Of a stretch of 64,000 nucleotides of DNA, positions 1-64,000 are shown piece by piece. The DNA comes from a virus. The DNA is taken from the IMG/VR virus record IMGVR_UViG_3300027969_000074, positions 25,058 through 89,057 of that record. One strand, written 5' to 3'. The notes under the pieces were generated by a model, which was not told the DNA's origin, made no database searches, and saw only the letters and a program-made list of their open reading frames with translations. The position numbers and the translations under genes were made by a program. Numbering within the stretch: the stretch's first letter is position 1; each line of letters starts with the position of its first letter.

Positions 1-80
1 TCCATTTGAGGTTCTTCGATAGCTACGGTAGCTTCGTCCATTACTAGTTCATCAGTAATTAATTCGTGTTGATTTTCCAT
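1..80 (-). CDS. Hypothetical protein, 5' part only (runs off window start)
   Basis: ATG at 80 (MENQHELITDELVMDEATVAIEEPQM...), open to position 1. A-rich leader and TAGTAAAAT motif at 106-114. Confidence 0.6.
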   Translation of the reverse strand, partial: MENQHELITDELVMDEATVAIEEPQM

Positions 81-131
81 TTTATATAAAATTTGTTGTT
101 TAGCTATTTTACTAAAAATGGTGAAGGAGTT

Positions 132-599
132 TTAGGAAATTCTATCTAAAATTATTAATTGTGCTCTAGATACCTTTGAATAGGCGTCTTTAACATCAAT
201 AAAGCCGGCCCAGTCTATTTCTTCTGGCTGTAATTGACTCTTTGGAATAGTCAATCCATCTAGTCCAATTTCAGAAAGCTCTGAGATTCTACAAATAAAA
301 TAATGAAGTGAGTTTTTATAGTCGCCGGCCTTATCAAAAACCTGAACAGTTTCAACAGCCGGCTCTAATTTATCAGGTGAGAGCCTAATTCCAGTTTCTT
401 CAAGAAGTTCTCTAAGCGCAGCATCAAGAATTTCTTCTCCAACTTCAATTTTGCCTTTTGGAATTCCCATAATTGGTTTGGTCCAACTGCCATTGGTTGG
501 ATGAACTAGTAGAATCTTTTTTTGATAAAGAATAGCTACACCAGCCGCATCTGAATATTTCTTTTTTTCTGCCAAGAAATTAGAAAATGTTTTAATCAT
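132..599 (-). CDS. Nudix hydrolase
   Basis: Intact Nudix box GKIEVGEEILDAALRELLEETGI (GX5EX7REUXEEXGU). N-terminus MIKTFSNFLAE resembles a T4 capsid-targeting sequence. Confidence 0.93.
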   Translation of the reverse strand: MIKTFSNFLAEKKKYSDAAGVAILYQKKILLVHPTNGSWTKPIMGIPKGKIEVGEEILDAALRELLEETGIRLSPDKLEPAVETVQVFDKAGDYKNSLHYFICRISELSEIGLDGLTIPKSQLQPEEIDWAGFIDVKDAYSKVSRAQLIILDRIS

Positions 600-777
600 T
601 GTTTAGAGATTGACGGTATTCCGCATTACGAATCTCTTCTCTACGTTTTATACTTGGTTTTATAAATTCCTTTCGTGAACGTAATTGCTTCACCGTACCA
701 GTTTTTTCAAATTTGCGTTTTAAAACTTTAAGAGCCCTGTCTAAAGTTCCATTTTCTTTTACATTTATAATTAGCAT
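592..777 (-). CDS. rpsU: Phage-encoded 30S ribosomal protein bS21
   Basis: 61 aa; LDRALKVLKRKFEKTGTVKQLRSRKEFIKPSIKRR is the bS21 signature. The MLII start and KFxKTG are typical of Bacteroidota bS21. Confidence 0.95.
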   Translation of the reverse strand: MLIINVKENGTLDRALKVLKRKFEKTGTVKQLRSRKEFIKPSIKRREEIRNAEYRQSLNND

Positions 778-783
778 GGGACT

Positions 784-792
784 ATTATACTA
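784..792 (-). promoter_or_regulatory. Putative class-2 promoter -10 element TAGTATAAT (also at 106-114, 7638-7646, 34611-34619, 63304-63312)
   Basis: Motif recurs upstream of non-structural genes and operons. Here it lies only 6 nt before the rpsU ATG and overlaps the upstream stop codon. Confidence 0.5.
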
Positions 793-1783
793 AAGATGTT
801 TTAATTGCAGCTAAACTAGCAGTGTATGAGGCTATGTCAAAGCGGTATTCCGCAAGCATATCTGCACTGTGCTGATTTCCTCTAACTCCAATGCACCATT
901 GAGCAAATTTTGCTTTATCAGTTACCGAAATATTGTTGGTTGCGCCGCTGCTTTTCAGGGTATAAAATATCCCGCCAGATGAAGCTCCGGCAATTGCATC
1001 ATACATTCGTTGCAACTGGCCTATTGTATATTTTGGGGAAATTAACATGTAAAGTCCATGAATTGCCTTTTCATCAGTCTGGCTGATTATTGATTCTTGA
1101 GTCTTTAAATTAATTACTTGAAGTATCATATTAACTTGAGCATCAGTTGCGGCAGATCCTGCAATTTTATTAACCTTTCCAATTGCATCGATTTGGGTTG
1201 GGCGATCACCTCCACTTAACGGATTTATCCATGGTGTAAAAATGTCTCCATCTCCGACTAAACATGGGCTAGTTGCATAATCGCCAATTCTACCATAAAA
1301 TCCACCCAATGCTTTACACTTATTGATTTGAGCATTAACCCAATCCATGTGAGCTTTATCCCAAGTCTTTCCAAATTTTTCAATAGATACGGTAATTAGT
1401 GCAGCAATAAATTCATTCATCTTACCCTTTGGGTCGTATGTTGAAAGCTTTTCAATATTAACCATTTGACCGGTTGCGGCAACTGCTGCACCGTCTACTG
1501 AAAGATCAACTTTACCGTTTGTAATTTTCCAATTAACTGTAACCATATCAGCACCATTATCGTGTTTAACCATTACCTTTCCGGTAGGTTGGTCAGCTTC
1601 ATGGCCAGCAACAACCGCAGTTTGAACTTGATTCCATTGAGCTGCATATGTGCCTCCGGCCTTTCCGCTTTTTATTTGCTCAAGGGCTTTGGTTGGATTA
1701 GCATCTGCTTCTAAAATTGCAGACTCGTTGATTTTATTATAGGTTGATAGCTCTAAGCCTCTCGCGTAATTTAAAATATTCAT
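785..1783 (-). CDS. Hypothetical protein, possible virion/internal head protein
   Basis: 332-aa ORF with N-terminal INE/ILE motifs (INESAILEA) like T4 gp21 prohead-protease sites. Confidence 0.55.
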   Translation of the reverse strand: MNILNYARGLELSTYNKINESAILEADANPTKALEQIKSGKAGGTYAAQWNQVQTAVVAGHEADQPTGKVMVKHDNGADMVTVNWKITNGKVDLSVDGAAVAATGQMVNIEKLSTYDPKGKMNEFIAALITVSIEKFGKTWDKAHMDWVNAQINKCKALGGFYGRIGDYATSPCLVGDGDIFTPWINPLSGGDRPTQIDAIGKVNKIAGSAATDAQVNMILQVINLKTQESIISQTDEKAIHGLYMLISPKYTIGQLQRMYDAIAGASSGGIFYTLKSSGATNNISVTDKAKFAQWCIGVRGNQHSADMLAEYRFDIASYTASLAAIKTSLV

Positions 1784-1798
1784 AAATAGATTTTATTT

Positions 1799-2911
1799 TT
1801 AAAATGTTAAGTTGCCCTTTTTAGTGGTTACCGTGGTTGCAGGTGCAACTTTATTTGTAGCTACTGAATTTGCAGTTTTTGCTTGATTAGCAGCTGGCGC
1901 TTTAACTGCAGCAGGCGCTTTAACTGCAGCAATTTGTTCAGGAGTTACATTCTTTAGGGCTGCATCTAATTTAGCAGCTATTTCTGGAGTAATTTCAGTA
2001 ATTGGAGTATTTGGAGTACCAACTAAAATTGCAATTGCTTTAGCTGTTCCACTTCCGTATTTACCAATAGCTCCGCCCTTATCATTAATTGCTTTGGCTG
2101 CTTCGGCATTTCCACTAGCAATAATTTTTTTCTGTAGATCTTGAATTTTTTGGTCAAAAGTTTGGGTTGCTTTTAATCCAGCTGAGGTGTTAGCCGTAGC
2201 GCTAGTTGAACTTGGCGTGGTTGTTGAACCTGGAGTTGTAGAGCTAGTTGAACTTGGAGTTGTAGCAGTTGTTGAACCCGGTACGGTTGCCACATTCGCT
2301 GAGCTAGTCTGTGCAGCATTTTTTTCAACATATGATGGGCTAACTAAATTTGATTCTATAGGTTTTCCATTTTTACCTAGCGCCATTATTCTTTTATTAT
2401 CATTAATAACTCTTAAATTAGGCAAATCTGTTTTATTCCAAGCAGCAAGTTCAACCGCTGAGCCTTCAACTGCAACACTTGCTCTATGTGGAACTTTTGT
2501 AACATCGTATGCAACCCACATTCCGCCAGATCCTTCGATTTGATCTGTCGCGTAAGGTAAAAAGGCAACCTGTGCTTTAAAAACAGTTTGTCCAATTAAA
2601 TTAGTTTTATTTTGAACGCCTAAATCAATAATAGCCAATAAATTATGATTTGGGATTTTAATTCCATCTTTAGTTTCATCAGCTGGGGCATTCCACCAAT
2701 TTTTAAAATCTGGGTCTTGGGCCAGTTCACGTAATATTGTATTAGATGGATTGGCTTCGTCAACTGATCCTTCTTTTCCACTACGTAATACTATATCCCA
2801 TCTTTTTAACTCGCCAGCCTCTGGTTTAGCAGTAGAAATCTTTGTAACTTCACGAGCTTCATCAATTACTGACGGTTTTTTAAATTCTTCAAATGTTTTA
2901 ACAAGGGTCAT
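1799..2911 (-). CDS. Putative virion protein with T/S/A-rich linker and peptidoglycan-binding-like domain
   Basis: Starts MTLVKTFEEF (CTS-like). IQDLQKKII...GKYGSGTAKAI resembles the PG_binding_1 pattern. Late motif at 2932-2939. Confidence 0.55.
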   Translation of the reverse strand: MTLVKTFEEFKKPSVIDEAREVTKISTAKPEAGELKRWDIVLRSGKEGSVDEANPSNTILRELAQDPDFKNWWNAPADETKDGIKIPNHNLLAIIDLGVQNKTNLIGQTVFKAQVAFLPYATDQIEGSGGMWVAYDVTKVPHRASVAVEGSAVELAAWNKTDLPNLRVINDNKRIMALGKNGKPIESNLVSPSYVEKNAAQTSSANVATVPGSTTATTPSSTSSTTPGSTTTPSSTSATANTSAGLKATQTFDQKIQDLQKKIIASGNAEAAKAINDKGGAIGKYGSGTAKAIAILVGTPNTPITEITPEIAAKLDAALKNVTPEQIAAVKAPAAVKAPAANQAKTANSVATNKVAPATTVTTKKGNLTF

Positions 2912-2938
2912 TTGTGTTTACTTATTTTTAGTTATTTA

Positions 2939-5314
2939 TTATGCAAAATTAAAAGTTTTAGTCCTAAATAAACCTTCATTAGTTGATTTACTTTGAGTCA
3001 ATTTTAATTCAGGAGGATTTGCATTTTTTATTGATTCAATTGCGATTTTTTCAGCAGCGTCTGCTTCTTCTTGAGTAACAGTACCGTCCTTAACTAATTG
3101 TTGCAAACTATCATGTACTCTTGAAGTATCTTCCATATTTAAACTAACCATACCTGTTTCAAAATCAAATACATCAGCAAAGGCTGCTCTAGTTGGAAGA
3201 TCTTGAGAATTTAGTGCATGTTGAGCATCAATTGAATCGTCTAATCCCATTGATCTTAAAATTTGTTTAGTATATTCAGTACTTTTCTTTTCAAACTCGG
3301 CTGCGGCTTTTGGATCATTTGCCATATTCGCAGTACCTCCAAGTAGAGCAGTTGAACCTGGGAAATTAGCACAATGGGCGCCGACCGTTGCTTTAACTAC
3401 GTCAGTTATTAAATTACAATCGGTTTTACCAGCCTTGGCGGTTGCAGTCTTTACGATCTCATCGTTTTTCTTAATTACTGCTTCTACTTCAGAAGAAGCG
3501 GCGGTTTTTTCTGGATTAATAAATTCAGCTTGAGCGGAAGCCGCTTGATTTGCAGCTGCATTATTTGCATCTACTGTAGAATCTCCAGTAGATACTGAAT
3601 CCTCTTCATTTAGAGCTGGCGATAATGCCGAACCTGCCAACTTAGTCGCTGAACTAGTTGCCATTTGCTTAATACACTCCAGGCTTCCATAGCGCTGGTA
3701 TGCAAGTCTTGAAATAAAATTAAGTAGCCTTTTTAGAAATATTCCTCTAGTTGCAAGCGCGCCGCCTGCTTTAGTTAGTTTAGCTAATACATAAACAGTA
3801 TCATCAAAGTTTTTAACACCTTGAATAAAAATTTCAGGTTTTGTTGCCCATGGAGTAAATGCTCTAACCTCAGCTTTTGATAAATTTTTAGCAACCGCTG
3901 GATCAGTCAGCATTGTTTTAAATACTTTGCGAATATCATCAGCCTTTGCGTCTTTTGCAAGTTGAGTAATATATTCGCCACTAGGTTTCCATCCATACTT
4001 ATTTGCAAAATATTCTGCTAATTTTGGATCCTTTTTAACAATTTGATCAATTGCATCAACTGATGCGCCAATTAATTCATTTTCAACCTTTGCCGCTTTT
4101 GCTACTTGTTGTAGAGATTCAGGTTGACCTGCAATTGAGGCCATGAATTTTTTATCTTGTTCAACAGCCTTTAGTAAATCAGCTGAATACCCTCCTTCTT
4201 TTGCATAAGCCGTAATTACAGCTGGATCAAAATCTTTATAGGCAGTTGAATTAAGAATAGCCTTTCCTTGTGGACTAGTTGCAGCATATTCAACTCCCTT
4301 TTTAGAAACTACGGTATCTGCTAATTTATCAGCGCCTTTTGCAATTTCCTTTTTAGTAGTTTCTTCACCTAACAACTTCGCAGCCGTTTCAAAATTACGA
4401 CCAAATATCTTAAGTTGAGCTTCAAGTCCAAGTCTTTCAAATGCCTGTACAGCTTTTACTCCGTATTTTCCAACAATTGGAACTAAATTAAATACTGTTT
4501 TTATAAAATTAGTAACAAATTTAAGTACGCCAACTGCAACTGTTCCAAAAAAGTTAGCAACTCCTTTAAGTAACGAAGCAATTATTCCAGAAATACTCTT
4601 ATCGCCTAGCGTTCTAATTCCGTTCTTTAGTGCAAGAACTGCTGGCCCAACTTCAGTTGCCGAACTTCCAGTCCTGCATAGAATTTTGGTTAATTTTTCA
4701 AGTAGACCAAGAACCGGCTTAGGTAAAAATTTAATAGTTTTTAAGAAATTTGAAGTTTTAGTAACATCGATTGCTGCGATTACGCTAAGTATCATTGATA
4801 CATATTCGCCCTTATATAAAGAAATGATAGCTGATAAGATATTTGCAACTACATCAATTGGAAATCCAGCCCAAGTAAATGGAACAATTCCAATTACATC
4901 TAGTACTAATCTTAGAATATTTAGACCCATTTCGGTTGGATCCGGATCCGCAACTAGGGCTTTTACAAAGTTCATAACTGAACTCATTACGCCTTCGTTA
5001 ATTAATTGGACAGTATGTAGGTATGATTCATTAAGTCGAAGCTTAATTGTATCGTATCCCTGTCTAACCAAAAAGTCCTCCTTTTTGATAATATCGTTAA
5101 TATCTTCAAAATTTTCAAGTAAAAAAACTTGATGCTCAAAGATTTCTTCTTCTGAATGGTTAGGCGTTCTAGGTTTACTTAATTTGCTAAAGTCAACTGC
5201 ATCTAGGGCAGTCCAAAAAGACTCAGGAATACTCTCAAAATATTGAATCAGTTTTTCATTAACTGGTTCAGCTCCGTGATTAAAGTACTGGTCTGCTGAA
5301 ATTACATATCTCAT
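2939..5314 (-). CDS. Large putative virion/ejection protein with pre-toxin-TG-like hydrophobic segment
   Basis: 791 aa; LVLDVIGIVP...IDVVANILSAIISLYKGEYVSMILSVIAAID segment; several [ILV]NE motifs; late motif at 5338-5345. Confidence 0.55.
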   Translation of the reverse strand: MRYVISADQYFNHGAEPVNEKLIQYFESIPESFWTALDAVDFSKLSKPRTPNHSEEEIFEHQVFLLENFEDINDIIKKEDFLVRQGYDTIKLRLNESYLHTVQLINEGVMSSVMNFVKALVADPDPTEMGLNILRLVLDVIGIVPFTWAGFPIDVVANILSAIISLYKGEYVSMILSVIAAIDVTKTSNFLKTIKFLPKPVLGLLEKLTKILCRTGSSATEVGPAVLALKNGIRTLGDKSISGIIASLLKGVANFFGTVAVGVLKFVTNFIKTVFNLVPIVGKYGVKAVQAFERLGLEAQLKIFGRNFETAAKLLGEETTKKEIAKGADKLADTVVSKKGVEYAATSPQGKAILNSTAYKDFDPAVITAYAKEGGYSADLLKAVEQDKKFMASIAGQPESLQQVAKAAKVENELIGASVDAIDQIVKKDPKLAEYFANKYGWKPSGEYITQLAKDAKADDIRKVFKTMLTDPAVAKNLSKAEVRAFTPWATKPEIFIQGVKNFDDTVYVLAKLTKAGGALATRGIFLKRLLNFISRLAYQRYGSLECIKQMATSSATKLAGSALSPALNEEDSVSTGDSTVDANNAAANQAASAQAEFINPEKTAASSEVEAVIKKNDEIVKTATAKAGKTDCNLITDVVKATVGAHCANFPGSTALLGGTANMANDPKAAAEFEKKSTEYTKQILRSMGLDDSIDAQHALNSQDLPTRAAFADVFDFETGMVSLNMEDTSRVHDSLQQLVKDGTVTQEEADAAEKIAIESIKNANPPELKLTQSKSTNEGLFRTKTFNFA

Positions 5315-5360
5315 TAGGTAGTAATGGTAATTTCTTATTATTTATTCGAGTGATCGGGTA

Positions 5361-6425
5361 TTAAAGTGAATCCGCAATCTGGCGTAATATTTTAAAATAG
5401 TCACCAGTTGAACAATCTGATAGAAATTTACAAATCTCAAAGAAATCATCAACTGTATCAAACGACATGGCTGGATGAAATCTTGGATCTTTATACGAAA
5501 CTGGAATTGTTCCAAATATAACAGATTCATAAACTCTAGCTGGAATGAACTTTTCTTTTAGATAGAGATCTTTGCTTACATTTATTGAAACTTGAGACAT
5601 TTGCATGTCTACCCAGATTGCTTCACGATTTCCTCTTGGGCAAAGAGCAACCCGGTTCATTGTATCAATCCAGCTTTCTAGCGTTGAGGTACTCTTTGCC
5701 GCAACTGTCATATTAAATGAACTTCCATCAAATTTACAGGTACTATCAATTGCAGAAATAATGTCATTAATTATTGGATTCTTGGAATGACCTTCTTTGT
5801 AATTATCAAATGATAGGTTTCCATAATATATTAAATGATTTAAAACTTTATTTGCATGGGCTTGGTGTACGTCTAAACATGCATTCATAAAGCCTTTACT
5901 ACAACCTGGAATTGTAATTGATGGAATCTCTATAGAAATGCCTAATTCATTTAATTTAACAAGAAACGCATGTGATAATGAAAGATCTGTATCTAATATA
6001 ACAATATCTGCTGCTTCATAACCTGACTCTAGCGCAATATAGATAATGGTTTCAAAATAAGCTGCATCCTTTAATTTCTTTTCAAGTGTGGAAAGATTAC
6101 GGAATCGAGCTTTTAAAAATAATTTTGAATATTCTTTATTTTTAATAGCCTCAAATACTGTGGATTGATGTAATCTATAGTTATCAATTAATTTATCTGC
6201 AAATTGATTAAATACTTTGCCCAATTGATCGTCTGGGAAGCTAGGTCGACTTGCGAGATTAACCATTCCAGTATCTAAATAATTTACAAAATCAAATTTA
6301 TCAATTTCATATTGATTAGCCAATTCATCTAATAAACCTAATTGATAAAATGTGTGTCCTGGAATATTTTCATTAAATATTCCTAGTTCGCCAAAATATG
6401 CATAGAGTGCTTTTTTCTTTTCCAT
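5361..6425 (-). CDS. GT-B fold glycosyltransferase, T4 beta-glucosyltransferase/CgeB-like
   Basis: LIYYGN and SINVSKDLYLKEKFIPARVYESVIFGTIPV resemble the C-terminal nucleotide-sugar-binding lobe of T4 BGT (KNYNDNFITLRVWE, recalled). Confidence 0.6.
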   Translation of the reverse strand: MEKKKALYAYFGELGIFNENIPGHTFYQLGLLDELANQYEIDKFDFVNYLDTGMVNLASRPSFPDDQLGKVFNQFADKLIDNYRLHQSTVFEAIKNKEYSKLFLKARFRNLSTLEKKLKDAAYFETIIYIALESGYEAADIVILDTDLSLSHAFLVKLNELGISIEIPSITIPGCSKGFMNACLDVHQAHANKVLNHLIYYGNLSFDNYKEGHSKNPIINDIISAIDSTCKFDGSSFNMTVAAKSTSTLESWIDTMNRVALCPRGNREAIWVDMQMSQVSINVSKDLYLKEKFIPARVYESVIFGTIPVSYKDPRFHPAMSFDTVDDFFEICKFLSDCSTGDYFKILRQIADSL

Positions 6426-6802
6426 AATACGTATTTTACTAGAACTCCGTCATTTGGTTCTATGTCAAGTCTATTATTGTAAAAAATATCCCAAGAATCT
6501 GCAGCATATTGACCAATTCCATATAGTTCCCTAGGATGTTTCCAATCGCGATCAATCCATTCAGTGCTAAATCGGATTAATGATTTGGCTCGACGATTAT
6601 AAAAACCAAGTGGACGAAGTAGTTCTGCTAATTCTTGAGGATCTGCCTGCGACATCATTGCCGCCGTTGGATACTTATCGAAGAGTTCAGATCTAATTCC
6701 GTCCACTTGTACTCGTCTAGTACAATTTAAGAGAATGCAACAAACTTGAGATTTCCATGGGTCACCATGATAAATCTCTTGAAGTAATTCAAATGGGCTC
6801 AT
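6383..6802 (-). CDS. MBD4-like HhH-GPD DNA glycosylase (stand-alone catalytic domain)
   Basis: SPFELLQE...DPWK...ILLN...FDKYP...ELLRPLG...ELYGIGQYAADS...EPND aligns motif by motif with the MBD4 glycosylase domain, including the catalytic Asp. Confidence 0.88.
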   Translation of the reverse strand: MSPFELLQEIYHGDPWKSQVCCILLNCTRRVQVDGIRSELFDKYPTAAMMSQADPQELAELLRPLGFYNRRAKSLIRFSTEWIDRDWKHPRELYGIGQYAADSWDIFYNNRLDIEPNDGVLVKYVLWKRKKHSMHILAN

Positions 6803-7615
6803 TTACACATTTTTAAAGCCGGCAAAATGAGTAATAAAATGCTTTCCATTTATTGTACGTGGATTAACAAATAATTGCCCAAAGTTTGCTCTAAAAATAT
6901 CAAGGATTTCAGTAAATTTAGCTGAGCGATTTTCCAATAACCAACTATAATGAAAATGGTATTCAACAATAAAAAGTCTGATTTGATCTAGGCTTTCTTG
7001 GTTTAGTGCCTTAATCATATCGTATTCTAATCCTTCAATGTCCATCTTGATGGCTGTGATACCCTTTTCTTTAATAATAGTGTTTATATTCTCAGCAGGT
7101 ACAGTCGTAACCTGACGACCTCTAATGTGATGCACACTGTGCTTTCCAGAGTCTTGAGATAGGTAAAATTCTACTTCAGACGAATCGTCTGCAACAATTG
7201 CCTTTTCAATAATTTCACAACGATCTTGAACGCCATTCATTTGAACATTTTGTTCTAGGAACTCCACGTTATTATGGAAAGGTTCATATGAATAGACTTT
7301 CTTTACTTTTGGAAATTGAGTTAGTAAACGAGTTGCAAAAATACCAATATGGCCTCCTGCGTCTAACCAAGTATCTTCATGATTTAGATCTTCAAGATTT
7401 AATGGACCTCCATTTTGCGCATAGTGCGGTATGAATAGAGGTTTAAAATATTCACCACCCGTAGGTTTAGTTGAAATATTTTGTGATACATTAAATTTGA
7501 TCTCTTCCTCAGACCTAACCAAAAATTGATAATCGTGATATTTGGTTTTCTTTTCAAAAACCTGAAGGGTTCCATTTTGTCGAGCCTCTTCAATCGAGCA
7601 TAATACGTCTGCCAT
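6803..7615 (-). CDS. FkbM-family SAM-dependent methyltransferase
   Basis: WLDAGGHIGIF, VYSYEP, IKMDIEGLE and VEYH motifs. Confidence 0.9.
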   Translation of the reverse strand: MADVLCSIEEARQNGTLQVFEKKTKYHDYQFLVRSEEEIKFNVSQNISTKPTGGEYFKPLFIPHYAQNGGPLNLEDLNHEDTWLDAGGHIGIFATRLLTQFPKVKKVYSYEPFHNNVEFLEQNVQMNGVQDRCEIIEKAIVADDSSEVEFYLSQDSGKHSVHHIRGRQVTTVPAENINTIIKEKGITAIKMDIEGLEYDMIKALNQESLDQIRLFIVEYHFHYSWLLENRSAKFTEILDIFRANFGQLFVNPRTINGKHFITHFAGFKNV

Positions 7616-7650
7616 TTATAAATGTTTATTTAGACTAATTATACTACAGT

Positions 7651-7875
7651 TTATAAGCTTTGGTCTACGTTAACGTCTTTTTGTTTAATTAAAAGTTCGT
7701 CTGGATTTTCAGGATTAGGGCCAGCAGTTTGATAATTGTCATATCGACTAGGCTCAGCCTTTTCAATCTCATCAGATTTGACTGATTGGACTTTATTATC
7801 AGAGCCCATAATCTTATAAGTTTTAGTAATAGGATCAACTCCAATAATTTTGGCAGTATGACCTGATTTTAACAT
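7651..7875 (-). CDS. Small SH3/KOW-like domain; probably the -1-frame extension (7651-7947) of the upstream scaffold-like gene
   Basis: The frame is open upstream to 7962 with no other ATG/GTG/TTG. The SH3-like pattern YITGQEVMLKSGHTAKIIGVD starts before the annotated ATG. Confidence 0.6.
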   Translation of the reverse strand: MLKSGHTAKIIGVDPITKTYKIMGSDNKVQSVKSDEIEKAEPSRYDNYQTAGPNPENPDELLIKQKDVNVDQSL

Positions 7876-7940
7876 GACCTCTTGGCCAGTTATGTATTTA
7901 GAAGAAGTAGCTGAAACTAAAGTAATATCTTCCGACTCAC

Positions 7941-9479
7941 TTAAGCTTTTTTTTTGGATTGATCAACTACAATATACTGACTTTTAAGAGCATTTACGTT
8001 TTTCTCGATAGATACTTTAAGTTCAGTTAATTTTTCTTGATATTCAGCAGTAAGGCTAGAGTCAGATAGAGCTTCTTCAATTTGAGAAATAGATGCTTCT
8101 AATTTAGCAAGATTTTCTTCAATTGTTTTCTTTTCAATATCAAATGCTTTAATATTAGCGTCTCTCTCTTCTAATTCAATTGAGTACATTTCGCTAATAT
8201 CGTATTTAAAGTTCTCCATAACATAGCTATGGAAAGTTAAACCTTTCATTTTCTTAACAATTCTGGTTTCTCCAAGTTTTTCAAATACAAAAATATCTTC
8301 ACCTAAGTTAAGAACAATTGAATCTCTTCCAAGTCTTTCATTAATAATGGTTTTTCCAAACTCAAGATTAACAACTAGATCTAAATTATTAAACAATTTA
8401 GAAAGAGCATTACGGGTTTCAATTGTTTCCATTAAGAAAATCTCAGACAATTTAATATTGTTAATATTTTCAATAATTGAGTTATTGATTTTTAAATTTA
8501 GAGTACCGTTTTCATTAATACCAAATGATACGGTTAAATTTCTACATTTAGCCACTAGTTCAGTGCTGTGTTCTTTAAAATTTAAAGTTGCAAAAGCTTC
8601 ACAAGTTTCAAAAAACTCTGGAAATTCTTTAACTTCTTCAGCTGCCATTTGAGATGGATCTGAATCTTCAGATACTTTGATAAATTTGTTATCAACAAAA
8701 ACGATTGCATCGCTTTCGCTAATTTTATAGAATGGTGCAATAATTGGTTTTACTTGTGAATCACTATTGCCAATTCCTAAATTAAAGCCGCCAGTAGTTT
8801 TTGACTCTAACATGCTAATTTTGTTAATCAATTGATTAACTACCGGCAATTGAGAGTGTGAACGCAATTTCATTTTTAATGAATCAGCAGTTTCAATATT
8901 TTCAAGTAGAGCCTCTTCTAGTAAAGCACATGCGTCCTTATAAAGAATTGCACCAGTAACTCGCATTTCATAAATTGAGTTTAAGATTTCAAGTTTTACC
9001 GAATTAGTATTTACGTATTCAATAAGAGATTCTAAAATAGTTGAAACTGTCTTATCATAAGAGAATTTAGATAACCCATTAAAAAAGAAGGTTAGTGCTC
9101 TATATTCTGGCATTGATGCAACTGCTTCTTCTAGTCGAGCAACTGTGTGTTTAACTACAGGATCTGCATAAATTTCGCTTTCCTTTAAAGCTTTAAGTTT
9201 TAAAGAAAGACCTGCTTCGCTAGCCATATTTTGAAGACGCTTAGTTGGTTTGTCCGCCATCTTTTTGAATTTAGCAACTACTTCTTTAAGATTTTCGTTT
9301 ACTAGTTCATTAGCAAATTGCTCTAATGTGTTTAGAGAATTTTCTAAAATTTGATCAGGAGAAACTCCCAAAAGTAATGAGTTATTAATTGATTCTAATA
9401 CGACCTTTGCGGCGATATTAGAGCTTATGCTCGAATTATTTTTGAGCTCGTTAGTTAGTTCTTGTATGAGACCGTTCAT
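7941..9479 (-). CDS. Prohead core/scaffold-like coiled-coil protein
   Basis: 512 aa, Glu/Leu/Asn-rich and helical, with more than ten [LIVM]xE[NSA] motifs and a C-terminal coiled coil. Three late motifs upstream. Confidence 0.6.
   Translation of the reverse strand: MNGLIQELTNELKNNSSISSNIAAKVVLESINNSLLLGVSPDQILENSLNTLEQFANELVNENLKEVVAKFKKMADKPTKRLQNMASEAGLSLKLKALKESEIYADPVVKHTVARLEEAVASMPEYRALTFFFNGLSKFSYDKTVSTILESLIEYVNTNSVKLEILNSIYEMRVTGAILYKDACALLEEALLENIETADSLKMKLRSHSQLPVVNQLINKISMLESKTTGGFNLGIGNSDSQVKPIIAPFYKISESDAIVFVDNKFIKVSEDSDPSQMAAEEVKEFPEFFETCEAFATLNFKEHSTELVAKCRNLTVSFGINENGTLNLKINNSIIENINNIKLSEIFLMETIETRNALSKLFNNLDLVVNLEFGKTIINERLGRDSIVLNLGEDIFVFEKLGETRIVKKMKGLTFHSYVMENFKYDISEMYSIELEERDANIKAFDIEKKTIEENLAKLEASISQIEEALSDSSLTAEYQEKLTELKVSIEKNVNALKSQYIVVDQSKKKA
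7947..7955 (-). other. A9 slippery run, candidate -1 frameshift or transcriptional slippage site
   Basis: TCC AAA AAA AAA GCT TAA; the -1 frame reads AGC TTA AGT GAG... directly into the 7651-7875 ORF. Confidence 0.6.
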
Positions 9480-9499
9480 TGAAACGTTTGTCTTTTTTA

Positions 9500-9556
9500 T
9501 TATTTATCAGCTTTTGTTGCTAAATTTATTTATCTGGTACTTGTACAGTTATTTAT
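9500..9556 (-). promoter_or_regulatory. Three tandem late-promoter-like ATAAATAA motifs (9500-9507, 9526-9533, 9549-9556)
   Basis: Resembles the T4 late promoter TATAAATA. The same motif occurs about 20-30 nt upstream of many structural genes. Confidence 0.65.
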
Positions 9557-9603
9557 CTTAACTCGGTTTAATTTAATGAAATTTACGAATATCGGTTGAT
9601 ACT

Positions 9604-11547
9604 TTATATACCAGCTATCAGATTTATATTTTGAACGCGGTCCTCTCGCATTGGGCTATCAGCTGCTATTTTTATACCGGACGCCAATCGTGCTCTTAAA
9701 TTATCATTTTCAGATATTAAGGTTTGAATGGTTGTATTTAAACCAGCAATTGTTATTGCTGGATCATTAAGTAGTGCATTTTTTGCAGCCTCTGTAGCTT
9801 TTAAAATATTTGCATAGTCGCTAGATGGTAACCATTTACCAGTATATAAAAGAGTTTCGGTACCATCTTCTGCAATTAATGATATATACATCATTTGGTC
9901 AGTTAGGTCCAAAATCTTTCTAGCTTGATCCTTAGGTATTCTAAATGCAATTTGACCTTGGCTAGGGTTTTCAAATGCTGGGTCAACTAATGACGAATAT
10001 GAATATTTTGCATCTGACCCGAAATTAAGGACAAACTTTGAATTATTATTTAGATTAGCTGGAGTTTGAGTGCCTGGGTTCAAAACGTTCTCTTCATATA
10101 CCCCAATCTTTATAAAATTATCAGTTGGGTCTATTGGTATAATTAATTCGCCTTGTCCATAAATTAATTCAGCTGAACCGTCGGTTGCTCTTAATAGTGC
10201 ATTCTTTTGACTTATTCGGATATTTGCCTGTTTATAAAAAGTTGGAACGGCTACTTGCACAGGTCTATCAATATAGGTAATAGTACCTGGTGCAGCGCCG
10301 GCTGCCGCTACTGGTGCTAATTTTTTACCAGTAAATAAGTTAGTAATATCAATACTTTTTTGAACAATTTTGTTGTATACCTTTAATGATTGGGGAGCTT
10401 CAGCTAATTGAAGTTTTGCCAAGTGTTTACCGTACTTATTAGGATTAAACAAGCTCATAGAGCCAGTTCGAATAACTTGATCTCCAGTATTTTTATTTAA
10501 GAGCCTAAGAGTATAGTCAATTGACATGGATACGGCAAAGCCGGCTTCTTTTAAAATAGGCCTATAACTTAAAGGTACATCAAAATTCTCTTCTTGATAT
10601 ACTAGAAAATTACCAGAAGGTACTACATTACCGCCAATTTGCTCGTATACTTGAAGTTGGTGTACAAAGATCCAATCATTTCCTGAACCTTGAGAATCGA
10701 GAGTTGAAATTAATTGATCCGGAAATGCTCCATTCCATGTTGCAAAAAATTCAATATAGTCGCCGTCTGTTGCTTCTTGAATAACTGCGCCTAAACTATC
10801 AAATTCGTTAGTTTGAGGAACTGAACCTTCAAAATAAGAAACAACTCGATATAAATTATAAATTTCGCCGTTATCTGCATAATACGGTTCATAACTTACT
10901 TCAGCTAGAGATACGGTAATTGGAGAACCTGCAATTAAACCAGTTCCTTCAGTTACAACCGATTCAAATGAATCTATTCCGAATTGAGCGAAGTCAGCAT
11001 CTAGATAGGCAGAGTTTGGAACTTTAATATCAACATACTTATCATAAATAGTATTTGCTAAAAATAGAGGTCTAGTGTTGAAGGTTAAAAGCTCTTGATA
11101 TGATTCGGCATTAATTAAAACATTTGCTGTTTGGAGTTGTTTTAAATTATTTAGTTTTACTCTTGCGCCAACTACAATATTTTCAACCTCTGTAAAATTA
11201 AATCCAGAAGCAAAATGGAATCGCATAGTGTCCATAACTAGCGCACTTGATAAACTTGGAGATACGCTAGATTCTATAATATTTGGATCGTATGCAGTAT
11301 ATATTGGATTTGATGTTAGGTCAACTTTAACAAATCTAGATTCTCCAATTGGTACAACACTTGAACCTCTAGCATTTTTAGTAGCTGCTGCATCTGCATC
11401 TGTATTATAAATCTGATAGAGATCTACATTATTATTCTTAACAAAATAGTAATCAGAATTAACGATATTAGGAGAAGGATCCCCAAGCGGAGTCATCATA
11501 AACTCTAATATGCAATAGTCAGATAGGGTTACAAATCTAGAAGTCAT
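9604..11547 (-). CDS. Hypothetical structural protein
   Basis: 647-aa beta-rich ORF within the structural module; no recognisable motif. Confidence 0.6.
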   Translation of the reverse strand: MTSRFVTLSDYCILEFMMTPLGDPSPNIVNSDYYFVKNNNVDLYQIYNTDADAAATKNARGSSVVPIGESRFVKVDLTSNPIYTAYDPNIIESSVSPSLSSALVMDTMRFHFASGFNFTEVENIVVGARVKLNNLKQLQTANVLINAESYQELLTFNTRPLFLANTIYDKYVDIKVPNSAYLDADFAQFGIDSFESVVTEGTGLIAGSPITVSLAEVSYEPYYADNGEIYNLYRVVSYFEGSVPQTNEFDSLGAVIQEATDGDYIEFFATWNGAFPDQLISTLDSQGSGNDWIFVHQLQVYEQIGGNVVPSGNFLVYQEENFDVPLSYRPILKEAGFAVSMSIDYTLRLLNKNTGDQVIRTGSMSLFNPNKYGKHLAKLQLAEAPQSLKVYNKIVQKSIDITNLFTGKKLAPVAAAGAAPGTITYIDRPVQVAVPTFYKQANIRISQKNALLRATDGSAELIYGQGELIIPIDPTDNFIKIGVYEENVLNPGTQTPANLNNNSKFVLNFGSDAKYSYSSLVDPAFENPSQGQIAFRIPKDQARKILDLTDQMMYISLIAEDGTETLLYTGKWLPSSDYANILKATEAAKNALLNDPAITIAGLNTTIQTLISENDNLRARLASGIKIAADSPMREDRVQNINLIAGI

Positions 11548-11559
11548 TGTTTTTAATTG

Positions 11560-12192
11560 TTATTTCTTTAGCTTAATTTTCCAGTAAATACTTCCTTGAA
11601 TTGAGAGTGTTTTACTAGCAGAGTAGCCAACTCCTATGCTGTATATTTTATCACTTTTTGTTTTTAATAATATTGATGGGCCAATAAAATTAACTACATT
11701 TATTTTATCAAAACCTCCACTCAAACCAATATATACTTGATTTTTAGGAAGTTCTTTAACTATTACAGTTTCCTTAATTTTGATTTTATTTACTTGGGCC
11801 TTCCACATTCTTCCCAATACTGAATTTTGAGAAACGGTATCATTAACTATAATGTAGCCTAATGAATCTGCTAACCGTAATGTATCAATATAAACCTTTT
11901 TTGAATAGTAGTCATTAAGCACGGCAATCGTATCAATTGATAGAGGAAGTTTAATGTATACGGGTTTTTCATGGTAAATATCTTTACCCTTTTTATAAAC
12001 TATTGTATCCTTTGGTATGTATACAGTATCAATTGTATGCTTAAGTAATTCGTATTTTTTACCATCCACTTTAATTATATCTACTGATTTAACCCCAGTA
12101 CCATCACATGCTCTCATTAATATAATAATGATAATTAATACAATTATCGCTAATGTTTTAAAGTCAAGCTTAAGTAAGTTCCTAATGTTCAT
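11560..12192 (-). CDS. Membrane-anchored or lipoprotein-like protein, possibly spanin-related
   Basis: N-terminal hydrophobic helix ending MRAC; DTVY/DTIV repeats; C-terminal amphipathic beta-strands ending ...GSIYWKIKLKK. Confidence 0.55.
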   Translation of the reverse strand: MNIRNLLKLDFKTLAIIVLIIIIILMRACDGTGVKSVDIIKVDGKKYELLKHTIDTVYIPKDTIVYKKGKDIYHEKPVYIKLPLSIDTIAVLNDYYSKKVYIDTLRLADSLGYIIVNDTVSQNSVLGRMWKAQVNKIKIKETVIVKELPKNQVYIGLSGGFDKINVVNFIGPSILLKTKSDKIYSIGVGYSASKTLSIQGSIYWKIKLKK

Positions 12193-12412
12193 TCAAGTTC
12201 AGCATAATTTTATAATAATCAGGGGCTTTGCCAGTTTCCTCTACTATTTTATCTATTAGGGCTTTCTCCTTTAGTCGGTTAGAGTCTAGTGCATGTATTA
12301 ACTCGTTCTTTCTAACCTCTAATAGATTTGCCATTTTCTCTAATTCAGATAAGCCGGCATTTATTTTATCGTATTCAGTTACGATTTCTTTTATTTCAGT
12401 TAAATATTCCAT
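12182..12412 (-). CDS. Small coiled-coil hypothetical protein
   Basis: 76 aa, start and stop overlap both neighbouring genes. Confidence 0.65.
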   Translation of the reverse strand: MEYLTEIKEIVTEYDKINAGLSELEKMANLLEVRKNELIHALDSNRLKEKALIDKIVEETGKAPDYYKIMLNLNEH

Positions 12413-13569
12413 TATTGATATTCAAGTTTTACTTTGATTTTGCCAGACATAAGAGCCGCATAAATTCCCTGTATATAAAAATCGCTACTTTGTGGAGATT
12501 GAGCTAAGTTCTTGGGTTGAGAAATTTGTTCCGGTTGGTTGGTTTGTCCAGCCATTTGATTAATTACAGTCTTTGAACTTTGATCAATTTTAGTACCTTC
12601 ATTAGTAACTGAGCTTGATGAACTTGTTTGGGGATTCATCGAGGTAACTGATGAACTTAGGTTATTTACCGCAGCTGGTAAATCTTTTGATAGTTTACCT
12701 ACACTATTTTCTAATGTTTTATCAGGTTCCAATAATTTCTTTACACTCGCTGATTCAACTAACTTATTTGATTTTACATTAACTGAATTCTTGGTATTAG
12801 TTTCAGTAGTTGTAGTTTTATCAGTGATTGTATTTTTTTCAGAAGTGGAAGGTATTCCCAGTAAAGTATTTAGCATTGACTCATTTATCTTGGTCTGCTC
12901 ATCTTCTTTAGTTGAGGTTGATTGATTATCTACTGTCGATTTAAGGATATTTGAAATCTTAGAATTAATTGATTCCTTTATTTTATTTACCGAAGTTAAA
13001 ATCTTTGAGTTCTGATTAATTGCAGGTATTTCATCTTTGCTTACTGAGTTGGGTACACCCATCAGAGTCTCAAGCATTTTACTGGTAGAATCAGATACAG
13101 AAGTTGAGCTAGCGGTCTTTTCTAAAATAGAGTCCTTTAACACCTTTGTTAAATTTACTATATTATTTGAATTATCAGCCGACTCTGATTTAGCATTAGT
13201 AATATTGTTAGTAATTGCAGTATTTGTAATTGACGCAGGTTGCCCAGGTATTTGGATAGCTGGAGCAATTGCTGAGTCTGTAACTTTTCCAGTAGTTGCA
13301 GCAATTGAGCTAAGGGGTTGAGGCGAGGTTAATTTAGGCTCATCTACTGGTTTTAGAGAAGGCTGTTCAATTTGAGTTGATTTAATTACTGGTTCAACTT
13401 GATAGTCAGTAGCCTTTCTTAATACTTCAGCATTTAACGTAATTTCACTAATTGGTATTCTTAGCTTATCGTTCTTAGAAAGAGCAGCTATTTCCAAAAC
13501 AAAACCATTACTAACTGCATTGGATGCAGAATCAGTACCAGAATAGTCAATATCTTTGTAGTTTTCCAA
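12412..13569 (-). CDS. Low-complexity S/T/N/K-rich protein, possibly tail/baseplate-hub associated
   Basis: 385 aa, TTG start, late motif at 13588-13595, follows the gp26/gp51-like genes. Confidence 0.5.
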   Translation of the reverse strand: MENYKDIDYSGTDSASNAVSNGFVLEIAALSKNDKLRIPISEITLNAEVLRKATDYQVEPVIKSTQIEQPSLKPVDEPKLTSPQPLSSIAATTGKVTDSAIAPAIQIPGQPASITNTAITNNITNAKSESADNSNNIVNLTKVLKDSILEKTASSTSVSDSTSKMLETLMGVPNSVSKDEIPAINQNSKILTSVNKIKESINSKISNILKSTVDNQSTSTKEDEQTKINESMLNTLLGIPSTSEKNTITDKTTTTETNTKNSVNVKSNKLVESASVKKLLEPDKTLENSVGKLSKDLPAAVNNLSSSVTSMNPQTSSSSSVTNEGTKIDQSSKTVINQMAGQTNQPEQISQPKNLAQSPQSSDFYIQGIYAALMSGKIKVKLEYQ

Positions 13570-13619
13570 AATAATTAATCCTTTTGGTTATTTATTAAAA
13601 AAAGAAGGACTTGAGAGAG

Positions 13620-13790
13620 TTAATCATCAAGTCCAGTCTGAATTTCAAAAGTTTGCTGGTTATTTTCACCAGATTCATTTACTAAAAATTTAACGTAACT
13701 TAAATATTCATATAATGGTAATGAATAAAGTTCGTTGATCGATTGGTTCAGCTTCACGGCCAAGAGACGGTTAGTCTCAAATAAGTTCAT
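13620..13790 (-). CDS. T4 gp51-like baseplate hub assembly protein
   Basis: NLFETNRLLAVKLNQSINELYSLPLYEYLSYV resembles the gp51-like SLxEIxxMxxxE pattern. ATG at 13790 overlaps the end of the gp26-like gene. Confidence 0.55.
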   Translation of the reverse strand: MNLFETNRLLAVKLNQSINELYSLPLYEYLSYVKFLVNESGENNQQTFEIQTGLDD

Positions 13791-14805
13791 TAAGTCTACC
13801 TGAAATAAGGAAAAGATCTTTGATCGTGAAGCTGTCTGACGAAAAAATTGAACTGGATAATATTGATCCACATTTAGGGCAGACAGTAGTTAGGGCACTT
13901 TCTCTTGAACCTTGCATTAGTTCAGCAAACTTAGTAACAAATGTAAATTTGTTAAGGTGCCAGCCAAAGGTTTCAGATTGAATTGATGCATATTCAGGTT
14001 GACCAAATTTAGACCAATCCTGTACAAGATAAGGCGCAATTTTAATAAATGACTTATCGATTGTTTTACCCTGGGCTTTAGCTTCAGAAATTCGTTTACG
14101 AAGTCTTTCAATTACACCAAGGGTTGGCATATACAAATAAAAAGTCTCATTTAATTTTGGAGAAACTACTTCAAAACAGCGATATTGCGCAGAATACCAT
14201 TGGTTAATTTCTTCAGGCATTTCAAATAACTGTAACATAGTACTCTTAACTTTAACATCATCTGACCAACCGCCGTCTTCAGAACAGGTTTGAGTACACT
14301 CCATTTTTGTGGAAAGTTCATTTTGTCCTTCAGGAAAAGTAATTTCATGGATTATAAAAATAATATAGAGACGATCGACTTCAACAATATCTCTCCAAGT
14401 TAACCAAGATTGACCACCTTTAATTTTAAATCTGGTACACTTTTCAATAATAAAATTTAATTTATCATCAATGTCCAATACGTCAGACTCATCAATAGTA
14501 GACCATTGTCTGATTTCAGAAACAGTTGCTGCTCTAATTGTTAATTCTGAACCGTCTGCATAGAACATACCCTTCGATGGCAAATTCTCTAATGGAATAT
14601 TTTTCCAATAATTATCGTTTGCGCCAGAAACAGTTGAAATAGGTTGAAGTGAAATTGCTTGACCTAAACTGTTTATTGAAGAACCTGGTTCAACTGGTTT
14701 AGAATTGATTTGTCCATTTGTATTTTTGCCGTACTTTGCATCTTCCTTTTCTAAAAAGGCCAATGCTTCATCCTCCACAATCGGAGTGTTAGTGTCTTCT
14801 GCCAT
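13777..14805 (-). CDS. T4 gp26-like baseplate hub assembly chaperone
   Basis: LPSKGMFY...LTIRAATVSEI motif, CTQTC and CPKC zinc-ribbon cysteines. Confidence 0.65.
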   Translation of the reverse strand: MAEDTNTPIVEDEALAFLEKEDAKYGKNTNGQINSKPVEPGSSINSLGQAISLQPISTVSGANDNYWKNIPLENLPSKGMFYADGSELTIRAATVSEIRQWSTIDESDVLDIDDKLNFIIEKCTRFKIKGGQSWLTWRDIVEVDRLYIIFIIHEITFPEGQNELSTKMECTQTCSEDGGWSDDVKVKSTMLQLFEMPEEINQWYSAQYRCFEVVSPKLNETFYLYMPTLGVIERLRKRISEAKAQGKTIDKSFIKIAPYLVQDWSKFGQPEYASIQSETFGWHLNKFTFVTKFAELMQGSRESALTTVCPKCGSILSSSIFSSDSFTIKDLFLISGRLNELI

Positions 14806-14825
14806 TAAATACTTTGTTTATTAAA

Positions 14826-15278
14826 TTATATCAAAAACTCTAGAAAGGTTTTTGCTAGATGTGAATTGGACTCATTCAGTTTAGATAGAGTCTCTGGATA
14901 AACCTCAACTAATTTCATTGAATTAGTATCTCTAATGAAAGCCCTAATTGTTTTGTGCTTAGTATCGATTTTAAAACTATCGAATTTTCCAATAATACTA
15001 TCTGGATTACCTTTGGCATTTTTAAAGGTTGAGTTAACAACTACTCCTCCAATGCGTGAACCTTTTTTAAATAAGTTATTAAGCTTCTTTATTTCTTGGT
15101 CAAAATCATCAACTTCAATTTGTTGAGGTAATGATAGATCGGATAGAGGTAATAGATGAACTGATATACCGTTTGTAAAACCGCTACGATTTGACACAAA
15201 GCTAAAGTCACCTCTTCCGTAAAAAGGCAGGCCTTTCATTGCTTGTTGTCTTTGACCGAAGGTTAATACTGGTACCAT
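14826..15278 (-). CDS. Hypothetical protein
   Basis: 150 aa; C-terminal LNES...KTFLEF (CTS-like motif). Confidence 0.6.
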   Translation of the reverse strand: MVPVLTFGQRQQAMKGLPFYGRGDFSFVSNRSGFTNGISVHLLPLSDLSLPQQIEVDDFDQEIKKLNNLFKKGSRIGGVVVNSTFKNAKGNPDSIIGKFDSFKIDTKHKTIRAFIRDTNSMKLVEVYPETLSKLNESNSHLAKTFLEFLI

Positions 15279-15610
15279 TATCTGCTAAAAGTAGAAGGAA
15301 TTGCAAGTAGTACTACTGTAACTCCACTATCGACTGTTATTTTTGAAATTACTGAATAGAATGTATCACCGGCATTAAGTCTAATATCTACTCCATCTCC
15401 AGTTATTCCCTGGGCCGCAGTTTTTACATTTACCGAAATTGCTGAACTGCCTGGATTATGAATTCCAAAAAATGTATCAGTATAATAGCCTACTCCAGTA
15501 TCTAAATCAGTAATATTTCTAGAACTTTGATTAACAAAGACTGGCGTATAATCAGTTCCATTATCTGCATCTGTGTGGGTTTTTAAAATTTTAGCAATAG
15601 TATTATTCAT
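15278..15610 (-). CDS. Hypothetical small beta-rich protein
   Basis: 110-aa ORF whose stop overlaps the next start. Confidence 0.6.
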   Translation of the reverse strand: MNNTIAKILKTHTDADNGTDYTPVFVNQSSRNITDLDTGVGYYTDTFFGIHNPGSSAISVNVKTAAQGITGDGVDIRLNAGDTFYSVISKITVDSGVTVVLLAIPSTFSR

Positions 15611-15625
15611 TTGGTTTTAATATTT

Positions 15626-16345
15626 TTAGCAAGCACAATTGTTTGGATCGTTATTGCTTTTTACATAGACTATTAAACCTGATACCTTAATACTGAAATT
15701 AGGATTAGGATTAGTTATCTCTATCTTATTTATTAGGTTATTTGCGTTAAGTGTCTCAGGGTTACTGAAATGAGAAAAGAATTGAGAAACCGGTAAAGTA
15801 ATATCGCTGATTGCGCCATTATTAAAAGCTCCTAATAATATGTTACTTGACATGTTTGCTGGAAGAACAGTTTCTCCCATTTTATCAGTCTTTGGATACT
15901 CGATATACAATAGACAGCCTCGGCTATAGGTTTTATCGTTTGTTAAAATATAATATTCTGGAGATAAATTGGTACCAGCATGAGGAATACGCTCGGTGTT
16001 TAACCCAAATGGATAGTCTAGGTCAACTGAAATAAAATCGCCTGGATGAGCTGGGTCTGGATCCCCTGGAATAACTGAGCTAATTTGATTCCCTAAATCA
16101 TTATCAAACACTGATAAAGTATCGCCTGCGCAAACTTCAAAGTTAATTACTTGATAACTATCAACTGGATAAAGAAAGTCCTTTAGATTACATAAGCTTG
16201 CTTCAGACTGCCCTTTATTGTAGATATTAAAACATTTGTCTAATAACTTTAAGACCTTTTTAGTTGGGTCACCTGCACATAGATTCGCAAAAGAATTATT
16301 AAATCTTTTTGCAATTGGATCATCTTGAAAATTAATATAGGCCAT
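15626..16345 (-). CDS. Hypothetical protein
   Basis: 239-aa ORF ending in CAC. Confidence 0.6.
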   Translation of the reverse strand: MAYINFQDDPIAKRFNNSFANLCAGDPTKKVLKLLDKCFNIYNKGQSEASLCNLKDFLYPVDSYQVINFEVCAGDTLSVFDNDLGNQISSVIPGDPDPAHPGDFISVDLDYPFGLNTERIPHAGTNLSPEYYILTNDKTYSRGCLLYIEYPKTDKMGETVLPANMSSNILLGAFNNGAISDITLPVSQFFSHFSNPETLNANNLINKIEITNPNPNFSIKVSGLIVYVKSNNDPNNCAC

Positions 16346-16360
16346 TCATAGTAGACTTTT

Positions 16361-17134
16361 TTAAGGACGATCGTTAAACATTATTTTACCAGAACCTGGA
16401 TTACTCCCTCTAGCTAATTCTTTGTCTATTTTTCGTTCTCTTTGTATATTATTATCTACCTTAGGTTCTTCCGCAATTTCTTGAACATCAACTGCAGTTT
16501 TAGAAACCTCATTTAGGTCAGGTTCATTAATTTCAGCTGGTTTAACATCCGGCATTTCAATACTGATTTTAGAAAGATATGACGGTTCAGCTGGTTGAGT
16601 AGTAGTTTCAACCGGCTGTTCAGCTATAATAGCTGGAGTTTCTTTAGCTACTTGAGTAACGGCATCAGTAATTTGAGGATTAACAATCTCACCTACTTTA
16701 TTATCAGGTTTAATATAGTCAACTAATGATTTAATAAATCCAAGTGCAACAATTGGTAAAATTGCGCCGCTTACAATAGACAGAACTCGTTTTTGATAAA
16801 TTAGCTCTTCCTCAACTAGTCCAAATAATTCTATCCAACCTTGGAAATTGGTTAAATGAACGTATGCGTAATACATATTTCCCATTGCCTGCATTGCAGT
16901 CAATAGTATGAAAAGTCCCCAAACAATACCCTTATTCATTTTATCAAGGGTAATAATTGAGGCAAGTGACGCTGCTGCTCCAACCTCAAATGCAATTGCT
17001 AGACTTATTGCTAGCCACTTAGGATTAGACATGCTAAAGAAATCAATAACGTGAATTGTTGAAATTATTGAAACTAGCAAGTATAACGTAACAAACGTAC
17101 CTATTATAAAATAACTAACTGCCTTCTTGCTCAT
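16361..17134 (-). CDS. Multi-pass membrane protein (about 4 TM helices) with acidic tail
   Basis: Four hydrophobic segments in the first ~135 aa, then a P/E/Q-rich tail. Confidence 0.7.
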   Translation of the reverse strand: MSKKAVSYFIIGTFVTLYLLVSIISTIHVIDFFSMSNPKWLAISLAIAFEVGAAASLASIITLDKMNKGIVWGLFILLTAMQAMGNMYYAYVHLTNFQGWIELFGLVEEELIYQKRVLSIVSGAILPIVALGFIKSLVDYIKPDNKVGEIVNPQITDAVTQVAKETPAIIAEQPVETTTQPAEPSYLSKISIEMPDVKPAEINEPDLNEVSKTAVDVQEIAEEPKVDNNIQRERKIDKELARGSNPGSGKIMFNDRP

Positions 17135-17424
17135 TATTTAGCAGATTCTAATTTTTTAATTTCTGAATCAATTTCAGATTGACGATTAACATCAAGGATT
17201 TTACGATCAGTCGATTGGATCATGCGTTTTTCAGCTTTTAATCCTTCAATTTCGAGGTACTTATTAAGCTCTTTAGTAGTACAAATTGAATCTAGTTGAG
17301 AATTTGTAATTTTTTCCTGTTTTTCAATTTTAGAAAGTCTACTGGAATTATTACATTGTTGAACAAACACTATTAGCATAAATGCCAATATAAATTTTTC
17401 AAAATGAAGTTTAATAAAATTCAT
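17134..17424 (-). CDS. Signal-anchored or lipoprotein-like coiled-coil protein
   Basis: FILAFMLIVFVQQC followed by a coiled coil; late motif at 17445-17452. Confidence 0.6.
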   Translation of the reverse strand: MNFIKLHFEKFILAFMLIVFVQQCNNSSRLSKIEKQEKITNSQLDSICTTKELNKYLEIEGLKAEKRMIQSTDRKILDVNRQSEIDSEIKKLESAK

Positions 17425-17452
17425 GGTTAAAATATCTTTTTTGGTTATTTAT

Positions 17453-17959
17453 TTACTTGGTAGTTAGTTTATTTGTTATCCACAGTTGCACATCAGCATT
17501 ATTGTGATAAACCCATAGCCCGGTGCTAATTGCATAATATAAAGCAGCACCAAACACGATAACTCTAAAGAAATCTGATCTTTCTGAGAAAACTTTACAC
17601 TTTACCCAAACTAAATAGGCATAATAATCAGCAGATTTAATCCGTTTGGTTGAAATATCAACTATTTCAGTAAGATTTAGGTCTGCAAATTTATTTTGAA
17701 ATTTAGCAACTGAGTCAAATACTCTACTTTTTTCAAGATCAATTAAATCGCCAGTTGCCAATAGGGTTTCTGGCTCCAAGTTAATAACATAATATACACG
17801 CTTGAGTAAATCAGCTCTCATTTTAAAGCCTTTAATAAAACCTGACTCTTCCAGCTCAGTTATTTTCTTTCTATAAAAAAGATAATTGCTGATGTCTTTT
17901 GCAATTAATTTAGCTGACCTAAATGCATCAACTGGGTTTAAATAGTTAAGTAGTTTCAT
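17453..17959 (-). CDS. Hypothetical protein with C-terminal TM helix
   Basis: 168 aa; VIVFGAALYYAISTGLWVY. Confidence 0.6.
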   Translation of the reverse strand: MKLLNYLNPVDAFRSAKLIAKDISNYLFYRKKITELEESGFIKGFKMRADLLKRVYYVINLEPETLLATGDLIDLEKSRVFDSVAKFQNKFADLNLTEIVDISTKRIKSADYYAYLVWVKCKVFSERSDFFRVIVFGAALYYAISTGLWVYHNNADVQLWITNKLTTK

Positions 17960-17961
17960 AA

Positions 17962-18588
17962 TTAAAAATATTCTTCGAGTTTATCGACCATGTGTGGGTT
18001 TTTAGTTAACACAGCCTCTTTTAACATTTTACGAGCTTTTCTGATTTTGGTTTTAACCGTATTCAAATTCATTTCGTATTTCTCAGCAATCTCATTACCT
18101 CGCATATGATGCAATTCCTTATCAATTAATATTGATTTTTCAATACATTCAGGCAAAGCATTAATTTCAAATCTAGTCATATTATATAAATCATCGAAGT
18201 ACACTTCTTTTTCAAAAGTATAGGCTGAATCATCTAATATATTTAAAGGTTTTGTTAAATTATCTAGGCTTGTTGCATATTGTTGTTTTAATTTATGCTG
18301 ATGAAGTAGTGCTTCATTTTTTGCAATTGTGTAAATCCAGGTCGTAAATCGATAGTTATCGCTATAAGACGCAATTCCTTTAAATATTTTAAAAAGGGTG
18401 TTGTGTAACACCTCATCAGTTTCATCCGAATCATTAAAAAATTTCCAAATAAAATATTTTAACTTTGGATACATAATTGAGGCTAGTCGGTTCCGATCTT
18501 TTTCTGTGTATTTACCTGACTTAATAATTTCAGCCAGGCTTTGCATTTCGTCGTTTAATTGCTTATTCAGTAGATCGTATGCGCTCAT
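17962..18588 (-). CDS. RNA polymerase sigma-70 family factor, ECF-like
   Basis: Region 2: DEVLHNTLFKIFKGIASY...FTTWIYTIAKN. Region 4: EIAEKYEMNLNTVKTKIRKARKMLK. Confidence 0.9.
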   Translation of the reverse strand: MSAYDLLNKQLNDEMQSLAEIIKSGKYTEKDRNRLASIMYPKLKYFIWKFFNDSDETDEVLHNTLFKIFKGIASYSDNYRFTTWIYTIAKNEALLHQHKLKQQYATSLDNLTKPLNILDDSAYTFEKEVYFDDLYNMTRFEINALPECIEKSILIDKELHHMRGNEIAEKYEMNLNTVKTKIRKARKMLKEAVLTKNPHMVDKLEEYF

Positions 18589-18597
18589 TTAATTAGT

Positions 18598-19320
18598 TTA
18601 GTTGGTGTATTTATTGGGGTTTGCAGATTTCCATTTATCATATCTTTCGGTTATCTGAATTAGTATTTTATTTCTCACAATATCTTCGTCTTTAAATGTA
18701 TGCACACTTAACCCATTGATTCCGCTAAGCAATTCAATAAAATCAGGTAAAGCTACTTTACTCTTTGCTATATCATATTGGCTTACGTCTCCACATATTA
18801 ATACCTTAGAATCTTTACCCATCCTAGTAATGAATAGCATTAACTGTTTAAAATCAGCATTTTGAGCTTCATCTAAAATCATTAAACAATTATCAAATGT
18901 TGCACCTCTCATATAGGCAAGAGGCCTAAATTCAATAATTCCAGTTGCTTCTAACCAACCAACATTATTAGGATCATTTAATAATTTTACCAAATTAGAT
19001 CGATAACTTTCCATAAATGGATCAATTTTATCCTTTATTTCTCCCGGCAAGAATCCAAGCTTCTCTCCAGACTCCTGAATTGGTTTAGATAAGATAATTT
19101 TTTTAATTTTTCCACCTAGGTAAAGTTTGAGTGCAGCTAAGCATGCAGTAAAAGTTTTACTTGTACCTGCTGGTCCATAACACAAAGTGATGTCACTAGA
19201 CATGATCTTTTGTAAATAATCGGACTGCGAAGGTTTTAAATTAATTTGCCTTAACTCTTTTTCAGTTAATTCAGGTTTAAACGATTGAGCCTTTCTTTTT
19301 GATTGTAGTTTTTCAGCCAT
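18598..19320 (-). CDS. phoH: PhoH-family ATPase
   Basis: GPAGTSKT, GEKLGFLPG, LAYMRGATF, ILDEAQN and GDVSQYD motifs; likely start MAEKLQ at 19320. Confidence 0.95.
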   Translation of the reverse strand: MAEKLQSKRKAQSFKPELTEKELRQINLKPSQSDYLQKIMSSDITLCYGPAGTSKTFTACLAALKLYLGGKIKKIILSKPIQESGEKLGFLPGEIKDKIDPFMESYRSNLVKLLNDPNNVGWLEATGIIEFRPLAYMRGATFDNCLMILDEAQNADFKQLMLFITRMGKDSKVLICGDVSQYDIAKSKVALPDFIELLSGINGLSVHTFKDEDIVRNKILIQITERYDKWKSANPNKYTN

Positions 19321-19618
19321 TAGATTTAGTGATTCTTTTTTTTGTTTTAATATTAATCTTATCCAATAATTTTTGACATTTTGAACAAGATTCGTAATCT
19401 TCAATTTGCTTGTAAAATGCAAGTGCTTTAGTCAAGCAGTCCGGCCAATCTTTACGGTCAGCAATAACGTCTAATTCTTCATCGACGATTTTCAGTTTTT
19501 TAATATAGATATGGGCCCTCTTTTCAGAAAAGGCTAACTCTATTTGGGCAACTACTATATCAAAAATTTGTTTTTTGTTAGTGCCATAGTCGAATTTTAA
19601 AAAATCATCATGTTTCAT
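19313..19618 (-). CDS. Small protein with UvrB/UvrC-like (UVR) helical motif
   Basis: ALAFYKQIEDYESCSKCQKLLD; likely start MKHDD at 19618. Confidence 0.55.
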   Translation of the reverse strand: MKHDDFLKFDYGTNKKQIFDIVVAQIELAFSEKRAHIYIKKLKIVDEELDVIADRKDWPDCLTKALAFYKQIEDYESCSKCQKLLDKINIKTKKRITKSNG

Positions 19619-21578
19619 AGCCTGACTTTGAATTATTTCCGTAGAATGCATCACGCGTTCTTTTTATTTGGTCTATTGTCATTTCATCAAATACATTAAC
19701 CATTTTGCCAGGTTTTTTAACCTCAGCCGTTGTATTTAATTCTCTTAAGGCTGAGTGATCGTAACCTGAAGAATTTCCAAGATAAGCTTCGCCTAAATAT
19801 AATGAATATACTTTTGACAAATAATCTTTAGGTAGTCTATCAAGTTCGTCATTTACTAATTCCCAAAAGTTTGGTGATTCAAAGAATGCTGCCGTTTCAA
19901 CACACGTAATTGCTAAATCGTCATTGCCACTTTGACTTCGGTAATTACCATTGCTGGATCGGCCAAATGCACCAAGCTCATGAACTGTTTTATGTTCATT
20001 TGGTAAAATTTTATTTACTGCAGCTAGATATTTAAAGCGCTCACAATATTTAGTCTTATTTGTCTCTGTCATCTTTAACCCAGGTTTCCAATTTATTGAA
20101 GTGGTTGTGTGCTTTGAGTGAATTACTTGACCTGGCCAAAAATCCTCGTTTTGTGTTAGCTTATCCATTACCCATTCGCCTTTATGGTTAAGCTCAATTA
20201 AAAGTTTAACTTTTTCAGGATTAAAGATATTATACAACAAATGTTCTAAAGTATTACAATATTCGTTAATATCTTTTTTGTTTGACCTAAAAGTTGCAAC
20301 TTGCACCAGCGTAAAAATATCACCTTCATTTTTAATAAAGTCTTTTACTTGATCTAGCATTTTTAACGGAAGTGCTGCTAACTTAAAGATATTAATTACT
20401 GAATAATCTCTACCCAATCCGTCAGCCGTGTCAATTGCAAAAATATAGTTATTACCATCGTTTTTAATATCGTCTGGTGTTAATTTGGCAAGGTTTGGGT
20501 GAACGGTAAAGCCGTCTAATAGTACTAAATGCTCTGGGCTTTGAGCCCATTCTGGGGTGATATATGATGTGCGTAAATTAAATATTTTCTTAAGATCCTT
20601 TGATGGTAATAGCAACTTATCTGATGAAAAGAATTGTAGCCCATATTCCTGATTAAAGTCTTCTTCTGATCCTAAGTTTGCAATGGTTGCCTGCTTCCAT
20701 TCATCATCTCTACCTGGAACTTGCCACCAATCTACTCGTAACGGAACGTATGTATTATTACCGTTCATTGCATCCATGTAAATATCATAGAATCGGTTCA
20801 TACCATTTGGTGTTGAAGTTATTATAATCTTTGAATTGGATGAGGCTGAAATTGTAGGATAAATTGCTCGATAAAAGAAATCAAGATAGGATGGGTTAAT
20901 ATGAGCAAACTCATCAATGTAGAGTACGTGAATTGTAAAACCAATACCTGTATTTTTAGTGGTAGTACGACCAATTAATCGGCAACCATTGTCAAATTTC
21001 ATTGACATTACATTATTTGAAATACAGCCAGGTTTTAGGAAGAACGGTAGATTTTCAAGTACTGATTTAATTTTATCTAGAACCTCTTTAGTGGTTGATG
21101 CAATATTTGCTACAGCCAATACGTTTTTATCAGTATGGAATATTAAGTACCAGGCAATAAATACGCCAGACATTACGGTCTTTCCAATTTGACGACTTGC
21201 CATTAAGCAATTAAATCGATTATTCTTAAATGATCGGATAATTTCTTCTTGATAGTCACGTAAGATGATTTGCTCAATACCTTGCTCCTGCATTACTTGA
21301 GCATATTTACCGGCAAAGTAAACTGGGTCGGCTTTACATTTTCGGATTTCTTCAAGCTCTTCTGGAGTATATTCAAATACAATATTTGCCTTTTTCCAAA
21401 CTGGATCATTATCTTTAAATGGGGAATTTTTGATTGTTTTAATATCAATCACGCCATTTTCAAAATCATCAAGTAACTGTTGTACCTTAACGGTTGTCCA
21501 AATCGCACTATTTTCCTGGTCAAGGTCGGAAAGCTTCATCTGAGTTCTACTTCCGCTATTTGCTATAAAATCTTTCAT
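19608..21578 (-). CDS. terL: Terminase large subunit (T4 gp17-like)
   Basis: LRDYQ, Walker A SRQIGKT, Walker B LYIDEFA, motif C ITSTPNG, nuclease acidic residues IDTADG...DYS and GNDDL. Confidence 0.96.
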   Translation of the reverse strand: MKDFIANSGSRTQMKLSDLDQENSAIWTTVKVQQLLDDFENGVIDIKTIKNSPFKDNDPVWKKANIVFEYTPEELEEIRKCKADPVYFAGKYAQVMQEQGIEQIILRDYQEEIIRSFKNNRFNCLMASRQIGKTVMSGVFIAWYLIFHTDKNVLAVANIASTTKEVLDKIKSVLENLPFFLKPGCISNNVMSMKFDNGCRLIGRTTTKNTGIGFTIHVLYIDEFAHINPSYLDFFYRAIYPTISASSNSKIIITSTPNGMNRFYDIYMDAMNGNNTYVPLRVDWWQVPGRDDEWKQATIANLGSEEDFNQEYGLQFFSSDKLLLPSKDLKKIFNLRTSYITPEWAQSPEHLVLLDGFTVHPNLAKLTPDDIKNDGNNYIFAIDTADGLGRDYSVINIFKLAALPLKMLDQVKDFIKNEGDIFTLVQVATFRSNKKDINEYCNTLEHLLYNIFNPEKVKLLIELNHKGEWVMDKLTQNEDFWPGQVIHSKHTTTSINWKPGLKMTETNKTKYCERFKYLAAVNKILPNEHKTVHELGAFGRSSNGNYRSQSGNDDLAITCVETAAFFESPNFWELVNDELDRLPKDYLSKVYSLYLGEAYLGNSSGYDHSALRELNTTAEVKKPGKMVNVFDEMTIDQIKRTRDAFYGNNSKSGYET

Positions 21579-22321
21579 ATTAATGAATTGACGTCATCCA
21601 TATAGTCGATATCGCTATCTTCCGTAATAATAACATTGGATACTCCACGTTCTATCATAACTTCAGCCTTTCGACCTGGGTGAGTTAAGTGCCTAGAGTC
21701 AGAAGTATCTTCTTCTATTTCAAGGGCGTCAATTTCTTTTATTAAATTTTTAGTTCCAGCCGTGATGTAGTAATCGCTTGAGCTTTGAGGTATTGCTCTT
21801 GCTTGAGGTCCGGCTCCGCCTGAATCTTTTTGAGCTATATCTTGATTTACCTTTTTATAAGTATCCTCTAGGAATAGCATGTAATTTGCTTGAGTTTTTA
21901 CAACAGCTGTTAATTTATCCTGAAGTTGTCCAAATACTTCAAATAATCTAGGATGAGTATTTCCTTGATTAATTTCTTCAGTTATTTTTTCAATTGCCAT
22001 GCGGATGGTTTTTAACTGAAAGAATATATTTTGAATACTTGAATTATCAAGCATCTGTTTTTGTTTAATGTATTCGTGCTGGTCTAATACACCAAGATCT
22101 ACATAGAACGATAGAAGAGAGTCAGTAATATTTTTAGCCTGCCTTTCAAAGACTGAGTTCATTTCAATAAAATCTAATGGTGGAGCGGCTGCAATTTCAG
22201 CAAGCTGCTCATCAATATTATTGTCTTCCTGATTAGGTCCACCGGAATAGGTGCTTAATAGTGATTCAAGCTCTCCCTTAATTTGAGCCTTTTTTTCCTT
22301 TGAGAATACTGGTCCAGCCAT
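21575..22321 (-). CDS. Terminase small subunit (T4 gp16-like)
   Basis: HPRLFEVFGQL matches the gp16 PRxxEVF motif; immediately upstream of terL. Confidence 0.65.
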   Translation of the reverse strand: MAGPVFSKEKKAQIKGELESLLSTYSGGPNQEDNNIDEQLAEIAAAPPLDFIEMNSVFERQAKNITDSLLSFYVDLGVLDQHEYIKQKQMLDNSSIQNIFFQLKTIRMAIEKITEEINQGNTHPRLFEVFGQLQDKLTAVVKTQANYMLFLEDTYKKVNQDIAQKDSGGAGPQARAIPQSSSDYYITAGTKNLIKEIDALEIEEDTSDSRHLTHPGRKAEVMIERGVSNVIITEDSDIDYMDDVNSLI

Positions 22322-22324
22322 ACA

Positions 22325-22570
22325 TTAGTTTAGTCGATTTTCATTCTTATCTAGCGCAGGATTTGCGAATATTTTAATTTGTTTAACTGCTTCGATATGC
22401 TCGTAAATGTAAGCTTCAATATATGCAATAAACGAATCTAATATCGGGTTTGCTCCAAACATTTGATTTGAAAGGACTCGTTTCATTAAGTTATCTTTAT
22501 ACATATAACCCAGATGAAGACGTCGGTCTTTTCTATTATACACCTTTTGGTACAGAGAGTTTCTTATCAT
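22325..22570 (-). CDS. Hypothetical protein
   Basis: 81 aa, start overlaps the baseplate gene stop. Confidence 0.6.
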   Translation of the reverse strand: MIRNSLYQKVYNRKDRRLHLGYMYKDNLMKRVLSNQMFGANPILDSFIAYIEAYIYEHIEAVKQIKIFANPALDKNENRLN

Positions 22571-24261
22571 ATAATTCCAATATTTTTACGGGCTACCTGT
22601 GCTTTAATTGAAATATTTAGTGCGCCTAGTGCAGATTCAGATAAACCTTCTGCATACTTATTACCTTGAGAATCAGTCCAACCTCCACGTACTACTGGAA
22701 ACTCGTCTAGTCCAATAATAATATCATTAAAATCATCTAGTCCAATCAGTTTATCAGTTGCTGGATTTGCAGTTTTATTAAGTTCGTCAAGCTCACTAAT
22801 CATATTAATACTAACTGAGTCAACTCCGTTAATTGCTTCAACTACTGCAATTAAATCACTCTTTGGAACACGATCTTGTCTTTTCAATTTAATAAAGTAT
22901 TTACCTAGAGCGTCGGCAATATCTGACTTAACAATATCTTGAGAAACATCATCAAACGCAATAATACTTAAATTAATTACGTATTTTGTAATTTTTGGAT
23001 CAAGTATTTTTAGGTCAGTTGAAATCATTTTTGTTCCAGATTTTTCAACGTATTTCATTAACTCATTCTTTTGAAAATCAGTTAACTTAAAATTACTAAC
23101 CGGTAGATTAAAATAGTCGGTTCCATTTTTAAACATTTGAGTAACATCCGGAACCAAAAAAAGATTAATCATTCGTGAATCCAAAATATTACCATTTGCA
23201 TCTTGGTCTAAAAATACTTTAATGGTTGAAAACATTTGCATTTTTTGTAATAAGACTTCATAATTATCTAAGTTAACTAGCGCAAAACTTTTTGATGCAC
23301 GTGGTGCAATTAATCGAGTTAAGGCAGGATCTTCTGGATCTACTCCAAAATTTGGAGCACTTATTGTTACAATTGTAAAATAATCGCTCATTATAATCTC
23401 TTCTCCAATTGGAGAAAATCCAGTATCAACAAATGAAAATGATACTTGCGAGTTATTCTCAACTTTAACATTACCTGAAGAGCCGTCAGTATTTAAGTAT
23501 TCAACAACAATAGTTGAACCGGTTGTTGGAATTTTACCAAATGATCCATTACCAAAATAGATGTCCAATCCATTTGTTATACCAGTTTTTGCAATAAATC
23601 CTTTTGCTCCTCTTGGAATATCTAATAGTGATTCGTATTTGGTCCATTTCTCTCCGTTAACATACACGTTAACGATAAAATTATCAATATAAAAATTATT
23701 CGGCGCTCCCATTTGATAACTTTCAAATGCAATGCCCTTTGCGGTAAAGGTTTGGGATTCAATTTGACCTTGTCGAACACTAAAAATTGCAGTAGTTTCA
23801 GTACCACTTAGCGCAAGTCTTACTTCTTCTTGAGTAAGTTCAATTGCATAGGTAAGTCCATTATTTTCACAACGAACTCTAAATAGGTTATTAAGCACAA
23901 CTTTAGTGGCAGGTGGGGTAATATTGGGTTTTCTAACAATTCGGATTTGACCGGTTGCACCAATTGCTCTACTTGGGTTATGGCCAGCAAGAGTAGCTAG
24001 CGAATAGATTGACGAAACTCGACTTGCTTCATTTATATTTAGTTCAGTAATTGAGTCTTCAATATAATAAAAAATAAGTTGACTTAAGTTTTCTACAACA
24101 ATTAATAGCTGGCCAAATGGAGAAGCTGCAGTAAATACAGAACGACTCTGTTTAAACTTTGTTTGTAAGAACTGTATAGTTTCGCTAAGAATATCTCTAA
24201 CTCGTATATTTAAACTAGTAAAGAGCCTTAGACTGGTATTTTGTTTAGTAAGGTTTGCCAT
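22567..24261 (-). CDS. Baseplate wedge protein (T4 gp6-like)
   Basis: ASRVSSIYSLATLAGHNP, IYFGNGSFGKIPTTGSTIVVEYLNTDGSSGN and LVNLDNY motifs; late motif at 24284-24291. Confidence 0.82.
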   Translation of the reverse strand: MANLTKQNTSLRLFTSLNIRVRDILSETIQFLQTKFKQSRSVFTAASPFGQLLIVVENLSQLIFYYIEDSITELNINEASRVSSIYSLATLAGHNPSRAIGATGQIRIVRKPNITPPATKVVLNNLFRVRCENNGLTYAIELTQEEVRLALSGTETTAIFSVRQGQIESQTFTAKGIAFESYQMGAPNNFYIDNFIVNVYVNGEKWTKYESLLDIPRGAKGFIAKTGITNGLDIYFGNGSFGKIPTTGSTIVVEYLNTDGSSGNVKVENNSQVSFSFVDTGFSPIGEEIIMSDYFTIVTISAPNFGVDPEDPALTRLIAPRASKSFALVNLDNYEVLLQKMQMFSTIKVFLDQDANGNILDSRMINLFLVPDVTQMFKNGTDYFNLPVSNFKLTDFQKNELMKYVEKSGTKMISTDLKILDPKITKYVINLSIIAFDDVSQDIVKSDIADALGKYFIKLKRQDRVPKSDLIAVVEAINGVDSVSINMISELDELNKTANPATDKLIGLDDFNDIIIGLDEFPVVRGGWTDSQGNKYAEGLSESALGALNISIKAQVARKNIGII

Positions 24262-24357
24262 TTAAGGAGTAGCTTCTTTTAGGTTATTTATCAGCAGAGT
24301 AAAACGTTTATGAAAGAGACCACCTGTATAAATAATTAGGTATAATAACTATTATAT

Positions 24358-24721
24358 GGGGATAACCGGTTTTGACAGAAATTATCGGTTACGCTTGCAC
24401 GCCGAGGATGATGCTAAGACTCGTTAAAATGTATTACAAACAATAAGTGGCAACACTACTTTCTGGAGCCTAGTTAACCAAGGCGTTAACACTCCTGTTA
24501 CTGAAGAGCTTTTAGCTGCATAAGTAACCAAGCGGCAACTGCTTGACTAACCAAAGTTGCAAAACCAGCATGGCGTAGCGGCCAAGTCGAACCGTTACCG
24601 ACTTTAGCTTTAAGTCGTTAAAGAATAAGATATTTCGTCCAATTAGAAAAATGGACTAAGCGTGTAAATGAAAGTTTAATTAGAGGTTTTTTGGACGGCG
24701 GTTCGATTCCGCCTATCTCCA
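24358..24721 (+). ncRNA. ssrA: tmRNA (transfer-messenger RNA)
   Basis: 5' GGGGATAACCGGTTTTGACAG. The acceptor stem GGGGAUA/UAUCUCC carries the G3.U alanine identity pair, the T-arm is GGCGG-TTCGATT-CCGCC and the discriminator is A24721. Internal tag ORF ends LAA-stop. Length 364 nt. Confidence 0.95.
24449..24523 (+). other. tmRNA tag reading frame (A)GNTTFWSLVNQGVNTPVTEELLAA*
   Basis: Resume codon GGC follows ATAAGT; frame ends GCT GCA TAA. Confidence 0.8.
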
Positions 24722-24727
24722 CACCAC

Positions 24728-24757
24728 AAAAGGTATCCAGCATTGGGTACCTTTTTT
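24728..24757 (+). terminator. Rho-independent terminator after tmRNA
   Basis: AAAAGGTATCCA-GCAT-TGGGTACCTTTTTT hairpin plus U-tract. Confidence 0.85.
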
Positions 24758-24798
24758 ATTTTCTAAGAGTTGAGTCTGGGCATAAATAAATAAACCAG

Positions 24799-25554
24799 AT
24801 GAAAACATTAAACACCGACGATATTTTTCTAAGAAATTTAACAATTGCCTTGCTCGATTTGTTAAACGGAGAAATGGAGATTACTATTGCACGAAATGAT
24901 CATAATGAAACTTTTAAGGTTCCGTTTCTTTATAATTATGGAACAGATGAAGGCTTCTTAAAGGATTTTTATATTGGACTGCCTGATAATTGTCGCATTC
25001 CAGCAGCAGAAGGAACCTATGATATTATTCCAAGAGGAATTGTAACTCTTTCAAGCTTCCAAGTTAAACCGTCTGATATTACAAATAGGTTTGTTAGGGG
25101 TAGTTTTACTGAACCTGAACGAGGAGAAAACGATCAAAATATCCTAACTGGATATTCAGCTCAGCTATTTTCTTTTCCAATGTCAATTAAATTTGATGTT
25201 AAAATTATTTGCGATAACTTAAATAAAGCATTTAAGATTGCTGAAAATATGTTACATATTTTTTATGCAAACCGTGTAATGTATTTTCAATATCACGGAG
25301 TAAGAATTCCTGCGCAATTTCATTTTCCAGATAATCCAACAACCGATAAGACTTATAAGTTTACAATGCTTGATAATAATAAACTAAACGTTACTCTATC
25401 AGTTGACGTTGAAACATACTTACCGAGTTTTGAGCATACCTCTAAACGTAAAAGTTCAAATGTTATTGAAAGATTTGAAGTTAATCGTAAAGGTCCAAGT
25501 GGTGATAAATTAACTAAAACTGAATGGGTTGATCAAAACAGTCCAAATACTTAA
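24799..25554 (+). CDS. Tail sheath stabilizer/terminator protein (T4 gp15-like)
   Basis: FKVPFLY...IPRGIVTLSSF...PMSIKFDVKII...AFKIAENML pattern; ATAAATAA at 24782-24789. Confidence 0.65.
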   Translation: MKTLNTDDIFLRNLTIALLDLLNGEMEITIARNDHNETFKVPFLYNYGTDEGFLKDFYIGLPDNCRIPAAEGTYDIIPRGIVTLSSFQVKPSDITNRFVRGSFTEPERGENDQNILTGYSAQLFSFPMSIKFDVKIICDNLNKAFKIAENMLHIFYANRVMYFQYHGVRIPAQFHFPDNPTTDKTYKFTMLDNNKLNVTLSVDVETYLPSFEHTSKRKSSNVIERFEVNRKGPSGDKLTKTEWVDQNSPNT

Positions 25555-25574
25555 TAAAATAATAAAATAAACAA

Positions 25575-27017
25575 ATGTCAACCTCAAAATCATTTGCATA
25601 CAATACAGGTTCTCCAATTGCTGGAACAGATCAAGTTGGAGATCTAGCAATTAGCGTAGACGACCAAGATTATACAACTTCACCAGGTGGAGTTCAATGG
25701 TGGCAAGGTCCAGATCAGGACTTGGGTTACGTTATTGCCTATTCGCAGCCTAATGATTTACATCCAACACCAGTAGCTGACTATCTCTATTTAGACCCAA
25801 CTCGTTTAGGTAATAGCGCAGGTTTAAGTAACAGTAATCAAACCGTCCAACAACTATTTGGATACGTACAATCAACATTAGGAACTAAATTAATTGGGGC
25901 TAATGACCAAGTAATGTTTAGCGTTCTAGTTAGTTTATTAGCGCCTGCAACTCTCCCAGATAGTCACTATATTGGTATTGGTACTGCAAATATGAATTAT
26001 AATGGTGTTACCCCAACCCCTTACGGTGCATTCCCAGGTAATGATGATCAAAGTATAGGTTATCGTAGTGATGGAACCATTTGGTACAATGGAAACATCG
26101 TTAATGGAGTATCATTATCCGCTTGGACAACTGGAGATATAATTGATATTGTTATTAATAATAACGTAAATGGGATGTGGGTGAGAGTTAATGGTGGTTA
26201 TTGGAATAATGACATTAGCTCTGATCCAGAAACTAATGCTAATGGTATTGAAATTATTAACAGTCCGTTTTATCCAGTATTATGTCCAGGCTACGAAGGC
26301 ACAATGACAGTACAAAATAGTGCAGCATATGGAACGCCTAGAAATTGTAAACTATTAGGTGATGAAACTGCTGCAGTTGGATTTAAGAGATCAACCTCAC
26401 TAACTGAAGCCAGTTTTATTGAAGTTGCAAATAGCGTAAGCGGCCAAGTTTTTATAAGCGGTAATGCTGCAAGTACGTGGTTAACTGATAATGGTTATTG
26501 GAATAATTGGTCAAGTTTCGGTAGTTCAGGATTTCAATGGATGACAATTAATTCGGTTACATCAACCTCTGCGACAGGCATAGGCCAAAATAATATTACA
26601 ATTGCAGTTAGTCAAAGCGGTGGTGGTATGGGAATAACGAATGGTATGTTTGCAGCAACAACTTTTCCTGAACAATATGGTGTACCGCTTAGTGGTAATC
26701 AAATTTTAAATCAATTTGCTGGAACTTTTACTGCAGTGTTTAGTCAACCTGTTCTAAACCCATTGGTTGCATTTGCAAGTGTAGGTCAACCTGGTGTACA
26801 GGTACCGGTTCAAGTATCAGCGCCATTTACTCCAATTTTTTCACAGGGTATAACCTTTCAAAATGCAGTTAATGGAACTCAATACACTCAATTTATTGGA
26901 GAAGAGGGATATACAATTATTCGAATAGACGGTACTGTAAGCATTGTAAGTTTTGTCTATACTGCGTCAGAATACTATTGTAATGTTTGTTTTGGATTTG
27001 TTGATCAAAATGCATAA
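25575..27017 (+). CDS. Putative virion protein with SPRY/concanavalin-like domain
   Basis: YIGIG...SIGYRSDGTIWYNG...WTTGDIIDIVI...MWVRVNG...PFYP is SPRY-like. Confidence 0.6.
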   Translation: MSTSKSFAYNTGSPIAGTDQVGDLAISVDDQDYTTSPGGVQWWQGPDQDLGYVIAYSQPNDLHPTPVADYLYLDPTRLGNSAGLSNSNQTVQQLFGYVQSTLGTKLIGANDQVMFSVLVSLLAPATLPDSHYIGIGTANMNYNGVTPTPYGAFPGNDDQSIGYRSDGTIWYNGNIVNGVSLSAWTTGDIIDIVINNNVNGMWVRVNGGYWNNDISSDPETNANGIEIINSPFYPVLCPGYEGTMTVQNSAAYGTPRNCKLLGDETAAVGFKRSTSLTEASFIEVANSVSGQVFISGNAASTWLTDNGYWNNWSSFGSSGFQWMTINSVTSTSATGIGQNNITIAVSQSGGGMGITNGMFAATTFPEQYGVPLSGNQILNQFAGTFTAVFSQPVLNPLVAFASVGQPGVQVPVQVSAPFTPIFSQGITFQNAVNGTQYTQFIGEEGYTIIRIDGTVSIVSFVYTASEYYCNVCFGFVDQNA

Positions 27018-27027
27018 CCTTGCATAA

Positions 27028-27645
27028 TTAATCAAAGTCTAATTCCAAGTCAAAATTATAATATTGGAAAGTGGCAGTGAATGTTGTAAACTGCGGAGTT
27101 ATTGATGAATATGATAGATTCATTTCACTTAATGACTTTAGCATTGGTCTATTAAAAACAATAGATGAAACTGCATAGCCTTCATTATTTAAGAGAGTTA
27201 ATCTGATTGGATGAAAAAACGGATGATTTGCATTTGCAATTGGATTTACGGATAATGCTTGGCCTAATGAATTATTGCCAAGATTGTCTGGATTAACATT
27301 TGCCGGTTCTAAATAATTTAAGGCATTATCTAAAAATATAAAATAGTTTAGATATGCATCAGTTAACTTAAAGGTTAATTTAAGTTCTCTCGTAAATTGA
27401 TCAGCTATTGGTTTTGCACTCTGCAATTCTTGAATCTTGCCAAGTGTTCGGGTCTGAGTTGGCAAAGTTGAAGAAAATCCTGGAAAATTCACAGTTTGTA
27501 TAGTTGATGCCATAAAATCAGATAATGACTTATATGGCAATAATAGACTTCTATAATATTTGTTGTACTTTTGTTGCACAACACCATTAAAGAAGTCCAT
27601 TGGTAGGTTTATTAAAAATGAATTTTGTCTAGCGTTTAATATCAT
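27028..27645 (-). CDS. Tail tube-fold protein (T4 gp19/gp3-like)
   Basis: IQTVNFPGFS...LKLTFKL...SLSEMNLSY...FTATFQY pattern. Confidence 0.6.
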   Translation of the reverse strand: MILNARQNSFLINLPMDFFNGVVQQKYNKYYRSLLLPYKSLSDFMASTIQTVNFPGFSSTLPTQTRTLGKIQELQSAKPIADQFTRELKLTFKLTDAYLNYFIFLDNALNYLEPANVNPDNLGNNSLGQALSVNPIANANHPFFHPIRLTLLNNEGYAVSSIVFNRPMLKSLSEMNLSYSSITPQFTTFTATFQYYNFDLELDFD

Positions 27646-27655
27646 ATAGAATTAT

Positions 27656-30430
27656 CTATATTAGAATTGTCTTTAACTTTTCAATTACCTGATCAGCAGT
27701 GATTAATTTTGAACATTCAAATTGACGAGGTGTACCTTTTTGATCTGGGCACCAATTCCAATCACCAGCATTAAGCCTTAATCGGTTTGCGCAACCTGAA
27801 CAAGCTCCAGTAGGTGCAGCTAATTTAATAATACCGCCATCTGGTTCATTATAGGGTTCAGTAAAACCGGAAATTTGAATACTTGGAGTATTTGTTGCCC
27901 AAGCTAACCAAGTCAATCCACTGCTGATTCCAATAAAAGCAGCGCATTCAGTTAATTCAGTAATTACTCGGTCAATTGTACCTGCTTCAAATTTAGAGGC
28001 TCCAACCGGATTACGATTTCCCATATAACCATCTTCTTCTCTAGATAAAATTACAGGTTCATAACAATTTGCAATTAACCAATCTGTAACTTCTTGCCAG
28101 CCGGTTGGATTATTCCAGTATTTGGCTTGAGCAGTACTATGAATTCCGAGGCCTACTTTTTTCTTAACTACTGGACCAGTTGGGTGATTTATTAGAGGTT
28201 TAATCTCTTTATAGTCTAATCCTAAAATATCGGTTGCAGTTCTTTGCAATGGACCTAATTTAAAATCTCTAGGATTTTTTTCACGGTCAATATTATCTCC
28301 ATTATGGAACCAACCAAGTCGGTACATTGCATGTAAATTAGTTACCATTTGGCCAGGTTCAATGAATTCAATATTCGGATAAGTATCTTTAAATAGTTGA
28401 TTCCAAAAAGTTGAACAGATCATAATACAATCGTGCTTCTTTCTAAATTCTTCAACATATGGAAACCATGCTAAGGTATCACCTAGTGCTTTTGACTCTA
28501 ATGGAATATAGACACGTTTACCTTTTAGGTCAGTATTAAATATTATTACAGGATTTCCACTTTGGTCCTTAACTTTAATTTTCCAATCTTTAAAATATTT
28601 GATTGAGCTTTTTGCCCAAGTTCCGCCGCTTAATTTTGTTGAATAAACTAATTTGTCAGTTTCATTATCAATAAACTCTACCTGATATTTCATTGGGCTT
28701 GTAGTTTTCAATTCAACAAATGGACCGTCTACTAAATTATGATTTACCGTAGGCAGTGGCTGAACTCCATCAATTGTTACATGATTCATTTTTGCAAAAG
28801 TTTGGAAATCCTCGCTTAAGAATTGAGTGAACGCACATTTACCTAAATAATTAACAGTTACTGTATAGCCTTTACGATATTCGCCTAATTTAATAAGTAG
28901 AAAGTCTCCCTTTTTAAGAGTCGTAAATTGTACAGTTCCATTGTATTTAATTTCAAGTAGGTAATCTTTGGTTGCAGGTTCATCATGAAATCCTGAAACA
29001 AGTTGCACATATAAATTATTAAAATCGTCTGCTGCTGTATAAATTTGAAATTTAGCGTCATCTCTTAGGATACCGTCTCTATTCCAAACGGCTTGAGTAT
29101 TTAATTCATTTGAATTTGCAATATAATTAGTTAACCAAATGTCCTTTGCGTGTTTTTCTAAATAGTGCAGGAATACTCTTTCTAACTGCCAACCGTTTGG
29201 GCGACCCATGAAATATTCCTTTTTTGTCTTTACTTCATTTATAATATTTAGAGCAACCTCAGTTTTAATTGAGAAAATAAAGGTTGCCATAAATTTAGCT
29301 AGGTGAGTATCCTTTGCTGAACCTGAGTGGTATTCATAAATTACTGCATCATGCTGGTGAGCTCTTTCCAAAAAAGCTTGGCGATATTGAAAAGTATCAA
29401 GCAGATTATCGTATTCCATAAAGTGAATCATCTTCTTTCCTAGATACTTACAGAAATTAAATGCATGAGTCATTGATCTCCAAATTGCATAATCATGATG
29501 ATATTCCATTTGATTATCTACTCTAGTTTTTCCAAATGTGCACCATCTTCCGCTACCAACTGCATATTCTCCAAATTCAGAATTTAATAGCAATGGATTT
29601 TCTTTATCGTATATGTAATAGTCAACTAATTTCTGAATTTCAGGTTTGATTGCATAATGTGAAACTAATAAAATCGGAATTCCTGAAAATTCTCTAAGCT
29701 TTTTAATACATTCAATTAAGTCTGATTCTTTTTCTGGAGTATTTGGCCAAGTGTCAACAACAAAAATATCATCCGGATATTCATTCGGTCTGATTATTGA
29801 AGGTCTGTTATCCGCTGAATATTTTATATCATTTGCAATTCCACCTTTAACCCCAAAGAAGTAAATATCTGAATGTATATTTTGCATGTCTGGATTTTGC
29901 CATTCATGATTATAGCTACCATATGAACCGTATTCAAATATTCCATCTGGAAAAGCGGTTTCAAATCCATTAATTTTTAAAAAATCGTCAGCTTCAAGAT
30001 TTTTATAATAATCAGCCCATTCGCTTGATTGTTGGATTAATAGAGGAGCATCCATTTCTCCACGTCTTCTAGTTCCATGTTCAGGACGTTGACCTGATGC
30101 ACAAGTAAAAATAAACATTCCACCTGGCTTTAACATACGAATTATATTTTGAATAGTAGTTTCATAATATAGATCATGTTCAAATACTTCAGTTGAAATA
30201 ATTACATCAAAATAGTCAGATGGCGCATCATATAGATTGCCTGGGGCTATTACATCAACATTAGCACCATCGCCAACATCTAATCCAATATAGTTACAAT
30301 TATCAAATAGAAAACGGTTATTTCCATTAATGTCAAGCGATCCAATATCTAATACTTTTTTATTTTGGAAGTATTTTGGAAAATTTAATTTGATCTTTTT
30401 ACAAAAATCTTGCTGTTCTTTATGTGCCAT
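27656..30430 (-). CDS. Fusion: class I methyltransferase + central GT-A-like region + TibC/Aah-type protein O-heptosyltransferase
   Basis: N-terminal VLDIGSLDING...STEVFEHD. C-terminal ~365 aa: SSIKYFKDWKI, ALGDTLAWFPYVEEFRKKH, STAQAKYWNNPTGW, FIGISSGLTWLAWA, ISGFT, CSGC...WCP...FECSKLIT. Confidence 0.85.
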   Translation of the reverse strand: MAHKEQQDFCKKIKLNFPKYFQNKKVLDIGSLDINGNNRFLFDNCNYIGLDVGDGANVDVIAPGNLYDAPSDYFDVIISTEVFEHDLYYETTIQNIIRMLKPGGMFIFTCASGQRPEHGTRRRGEMDAPLLIQQSSEWADYYKNLEADDFLKINGFETAFPDGIFEYGSYGSYNHEWQNPDMQNIHSDIYFFGVKGGIANDIKYSADNRPSIIRPNEYPDDIFVVDTWPNTPEKESDLIECIKKLREFSGIPILLVSHYAIKPEIQKLVDYYIYDKENPLLLNSEFGEYAVGSGRWCTFGKTRVDNQMEYHHDYAIWRSMTHAFNFCKYLGKKMIHFMEYDNLLDTFQYRQAFLERAHQHDAVIYEYHSGSAKDTHLAKFMATFIFSIKTEVALNIINEVKTKKEYFMGRPNGWQLERVFLHYLEKHAKDIWLTNYIANSNELNTQAVWNRDGILRDDAKFQIYTAADDFNNLYVQLVSGFHDEPATKDYLLEIKYNGTVQFTTLKKGDFLLIKLGEYRKGYTVTVNYLGKCAFTQFLSEDFQTFAKMNHVTIDGVQPLPTVNHNLVDGPFVELKTTSPMKYQVEFIDNETDKLVYSTKLSGGTWAKSSIKYFKDWKIKVKDQSGNPVIIFNTDLKGKRVYIPLESKALGDTLAWFPYVEEFRKKHDCIMICSTFWNQLFKDTYPNIEFIEPGQMVTNLHAMYRLGWFHNGDNIDREKNPRDFKLGPLQRTATDILGLDYKEIKPLINHPTGPVVKKKVGLGIHSTAQAKYWNNPTGWQEVTDWLIANCYEPVILSREEDGYMGNRNPVGASKFEAGTIDRVITELTECAAFIGISSGLTWLAWATNTPSIQISGFTEPYNEPDGGIIKLAAPTGACSGCANRLRLNAGDWNWCPDQKGTPRQFECSKLITADQVIEKLKTILI

Positions 30431-30433
30431 TTA

Positions 30434-31066
30434 TTATAATTTATTTTTTAAAAACTCGTATACACTAATTAAGTTTAAGTAGAGGCCACGTTCATTGTTA
30501 AATTTATTGTACTCATAGTATGGATTGTCAAAATCGCAACATTCTTGAAAACCGTGTTTAATAATACCAACGCCCCAATCTGTATCAATTGTAAAAATTT
30601 CAAGATCTGGTCTGGTTGCTCGATACTTATATATTGCTTTCCAAACGGTTCCATTCCAATTACCTTCAGCTGGAGTAGAGTGATCGTAAAAATCTTCCCG
30701 AGCATGATGAATTGTTGGTGGATTACAGTCGTGTAAAACAATATAGCCATTTGGACTAAGATGAGCTAGCGAATTTTCAATATCTCGTTCAACTTGGTCA
30801 GATTCATGCAGGCCATCAATAAAAATAATATCCCATTTATAATTAGGGTCTAAATTTAATTCAGAATCTCTTAATGACCTAAAGAATTGGTCAGATGTCT
30901 GTTTATAGTCGATTTGAGCATCAACTTCAAAACATGGATCAACTGAATGTTTTGTATTAATATTAATTAAGTTAAAGCAGTCATTAGGTTCTCTAACTCC
31001 AATTTCTAAATATTTGGTAAACCCATTTTTTAGAATTAATTCATTTATTATATCGTATCTTTGCAT
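30434..31066 (-). CDS. Class I SAM methyltransferase (Methyltransf_24-like)
   Basis: YLEIGV, WDIIFIDGLH, GYIVLHDCNP, WNGTVWKA motifs; likely start MQRYD at 31066. Confidence 0.85.
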   Translation of the reverse strand: MQRYDIINELILKNGFTKYLEIGVREPNDCFNLININTKHSVDPCFEVDAQIDYKQTSDQFFRSLRDSELNLDPNYKWDIIFIDGLHESDQVERDIENSLAHLSPNGYIVLHDCNPPTIHHAREDFYDHSTPAEGNWNGTVWKAIYKYRATRPDLEIFTIDTDWGVGIIKHGFQECCDFDNPYYEYNKFNNERGLYLNLISVYEFLKNKL

Positions 31067-31073
31067 AGTTAAT

Positions 31074-31769
31074 TTATATTTTTCCAGTAACCGTATGAAA
31101 TATTTGTGGCTTTTTTCGTTTTTCAATTACTATCATACTATCGTAGTAATGAATCCCGTGGATATTATCTCCCGAATAGGTTTTAGGTATAGCTGATGAA
31201 TATGATGCATGTAAATAGTCTATGAAATTTTTAGAATATTCAATGAAGGTATTTCCTTTATAACTTCCACCATATTCTCCAGGCCAATATGAGGTATGCA
31301 CATCTTCGCATAAATAGACACCATTGTCATTTAAAAATGGAAACATTTCTTCGTAAGTAATTACTTGTTGATTCATAGTATGACCTCCATCATCTATTAT
31401 AATATCAAATTTTGGACAAGTATCCTTTATGGTTTTCCAAAAATTACGGTCTTCTTGAGATCCAATAATTATGTTAATTTGATCATCTTCATACTCTTTA
31501 CATTTTTCAAGAATATCAATTCCATAAATCTTGCAGTTTTTACCAAAATAGTCTTTCCACATTTGTAAAGAGCCGCCATTATCAATTCCAATCTCAAGGA
31601 TATTTACTGAAGTATCTCTAAATTTACTAAAGTGAGCCTCATAGATTTCTAAATAGTGAAACCATTTATGAATTTTTCGTTTTTCATTGTTTATAAAGTA
31701 ACTCTCTAAATAGTTTTTTGGACTAATTGAGTTAAGTATTTCAGGGTCTCGCTTAAAGTTCGTTATCAT
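31074..31769 (-). CDS. Class I SAM methyltransferase (sugar O-methyltransferase-like)
   Basis: KWFHYLEIY, ILEIGIDNGGSLQMW, FDIIIDDGGH, GVYLCEDVHTSY motifs. Confidence 0.85.
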   Translation of the reverse strand: MITNFKRDPEILNSISPKNYLESYFINNEKRKIHKWFHYLEIYEAHFSKFRDTSVNILEIGIDNGGSLQMWKDYFGKNCKIYGIDILEKCKEYEDDQINIIIGSQEDRNFWKTIKDTCPKFDIIIDDGGHTMNQQVITYEEMFPFLNDNGVYLCEDVHTSYWPGEYGGSYKGNTFIEYSKNFIDYLHASYSSAIPKTYSGDNIHGIHYYDSMIVIEKRKKPQIFHTVTGKI

Positions 31770-31778
31770 ACCGTTTAG

Positions 31779-34589
31779 TTATTTCCAAAAATAAATTAAT
31801 TGTAGTGCATTGTTTGGGCCGCAAAATAATAGGTAGGAATTAAAACCTAATCGGTTAAATCTGCCAATGAATTCATTGCGTAGCTCATCATTAAAATTAA
31901 GGTGCTCATGATGATATTCAACTGCAACATTTCGGATCTTAGATAAGTTAGCATCACTGATACCCTTTAGTGCAATAATTTCAGAACCTTCAATATCAAC
32001 CTTTAAGAAGTCAATTCGGTCAATTAGCCCGTTATCTAAAATGTAGTCTAATGTGTATAGATTAACATCGTATTGAGTAAGAGTTGGATCTTTTTGATGC
32101 CATAGGTTAGAGCCGCCTAAGTGAGAACTTTCAGTTAAGGTTAGGGTTCCTAATTGATCTCCAATTGCTGCATTAAATAGGACTGCATTTGCTGGAGCAT
32201 TTTGTTTTAGGATCTCAAAATATCTACGGTCAGGTTCAAAGGTTACAATTTTACTTGCTCCCATATGATATGCATAACGAGTAAAAATTCCAATATTTCC
32301 ACCAAGATCAACAACAACATCGCCAGGTTGAATTTTAACAACTGGATTTTCTGAGCGGTGTGGATGTTCGTAATCAGTTAGGTTATAAATTTCATGATAA
32401 ATTGCATAATCCCATCCGTATTTATAGGCAATATCCATTGTACCACCTTCTACTTTTTTGATTGAACCTAAATTTTTAATTTCGTCCTTAGCAACAAAGA
32501 AATATTCAGTATCATGGAAATTTTGGTCTCTTTGAGCTTTAATATGGTCAATCATAATTTGAGCAAAGCCTAGATTTTTATTGCCATGAAAGTACAGAAT
32601 TTGATCTTTATTCTTTGGGATAAACTGCCAACCGTATACTTTTCCAAAATTCTTAGGGCCTTGATCTCTCCAAAAAGAAATAAAGTGTTCCATTGCTTTG
32701 CCAGTTGTTCCAAGTAAATCACCGTCCCATTCAGAAACATCAAAATTTGAAATTGGTAAGAACTTATTATAGCTGTATTTGCACCTTAGATAATTATCAA
32801 TACCTTCATCATTCCATTGCAGTAAACTTGGATAGTCAGCAAGATCAGTTTCTTTATATACATTTAAGATTTCATTAAACCACCATTCGCAATTTCGATT
32901 GTATAAGTACATGCAAATATGGGCTTTAGTCGCAAGACGATTAACACCTTTGGCTTTGCATAAATTTTCATTAAATAGCTGCTGGCCTCTTGATCCGTCC
33001 GGTTTTGTATAATATCCAATAAAATCTTCTTGTACATGAATATCCGCTAATGGATAATTCTCAATATTTGCAAAATGATCTGCTAATTTATCAATTGTAT
33101 GGTTTGCAATAATATCACCGTCTAGCCAGACAAAATTTTCAAAACTTTCGTTAAATGCTGCAAGACACGCATATTGCTTCCAATACCATTTATCATAGTT
33201 TGAATAGTAAGGAATTGTTAATTTTCGGGCAATTACATTTGGCAAATAGTCAAATGGAACATCACAATCAATTCCATAAACAATAAGTTTACGATTTGAG
33301 AATTCCAATAGAGATTCAGCTAATTTCTGAATGATCGGCATATAGGCCAGGTTACCGCAGGTCACCCATGCAAAGTCAGTTGAGTATTCATTTATCTCAG
33401 GTTGAATGAGGTCCTGGATGTGATCTTGTGCGATTTTTGCTGCATTTTCCCAAGTGAATTGGGTTCTGATTTGTTTTGATTCCATTAGCGCGGATTTTTT
33501 ATAAATTTCATAATTATCATAAACTTCTCTAAGCCTAAGTTTAAGGTCTTCGAAGTTTGGCTCAACAAAATTACCTGGAGCATTTGGATTCCAGGATTCG
33601 TCATTTGCAACACCTGCTGGAACTTCTCCATGAGTTGCTACCGGTAAACCTTTACCTGCGGCAAATTCAAGTTGAGCTCCCCAATCAGAATAGATTGATG
33701 GGGTGCCGCATGCCATTGCCTCAATTAATGGAAGATTCCAACCTTCACTACGAGCACAAGAAACAAATACATCAGCAGTTTGTAATAGGTTGACGTATTC
33801 TGCTTTGCTTAAATGATTAAGTATCTTAATACCTTTATGTACTAAGCTAAATTTGACAAGACGCTCTTGAGTATTTAGACAGCCATCATTTGCAAATGGA
33901 TTTTCAACATTTAAGATAAGTTCAACATTTTCATCTTCGGAAAAGGTATCAATGAATGCTTTTATAATCTCTTTAGTAGATTTGCGGTATTCCCAACGCC
34001 CAACTACCACAAATTTGAATGGGCGACCTTCCGGAAATGAGGTCTCTTGCGAAATGGGTTTAAACATTTGGGTATCAACTCCCTCAGGCACAACCTTTAC
34101 TTTATCGGCTCTGATACCTTGAGCAACGGTGCACTCTTTTTGCCAGCTGCTTGGAACCCAAACCTGATCAAATGTTTTTAGTTTATTAAAAAAATCTTCC
34201 GGATATTTAGTAGTTTCCCAAACATTATAGGCAATTTTTGGGCCATCATACTTATCACCAAAATATTTATGATTAACATCGTTTAGGACGATATGGATAT
34301 CAGTTTCTCCAGGATTTTGATAATTTCGGTATAGCGGAAACTCCTGTGAACCGTTTGGGGTCTGTAGAGTTTGCTGAGTTAGGATTGTTTTTAATTCAGT
34401 ATCAATATAGTACTCATCATTATGAGGTTCATCATTATTATAACCTTGCCAGGTTGAACCTACTGTCCAATTTCTGGCATCAACTCTTAAGTCTTCTAGA
34501 GAATTTAGGGCTTTAAAGAAATTTCTAGAATGACAGTTGTATCCAGTTTCCCCAATAATTGAGGTGTGCGCTTTAATTTTAATCGACAT
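31779..34589 (-). CDS. Fusion: GT4 (GT-B) glycosyltransferase + GT-A (DxD) domain + FkbM methyltransferase
   Basis: SEGWNLPLIEAMACGTP; FVWLDGD...QWNDEG...YFHG; VVDLGGNIGIF...FLKVDIEGSE...VEYH. Confidence 0.88.
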   Translation of the reverse strand: MSIKIKAHTSIIGETGYNCHSRNFFKALNSLEDLRVDARNWTVGSTWQGYNNDEPHNDEYYIDTELKTILTQQTLQTPNGSQEFPLYRNYQNPGETDIHIVLNDVNHKYFGDKYDGPKIAYNVWETTKYPEDFFNKLKTFDQVWVPSSWQKECTVAQGIRADKVKVVPEGVDTQMFKPISQETSFPEGRPFKFVVVGRWEYRKSTKEIIKAFIDTFSEDENVELILNVENPFANDGCLNTQERLVKFSLVHKGIKILNHLSKAEYVNLLQTADVFVSCARSEGWNLPLIEAMACGTPSIYSDWGAQLEFAAGKGLPVATHGEVPAGVANDESWNPNAPGNFVEPNFEDLKLRLREVYDNYEIYKKSALMESKQIRTQFTWENAAKIAQDHIQDLIQPEINEYSTDFAWVTCGNLAYMPIIQKLAESLLEFSNRKLIVYGIDCDVPFDYLPNVIARKLTIPYYSNYDKWYWKQYACLAAFNESFENFVWLDGDIIANHTIDKLADHFANIENYPLADIHVQEDFIGYYTKPDGSRGQQLFNENLCKAKGVNRLATKAHICMYLYNRNCEWWFNEILNVYKETDLADYPSLLQWNDEGIDNYLRCKYSYNKFLPISNFDVSEWDGDLLGTTGKAMEHFISFWRDQGPKNFGKVYGWQFIPKNKDQILYFHGNKNLGFAQIMIDHIKAQRDQNFHDTEYFFVAKDEIKNLGSIKKVEGGTMDIAYKYGWDYAIYHEIYNLTDYEHPHRSENPVVKIQPGDVVVDLGGNIGIFTRYAYHMGASKIVTFEPDRRYFEILKQNAPANAVLFNAAIGDQLGTLTLTESSHLGGSNLWHQKDPTLTQYDVNLYTLDYILDNGLIDRIDFLKVDIEGSEIIALKGISDANLSKIRNVAVEYHHEHLNFNDELRNEFIGRFNRLGFNSYLLFCGPNNALQLIYFWK

Positions 34590-34654
34590 GCCGTTTGCTA
34601 AACTTTTTATTTTATACTAAAGTTTAGCAATAAGGTTATGTAATCTTAAAAAAA

Positions 34655-34894
34655 TTATGCAGCAGTTAAGCCAAGTGCAGTTAAGACTTTAGTCACAATG
34701 ACTGAGTCATTTGTACCCCAATCAGATATATCAGTTAATCTAACTGAGCCATTGCAAATGACGGCATTACCGCTATCCATTAATTGATAAATCACAGAAA
34801 CTGAGGTTGAACCCAATTCATAGGTTAAGGGTATAAATTTAATACTGGTTGCAGTTTTACCAAGTACTGAATAGTTTTGAATATTTGTAGTCAT
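34655..34894 (-). CDS. Small tail-fibre-associated hypothetical protein
   Basis: Likely start MTTNIQ at 34894; last gene of the fibre cluster. Confidence 0.55.
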   Translation of the reverse strand: MTTNIQNYSVLGKTATSIKFIPLTYELGSTSVSVIYQLMDSGNAVICNGSVRLTDISDWGTNDSVIVTKVLTALGLTAA

Positions 34895-34913
34895 GATTTT
34901 ATTTATTTTTGTT

Positions 34914-35600
34914 TTAAGCAATATCGAGTGTAATATAATATCTTTGAAAAAATGGCAATCCACACGTAAAATCAGTTGGTGTACCTGGCATTAGCATTAC
35001 TCCTCCTCCTAATGATGCAATCGTGTAACCAGTATCAAGGTCTGTTATATCTACCCGATTTGCAAAGACTGGACCAGGTCCAAGATTCATTAGTGTAATT
35101 GTATGTATGAAGTTTGCGTTTGGACTGGTATGCTGATAATTATACATAGCGACTCCGCCGGTTAGGGTTTGGCCAGGGCCATTACCGAATACAGTACTCT
35201 GATATAGCGACGGACCTTGGATTCCATCGTCTAAAAATAATGACACCGATAAGTTAAAAGGCGAATTAATTGTGACTTCTCCGTCATAATAGTGCTCATC
35301 AGTCCAGTGTGAATAATTATAAAATTGATTAAATCCAATTGGGCCTGTGTAATTTGCTTGAGTCCAATAACTTAAGCCTTGTGGATCATTTCGGTTGATG
35401 TAATAATATCCAGTATATGTACCGCCACTTATCCTCCAATTAAAATCAGGAAGAGCCACTTGATTTGGGTAAACCTCAATCCCAGAACTGGGATTAACTC
35501 CACTTACTTGAGTGAACATTGCCATAATTGATCTTAGGTCGGAGGCCGGATCACTGATACTTATTTGTCCACTCGATGCTCCTACTATTGTGCTTGGCAT
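34914..35600 (-). CDS. Putative fibre tip/adhesin-like protein
   Basis: N-terminal SSGQISISD resembles small proteins that follow S74-containing tail fibres; beta-rich. Confidence 0.45.
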   Translation of the reverse strand: MPSTIVGASSGQISISDPASDLRSIMAMFTQVSGVNPSSGIEVYPNQVALPDFNWRISGGTYTGYYYINRNDPQGLSYWTQANYTGPIGFNQFYNYSHWTDEHYYDGEVTINSPFNLSVSLFLDDGIQGPSLYQSTVFGNGPGQTLTGGVAMYNYQHTSPNANFIHTITLMNLGPGPVFANRVDITDLDTGYTIASLGGGVMLMPGTPTDFTCGLPFFQRYYITLDIA

Positions 35601-35603
35601 TGA

Positions 35604-38600
35604 TTATAATAATTTTTTAATTTGATCCTTTAAGTCATCGATTTGGCGTTGCTGTTGCTTGATTGCCTCAATTAAGACTGATACTAGTGCTGGATAGGCA
35701 ACTGCCTTGGTACCATTCGCATTTTCAAATACAACTTCTGGGAATACTGTTTCCATTTCCTGTGCAATAACACCCGCATGAACCCGTGTAGTATCTTCTT
35801 GATCATTTCTGGTGAATGTAACGCCTCTCATTGATGTTACCTTATCTAGAGCACCAGTGATGGTCTTCACATTATCTTTAACTGATCGATCTGAATATGC
35901 AATAATATTAGCAGTTGCATAAATATCACCGGCTACTTCAAATTTATAAGTCGGTGAGGCTCCATTACCAAGTGATAGTCTGCCGTTTGTGGCATCATAG
36001 TGCGTATTTGTTGCAGCTAAGGTAGTTGATCCAGAATAGTAAGCTAATCTTCCAGTAGTACCTGAGGTAATAGTTCCAGTAGTACCGCCTGATGTACCGG
36101 AAGAACCGTTAGCTCCGCTTGTTCCACTTGAACCAGTTGCACCGCTTGTTCCTGAGGTTCCACTTGATCCATTAGCTCCAGTTGCACCGCTTGTTCCTGA
36201 GGTTCCACTTGATCCATTAGCTCCAGTTGCACCGCTTGTTCCTGAGGTTCCACTTGTGCCAGATGTACCACTTGTTCCAGATGTACCGCTTGTGCCAGAT
36301 GCACCAGAAACTCCACTTGTACCTGAAGTTCCAGTTGAACCAGAGGTACCGCTAGTTCCAGAAGAACCGTTAGCTCCACTTGTTCCAGAAGTACCACTTG
36401 AACCATTTGCTCCAGAAGTTCCTGATGTACCTGAAGAACCGTTAGCTCCATTTGCTCCTGACGTACCGCTAGTACCACTTGAACCGTTTGCTCCGTTTGC
36501 TCCTGAGGTTCCTGATGTACCGTTTGTTCCAGCTAATGCGACTAGCGACCAATATGCAGCATTTGTAGGTATATCACCAGGAGCTGCATTTGCTATACAG
36601 ATATAGGAGCTTCCGAAATAATAAACAACGTCATTTACTGAATATGTAGTAGCTGTGTATAGTCCTTTCCACGTAAAGCTTGTACCGCTTGTACCTGATG
36701 TACCTCTTGTACCAGAAGTTCCTGATGAGCCGTTAGCTCCACTTGAACCTGAAGTTCCTGATGAACCGGTATTACCTGAGCTTCCAGAAGTTCCTGAGCT
36801 ACCGTTTGATCCACTAGAACCTGAAGTTCCAGAGGTTCCACTTGAACCATTAGAACCTGAGCTTCCAGATGTACCTGAAGTTCCTGAGCTACCGTTTGAT
36901 CCACTAGAACCTGAAGTTCCAGAGGTTCCACTTGAACCATTAGAACCTGAGCTTCCAGATGTACCTGAAGTTCCTGATGTACCTCTTGTACCCGAAGTCC
37001 CAGATGATCCTGCAACACCAGCTGTCGATATATCAACAATAATATCAGTACCAGATGATGGTGTCCAAGGTGTACCTGAAACATAAGTTACTGGAAATTC
37101 CCAATAGATTCCATTATCTACTCCTACCCCAGTTGTTCTATAATATACAATTTGACCACCAATTCCACCATTTGTTTTAATTAGCGTGCCAACTCCAATT
37201 GATGGATAAACTCCACTATAGTTTGTTGAAGTTAATGAAACTTCTGCTATGTTTAATATAGTGGTTGCCGCATCTAAATTACCGTTATTACTATAAATTT
37301 TAGTACTTGCTAATGGTGTACCCCAATCCCAACCGTCACTGATTGCTGCTCCACTTGCTCCAGTTGAACCAGAAGTTCCTGAGCTACCACTTGTACCAGA
37401 TGTACCACTTGTTCCAGAGGTACCTCGTGTTCCAGAGGTTCCACTAGAACCGTTTGATCCGGAAGTGCCGCTTGTTCCAGAAGAACCATTAGACCCTGAA
37501 GAACCTGAAGTGCCGCTTGTTCCAGAAGATCCGTTTGAACCACTTGATCCAGAAGTACCAGAAGACCCATTTGAACCGGAAGACCCACTAGTTCCGCTTG
37601 AACCGTTTGAACCTGATGTACCAGCCGTACCTGAGCTACCATTCGATCCACTAGAACCTGAGGTTCCGCTTGTGCCTGATGAGCCGTTAGAACCTGATGT
37701 TCCTGAGCTTCCGTTAGAACCGCTTGAGCCTGAAGTACCACTAGTTCCGCTTGAACCGTTTGAACCTGAAGAGCCTGAAGTTCCAGAAGAACCGGTTAAT
37801 CCGCTTGAACCGGAAGTTCCAGAAGAACCGTTTGAACCTGAAGTTCCGCTTGATCCATTAGCTCCTGAAGTTCCAGATGTTCCGCTTGAACCATTTGATC
37901 CACTTGAACCCGAAGTTCCAGAAGAACCAGTATTACCCGAGCTTCCAGAAGTTCCTGATGTTCCAGAGCTACCGTTTGAACCTGAAGAACCACTTGTACC
38001 AGATGAACCATTTGATCCACTAGAACCTGACGTTCCACTAGTTCCTGAGCTTCCATTTGATCCAGAAGTTCCGCTTGAACCATTTGATCCACTTGAACCT
38101 GATGTTCCTGAAGAACCATTAGATCCGCTTGAACCTGAAGTTCCAGAAGTACCTGAGCTACCATTAGAACCGGAAGAACCTGAAGTTCCGCTTGTTCCTG
38201 ATGAGCCGTTAGAACCGCTTGAACCTGATGTACCAGAAGTTCCACTTGAACCGTTTGAACCTGAAGTACCAGATGTTCCAGAAGAACCATTTGATCCAGA
38301 AGAGCCGGAGGTTCCAGAAGAACCGCTTGATCCATTTGAACCTGAAGTTCCGCTTGTTCCTGAGCTTCCATTAGAACCGCTTGAACCAGAAGTACCAGAA
38401 GTTCCTGAAGAACCAGTATTACCTGAACTTCCAGAAGTACCGGAAGTTCCACTAGAACCGTTAGAACCTGAACTACCTGAAGTTCCAGAAGAACCGTTTG
38501 ATCCACTAGAACCTGAAGTACCACTTGTTCCAGATGAGCCATTAGAACCAGAGCTTCCGTTTGAGCCTGAAGAACCTGAAGTTCCAGAACTACCATTCGA

Positions 38601-41600
38601 TCCGCTTGTGCCTGAAGTTCCAGAAGAACCATTTGAGCCATTAGAACCTGATGTTCCGCTTGTTCCTGAGCTTCCAGTAGCGCCCGACGTACCAGAAGTA
38701 CCAGCAGATCCACTTGAACCAGAAGTTCCAGAAGTTCCTGAGCTACCATTCGAACCAGAAGTTCCGCTTGTTCCGGAAGTTCCAGAGCTTCCGCCAACTC
38801 CGCTTGTTCCAGAAGTACCAGAAGTACCTCGTGTACCTGAAGTACCAGATGTACCAGCTAACCCATTAGCATGCCAAGAAAATGTATATTGAAGCCCATT
38901 CGCAAATTGTCCTGAGCTTGCAATTGAAGTAAGTGAAAGATTATAGGTTAATGTGGCTCCTGCGCCAGAGGTTGAAACAGCAGATACTGTCCAAAGTCCT
39001 AATTTTGAAGTATTTCCAATCTCATATGCTTGTAAATAAACAGTTGCTCCTGAATTTACAGCAGTTTGTAATTGAGTTAGCCATGTTCCATATCCAAAAC
39101 TATTGTATGCAACATAGTTTAAGCTTATAGTTACAGCAGACATAACAGCACCACTAGTGGAATCAGTAAGAAATTGACCAGCGGAGGTTGTTCCTGGAGC
39201 TCCAGTACCGGCATATGTCCATCTACCTGAATTAGCTCCATCATTTCCATTAATACCAGATGTACCAGAAGTTCCCGAGCTACCATTTGAGCCAGAAGAA
39301 CCTGGCGTACCAGAAGTTCCCGAGCTACCATTTGAGCCACTTGAACCTGAAGTTCCAGAAGAACCATTAGAACCAGAAGTTCCAGAAGAACCAGTTAATC
39401 CGCTAGAACCTGACGTACCGCTTGTTCCTGAAGAACCGTTTGAGCCAGAGCTTCCTGAGGTTCCAGCCGTACCGGAGCTACCGTTTGACCCACTAGAACC
39501 TGAAGTTCCTGAGCTTCCATTTGAGCCAGAAGAACCATTTGAGCCGCTTGACCCTGAAGTTCCAGAAGTTCCACTAGAACCGTTTGAACCTGAAGTTCCA
39601 GAAGAACCAGTATTACCTGAGCTTCCGGATGTACCACTTGACCCATTTGAACCTGATGTTCCAGCTGTTCCAGAAGAACCATTTGAGCCTGAAGTACCGG
39701 CGGTTCCACTTGTTCCTGAAGAACCTGAGCTTCCAGAGGTGCCTGATGTTCCAGCAGACCCAGAAGAACCATTTGATCCAGAAGAACCAGAAGTACCAGA
39801 GCTTCCGTTTGATCCACTTGAACCACTAGTACCTGATGTACCGCTTGATCCGTTAGATCCACTTGAACCGTTTGAACCTGAAGTTCCAGAGCTTCCATTT
39901 GAGCCAGATGTACCAGAAGAACCGTTTGAGCCAGATGTTCCTGAGCTTCCATTAGAACCCGAAGTTCCTGAGCTTCCATTTGAGCCGGATATTCCTGAGG
40001 TACCAGACGATCCATTAGACCCGTTAGAACCTGATGTTCCAGAAGTACCACTTGAACCATTTGATCCTGAAGAACCAGAAGTACCTGAGCTACCATTTGA
40101 TCCACTAGAACCGGCTGTTCCAGAAGTACCTGAGCTACCATTTGATCCATTAGAACCAGAGGTTCCAGAAGAACCATTAGAACCAGACGTTCCGCTTGTT
40201 CCCGAAGAACCACTTGAACCTGAAGTTCCGCTTGTTCCTGAAGAACCACTAGATCCATTTGAACCAGAAGTACCTGATGTTCCAGAAGAACCATTTGATC
40301 CTGAAGTACCTGAGGTACCGCTTGAGCCGTTTGAACCTGAAGAACCTGATGTTCCGCTTGTTCCTGAGCTACCATTTGAACCACTTGAACCTGATGTACC
40401 AGAAGTTCCAGTTGATCCAGAGCTTCCAGAAGTTCCTGAAGTTCCACTTGATCCATTTGAACCTGAGGTGCCAGCCGTTCCTGAAGAACCGTTTGATCCG
40501 CTAGAACCAGACGTTCCGCTTGTTCCCGAGCTACCATTTGATCCGCTTGAGCCAGATGTGCCAGACGTACCGCTTGAACCATTTGATCCTGAAGAACCTG
40601 AAGTTCCTGAGCTACCATTTGAGCCACTTGAGCCGGAAGTTCCAGAAGAGCCGTTTGAACCTGAACTTCCAGAGGTACCTGCTGTACCTGAACTACCATT
40701 TGAACCGGAAGTTCCAGAAGTACCACTTGATCCATTTGAACCTGAAGTACCAGCTGTTCCAGAAGAACCATTTGATCCTGAAGAACCTGAAGTTCCTGAG
40801 CTACCGTTTGATCCACTTGAACCTGATGTACCAGAAGTTCCAGAAGAACCATTTGATCCTGAACTACCATTTGAACCTGATGTTCCGGATGTACCACTTG
40901 AGCCATTAGAACCAGAAGTTCCACTAGTTCCTGATGAACCATTTGAGCCTGAAGTACCTGAGGTACCGTTTGATCCACTAGAACCGGAAGTTCCAGAGCT
41001 TCCATTTGAGCCTGAAGAACCAGAAGTGCCTGATGTTCCTGAGCTACCGTTTGATCCGCTTGTTCCAGAAGAACCGTTTGAGCCATTAGAACCAGATGTT
41101 CCAGAAGTTCCAGATGAGCCATTAGAACCAGAAGTTCCAGCAGTTCCAGAAGAACCATTTGATCCACTTGAACCTGAAGTTCCAGAAGTTCCGCTTGATC
41201 CATTAGAACCTGAAGTTCCTGAGGTTCCATTAGAACCATTTGATCCACTTGAACCTGAAGTTCCAGAAGTTCCACTTGATCCATTTGAACCGGATGTACC
41301 ACTTGAGCCATTAGAACCACTTGAACCAGATGTTCCACTAGTTCCTGATGAACCATTTGAGCCTGAAGTACCGGATGTTCCTGAGCTACCGTTTGATCCA
41401 TTAGAACCTGATGTTCCACTTGTTCCAGAAGACCCTGATGTACCAGATGTTCCAGAAGTACCAGAGCTACCGTTTGATCCGTTTGAACCTGAAGAACCTG
41501 AGGTTCCACTTGTTCCAGAAGTACCAGAGCTACCATTTGATCCACTAGAACCTGAAGTACCAGCTGTTCCAGAAGAACCATTTGAACCTGAAGTACCCGC

Positions 41601-43568
41601 TGTTCCAGAAGAACCATTTGAACCTGAAGTACCAGAGGTTCCGCTTGTTCCAGAAGAACCATTAGAGCCAGAGCTTCCAGAAGTTCCAGAAGAACCGTTT
41701 GATCCACTAGAACCGGCAGTACCTGAAGTACCAGAGCTACCGTTTGATCCAGAAGTACCAGAGGTTCCACTTGTTCCAGAAGTACCAGAGCTACCGTTTG
41801 AGCCTGAGCTACCAGAGGTTCCACTTGTTCCAGAAGTACCAGAGCTTCCGTTTGATCCACTTGAACCTGAAGTTCCAGAAGTTCCGCTTGAACCGGTTGA
41901 ACCTGAAGTACCTGAGCTTCCATTAGAACCTGAAGTTCCTGAGCTACCACTTGAGCCGTTTGATCCGCTAGTTCCCGAAGACCCATTTGATCCATTAGAA
42001 CCAGAAGTTCCAGAAGAACCATTAGAACCTGATGTTCCACTTGTTCCAGAAGAACCATTAGATCCGCTTGATCCAGAAGTACCAGAGCTACCGTTTGAAC
42101 CTGATGTTCCACTTGTTCCAGAAGAACCACTTGAACCTGAAGTACCTGAACTTCCATTAGAACCTGATGTTCCTGAGCTTCCATTTGAACCTGAAGTTCC
42201 AGAAGAACCAGTTAATCCGCTTGAACCAGAAGTTCCAGAAGAACCGTTTGAACCTGAAGTTCCGCTTGATCCGTTTGAACCTGATGTTCCAGAAGTTCCG
42301 CTTGAACCTGAAGTTCCGTTTGATCCTGAAGTTCCGTTTGATCCGCTAGAACCGGAAGTACCTGAGCTACCATTTGAACCATTAGATCCAGAAGTACCAG
42401 ATGTTCCTGAGCTACCGCTTGTTCCGGAAGAGCCGTTTGAACCGGAAGTTCCAGAAGTACCAGTTGAACCGTTTGAGCCATTAGAACCGGAAGTACCTGA
42501 GCTACCATTTGAACCATTAGAACCTGAAGTACCAGAAGTTCCAGATGAGCCGTTAGAACCTGAAGTACCAGAAGTTCCAGATGAGCCGTTAGAACCTGAA
42601 GTACCCGAAGTACCTGAGGTTCCAGAAGAACCATTTGAACCCGAAGTACCTGAAGTTCCTGATGTACCAGTTGAGCCGCTAGAACCTGATGTTCCAGAGC
42701 TTCCGTTTGAGCCGGCTGTTCCAGAAGTACCCGAACTACCGTTTGATCCATTTGAACCTGATGTACCAGAAGTTCCAGTTGATCCAGAGCTTCCTGAGGT
42801 TCCGCTTGAGCCATTAGATCCATTTGAACCAGAGGTTCCAGAAGAACCTCCTGTTCCGGCTGTGCCGGAAGAACCTGAAGTTCCGCTTGTTCCAGAAGTA
42901 CCAGATGTTCCGCTTGATCCATTAGATCCAGAAGAACCAGAGGTACCTGAGCTTCCGTTTGATCCAGAAGAACCAGCGGTACCTGAGCTTCCGTTTGATC
43001 CAGAAGAGCCGCTTGTTCCAGATGTTCCGCTTGTTCCAGTTGAACCCGACGTTCCAGAAGTACCAGAGCTTCCGTTTGATCCGCTTGAACCTGAAGTACC
43101 AGTTGAACCTGAAGTTCCAGCTGTTCCAGATGAACCACTTGTACCTGATGTACCTGAGCTACCATTAGAACCTGAAGTACCAGAAGTTCCAGATGAGCCG
43201 TTAGAACCAGAAGTACCGGAAGTTCCAGCAGATCCACTAGTTCCTGAAGTACCACCAAGTATCCAGTTTGTACCGTTACTTTCTAATGATAAACTTCCAT
43301 ATTGAATTATAGATTTAGTAAGAGATCCGTCAATTGTTTGAGATGAAGTAGTTGCAACGGTTATTGTACCAGAACCTGAGTTTTTTACAATATAAGCTTT
43401 ACCTTTTATGCCTACTGCACTTGGAAGAGTGACTGTAAATGTTCCAGTTGTACACTCTATAAAATAATCATCAACTCCTATTGAATAAGTAGTACTTATC
43501 TGAGTTAAGGGTAGGGTTATTCCACCCAATGAAATTAGCCCTTTTCTGGTTATAAATTCTTTTGCCAT
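35604..43568 (-). CDS. Giant Gly-X-Y (GTS/GSS/GSN) repeat fibre protein with C-terminal peptidase S74 intramolecular chaperone
   Basis: 2654 aa. N-terminal TVTLPSA...IVKNSG...TIDG fibre domain; about 2100 aa of repeat in four tracts; CBM5/12-like WKGLYTATTYSVNDVVYY...YW; C-terminal YSDRSVKDNV...GVIAQE...LIEAIK. Confidence 0.9.
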   Translation of the reverse strand: MAKEFITRKGLISLGGITLPLTQISTTYSIGVDDYFIECTTGTFTVTLPSAVGIKGKAYIVKNSGSGTITVATTSSQTIDGSLTKSIIQYGSLSLESNGTNWILGGTSGTSGSAGTSGTSGSNGSSGTSGTSGSNGSSGTSGTSGSSGTAGTSGSTGTSGSSGSNGSSGTSGTSGSTGTSGTSGTSGSSGSNGSSGTAGSSGSNGSSGTSGSSGSNGSSGTSGTSGTSGTSGSSGTAGTGGSSGTSGSNGSNGSSGTSGSSGSTGTSGTSGSNGSNGSSGTSGTAGSNGSSGTSGSSGSTGTSGTSGTSGSNGSSGTSGTSGTSGSNGSSGTSGTSGSNGSSGTSGTSGSNGSNGSSGTSGSNGSNGSTGTSGTSGSNGSSGTSGSSGTSGTSGSNGSNGSSGTSGSSGSNGTSGSNGTSGSSGTSGTSGSNGSSGTSGSNGSSGTSGSSGLTGSSGTSGSNGSSGTSGSNGSSGTSGSSGSSGTSGTSGSNGSSGTSGSSGSNGSSGTSGTSGSNGSSGTSGSNGSNGSSGTSGSNGSSGSSGTSGSNGSSGTSGSTGSSGTSGTSGSSGSNGSSGTSGTSGTSGSSGSNGSSGTSGTSGTSGTSGSNGSSGTSGTAGSSGSNGSSGTSGSSGSNGSSGTSGTSGTSGSNGSSGTAGTSGSNGSSGTAGTSGSSGSNGSSGTSGTSGTSGSSGSNGSNGSSGTSGTSGTSGSSGTSGTSGSNGSNGSSGTSGTSGSNGSSGTSGTSGSSGSNGSSGTSGSNGSSGTSGTSGSSGSNGSNGTSGTSGSNGSSGTSGTSGSSGSNGSSGTAGTSGSNGSSGTSGTSGSNGSNGSSGTSGSNGSSGTSGTSGSSGSNGSSGTSGSSGSNGTSGTSGSNGSSGTSGTSGSNGSSGTSGTSGSNGSSGSNGSSGTSGTSGSSGSNGSSGTSGSSGSNGSSGTAGTSGSNGSSGTSGTSGSNGSSGTAGTSGSSGSNGSSGTSGSSGSNGSSGTSGSSGSNGSSGTSGTSGSSGSNGSSGTSGTSGSSGSNGSSGTAGTSGSNGSSGTSGTSGSSGSTGTSGTSGSSGSNGSSGTSGTSGSSGSNGSSGTSGTSGSNGSSGTSGTSGSNGSSGSSGTSGTSGSSGSSGTSGTSGSNGSSGTSGSNGSNGSSGTSGTAGSSGSNGSSGTSGSSGSNGSSGTSGTSGSNGSNGSSGTSGISGSNGSSGTSGSNGSSGTSGSNGSSGTSGSNGSSGTSGSNGSSGSNGSSGTSGTSGSSGSNGSSGTSGSSGSNGSSGSAGTSGTSGSSGSSGTSGTAGTSGSNGSSGTAGTSGSNGSSGTSGSSGNTGSSGTSGSNGSSGTSGTSGSSGSNGSSGSNGSSGTSGSSGSNGSSGTAGTSGSSGSNGSSGTSGTSGSSGLTGSSGTSGSNGSSGTSGSSGSNGSSGTSGTPGSSGSNGSSGTSGTSGINGNDGANSGRWTYAGTGAPGTTSAGQFLTDSTSGAVMSAVTISLNYVAYNSFGYGTWLTQLQTAVNSGATVYLQAYEIGNTSKLGLWTVSAVSTSGAGATLTYNLSLTSIASSGQFANGLQYTFSWHANGLAGTSGTSGTRGTSGTSGTSGVGGSSGTSGTSGTSGSNGSSGTSGTSGSSGSAGTSGTSGATGSSGTSGTSGSNGSNGSSGTSGTSGSNGSSGTSGSSGSNGSSGSNGSSGTSGTSGSSGSNGSSGTSGSSGSNGSSGTSGTSGSSGNTGSSGTSGTSGSSGSNGSSGTSGTSGSNGSSGSSGTSGSSGSNGSSGTSGTSGSNGSSGTSGTSGSSGSNGSSGTSGTSGSSGSNGSSGTSGTSGSSGSNGSSGTSGSSGSNGSSGTSGSNGSSGTSGTSGSSGSNGSSGTSGSSGSNGSSGTSGTSGSSGNTGSSGTSGSSGSNGSSGTSGTSGANGSSGTSGSNGSSGTSGSSGLTGSSGTSGSSGSNGSSGTSGTSGSSGSNGSSGTSGSNGSSGTSGTSGSSGSNGSSGTAGTSGSNGSSGTSGSSGSNGSSGTSGSSGSNGSSGTSGTSGSSGSNGSSGTSGTSGSNGSSGTSGTRGTSGTSGTSGTSGSSGTSGSTGASGAAISDGWDWGTPLASTKIYSNNGNLDAATTILNIAEVSLTSTNYSGVYPSIGVGTLIKTNGGIGGQIVYYRTTGVGVDNGIYWEFPVTYVSGTPWTPSSGTDIIVDISTAGVAGSSGTSGTRGTSGTSGTSGSSGSNGSSGTSGTSGSSGSNGSSGTSGTSGSSGSNGSSGTSGTSGSSGSNGSSGTSGSSGNTGSSGTSGSSGANGSSGTSGTRGTSGTSGTSFTWKGLYTATTYSVNDVVYYFGSSYICIANAAPGDIPTNAAYWSLVALAGTNGTSGTSGANGANGSSGTSGTSGANGANGSSGTSGTSGANGSSGTSGTSGANGSSGTSGTSGSTGTSGTSGVSGASGTSGTSGTSGTSGTSGTSGTSGATGANGSSGTSGTSGATGANGSSGTSGTSGATGSSGTSGANGSSGTSGGTTGTITSGTTGRLAYYSGSTTLAATNTHYDATNGRLSLGNGASPTYKFEVAGDIYATANIIAYSDRSVKDNVKTITGALDKVTSMRGVTFTRNDQEDTTRVHAGVIAQEMETVFPEVVFENANGTKAVAYPALVSVLIEAIKQQQRQIDDLKDQIKKLL
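36787..36977. repeat. Exact 90-bp tandem duplication within the repeat tract
   Basis: The unit starting gaagttcctgagctaccgtttgatcc at 36787 recurs identically at 36877. Confidence 0.85.
39250..43256 (-). repeat. Uninterrupted Gly-X-Y tract, about 1340 aa (9-nt degenerate period)
   Basis: GTS/GSS/GSN triplets in register, with scrambled synonymous codons. Confidence 0.9.
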
Positions 43569-43573
43569 TTATT

Positions 43574-43602
43574 TTTTCTTTTTTCACCTCTCCAAAAGAA
43601 AA
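43574..43602 (-). promoter_or_regulatory. Leader hairpin TTTTCTTTT-GGAGAGGTGAA-AAAAGAAAA with SD-like loop
   Basis: 9-bp stem ending 5 nt before the ATG at 43568; loop GAGGTG is complementary to CACCUC in the 16S 3' tail. Confidence 0.45.
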
Positions 43603-43680
43603 GTATGTTATTGACTCTATAGATATATATTCATTCTCAACTAGTCAAATATTTAGTCTGCATATTTTAGTTTTTAATTA

Positions 43681-46600
43681 TTAAAACATTATTCTACTTC
43701 CTACTTTAACTGTCCAAGTTCCTGAAGTTACTACTGCATTCAAGTAAACGTTTGTTCCGTCAGTTGATGTAGCAAATGATATACCTGCAGTTGAGCTTCC
43801 AATATCTGGAGTTGAATAGTCAGTATCTACAGTTGTTGCATTATCCCATGCGGCCATTACTGTACCAGCTCTTTTGCTAGTTCCATTAGAAACAAAGTAG
43901 TCAAATACTGCTGAATTTCCAGCCGATACTAAGATTGTAATTAGTACTCCACTTGCACTTACTGAACCTCCATTATATGAACTTATACCTAAACTTGTTC
44001 CATCAAATGTTAAGTTTGCTTCTGCATTTGCTTGGCCTGATGTACCAGTTGCAGTTAATACCCTGTTATCTGAATTATTTGTGATATTAGCAACTCCAGA
44101 AGTACCAGATGAACCGGCAGTTCCAGATGTACCAGTTGAACCTGATGTTCCAGCCGTTCCGCTTGTTCCAGAAGAACCGTTTGACCCTGAAGTTCCACTT
44201 GATCCATTTGAACCAGAGCTGCCCGATGTACCAGAAGTTCCCGAGCTACCATTTGAGCCAGAAGTTCCACTTGATCCATTTGAACCTGAACTACCGCTTG
44301 ATCCACTTGTTCCTGAAGTACCTGAAGTTCCGCTTGAGCCGTTTGAGCCGCTTGAACCTGAAGTACCTGAGGTTCCGCTTGACCCATTTGATCCTGAAGA
44401 ACCTGATGTTCCTGAGCTACCAGAAGTACCAGAGGTTCCACTAGAACCTGAAGTACCTGAGCTACCGTTTGATCCACTTGAACCTGATGTACCAGAAGTG
44501 CCATTAGAGCCAGACGTACCAGAGCTACCATTTGATCCACTTGAACCAGAGGTTCCGGAAGTACCAGAAGAGCCGTTAGATCCAGAAGTACCTGATGTTC
44601 CAGTTGATCCACTTGAACCAGAAGTTCCAGAAGTACCTGAGCTACCATTTGATCCACTTGTTCCTGAAGTTCCAGAAGAACCATTAGAGCCAGAAGTTCC
44701 TGACGTACCAGTTGAGCCGCTAGAACCTGATGTACCGCTTGTTCCTGAGGTTCCAGAAGAACCATTTGAACCTGAGGTTCCTGAAGAGCCGTTTGAACCA
44801 GAAGAACCTGAAGTACCTGAGCTACCATTTGATCCACTTGAACCAGATGTACCAGAAGTACCAGTTGAACCTGAAGTTCCAGAAGTTCCGCTTGATCCAG
44901 AAATACCGGCAACAAACATTTCTAAAAGAATATCATCACCGGCAGATGGAGTCCAAATTGAACCATATTCATAAACTACTGAGAAGTTCCAATATGCTCC
45001 AGCATCGGTAGGTATTGAAATAACTCGATAATATGTAAGATTAGTATGAGAAAGATCCTGTAATTGAATAAGTGTTCCAATACCAACTGCTGCAAATGGA
45101 ATTGCATAATTTGTACTACTTAATGATACTTCCGCAATACTTAAAGTATTAGTAGATGCATTAAATGCAGAGTTATTACTAGATATTTTAGTACTAGCTA
45201 ATGGTGTTCCAAAATCCCAACTATCATCAATTGCGGCTCCACTATATCCACTTGTTCCAGCAGAACCAGAAGTACCGCTTGAACCTGAACTACCTGAAGT
45301 ACCGCTTGAACCTGAACTACCTGAAGTACCATTTGAACCTGAAGTTCCAGATGTACCGCTTGAACCGGCTGTTCCTGAGCTGCCGGATGTTCCAGAAGAT
45401 CCATTAGACCCGTTTGATCCACTTGAACCTGAAGTACCAGAAGTTCCGCTTGAGCCTGAAGAACCGTTTGATCCGCTAGAGCCGGATGTTCCTGAGCTAC
45501 CGTTTGACCCGCTTGAACCAGAAGTTCCACTTGTTCCAGATGTACCGCTTGAGCCTGAAGTGCCCGATGTTCCAGAGCTACCATTTGAGCCTGAAGTTCC
45601 AGAGCTTCCGTTTGAGCCACTAGAACCAGATGTTCCAGAAGAACCACTTGTACCTGAGCTTCCGTTTGATCCACTAGAACCGCTTGTTCCTGAAGAACCG
45701 TTAGAACCTGAGCTTCCAGATGTACCAGAAGTTCCAGAGCTACCATTTGAACCTGAAGTTCCGCTTGTTCCTGAGGTACCACTTGAACCATTTGATCCAG
45801 ATGAACCAGAAGTACCACTTGAACCATTTGAGCCGCTTGAGCCAGATGTTCCTGAAGTTCCTGAGCTTCCATTTGACCCACTAGAACCTGAAGTTCCTGA
45901 GCTTCCGTTTGAGCCAGAAGAACCACTTGAACCAGAAGTTCCAGTTGATCCGCTTGAACCTGAAGTTCCGCTTGTACCGTTAGAACCAGAAGTACCTGAG
46001 CTACCTGAGCTTCCATTAGAACCTGAAGTTCCAGAAGTTCCACTTGAGCCATTAGAACCAGAAGTTCCGCTTGAACCGTTAGAACCAGAAGTACCAGAAG
46101 TTCCAGCAGTACCAGATGTTCCTGAGCTACCGCTTGTTCCGGAAGAGCCGTTTGAACCGGAAGTTCCAGAAGTACCACTTGAACCTGACGTACCTGATGT
46201 TCCAGATGAACCTGAAGTACCTGAAGTACCTGATGTTCCAGATGAACCTGAAGTTCCGCTTGAACCATTTGAACCTGAAGTTCCAGAAGTACCACTTGAA
46301 CCGCTAGAACCAGAAGTACCACTTGAACCGCTAGAACCAGATGTTCCACTTGAGCCGTTAGAACCAGAAGTACCAGCTGATCCGCTTGAACCTGAAGTTC
46401 CACTTGATCCTGAGGTACCGCTTGATCCGCTTGAGCCTGAAGTACCGCTTGAGCCAGATGTACCAGATGTACCGCTTGAGCCAGATGTACCAGAAGAGCC
46501 GTTTGAACCTGATGTACCAGAAGTTCCTGATGTACCAGATGTTCCTGATGTGCCATTAGATCCGTCTACTCCACTTATTCCACTTGTTCCTGATGTTCCA

Positions 46601-49600
46601 GTAGATCCGCTTGAACCGGAAGTTCCGCTTGTACCGGAAGTACCAGAAGTACCACGTGTTCCGGATGTACCGCTTGATCCGTTAGAACCTGATGTACCGG
46701 AAGTTCCACTAGAACCTGATGTACCAGAAGAACCATTTGAACCTGAAGTACCAGAGCTTCCATTAGATCCAGAAGAACCTGATGTACCGGAAGTTCCACT
46801 AGAACCTGAAGTTCCAGAAGAACCATTTGAACCTGAAGTTCCGCTTGAACCAGAAGAACCTGATGTTCCGCTTGTACCAGAAGAACCTGAGCTTCCGTTT
46901 GAGCCTGATGAACCTGACGTTCCTGAGCTGCCATTAGATCCTGAACTACCTGATGTACCAGAAGTTCCGCTAGAACCGTTTGAACCAGATGTTCCAGAAG
47001 TACCTGAAGTTCCTGAAGAACCACTTGTACCAGAAGTACCAGAGCTACCATTAGAACCTGAAGTTCCGCTTGATCCATTAGATCCCGATGTTCCTGAGCT
47101 ACCAGAAGTTCCAGAAGAACCAGTTGAACCAGATGTACCTGAAGATCCATTAGAGCCTGAAGTACCAGAGCTTCCATTTGAACCTGAGGTTCCGCTAGTT
47201 CCACTTGAACCATTTGAACCTGAAGTTCCTGAGCTTCCACTAGTTCCGCTTGAACCTGAAGTTCCAGAACTACCATTTGAACCTGAAGTACCGGATGTTC
47301 CAGAAGAACCGCTTGTTCCAGATGATCCATTTGAACCTGAAGTACCGGAAGTTCCACTTGTTCCATTTGAACCAGACGTACCTGATGTACCAGAGCTACC
47401 ATTTGAACCTGAGCTTCCTGAAGTACCAGAAGTTCCTGAACTACCATTAGATCCGCTTGTGCCTGAAGTACCACTAGAACCGTTTGAACCAGAAGTTCCG
47501 CTTGATCCTGAGGTACCGCTTGAGCCGCTTGAGCCTGAAGTACCTGATGTTCCAGATGTGCCACTTGATCCAGAAGTACCTGAACTACCAGAAGTTCCTG
47601 AGCTACCATTTGAACCAGAAGAACCTGAAGTTCCAGAAGATCCATTAGAACCTGAGCTTCCTGATGTTCCTGAGCTACCTGATGTACCGCTTGTTCCAGA
47701 AGTACCATCAGTTCCACTTGTTCCAGAGCTTCCAGAAGTACCTGACGTGCCGCTTGACCCTGAAGTTCCAGAACTACCATTTGAGCCGGAAGAACCTGAA
47801 GTTCCACTCGAGCCGTTTGAGCCTGAAGTTCCAGAAGTTCCACTTGTTCCAGATGTTCCTGAAGTACCGCTTGAGCCAGATGTTCCAGAAGATCCGCTTG
47901 AACCACTTGTTCCAGATGTACCAGAAGAGCCGTTTGATCCAGAAGAACCTGAAGTTCCACTAGAACCGCTCGTGCCTGAGCTACCGTTTGAGCCGGAAGT
48001 TCCGCTTGAACCGTTAGAACCTGAAGAACCTGAAGTACCAGAGCTTCCATTAGATCCAGAAGAACCTGATGTTCCAGCAGTGCCACTTGATCCAGAAGTA
48101 CCAGCAGTACCGCTTGTTCCTGAGCTTCCTGATGTACCAGAGCTTCCATTAGATCCAGAAGAACCTGATGTACCGCTTGAGCCTGAGCTACCGTTTGATC
48201 CACTCGATCCAGACGTTCCTGAAGAACCATTTGAGCCTGAGCTTCCTGATGTTCCACTTGTTCCTGACGTTCCAGAGCTACCGGTTGATCCACTCGATCC
48301 AGACGTTCCGGATGAGCCATTTGAACCAGATGTTCCTGAAGTACCAGAAGTTCCATCTGAACCTGAAGAACCTGAAGTTCCGCTTGAACCGTTAGAACCT
48401 GAACTACCTGACGTACCTGAAGTACCGCTTGTTCCTGAAGAACCATTTGAACCTGAGCTTCCAGAAGTTCCGCTTGAACCAGAAGAACCTGATGTACCGC
48501 TAGTTCCTGAGCTACCATTTGATCCGCTTGATCCAGAAGTACCTGACGTACCAGTTGAACCTGAACTACCTGAAGTTCCTGAGCTACCGTTTGAACCAGA
48601 AGAACCTGAAGTTCCAGAGCTTCCATTAGATCCTGAGGTACCGCTTGTTCCAGATGTACCAGTTGAACCTGATGTTCCAGAAGATCCGCTTGTTCCGCTT
48701 GATCCTGAGGTACCGCTTGTTCCAGTAGAACCGCTTGTACCAGAAGTACCGGCAGTACCTGATGTTCCTGAAGTACCGCTTGTTCCGCTTGAGCCATTTG
48801 AACCACTTGTGCCAGAAGTACCAGAGCTTCCATTTGATCCTGAGGTACCGCTTGTTCCAGTAGAACCGCTTGTACCCGCAGTTCCGCTTGAACCTGACGT
48901 ACCTGACGTTCCAGAAGATCCGGCTGTTCCGCTTGTTCCAGAAGAACCGTTTGAGCCGTTTGAACCTGAAGAACCAGAAGTTCCGCTTGTACCTGAAGTA
49001 CCTCTTGTTCCAGAAGTACCAGATGAACCTGATGTACCAGCAGTACCAGAAGTTCCGCTTGACCCTGAAGTACCGGATGTACCGCCTCCAACAATTAATG
49101 ATGCATTAAACCATGTTCCAGTTGATGTTCCAGCAATATTTTGACTTGTCGGATTTCCAGTAAACGCAGTTACTTCAATATAGTCAGTTGTTCCATTAAA
49201 ATATGCAATTGTATTAAGTGTTTGAAAATATGGAATAGTTGTATTTGCAATAGGGTTTTGAGCAATTGCTATTTGGGTAGTTCCATTTTTTCTTAATTGA
49301 ATATTAGTTTGGTTGTTGTTAATTGATCCTGCTTCCCATAATACTTGTGTATTAATAGTATAGTATCCTGAAACAGTAGGTTGGAATTTGTTAGTGCTCC
49401 ACCAATCTTGTGGATCAAAGTCATCAATTAATGCAACGACTGTATCACTTCCATAAAGGATAGTTTGAGCAGCTCCACTATTTGTTGCCTTAACCACATA
49501 ATTACTTTGACTTAGTAAACCACCACTTGTTCCAGAAGAACCAGCAGTTCCTGAAGTACCGGATGTTCCTGAAGTTCCGCTTGTTCCAGAAGTACCTGAA

Positions 49601-52600
49601 GTACCACTTGAACCATTAGAACCTGAAGTTCCGCTTGAACCATTAGAACCTGAAGTACCACTTGAACCACTTGAACCTGAAGTACCGGATGTACCTGAAG
49701 TACCGGATGTACCTGAAGTTCCACTTGAACCTGAAGTACCGGATGTTCCAGAGCTTCCAGAAGATCCGTTAGAGCCGGAAGTTCCAGAGGTTCCGCTTGA
49801 TCCTGAAGAACCATTAGAACCAGAGCTTCCAGAAGTTCCAGAAGATCCGTTAGAGCCGGAAGAACCTGATGTACCGCTAGTTCCAGTTGAACCCGATGTT
49901 CCAGCAGTTCCGCTTGTTCCAGATGAACCTGAAGAACCACTTGAACCAGATGTACCACTTGAGCCATTTGAACCAGAGGTTCCTGAAGTTCCAGAAGAAC
50001 CTGATGTACCGGAAGTTCCGGTTGATCCTGAACTTCCGCTTGTTCCAGATGTACCAGTTGAACCTGATGTTCCACTTGAACCAGAAGTACCTGAGGTTCC
50101 GCTAGATCCATTTGAGCCACTAGAACCTGATGTTCCAGCAGTTCCACTAGAGCCTGAAGTACCTGAGGTTCCACTAGTACCAGAGCTTCCATTAGATCCA
50201 CTTGAACCTGAAGTACCTGAGGTTCCGCTAGTTCCTGAGCTTCCAGATGTACCAGAAGTTCCAGAAGAACCTGACGTTCCTGAACTACCATTTGAGCCTG
50301 ATGTTCCACTTGTTCCAGAAGTACCTGAGCTACCACTTGTTCCAGAAGTTCCAGATGAGCCGTTAGAACCTGAAGTCCCGGATGTTCCAGATGTACCGTG
50401 TGTACCATTAACGCCGCTTATACCTGAACTGCCAGAAGTTCCAGATGAACCACTTGTACCTGAAGTTCCTGAGCTACCATTTGATCCTGAAGAACCTGAT
50501 GTTCCAGAAGAACCCGAAGTTCCGCTTGATCCTGATGTACCAGAAGTTCCAGATGTACCAGTTGATCCACTTGATCCTGAAGTTCCGCTTGAACCTGATG
50601 TACCACTTGATCCATTAGATCCAGATGAGCCTGACGTACCAGAAGTACCGCTAGATCCATTTGAGCCATTAGAACCTGAAGTACCGCTTGTTCCAGAAGA
50701 ACCATTTGAGCCTGAAGTACCAGAAGTCCCACTTGAACCAGAAGTTCCTGAACTTCCATTTGAACCTGATGTTCCAGAAGTTCCTGAGCTACCATTAGAG
50801 CCGGATGTGCCAGAGGTTCCTGACGTACCAGAGCTACCAGATGTACCAGAAGTTCCTGAGGTTCCAGAAGTTCCAACTGAACCTGAAGTACCTGAGCTAC
50901 CGTTTGAGCCTGAAGTACCAGATGATCCGTTAGAACCAGAAGTTCCTGATGTTCCTGAGCTTCCACTAGAACCTGAAGTACCTGACGTTCCGGAAGAGCC
51001 ATTTGAGCCGGAAGTTCCAGATGTACCGCTTGTTCCTGAAGTACCGGATGAACCGTTTGAACCGGACGTTCCTGATGTTCCGCTAGTTCCGCTAGTTCCG
51101 CTTGATCCATTAGATCCTGATGTACCAGAAGAACCACTTGTTCCAGATGTTCCGGAGCTACCGTTTGATCCACTAGTACCGGAAGTTCCAGTTGAACCGG
51201 AAGACCCGCTTGTACCTGAAGTTCCGCTTGACCCATTAGATCCTGAAGAACCTGAAGTTCCGCTTGTACCAGAGCTGCCGTTTGAGCCTGAGGTTCCACT
51301 TGATCCATTAGAACCCGAAGTTCCACTTGAACCATTTGAGCCTGACGTACCAGATGTTCCACTTGAACCATTTGAACCTGAGGTTCCGCTTGTTCCATTA
51401 GAACCAGAAGTTCCGCTTGTTCCAGAAGAACCGTTTGATCCTGATGTGCCGCTTGAGCCATTAGAACCAGAAGTTCCGCTAGTTCCAGATGTACCAGAGC
51501 TTCCATTTGAACCTGACGTACCAGAGCTACCGTTTGATCCAGAAGAACCAGATGTTCCGGAAGTACCCGAAGAGCCGTTAGATCCAGAAGTACCAGAGCT
51601 ACCATTTGATCCACTTGAACCTGATGTTCCAGAAGAACCATTAGAGCCGTTAGATCCAGAAGTACCAGATGTTCCAGAAGAACCTGAAGTTCCGCTTGTT
51701 CCAGAAGAACCACTAGAACCTGAAGTACCAGAAGAGCCGTTTGAACCTGAAGTTCCAGAGCTTCCATTTGAACCTGAAGTACCAGAAGTTCCGCTTGTTC
51801 CAGAAGTACCTGATGTACCGCTTGACCCACTAGAACCATCTGAGCCAGATGCTAAATTTGAATTATTATATAAAGAAAATAAATTATTTAAGGTAACTCC
51901 GTTTAATGTAGTAAAAGCTCCACCTACAAATATTAAATTATTCTTAAGTAAAATTGTATTGATTTGCGATCCACTTGGAGAACCTGGGCCTACTGAACTA
52001 CCTAAGGCTGCATAGAATCTAATATCTTCAGTACCGTCTGCAAATAATCTAACTAATTTACGGCGAGTACCTCCATTAAATGAATCAAAACCTCCACCTA
52101 CAATTATTCGTCCATCTGACTGAACCTTTATTGTAAATCCAAGTGATGTAAATGCTCCAGTAAAGCCGTTTCCTAATTTAGTATAGAAAGCAGTATCTTC
52201 AGTACCATCTGAATTTAATCGGATTAAACCATTTCGGGTATTTCCATTAAATGTGGTAAATCCGCCACCTACTAAAATTAAACCGTCTGCTTGGCAAGCA
52301 ATTGCCATTATATCAATTGCATTTGAACCAAGATTTGAATTAAATGCTGTATCTAATGTACCGTCTGAATTTAATTTAATTAATTCAGCAGAGGTTCCTA
52401 TTAATATAGAATTATCTGATTGAATAGTGATTGCATTAACTTGAGAAGCAATACCTGAACCTAAATTTGAATAGAATGAAGTATCTTCAGTACCATTTGA
52501 ATTTAATCTAACTAAACGGTTTCTGGTACTTCCATTAAACGAGGTAAAATCACCGCCTACTAAAATCTTTCCATCTGACTGTATTGCTGATTGAATAACT

Positions 52601-53259
52601 GTTCCATTAAATCCAGAACCTAAATTTGTATAGAATGAAGTATCTTCTGTACCGTCTGAATTTAATCTGATTAATCGGTTTCGGGTATTATTATTAAATG
52701 AGGTAAAATCACCGCCTATTATAAGATTCTCATCTGACTGAACACTAACTGTTTCAATATAGGTTCCAGCACTAAAGCCTGCACCTAAATTTGTGTAAAA
52801 CCTGGTATCTTCAGAACCGTCAATATTTAATCTAACTAAACTCTTTCGGGTACCACCCTTAAATGTTGTAAAATATCCACCAATAACAATTTTAGTATTT
52901 AATTGGTTTACAATTGTAATAACTTCACTATCATTAGATGTGTTGGTAAATGCAGTAACTAATGAAGAATTAAAAGACTCATTTGAAATACCATCAATTG
53001 CACTAGAACCTGAAGTACCAGCGGTTCCACTAGAACCAGATGTTCCGCTTGTTCCGGAGCTTCCGGCCGCTGACTCCCAGGCTGCACCAGTAAACCTATA
53101 GATATTATTATCTAATTTGTTATATAGGATAGAACCTTCTTTAGCTGATCCACTTGCATTGGCAATATCGGCAATTGTTGGAATTAGTAATCCTAGCCCT
53201 GGACTTGTACTACTATCGTTAAGTTCGACACCACCTGGCGAAGTTATTTTATATGACAT
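43681..53259 (-). CDS. Giant Gly-X-Y repeat fibre protein with delta-60 beta-propeller and C1q-like domain
   Basis: 3192 aa. QSDGKILVGGDFTSFNG...RLNSNGTEDTSF repeats (~51870-52930); C1q-like FQPTVSGYYTI...LRKNG...DYIEV (~49090-49520); about 2300 aa of repeat. Confidence 0.9.
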   Translation of the reverse strand: MSYKITSPGGVELNDSSTSPGLGLLIPTIADIANASGSAKEGSILYNKLDNNIYRFTGAAWESAAGSSGTSGTSGSSGTAGTSGSSAIDGISNESFNSSLVTAFTNTSNDSEVITIVNQLNTKIVIGGYFTTFKGGTRKSLVRLNIDGSEDTRFYTNLGAGFSAGTYIETVSVQSDENLIIGGDFTSFNNNTRNRLIRLNSDGTEDTSFYTNLGSGFNGTVIQSAIQSDGKILVGGDFTSFNGSTRNRLVRLNSNGTEDTSFYSNLGSGIASQVNAITIQSDNSILIGTSAELIKLNSDGTLDTAFNSNLGSNAIDIMAIACQADGLILVGGGFTTFNGNTRNGLIRLNSDGTEDTAFYTKLGNGFTGAFTSLGFTIKVQSDGRIIVGGGFDSFNGGTRRKLVRLFADGTEDIRFYAALGSSVGPGSPSGSQINTILLKNNLIFVGGAFTTLNGVTLNNLFSLYNNSNLASGSDGSSGSSGTSGTSGTSGTSGTSGSNGSSGTSGSNGSSGTSGSSGSSGTSGTSGSSGTSGTSGSNGSNGSSGTSGSSGSNGSSGTSGSNGSSGTSGTSGSSGSNGSSGTSGSNGSSGTSGTSGTSGSNGSSGTSGSNGSSGTSGTSGSNGTSGTSGSNGSSGTSGTSGSNGSSGTSGSNGSSGTSGSNGSSGTSGTSGSSGSNGSSGTSGTSGSSGSTGTSGTSGSNGSSGTSGTSGSSGTSGSNGSSGTSGTSGTSGTSGSNGSSGTSGTSGTSGTSGSNGSSGTSGTSGSSGSSGTSGTSGSNGSSGTSGSNGSSGTSGSVGTSGTSGTSGTSGSSGTSGTSGTSGSNGSSGTSGTSGSNGSSGTSGSSGTSGTSGSNGSSGTSGTSGSNGSNGSSGTSGTSGSSGSNGSSGTSGSSGTSGSSGSTGTSGTSGTSGSSGTSGSSGTSGSSGSNGSSGTSGTSGSSGTSGSSGISGVNGTHGTSGTSGTSGSNGSSGTSGTSGSSGTSGTSGTSGSNGSSGTSGSSGTSGTSGSSGTSGTSGTSGSSGSNGSSGTSGTSGTSGSSGTAGTSGSSGSNGSSGTSGTSGSSGTSGSTGTSGTSGSSGSTGTSGTSGSSGTSGTSGSNGSSGTSGSSGSSGSSGTSGTAGTSGSTGTSGTSGSSGSNGSSGTSGSSGSNGSSGSSGTSGTSGSNGSSGSSGTSGTSGSSGTSGTSGTSGTSGTSGSSGSSGTSGSNGSSGTSGSNGSSGTSGTSGTSGTSGTSGTSGTAGSSGTSGGLLSQSNYVVKATNSGAAQTILYGSDTVVALIDDFDPQDWWSTNKFQPTVSGYYTINTQVLWEAGSINNNQTNIQLRKNGTTQIAIAQNPIANTTIPYFQTLNTIAYFNGTTDYIEVTAFTGNPTSQNIAGTSTGTWFNASLIVGGGTSGTSGSSGTSGTAGTSGSSGTSGTRGTSGTSGTSGSSGSNGSNGSSGTSGTAGSSGTSGTSGSSGTAGTSGSTGTSGTSGSNGSSGTSGTSGSNGSSGTSGTSGTSGTAGTSGTSGSTGTSGTSGSSGTSGSSGTSGSTGTSGTSGTSGSNGSSGTSGSSGSNGSSGTSGSSGSTGTSGTSGSSGSNGSSGTSGTSGSSGSSGTSGSSGSNGSSGTSGTSGTSGSSGSNGSSGTSGSSGSDGTSGTSGTSGSNGSSGTSGSSGSTGSSGTSGTSGTSGSSGSNGSSGTSGSSGSNGSSGSSGTSGSSGSNGSSGTSGSSGTSGTAGTSGSSGTAGTSGSSGSNGSSGTSGSSGSNGSSGTSGSNGSSGTSGSSGTSGSSGSNGSSGTSGTSGSSGSSGTSGSSGTSGTSGTSGTSGTSGSNGSSGTSGSSGSNGSSGTSGSSGTSGTSGSSGTSGTDGTSGTSGTSGSSGTSGSSGSNGSSGTSGSSGSNGSSGTSGSSGTSGSSGTSGTSGTSGSSGSSGTSGSSGTSGSNGSSGTSGTSGSNGSSGTSGTSGSSGSNGSSGTSGTSGSNGTSGTSGTSGSNGSSGTSGSSGTSGTSGSNGSSGTSGSSGTSGSSGTSGSNGSSGTSGTSGSNGSSGTSGSNGSSGTSGSTGSSGTSGSSGTSGSNGSSGTSGSNGSSGTSGTSGSSGTSGTSGTSGSNGSSGTSGTSGSSGSNGSSGTSGSSGSNGSSGSSGTSGTSGSSGSSGTSGSNGSSGTSGSSGTSGTSGSSGSNGSSGTSGSNGSSGTSGSSGTSGTSGSNGSSGTSGTRGTSGTSGTSGTSGSSGSTGTSGTSGISGVDGSNGTSGTSGTSGTSGTSGSNGSSGTSGSSGTSGTSGSSGTSGSSGSSGTSGSSGTSGSSGSAGTSGSNGSSGTSGSSGSSGTSGSSGSSGTSGTSGSNGSSGTSGSSGTSGTSGTSGSSGTSGTSGSSGTSGTSGSNGSSGTSGSSGTSGTAGTSGTSGSNGSSGTSGSNGSSGTSGTSGSNGSSGSSGTSGSNGTSGTSGSSGSTGTSGSSGSSGSNGSSGTSGSSGSNGSSGTSGTSGSSGSNGSSGTSGSSGSNGSSGTSGTSGTSGSNGSSGTSGTSGSSGSNGSSGTSGSSGSNGSSGTSGSSGTSGSSGSNGSSGTSGSNGSSGTSGTSGSSGTSGTSGTSGSSGSNGSSGTSGSSGSNGSSGSSGTSGTSGSSGSNGSNGSSGTSGSSGTAGSSGTSGTSGSNGTSGSSGSSGTSGSSGSSGTSGSAGTSGYSGAAIDDSWDFGTPLASTKISSNNSAFNASTNTLSIAEVSLSSTNYAIPFAAVGIGTLIQLQDLSHTNLTYYRVISIPTDAGAYWNFSVVYEYGSIWTPSAGDDILLEMFVAGISGSSGTSGTSGSTGTSGTSGSSGSNGSSGTSGSSGSNGSSGTSGSNGSSGTSGTSGTSGSSGSTGTSGTSGSNGSSGTSGTSGSNGSSGTSGTSGSSGSTGTSGTSGSNGSSGTSGTSGSSGSNGSSGTSGSNGTSGTSGSSGSNGSSGTSGSSGTSGTSGSSGTSGSSGSNGSSGTSGTSGSSGSNGSSGTSGTSGTSGSSGSSGSNGSSGTSGSNGSSGTSGTSGSSGSNGSSGTSGSNGSSGTSGTAGTSGSTGTSGTAGSSGTSGVANITNNSDNRVLTATGTSGQANAEANLTFDGTSLGISSYNGGSVSASGVLITILVSAGNSAVFDYFVSNGTSKRAGTVMAAWDNATTVDTDYSTPDIGSSTAGISFATSTDGTNVYLNAVVTSGTWTVKVGSRIMF

Positions 53260-53340
53260 CTGGCCTAATTTCTTTTTTTTGAATAGACTAAATATTAGCC
53301 TATTTACTGATCAATATTATTTATTTAAGTTAGGCCAGTA

Positions 53341-56300
53341 TTATATTAGTCCATCACTAATTATTTCAACTCTAGCGGCTACGGCAATTGAATCACCTGC
53401 ATTATTTGCAATATTAATAATTAGAGCGCCGTGTGCAATTGTAAAAGTTGGAAGTGAAACCCAAAGCGCTGAATCTTGAGCAAGCGTAATTTCAGTAAAT
53501 CCAGTTCCAACAATTGAAATTGTTCCACTAACATTTTTAACAGCTCCACTATACATTCGATAATCAACCTCATGTGAATTAGCAACACTTCCAATTACAT
53601 AAATTTGAAGACCATAGATGCGGTTAGCTGTATTAAACTTAACTTCCTCAGATGGATAGGTAATGTATAAATTATCATTACCAAATGGAGGAATTGGATC
53701 AGCATATAAAATATTTGAATGAGACTGTTTTACTCCAGTTGCTCCATTTTGGTGGCGACTGTATACAGTTTCGTTTGGCATTTCAGCAACAGCACTAGAT
53801 CCAATTTGTAGCGCAGTTAATGTAGTATCTTCAAATATTCCAAATGTTGAATCAACTACACTTGTTCCACCTGCGCCAAATACAGTATATTGAGATTGAG
53901 TACCAGATACAGAAACCGAAGTTCCGCTTGTACCGGAAGTACCGCTTGTTCCAGAAGTACCATTTGAACCATTTCGGCCAGAGGTACCAGAGGTACCATC
54001 AGAACCAGATGTTCCAGTTAATCCGCTTGTTCCGCTTGAACCATTAGTTCCAGAGACTCCGTCAATACCTGATGTTCCAGATGAACCGTTAGAACCAGAA
54101 CTTCCACTTGTTCCAGTTGAACCTGAAGTACCAGAAGTACCAGTTGAACCAGAAGTTCCGCTTGTTCCAGAAGTTCCAGTTGAACCTGAAGTTCCAGAAG
54201 TTCCGCTTGAACCTGAAGTTCCAGAAGTTCCGCTTGAACCAGAAGTTCCAGAAGTACCCCTAGTTCCAGAAGTTCCAGAAGAACCGGCAGTTCCGCTTGT
54301 TCCAGTTGAACCTGACGTACCGCTTGAACCGTTTGTACCTGAGACTCCATCAATACCGGAAGTACCAGAGCTACCGTTTGAGCCAGAAGAACCGGAAGTA
54401 CCAGCTGAACCAGATGTTCCAGAAGTACCAGTTGAACCAGAAGTACCAGAAGTACCAGCTGAACCAGATGTTCCAGAAGTACCAGTTGAACCAGACGTAC
54501 CTGAAGTACCGCTTGTTCCGGAAGTTCCGCTTGTGCCAGAAGTACCAGAAGTTCCTGAAGTACCAGTTGAACCTGAAGTTCCGCTTGTTCCTGATGTACC
54601 AGTTGAACCTGAAGTTCCACTTGTTCCAGACGTACCAGATGTTCCGCTTGTTCCAGTTGAACCTGAAGTACCGGAAGTTCCTGAAGTACCACTTGTTCCT
54701 GAAGTTCCTGAGCTACCAGATGTTCCGGTTGAACCGGAAGTTCCGCTTGTTCCAGATGTTCCAGTTGAACCACTAGTTCCAGATGTTCCAGTTGAACCAC
54801 TAGTTCCAGATGTTCCAGTTGAACCAGAAGTACCACTTGTGCCTGACGTACCAGTTGATCCAGAAGTACCGCTTGTTCCAGAAGAACCTGAGGTACCAGT
54901 TGAACCTGAGGTACCTGAGCTACCGTTTGTTCCAGAGACTCCATCAATACCAGAAGTTCCGCTTGTGCCTGAAGTTCCGCTTGTGCCTGAAGTTCCAGTT
55001 GAACCCGAAGTTCCACTTGTGCCGGAAGTACCATTTGAACCTGAAGTTCCAGAAGTACCAGTTGAACCTGAAGTTCCACTTGTTCCTGAAGTACCAGTTG
55101 AACCCGAAGTACCAGATGTTCCAGAGGATCCGCTAGTTCCAGAAGTTCCAGTTGAACCTGATGTTCCAGACGTACCTGAAGTTCCGCTTGTACCTGAAGT
55201 ACCGTTTGATCCAGATTCGCCTGATGTACCAGAGCTACCGTCTGTTCCAGAAACTCCGTCTATACCGCTTGTTCCAGCAGTGCCGCTTGTACCGGAAGTA
55301 CCACTTGTGCCGGAAGTACCATTTGAACCTGAAGTTCCAGAAGTACCAGTTGAACCTGAAGTTCCACTTGTGCCTGAAGTTCCAGAAGTACCGCTTGTTC
55401 CTGATGTTCCAGCCGAACCTGATGTACCTGATGTACCAGAGGTTCCGCTTGTTCCAGAAGTACCAGAGGTTCCGCTTGTTCCAGAAGTACCAGAACTTCC
55501 GTTTGACCCGGAAGTACCACTAGTTCCACTAGAACCAGTTGCAGCAATTATGGCTAAGAAAATTTGATGATTATTTGCAAATTGTGGATTACCGCCAGAA
55601 CTAACTAGTGCAACTGGAACAGTCCAGTAATTAGAGGCTCCAGTAATTAAAGTAGTTGCTCCATTAATAACCCATACTTGATAATTTGCACTATTGTTTC
55701 GATCTTGAATTGTTAATTGTTGACCTACTTGTAATAGAGCTAAAAATATATCAATATCAGTTATTGGAGCATCGGTTAAATGATTTATGTTTATTTGTGT
55801 TGAATTAATTAAAGTTGCATTATTCCAAATAATATGACCATCTCCAGGATTACCGGATTGTGCATTAGTTTTAGCTTCATAATAGAATACACTAGTTGAA
55901 ACACCATTTGCGCCAGAAGTACCACTAGTTCCAGTAGAACCGGAAGTACCAGAGGTCCCATTAGATCCTATTCCACTTGTACCTGATGTACCGTTAGTGC
56001 CTGAAGTTCCTGATGAACCTGAGGTTCCTGAAGTACCGGTAGAACCTGAAGTTCCTGAGCTACCATCTGTTCCAGAGACTCCATCAATACCTGAAGTACC
56101 TGAAGTTCCGTCAGAACCGGCAGTTCCATCTATTCCTGAAGTACCTGATGTGCCAGAAGTTCCATCTGAACCGTTTGAACCGGAAGTTCCGCTTGTTCCA
56201 GAAGTACCGCTTGTGCCGGATGTTCCGTTTGAGCCTGATTCGCCAGAAGTACCTGAGCTACCGTCTGTGCCTGAGACTCCATCAATACCAGAAGTACCAG

Positions 56301-59300
56301 AGGTTCCGCTTGTTCCAGAAGTACCATCAGAACCAGTTGAACCCGAAGTTCCGCTTGTTCCAGAAGTTCCATCTGAACCGGAAGTTCCAGAAGTTCCATC
56401 TGATCCTGAAGTACCAGAAGTACCAGTTGAGCCTGACGTTCCGCTTGTTCCAGAAGTACCTGAAGTACCTGAAGTTCCGCTTGTTCCGTCTGAACCTGAA
56501 GTACCACTTGTGCCAGTTGAACCAGAGGTTCCACTAGTTCCAGTTGAACCTGAAGTTCCGCTTGAACCATCTGTTCCTGAGACTCCATCAATACCGGAAG
56601 TACCTGAAGTACCGCTTGTACCAGCCGTACCTGATGTACCGGTAGAACCTGACGTACCGCTTGAACCGTCTACACCGCTTAGGCCTGAACTACCAGAGGT
56701 TCCGCTTGTTCCGTCTATTCCAGAGGTTCCACTTGTTCCATCAGAACCATTTGTTCCGTCAATACCTGAAGTACCAGAAGTACCATCTGACCCACTTGTT
56801 CCTGATGTACCGTCTGAACCATTTGTTCCGTCTATACCTGAGGTTCCGCTTGTTCCTTCTGAGCCTGAAGTACCAGAGCTACCATCTGTTCCAGAGACTC
56901 CATCAATACCTGAAGTACCGCTTGTTCCAGAAGTTCCATCTGAACCATTTGTTCCATCAATACCTGAAGTACCTGATGTACCGTCTGAACCATTTGAACC
57001 CGAAGTTCCGCTTGTTCCTGAGGTTCCATTTGAACCTGATTCTCCAGAAGTACCTGAGCTACCGTCTGTTCCAGAGACTCCATCAATACCAGAAGTTCCA
57101 CTAGTTCCAGAGGTACCACTTGTTCCTGAAGTACCAGATGTGCCAGAAGTTCCATCTGACCCGCTTGTGCCTGAGGTTCCATCTGAACCTGAGGTACCGC
57201 TTGTGCCGGAAGTTCCGTCTGAACCTGAAGTACCGCTAGTTCCATCTGAACCTGAAGTTCCAGAAGTTCCATCTGACCCGCTTGTGCCGGAAGTTCCGTC
57301 TGAACCTGAAGTACCACTAGTTCCGTCTGAACCTGAAGTTCCAGAAGTACCAGTTGAACCTGAAGTACCAGAGCTACCATCTGTTCCTGAGACTCCATCA
57401 ATACCTGAAGTACCGCTTGTTCCAGAAGTTCCATCTGAACCATTTGATCCAGAAGTACCGCTTGTTCCAGAAGTTCCATCTGACCCATTTGAACCTGACG
57501 TGCCTGACGTACCGTCGGAACCGGCAGTACCAGAAGTACCGTTTGATCCAGATTCTCCAGAAGTACCAGAGCTACCATCTGTTCCTGAGACTCCATCAAT
57601 ACCGGAAGTTCCACTTGTTCCATCTGAACCAGTTGAACCAGAAGTTCCGCTTGAACCATCTACTCCGCTTAGTCCTGAGCTACCACTTGTTCCAGAAGAA
57701 CCGTCTGCTCCATTTGTTCCATCTATACCGCTTGTTCCAGAAGTTCCACTTGTTCCATCTGAACCGGAGGTTCCATCTGATCCGTTTGTTCCATCAATAC
57801 CTGAAGTTCCTGATGTTCCGTCTGACCCAGATGTACCACTTGTTCCAGTTGAACCTGACGTTCCTGAAGAACCATCTGTTCCTGATACTCCGTCTATTCC
57901 ACTTGTTCCAGAAGTTCCATCTGAACCTGAAGTACCAGAAGTTCCATCTGAACCAGAAGTTCCATCTGATCCGTTTGTTCCGTCTATTCCGCTTGTTCCT
58001 GAAGTTCCGCTTGTTCCATTTGATCCAGATTCTCCAGAAGTACCAGAGCTACCGTCTGTTCCAGAGACTCCATCAATACCTGAAGTTCCACTTGTACCAG
58101 AAGTACCGTCTGAACCAGTTGAACCGGAAGTTCCACTAGTTCCATCTGAACCAGAAGTTCCGCTAGTTCCATCTGACCCAGAAGTTCCGCTAGTTCCATC
58201 TGAACCTGATTCGCCTGAAGTTCCTGAGCTACCGTCTGTACCAGAAACTCCGTCAATACCTGAAGTTCCACTTGTTCCAGAAGTACCATCTGAACCATTT
58301 GTTCCATCGATTCCCGAAGTACCTGAGGTACCGTCTGATCCGCTTGTTCCATCAGATCCTAATATACTAAAACTAATTGTATATACTGCGGAGCTAGCGT
58401 AAGTGCCATTATTACCTAAACAATTATCAACGGTAAATACGTATGCCATACCAGGACCAACTGACATCATACTAGAAGAATCTATTACATAAATACCAAA
58501 ATTGGAATTATTACCTACTTCAGTTATTTGTATTATAAGTTTATAATGGTTAGTATTAACCCAATTTTTATAAAAGTCTAATAAATTTCCAGCAGGATTA
58601 AGACTATAATCAAGAGTGTTTATTGTTATTTGTGAAACTAGATTAACCGCGGTTGTATCTGTTGAAAATAGCTGTTGAAGCGTGTTTCCGGTTGAGTATT
58701 CCCATCTTAATGAAACTGCTCCGTCATTTCCAGTATAGCCGCTTGTTCCGTCTGATCCTGAAGTTCCAGAAGTTCCATCTGATCCTGAAGTACCGCTTGT
58801 TCCAGATGTACCGTCTGACCCGTTTGTTCCATCTATACCTGAAGTTCCGCTTGTACCGGAAGTACCGTCTGAACCATTTGTTCCATCTATACCTGAAGTA
58901 CCCGAAGTTCCTTCAGAACCTGAGGTTCCGCTTGAACCATCTGTTCCCGATACTCCTTCAATACCTGAGGTTCCGCTTGTTCCATCTGATCCGTTTGTTC
59001 CATCTATACCTGAGGTTCCGCTTGTACCGTCTGAACCTGAAGTTCCAGAAGTTCCATCTGAACCCGAAGTTCCGCTTGTTCCATTTGAACCTGATTCTCC
59101 AGAAGTACCAGAGCTACCATCTGTTCCAGAGACTCCATCAATACCTGAAGTTCCACTTGTGCCAGAAGTACCGTCTGAACCGTCTGTTCCGTCTATTCCG
59201 CTTGTTCCTGAAGTTCCATCTGAACCATTTGAACCAGAAGTTCCGCTTGTTCCTGAGGTTCCATTTGAACCTGATTCTCCAGAAGTACCAGAGCTACCAT

Positions 59301-64000: not shown

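Follow-up and report, generated by a model that had tools for sequence, protein, structure and literature searches.

Why would a phage encode an FkbM-family methyltransferase, a DNA glycosylase of the kind found in mammalian MBD4 and a glycosyltransferase of no known sequence family side by side? We studied this locus in a window of 64,000 nucleotides (the whole stretch of DNA analysed here) and in related viral genomes. We conclude that the three genes probably form a DNA-modification cassette in a T4-like jumbo phage, uncultured and from fresh water, and that the cassette most likely decorates and maintains hydroxymethylcytosine in the phage's own DNA.

Organisation of the locus

The locus consists of three co-directional open reading frames, preceded by a short motif and a small conserved gene:

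5361-6425, minus strand: orphan GT-B glycosyltransferase (354 aa), predicted to be a DNA (5hmC) glycosyltransferase from its AF2 fold and gene context
6383-6802, minus strand: MBD4-type HhH-GPD monofunctional DNA glycosylase (139 aa), catalytic domain only, an optional gene (phmmer against the PDB)
6803-7615, minus strand: FkbM-family class I SAM methyltransferase (270 aa; PF05050, TIGR01444)
7638-7646, minus strand: TAGTATAAT motif, candidate phage promoter element, 23 nt 5' of the FkbM ATG
7651-7875, minus strand: small ORF of 74 aa, conserved, lying just upstream of the motif and FkbM

The three genes are as tightly coupled as the original prediction had it: the FkbM and glycosylase genes meet at 6802/6803 with a 0-nt gap, and the glycosylase gene overlaps that of the glycosyltransferase (GT) by 43 nt (6383-6425). 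The single promoter proposed for them stands less firmly. The TAGTATAAT motif does precede FkbM, and its three copies in the window (0.87 expected) all lie on the minus strand, each shortly upstream of a gene start, but three or more copies were reached in 5 of 100 shuffles; the motif is a candidate promoter only. A generic sigma-70 scan of the window stayed at background level (13 sites against 12.5). The 74-aa ORF keeps its position in relatives down to ~36% identity and matched no family in Pfam or PHROG.

The cassette had been described as inserted among head genes, a placement that our results do not support. Family searches gave no assignment for the flanking genes p647, p512 and p791, and the T4-type head genes encoding Gp23 and the S77 prohead protease are ~100 kb away from the cassette in one complete relative. 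There was no match to p647 in the PDB or in the ESM atlas, and its only cultured relative, in Flavobacterium phage MaF61, is annotated as hypothetical and flanked by baseplate genes. In this clade, the genes that surround the cassette are a family-less block on the late-gene strand, and the genes for nucleotide metabolism lie far away. Blastn of the region against cultured phages returned no match, and neither did locus scans using the single proteins P0150 and P0142. Elsewhere, the genome carries many further glycosyltransferases and methyltransferases beside giant Ser/Thr-rich Gly-X-Y fibres of 2,400-3,200 aa.

An orphan glycosyltransferase with a GT-B fold

The GT matched nothing in Pfam, PHROG or NCBIfam, none of ten distant homologs rose above the Pfam threshold, and tblastn against cultured phages found no match. 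Its homologs number more than 226, every one annotated as hypothetical. The AF2 model (pLDDT 91.4) was confidently assigned by Foldseek and VIA-align to the two-Rossmann GT-B fold (Z 16-17), a fold that, to our knowledge, every known phage DNA glycosyltransferase has. T4 β-glucosyltransferase (BGT; 1qkj) aligns with the model over 276 residues, with Z 16.2 and rmsd 4.1. This match is non-specific because many GT4-type enzymes tie with it at Z 16-17; BshA, TarM, BGluT and others also equal BGT there.

Sequence profiles gave no further link. The hhalign probability of the GT family profile against T4 BGT was 0.3%, there was no meaningful match to T4 AGT, and the profile retrieved no PDB sequence with hmmsearch. 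Since no similarity of sequence connects the GT to T4 BGT, T4 AGT or any Pfam or PDB family, its predicted resemblance to BGT is valid at the level of the fold only; judged by its sequence, the GT is not a member of the BGT family (PF09198/GT63). The sole lead towards PF09198 membership is that its feature neighbours in the ESM atlas include PF09198 clusters. Net charge and pI did not discriminate DNA-binding GTs from other GTs, and the GT is acidic (pI 5.3), as is T4 AGT.

A glycosylase of the MBD4 type

The middle protein had been predicted to match the MBD4 catalytic domain along its length, and this was borne out. Searching the PDB with phmmer returned 15 MBD4 sequences (E 5e-30 to 6e-28), aligned over residues 2-133 of 139, and the next family was EndoIII, at just 7e-3; PF00730 scored 38.5 bits (cut-off 26.2). 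Like the mammalian domain (PDB 1NGN, 4EVV, 4EW4; active on T/U/5hmU:G), the phage protein has an HhH fold without Fe-S cysteines. Its residues D118, Y99 and Q8 align with D534 (catalytic), Y514 and Q423 of mouse MBD4, and they show no variation among the 35 distinct glycosylase sequences of the clade. In MBD4, Tyr514 and Gln423 read O2/N3 in T/U, and the phage enzyme thus retains the equivalents of these readers.

The differences from MBD4 are also clear. The phage protein is a catalytic domain alone, without an N-terminal methyl-CpG-binding domain, and is encoded beside a GT. The Arg finger of MBD4 (R442) corresponds to phage position 27, a Cys in 32 of the 35 sequences, and the base-stacking Lys536 to position 120, a Val in all 35. 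An invariant R30, three residues past Cys27, may stand in for the Arg finger. Its predicted substrates are T, U or 5hmU opposite G. The nearest homologs in cultured phages (35-38% identity over ~92% of the length) belong to the Xp12 group, in whose genomes every C is modified, as 5-methylcytosine (PMC7653180) rather than hydroxymethylcytosine.

An FkbM methyltransferase that accompanies the glycosyltransferase

The product of the third gene belongs to the FkbM family according to both PF05050 (49.4 bits, cut-off 22.7, E 7.7e-13) and TIGR01444 (77.1 bits, cut-off 37.7, E 1.8e-21). Residues D85, G87, H89 and G91 of the Gly-rich SAM loop are invariant, and the AF2 model (pLDDT 91.9) shows the class I SAM-methyltransferase fold. 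The fold search was flat: the FkbM structure 2py6 (Z 12.8) came level with the tRNA/rRNA methyltransferases Trm5, TYW2 and RlmL (Z 12.4-12.8), and there were weak Pfam matches to TRM5-TYW2 and TRM. Because sugar and nucleic-acid methyltransferases tie, the fold gives no clue to the substrate.

FkbM enzymes are classically O-methyltransferases of sugars or natural products, and the named members of the family act on hydroxyl groups. By analogy with these, the phage enzyme could O-methylate a sugar borne on DNA. We found no precedent in the literature for an FkbM enzyme acting on a DNA-linked sugar, and none joining FkbM, hydroxymethylcytosine and phage. Within the accessible part of the MetaGPA paper and its supplement, neither FkbM nor HhH-GPD is listed as a domain for which cytosine-modified contigs are enriched. 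The methyltransferase is also highly conserved: it is 99% identical in relatives where the GT is 90-92% identical, and elsewhere the corresponding values are 95% and 60%.

Conservation and replacement of the genes within the clade

The DNA of this locus is contained in 24 public runs, as Logan assembled contigs, and in lake samples these phages reach a depth of ~150x. Across 76 loci, FkbM adjoins the GT in 70 (92%). Three loci (L036, L037, L080) have the GT with no FkbM detected, and two (L040, L048) are without both FkbM and the glycosylase. The glycosylase is present in 34 loci and missing from 42 (55%), closest relatives included. A lake strain with ~92% identity lacks it cleanly, its 13.9-kb contig of run X5 skipping 6441-6808, and it was not found anywhere in G004 and G009, records that are 84% and 70% complete. 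The three genes are therefore not strictly linked, and the conserved linkage that the original prediction supposed applies to FkbM and the GT but not to the glycosylase. Where the latter is present, it always occupies this one position, overlapping the GT gene and translationally coupled to it. It had also been suggested that the glycosylase creates the site that the GT then modifies; we disfavour this reading because the GT persists without the glycosylase in more than half of the loci and the glycosylase keeps the T/U-specific residues of MBD4.

We then counted the occupants of the GT slot in the 71 sister loci with p647-p512 synteny and enough downstream sequence. This GT fills it in 67. 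The remaining four hold a T4-type BGT or AGT instead, recognised by PF09198 (34-37 bits, cut-off 27) or PF11440 (112 bits), and FkbM is found in none of these four. The presence of FkbM with the GT and its absence with BGT or AGT is what one would expect if FkbM needs the product of the GT.

Association with predicted hydroxymethylcytosine synthesis

Outside the clade, the homologs of the GT share 23-55% identity among themselves, fall into at least four divergent lineages and lie in a different cassette. This contains a P-loop nucleotide kinase/HAD-like protein, a UDG-superfamily glycosylase, the GT and a thymidylate-synthase (TS) homolog (seen in L187, L189, L197, L201, L093, L193, L200, L198 and L195), sometimes beside PolB. 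The UDG-superfamily protein is present in all eight non-clade contigs with upstream cover; seven have it directly upstream of the GT, and in L093 it precedes the kinase. In L197 it matches PF03167 (35.9 bits); its fold is unrelated to that of the MBD4-type glycosylase, and its best match in the PDB, to family-4 UDGs, reached just E 0.1. The kinase/HAD protein has no homolog in the clade genomes. If the GT does modify DNA, the recurrence of two unrelated glycosylase folds beside it suggests that a hypermodified genome brings a specific repair need, that of deaminated modified cytosine.

Residues D145/C148/D171/D179 of T4 gp42 are retained in the TS homologs of the distant cassettes and also in the clade's second TS homolog; in the PDB, these proteins match MilA (E 1.5e-23) and T4 dCMP hydroxymethylase (E 4.7e-19) best. 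A signature of this type is read as pointing to dCMP as the substrate and to a hydroxymethylated product, and as speaking against a 5-hydroxy-dCMP synthase (PMC13326640). Phages RB69, DLP3 and RL38J1 also have clusters of a kinase, a GT and a TS homolog, and make glycosylated 5-hydroxycytosine (PMC13326640). The distant cassettes resemble these in having a nucleotide kinase and a GT-B enzyme beside a dCMP-specific TS homolog, near the DNA polymerase. The TS homologs of RB69, DLP3 and RL38J1 are D169N 5-hydroxy-dCMP synthases, whereas those described here keep Asp169 and are therefore of the hydroxymethylase type. The cassettes studied here also add a UDG-like or MBD4-like glycosylase, and the clade GT has no detectable similarity to RB69 gp46/gp47 (no meaningful match in hhalign with the GT profile).

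A dCMP hydroxymethylase encoded elsewhere in the genome, which the original prediction proposed to look for, was found in the relatives and not in the phage itself. Six relatives (G001-G004, G008 and G009, at 46-100% CheckV completeness, three of them above 90%) encode a gp42-type enzyme with the hydroxymethylase signature (N177D and L143D, Asp169 retained). A 159-aa ORF of G001 is 39% identical to T4 gp56 (E 7e-25), PF08761 matched weakly and in G001 and G003 only, and G001 also encodes a dCMP deaminase. The phage's own contig, 33% complete, yielded only a canonical Asn-type ThyA and neither a gp42-signature enzyme nor a gp56 homolog; we infer from the relatives that this incompletely assembled phage has both. 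PRA-PH/MazG was looked for and not found. No canonical BGT (PF09198) was found in the five relatives searched, but the control search was likewise without a match.

The glucosyl-hydroxymethylcytosine system of T4 is the obvious comparison. The background is T4-like (T4-type terminase, gp15, Gp23 and S77 protease), clade relatives have the gp42-signature enzyme and the gp56 homolog, the GT-B enzyme sits in a slot that PF09198 or PF11440 genes take in sister phages, and distant GT homologs adjoin a hydroxymethylase as T4 b-gt adjoins gene 42. The differences from T4 are that neither BGT nor AGT resembles the clade GT in sequence, and that this GT is accompanied by FkbM and, in half of the phages, by a mismatch glycosylase, neither of which occurs in the b-gt/42 and a-gt regions of T4 that we examined.

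Alternative explanations

We favour DNA as the target of the GT because of the cassettes with a hydroxymethylase-type TS, the BGT or AGT in the same slot and the gp42 and gp56 genes of near-complete relatives. The GT and FkbM could instead act on a virion protein or glycan, such as the giant fibres or a neighbouring structural protein, the glycosylase being an unrelated passenger. This would fit the conserved flanking genes p647, p512 and p791, which share a strand with the terminase and baseplate genes, the large set of GTs and methyltransferases adjoining the fibres, the classical role of FkbM on sugars and natural products, and the acidity of the GT. Yet the distant homologs adjoin gp42-signature hydroxymethylases, nucleotide kinases, UDG-like glycosylases and PolB, not structural genes, the slot is shared with enzymes that modify DNA, and T4 AGT is equally acidic; we regard a virion target as quite improbable. 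It is also unlikely, if the GT does modify DNA, that the MBD4-like gene is an independent moron that serves T:G/U:G repair in general and has no particular connection with the modification. Its variable presence even between ~92%-identical strains, its absence from the closest relatives and from both G004 and G009, and the other stand-alone repair genes of the phage (UvdE, Fpg/Nei, DNA ligase) are what a moron would lead one to expect, but its constant position in translational coupling with the GT is not, nor is the non-homologous UDG-superfamily glycosylase in 8/8 unrelated cassettes. The nearest cultured-phage homologs, in phages with fully 5mC-substituted DNA, also argue for a tie to modification.

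The role of FkbM leaves more room for another answer. Its target may be something other than a DNA-borne sugar: the 5-hydroxymethyl oxygen, in which case some of the sites would carry methoxymethyl-C, or else the sugar donor, a base in a nucleic acid, or a protein. We hold this alternative possible although we do not favour it. The tie of 2py6 with Trm5, TYW2 and RlmL and the weak TRM matches are compatible with such targets, the much stronger conservation of FkbM than of the GT is odd for a tailoring enzyme, and a few loci have the GT with no FkbM detected. Against these stand the adjacency of FkbM to the GT in 92% of loci, its disappearance where BGT or AGT replaces the GT, and the action of named FkbM enzymes on hydroxyl groups.

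A proposed pathway

In the DNA-modification reading that we prefer, 5-hydroxymethyl-dC would take the place of dC through two enzymes whose genes lie elsewhere in the genome, a dCTPase of the gp56 type and a dCMP hydroxymethylase of the gp42 type. Once the DNA has been replicated, its hydroxymethyl groups would receive a sugar from a nucleotide-sugar donor through the orphan GT-B enzyme, which would stand in for the T4 alpha/beta-glucosyltransferase; this predicted transfer to 5hmC in duplex DNA follows from cassette linkage and slot replacement. FkbM, which travels with the GT, would probably tailor the product, most simply by O-methylation of the sugar. The MBD4-type glycosylase, where present, would flip out and excise T/U/5hmU-type pyrimidines opposite G, arising from deaminated (modified) cytosine, and base-excision repair by phage or host would then restore the modified C. 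The original proposal, a module for DNA modification that includes its own glycosylase for deamination repair, thus survives in outline, through the gp42-linked cassettes, the BGT/AGT swap and the gp42/gp56 genes of relatives, and is altered in three respects: the GT is not a BGT, the glycosylase is optional, and FkbM has its role by analogy.

Biological significance

Sugar decoration of hydroxymethylcytosine in phage DNA is a known anti-restriction strategy, and here it is most likely run by an undescribed enzyme family. If so, a large and globally distributed clade of lake jumbo phages hypermodifies its DNA with a new family of glycosyltransferases, which would enlarge phage anti-restriction chemistry and the set of DNA-labelling tools by one candidate enzyme and perhaps also by a novel sugar-base that is methylated. 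A bolder and more tentative proposal is that virion DNA in this clade carries O-methylated glycosyl-hydroxymethylcytosine made by the GT-B enzyme and FkbM, and that cytosine-hypermodifying phages recurrently recruit their own MBD4- or UDG-type mismatch glycosylase, host repair being unable to process the deaminated modified base. Such a modified base would be a type of hypermodification so far undescribed. In animals, MBD4, TDG and SMUG1 act on 5hmU, and the repair need of these phages would, if confirmed, parallel theirs; the strains that naturally have or lack the glycosylase offer ready comparisons.

Organisation and conservation of the cassette

The source is a single viral contig of 89,057 bp (CheckV completeness 33%), of which the window represents bases 25058-89057. 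The original prediction described three tightly coupled genes under one promoter, inserted among head genes. The coupling is borne out by the ORF coordinates.

Features of the cassette (window coordinates)
5361-6425, minus strand: orphan glycosyltransferase (GT) ORF, 354 aa, overlapping the glycosylase ORF by 43 nt
6383-6802, minus strand: MBD4-like glycosylase ORF, 139 aa, starting right after the FkbM stop (0-nt gap)
6803-7615, minus strand: FkbM methyltransferase ORF, 270 aa
7638-7646, minus strand: TAGTATAAT motif, 23 nt upstream of the FkbM ATG

The promoter is putative. The window contains three copies of TAGTATAAT against 0.87 expected by chance (at least three are reached in 5 of 100 shuffles), all on the minus strand and each just upstream of a gene start. 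The motif is a plausible candidate phage promoter element. A generic scan of the window for sigma-70 promoters and terminators gave only background level.

The gene order p647, p512, (p74), FkbM, [glycosylase], GT, p791 (neighbours named by protein length) is common to around 85 IMG/VR and metagenome contigs, with GT identities from 92% down to 38%. The labelled contigs are all from freshwater and some reach 250-271 kb. FkbM adjoins the GT in 70 of the 76 IMG/VR loci with upstream cover, but the glycosylase is present in only 34, so the proposed three-gene linkage is not strict. The location among head genes is not supported, because family searches (and, for p647, PDB-sequence and ESM-atlas searches) assigned no function to p647, p512 and p791, and because in a complete relative the T4-type head genes map around 100 kb from the cassette, beside DnaB, UvsX, SbcCD and dCMP deaminase.

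Other features concern the genomic setting. In a strain from lake metagenome X5 (around 92% identical), 104 nt at 3403-3508 inside p791 are replaced by 110 other letters, which marks a small variable cassette within this neighbour. The sole cultured relative of p647 is in Flavobacterium phage MaF61. In a 462-kb uncultured huge phage (LR756500.1), both the gp42-type enzyme of the clade and p647 have homologs (50% identity, the best in the database, and 30%, respectively), linking the clade to huge Bacteroidota-type phages. The window's own contig also encodes ribosomal protein S21, a histone-deacetylase-domain protein, a sigma-70 region 2 protein, PhoH, guanylate kinase and NUDIX.

The glycosyltransferase and its replacement by T4-type enzymes

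The GT matches no Pfam, PHROG or NCBIfam family, and its own family has more than 226 proteins, all "hypothetical". Its AF2 model (pLDDT 91.4) identifies the protein as a GT-B glycosyltransferase. VIA-align Z scores range from 17.2 to 15.0 for BGluT, TarM, BshA, T4 BGT (16.2) and T4 AGT (15.0); T4 BGT is thus one of many equal fold matches. Profile-sequence comparison with T4 BGT, T4 AGT and RB69 gp46/47 revealed no similarity, and a profile search of PDB sequences gave no match. The anticipated resemblance to T4 BGT thus holds for the fold, not the family. A protein-language-model search provides a lead only: neighbours at 0.94-0.95 include viral clusters with PF09198.

Two lines of genomic evidence, slot replacement and cassette linkage, link the GT to the hydroxymethylcytosine (hmC) pathway. 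For the first, a profile built on p512, the upstream neighbour, served as query, and loci were counted if their downstream sequence extended for 2.5 kb or more. The orphan GT is present in 67 of these 71 loci. In three others (L253, L268, L271) its slot is occupied by a PF09198 BGT homolog (34-37 bits, cut-off 27) that aligns with T4 BGT over nearly its full length (tblastn E 3e-12 to 7e-15), and in L260 by a PF11440 AGT homolog (112 bits; 30% identity to T4 AGT, E 5e-47). FkbM and the glycosylase are absent from all four. Near these BGT genes we observed an adenylosuccinate-synthetase fragment-like ORF (upstream, L268:9138-10034) and an SPFH/flotillin protein (downstream, L253:12607-14127).

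The second line comes from distant GT homologs, which are 23-34% identical to the window GT, 23-55% identical among themselves, and form at least four lineages. In IMG/VR and metagenome contigs from outside the clade, they belong to a recurrent cassette in which the GT is joined by a P-loop kinase/HAD-like protein, a UDG-superfamily protein and a thymidylate synthase (TS) homolog with the gp42 signature. It is complete in L187, L189, L197 and L201, partial in L193, L200, L198 and L195, and in L093 the same parts adjoin a split PolB. This mirrors T4, where b-gt lies beside gene 42, and the kinase/GT/TS-homolog clusters of RB69, DLP3 and RL38J1. In L093, PolB is split into two ORFs, and a TnpB/Cas12f-like gene (12998-14182, minus strand; PF07282, E 3e-18) lies around 1 kb downstream of the gp42-signature gene.

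Predicted hydroxymethylcytosine pathway genes in relatives

A predicted dCMP hydroxymethylase gene, which the original prediction proposed to seek elsewhere, was found in relatives. The window's own contig (33% complete) has a single TS, a ThyA of the canonical kind whose dUMP-specifying position is Asn ("PFNIA"). Six relatives (CheckV 46-100%, three above 90%) each encode a second TS-family gene of around 292 aa, whose PDB matches to the CMP hydroxymethylase MilA (E 1.5e-23) and T4 dCMP hydroxymethylase (E 4.7e-19) outrank all thymidylate synthases. Aligned to T4 gp42, it keeps D145, C148, D171 and D179. In the TS family, N177D confers dCMP specificity, L143D/E yields hydroxymethyl instead of methyl, and D169N marks 5-hydroxy-dCMP synthases (PMC13326640). 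With N177D, L143D and a retained Asp169, the second homolog is a predicted 5hm-dCMP synthase. In the complete relative G001 there are also a 159-aa homolog of the T4 dCTPase gp56 (39% identity, E 7e-25) and a dCMP deaminase. A PF09198 search of five relatives found none, nor did it match its positive control. Relative to T4 gp42 and the second TS homologs, the own-contig ThyA (432 aa; 13932-15230 of the contig, outside the window) has internal insertions (around 100 and around 55 alignment columns) and is longer by around 100 aa at its C-terminus.

An optional, probable mismatch glycosylase

As proposed, the glycosylase matches the MBD4 catalytic domain end to end (residues 2-133, E 5e-30); unlike MBD4, it has no methyl-CpG-binding domain. 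We mapped its residues through this alignment, using the roles described for mouse MBD4 (PMC3458566). D118 aligns with the catalytic Asp534, and Y99 and Q8 align with Tyr514 and Gln423, the pair that forms hydrogen bonds to O2/N3 of the flipped base (T or 5hmU; PMC3458566). F67 takes the position of the wedge residue Leu482, Cys27 that of the Arg442 finger, and Val120 that of Lys536. D118, Y99, Q8 and R30 are invariant among 35 distinct clade sequences. Together with the MBD4 match, this makes the protein likely to be an active mismatch glycosylase, specific for pyrimidines and altered in its DNA-intercalation loop. Among cultured phages, its best homologs come from the Xp12 group, in which 5-methylcytosine fully replaces cytosine (PMC7653180).

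The gene shows a natural presence/absence polymorphism. It is absent from the nearest relatives (FkbM 99%, GT 90-92% identity), and a 13.9-kb contig of X5 (2023), colinear at around 92% identity, skips exactly 6441-6808. Both FkbM and glycosylase are missing in 2 of the 76 IMG/VR loci. Where present, the gene sits only between FkbM and GT, and it was found nowhere in relatives G004 (84% complete) and G009 (70% complete). Outside the clade, a UDG-superfamily gene accompanies the GT in all eight contigs with upstream cover, directly upstream of it in seven and upstream of the kinase in L093; these proteins are 28-47% identical among themselves, and PF03167 scores 35.9 bits in L197 and less in the rest. 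Two unrelated glycosylase folds therefore recur beside this GT family. For the later steps of repair, the own contig encodes UvdE, Fpg/Nei and an ATP-dependent ligase, a repair set unusually rich for a phage. Read most economically, the glycosylase would serve specifically to repair modified cytosine after deamination (5hmU-type:G or T:G), and the clade seems to benefit from it without depending on it.

The methyltransferase and the probable target of modification

The 6803-7615 product is assigned to the FkbM-family class I methyltransferases by PF05050 (49.4 bits) and TIGR01444 (77.1 bits), both above their cut-offs. Structure matches of its AF2 model (pLDDT 91.9) are flat, with the FkbM-family 2py6 (Z 12.8) level with Trm5, TYW2 and other RNA methyltransferases, and the fold is thus uninformative on substrate. 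Near-constant adjacency to the GT, and absence where BGT or AGT replaces it, tie FkbM to the GT product. The simplest chemistry for such an enzyme would be O-methylation of the transferred sugar. It may instead act on another target: we found no literature precedent for the sugar-methylating role, the fold is as close to RNA methyltransferases, and FkbM is unusually conserved (99% identity where GT has 90-92% and p791 80-88%; 95% where GT has 60% and p647 67%). When words were sampled from an 8.6-kb stretch, around 11% of them turned up in many lake metagenomes, a share that may correspond roughly to the length of the FkbM gene.

Less probably, GT and FkbM would glycosylate and methylate virion proteins. 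The neighbours of the cassette on the same strand are unassigned and possibly structural, and several other glycosyltransferases and methyltransferases are encoded beside giant Gly-X-Y Ser/Thr fibres. However, this would leave both the cassette linkage and the slot replacement unexplained. These two observations, with the gp42- and gp56-type genes of relatives, favour the proposed DNA-modification module, albeit with a GT that is no member of the BGT family. The original observation is thus largely right, and its interpretation is supported in part. The region 35604-60639 holds three giant ORFs on the minus strand (2654, 3192 and 2432 aa) with around 46% GC, against around 33% in the rest of the genome. 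Long spurious ORFs occupy its other frames, a sign of coding sequence that is highly repetitive and biased in composition.

We infer all functions of the cassette from sequence, structure prediction and gene context. On this basis, we see in it above all a variant of T4-type hmC glycosylation in which an unnamed GT-B family is accompanied by a methyltransferase and, optionally, by an MBD4-type repair glycosylase.
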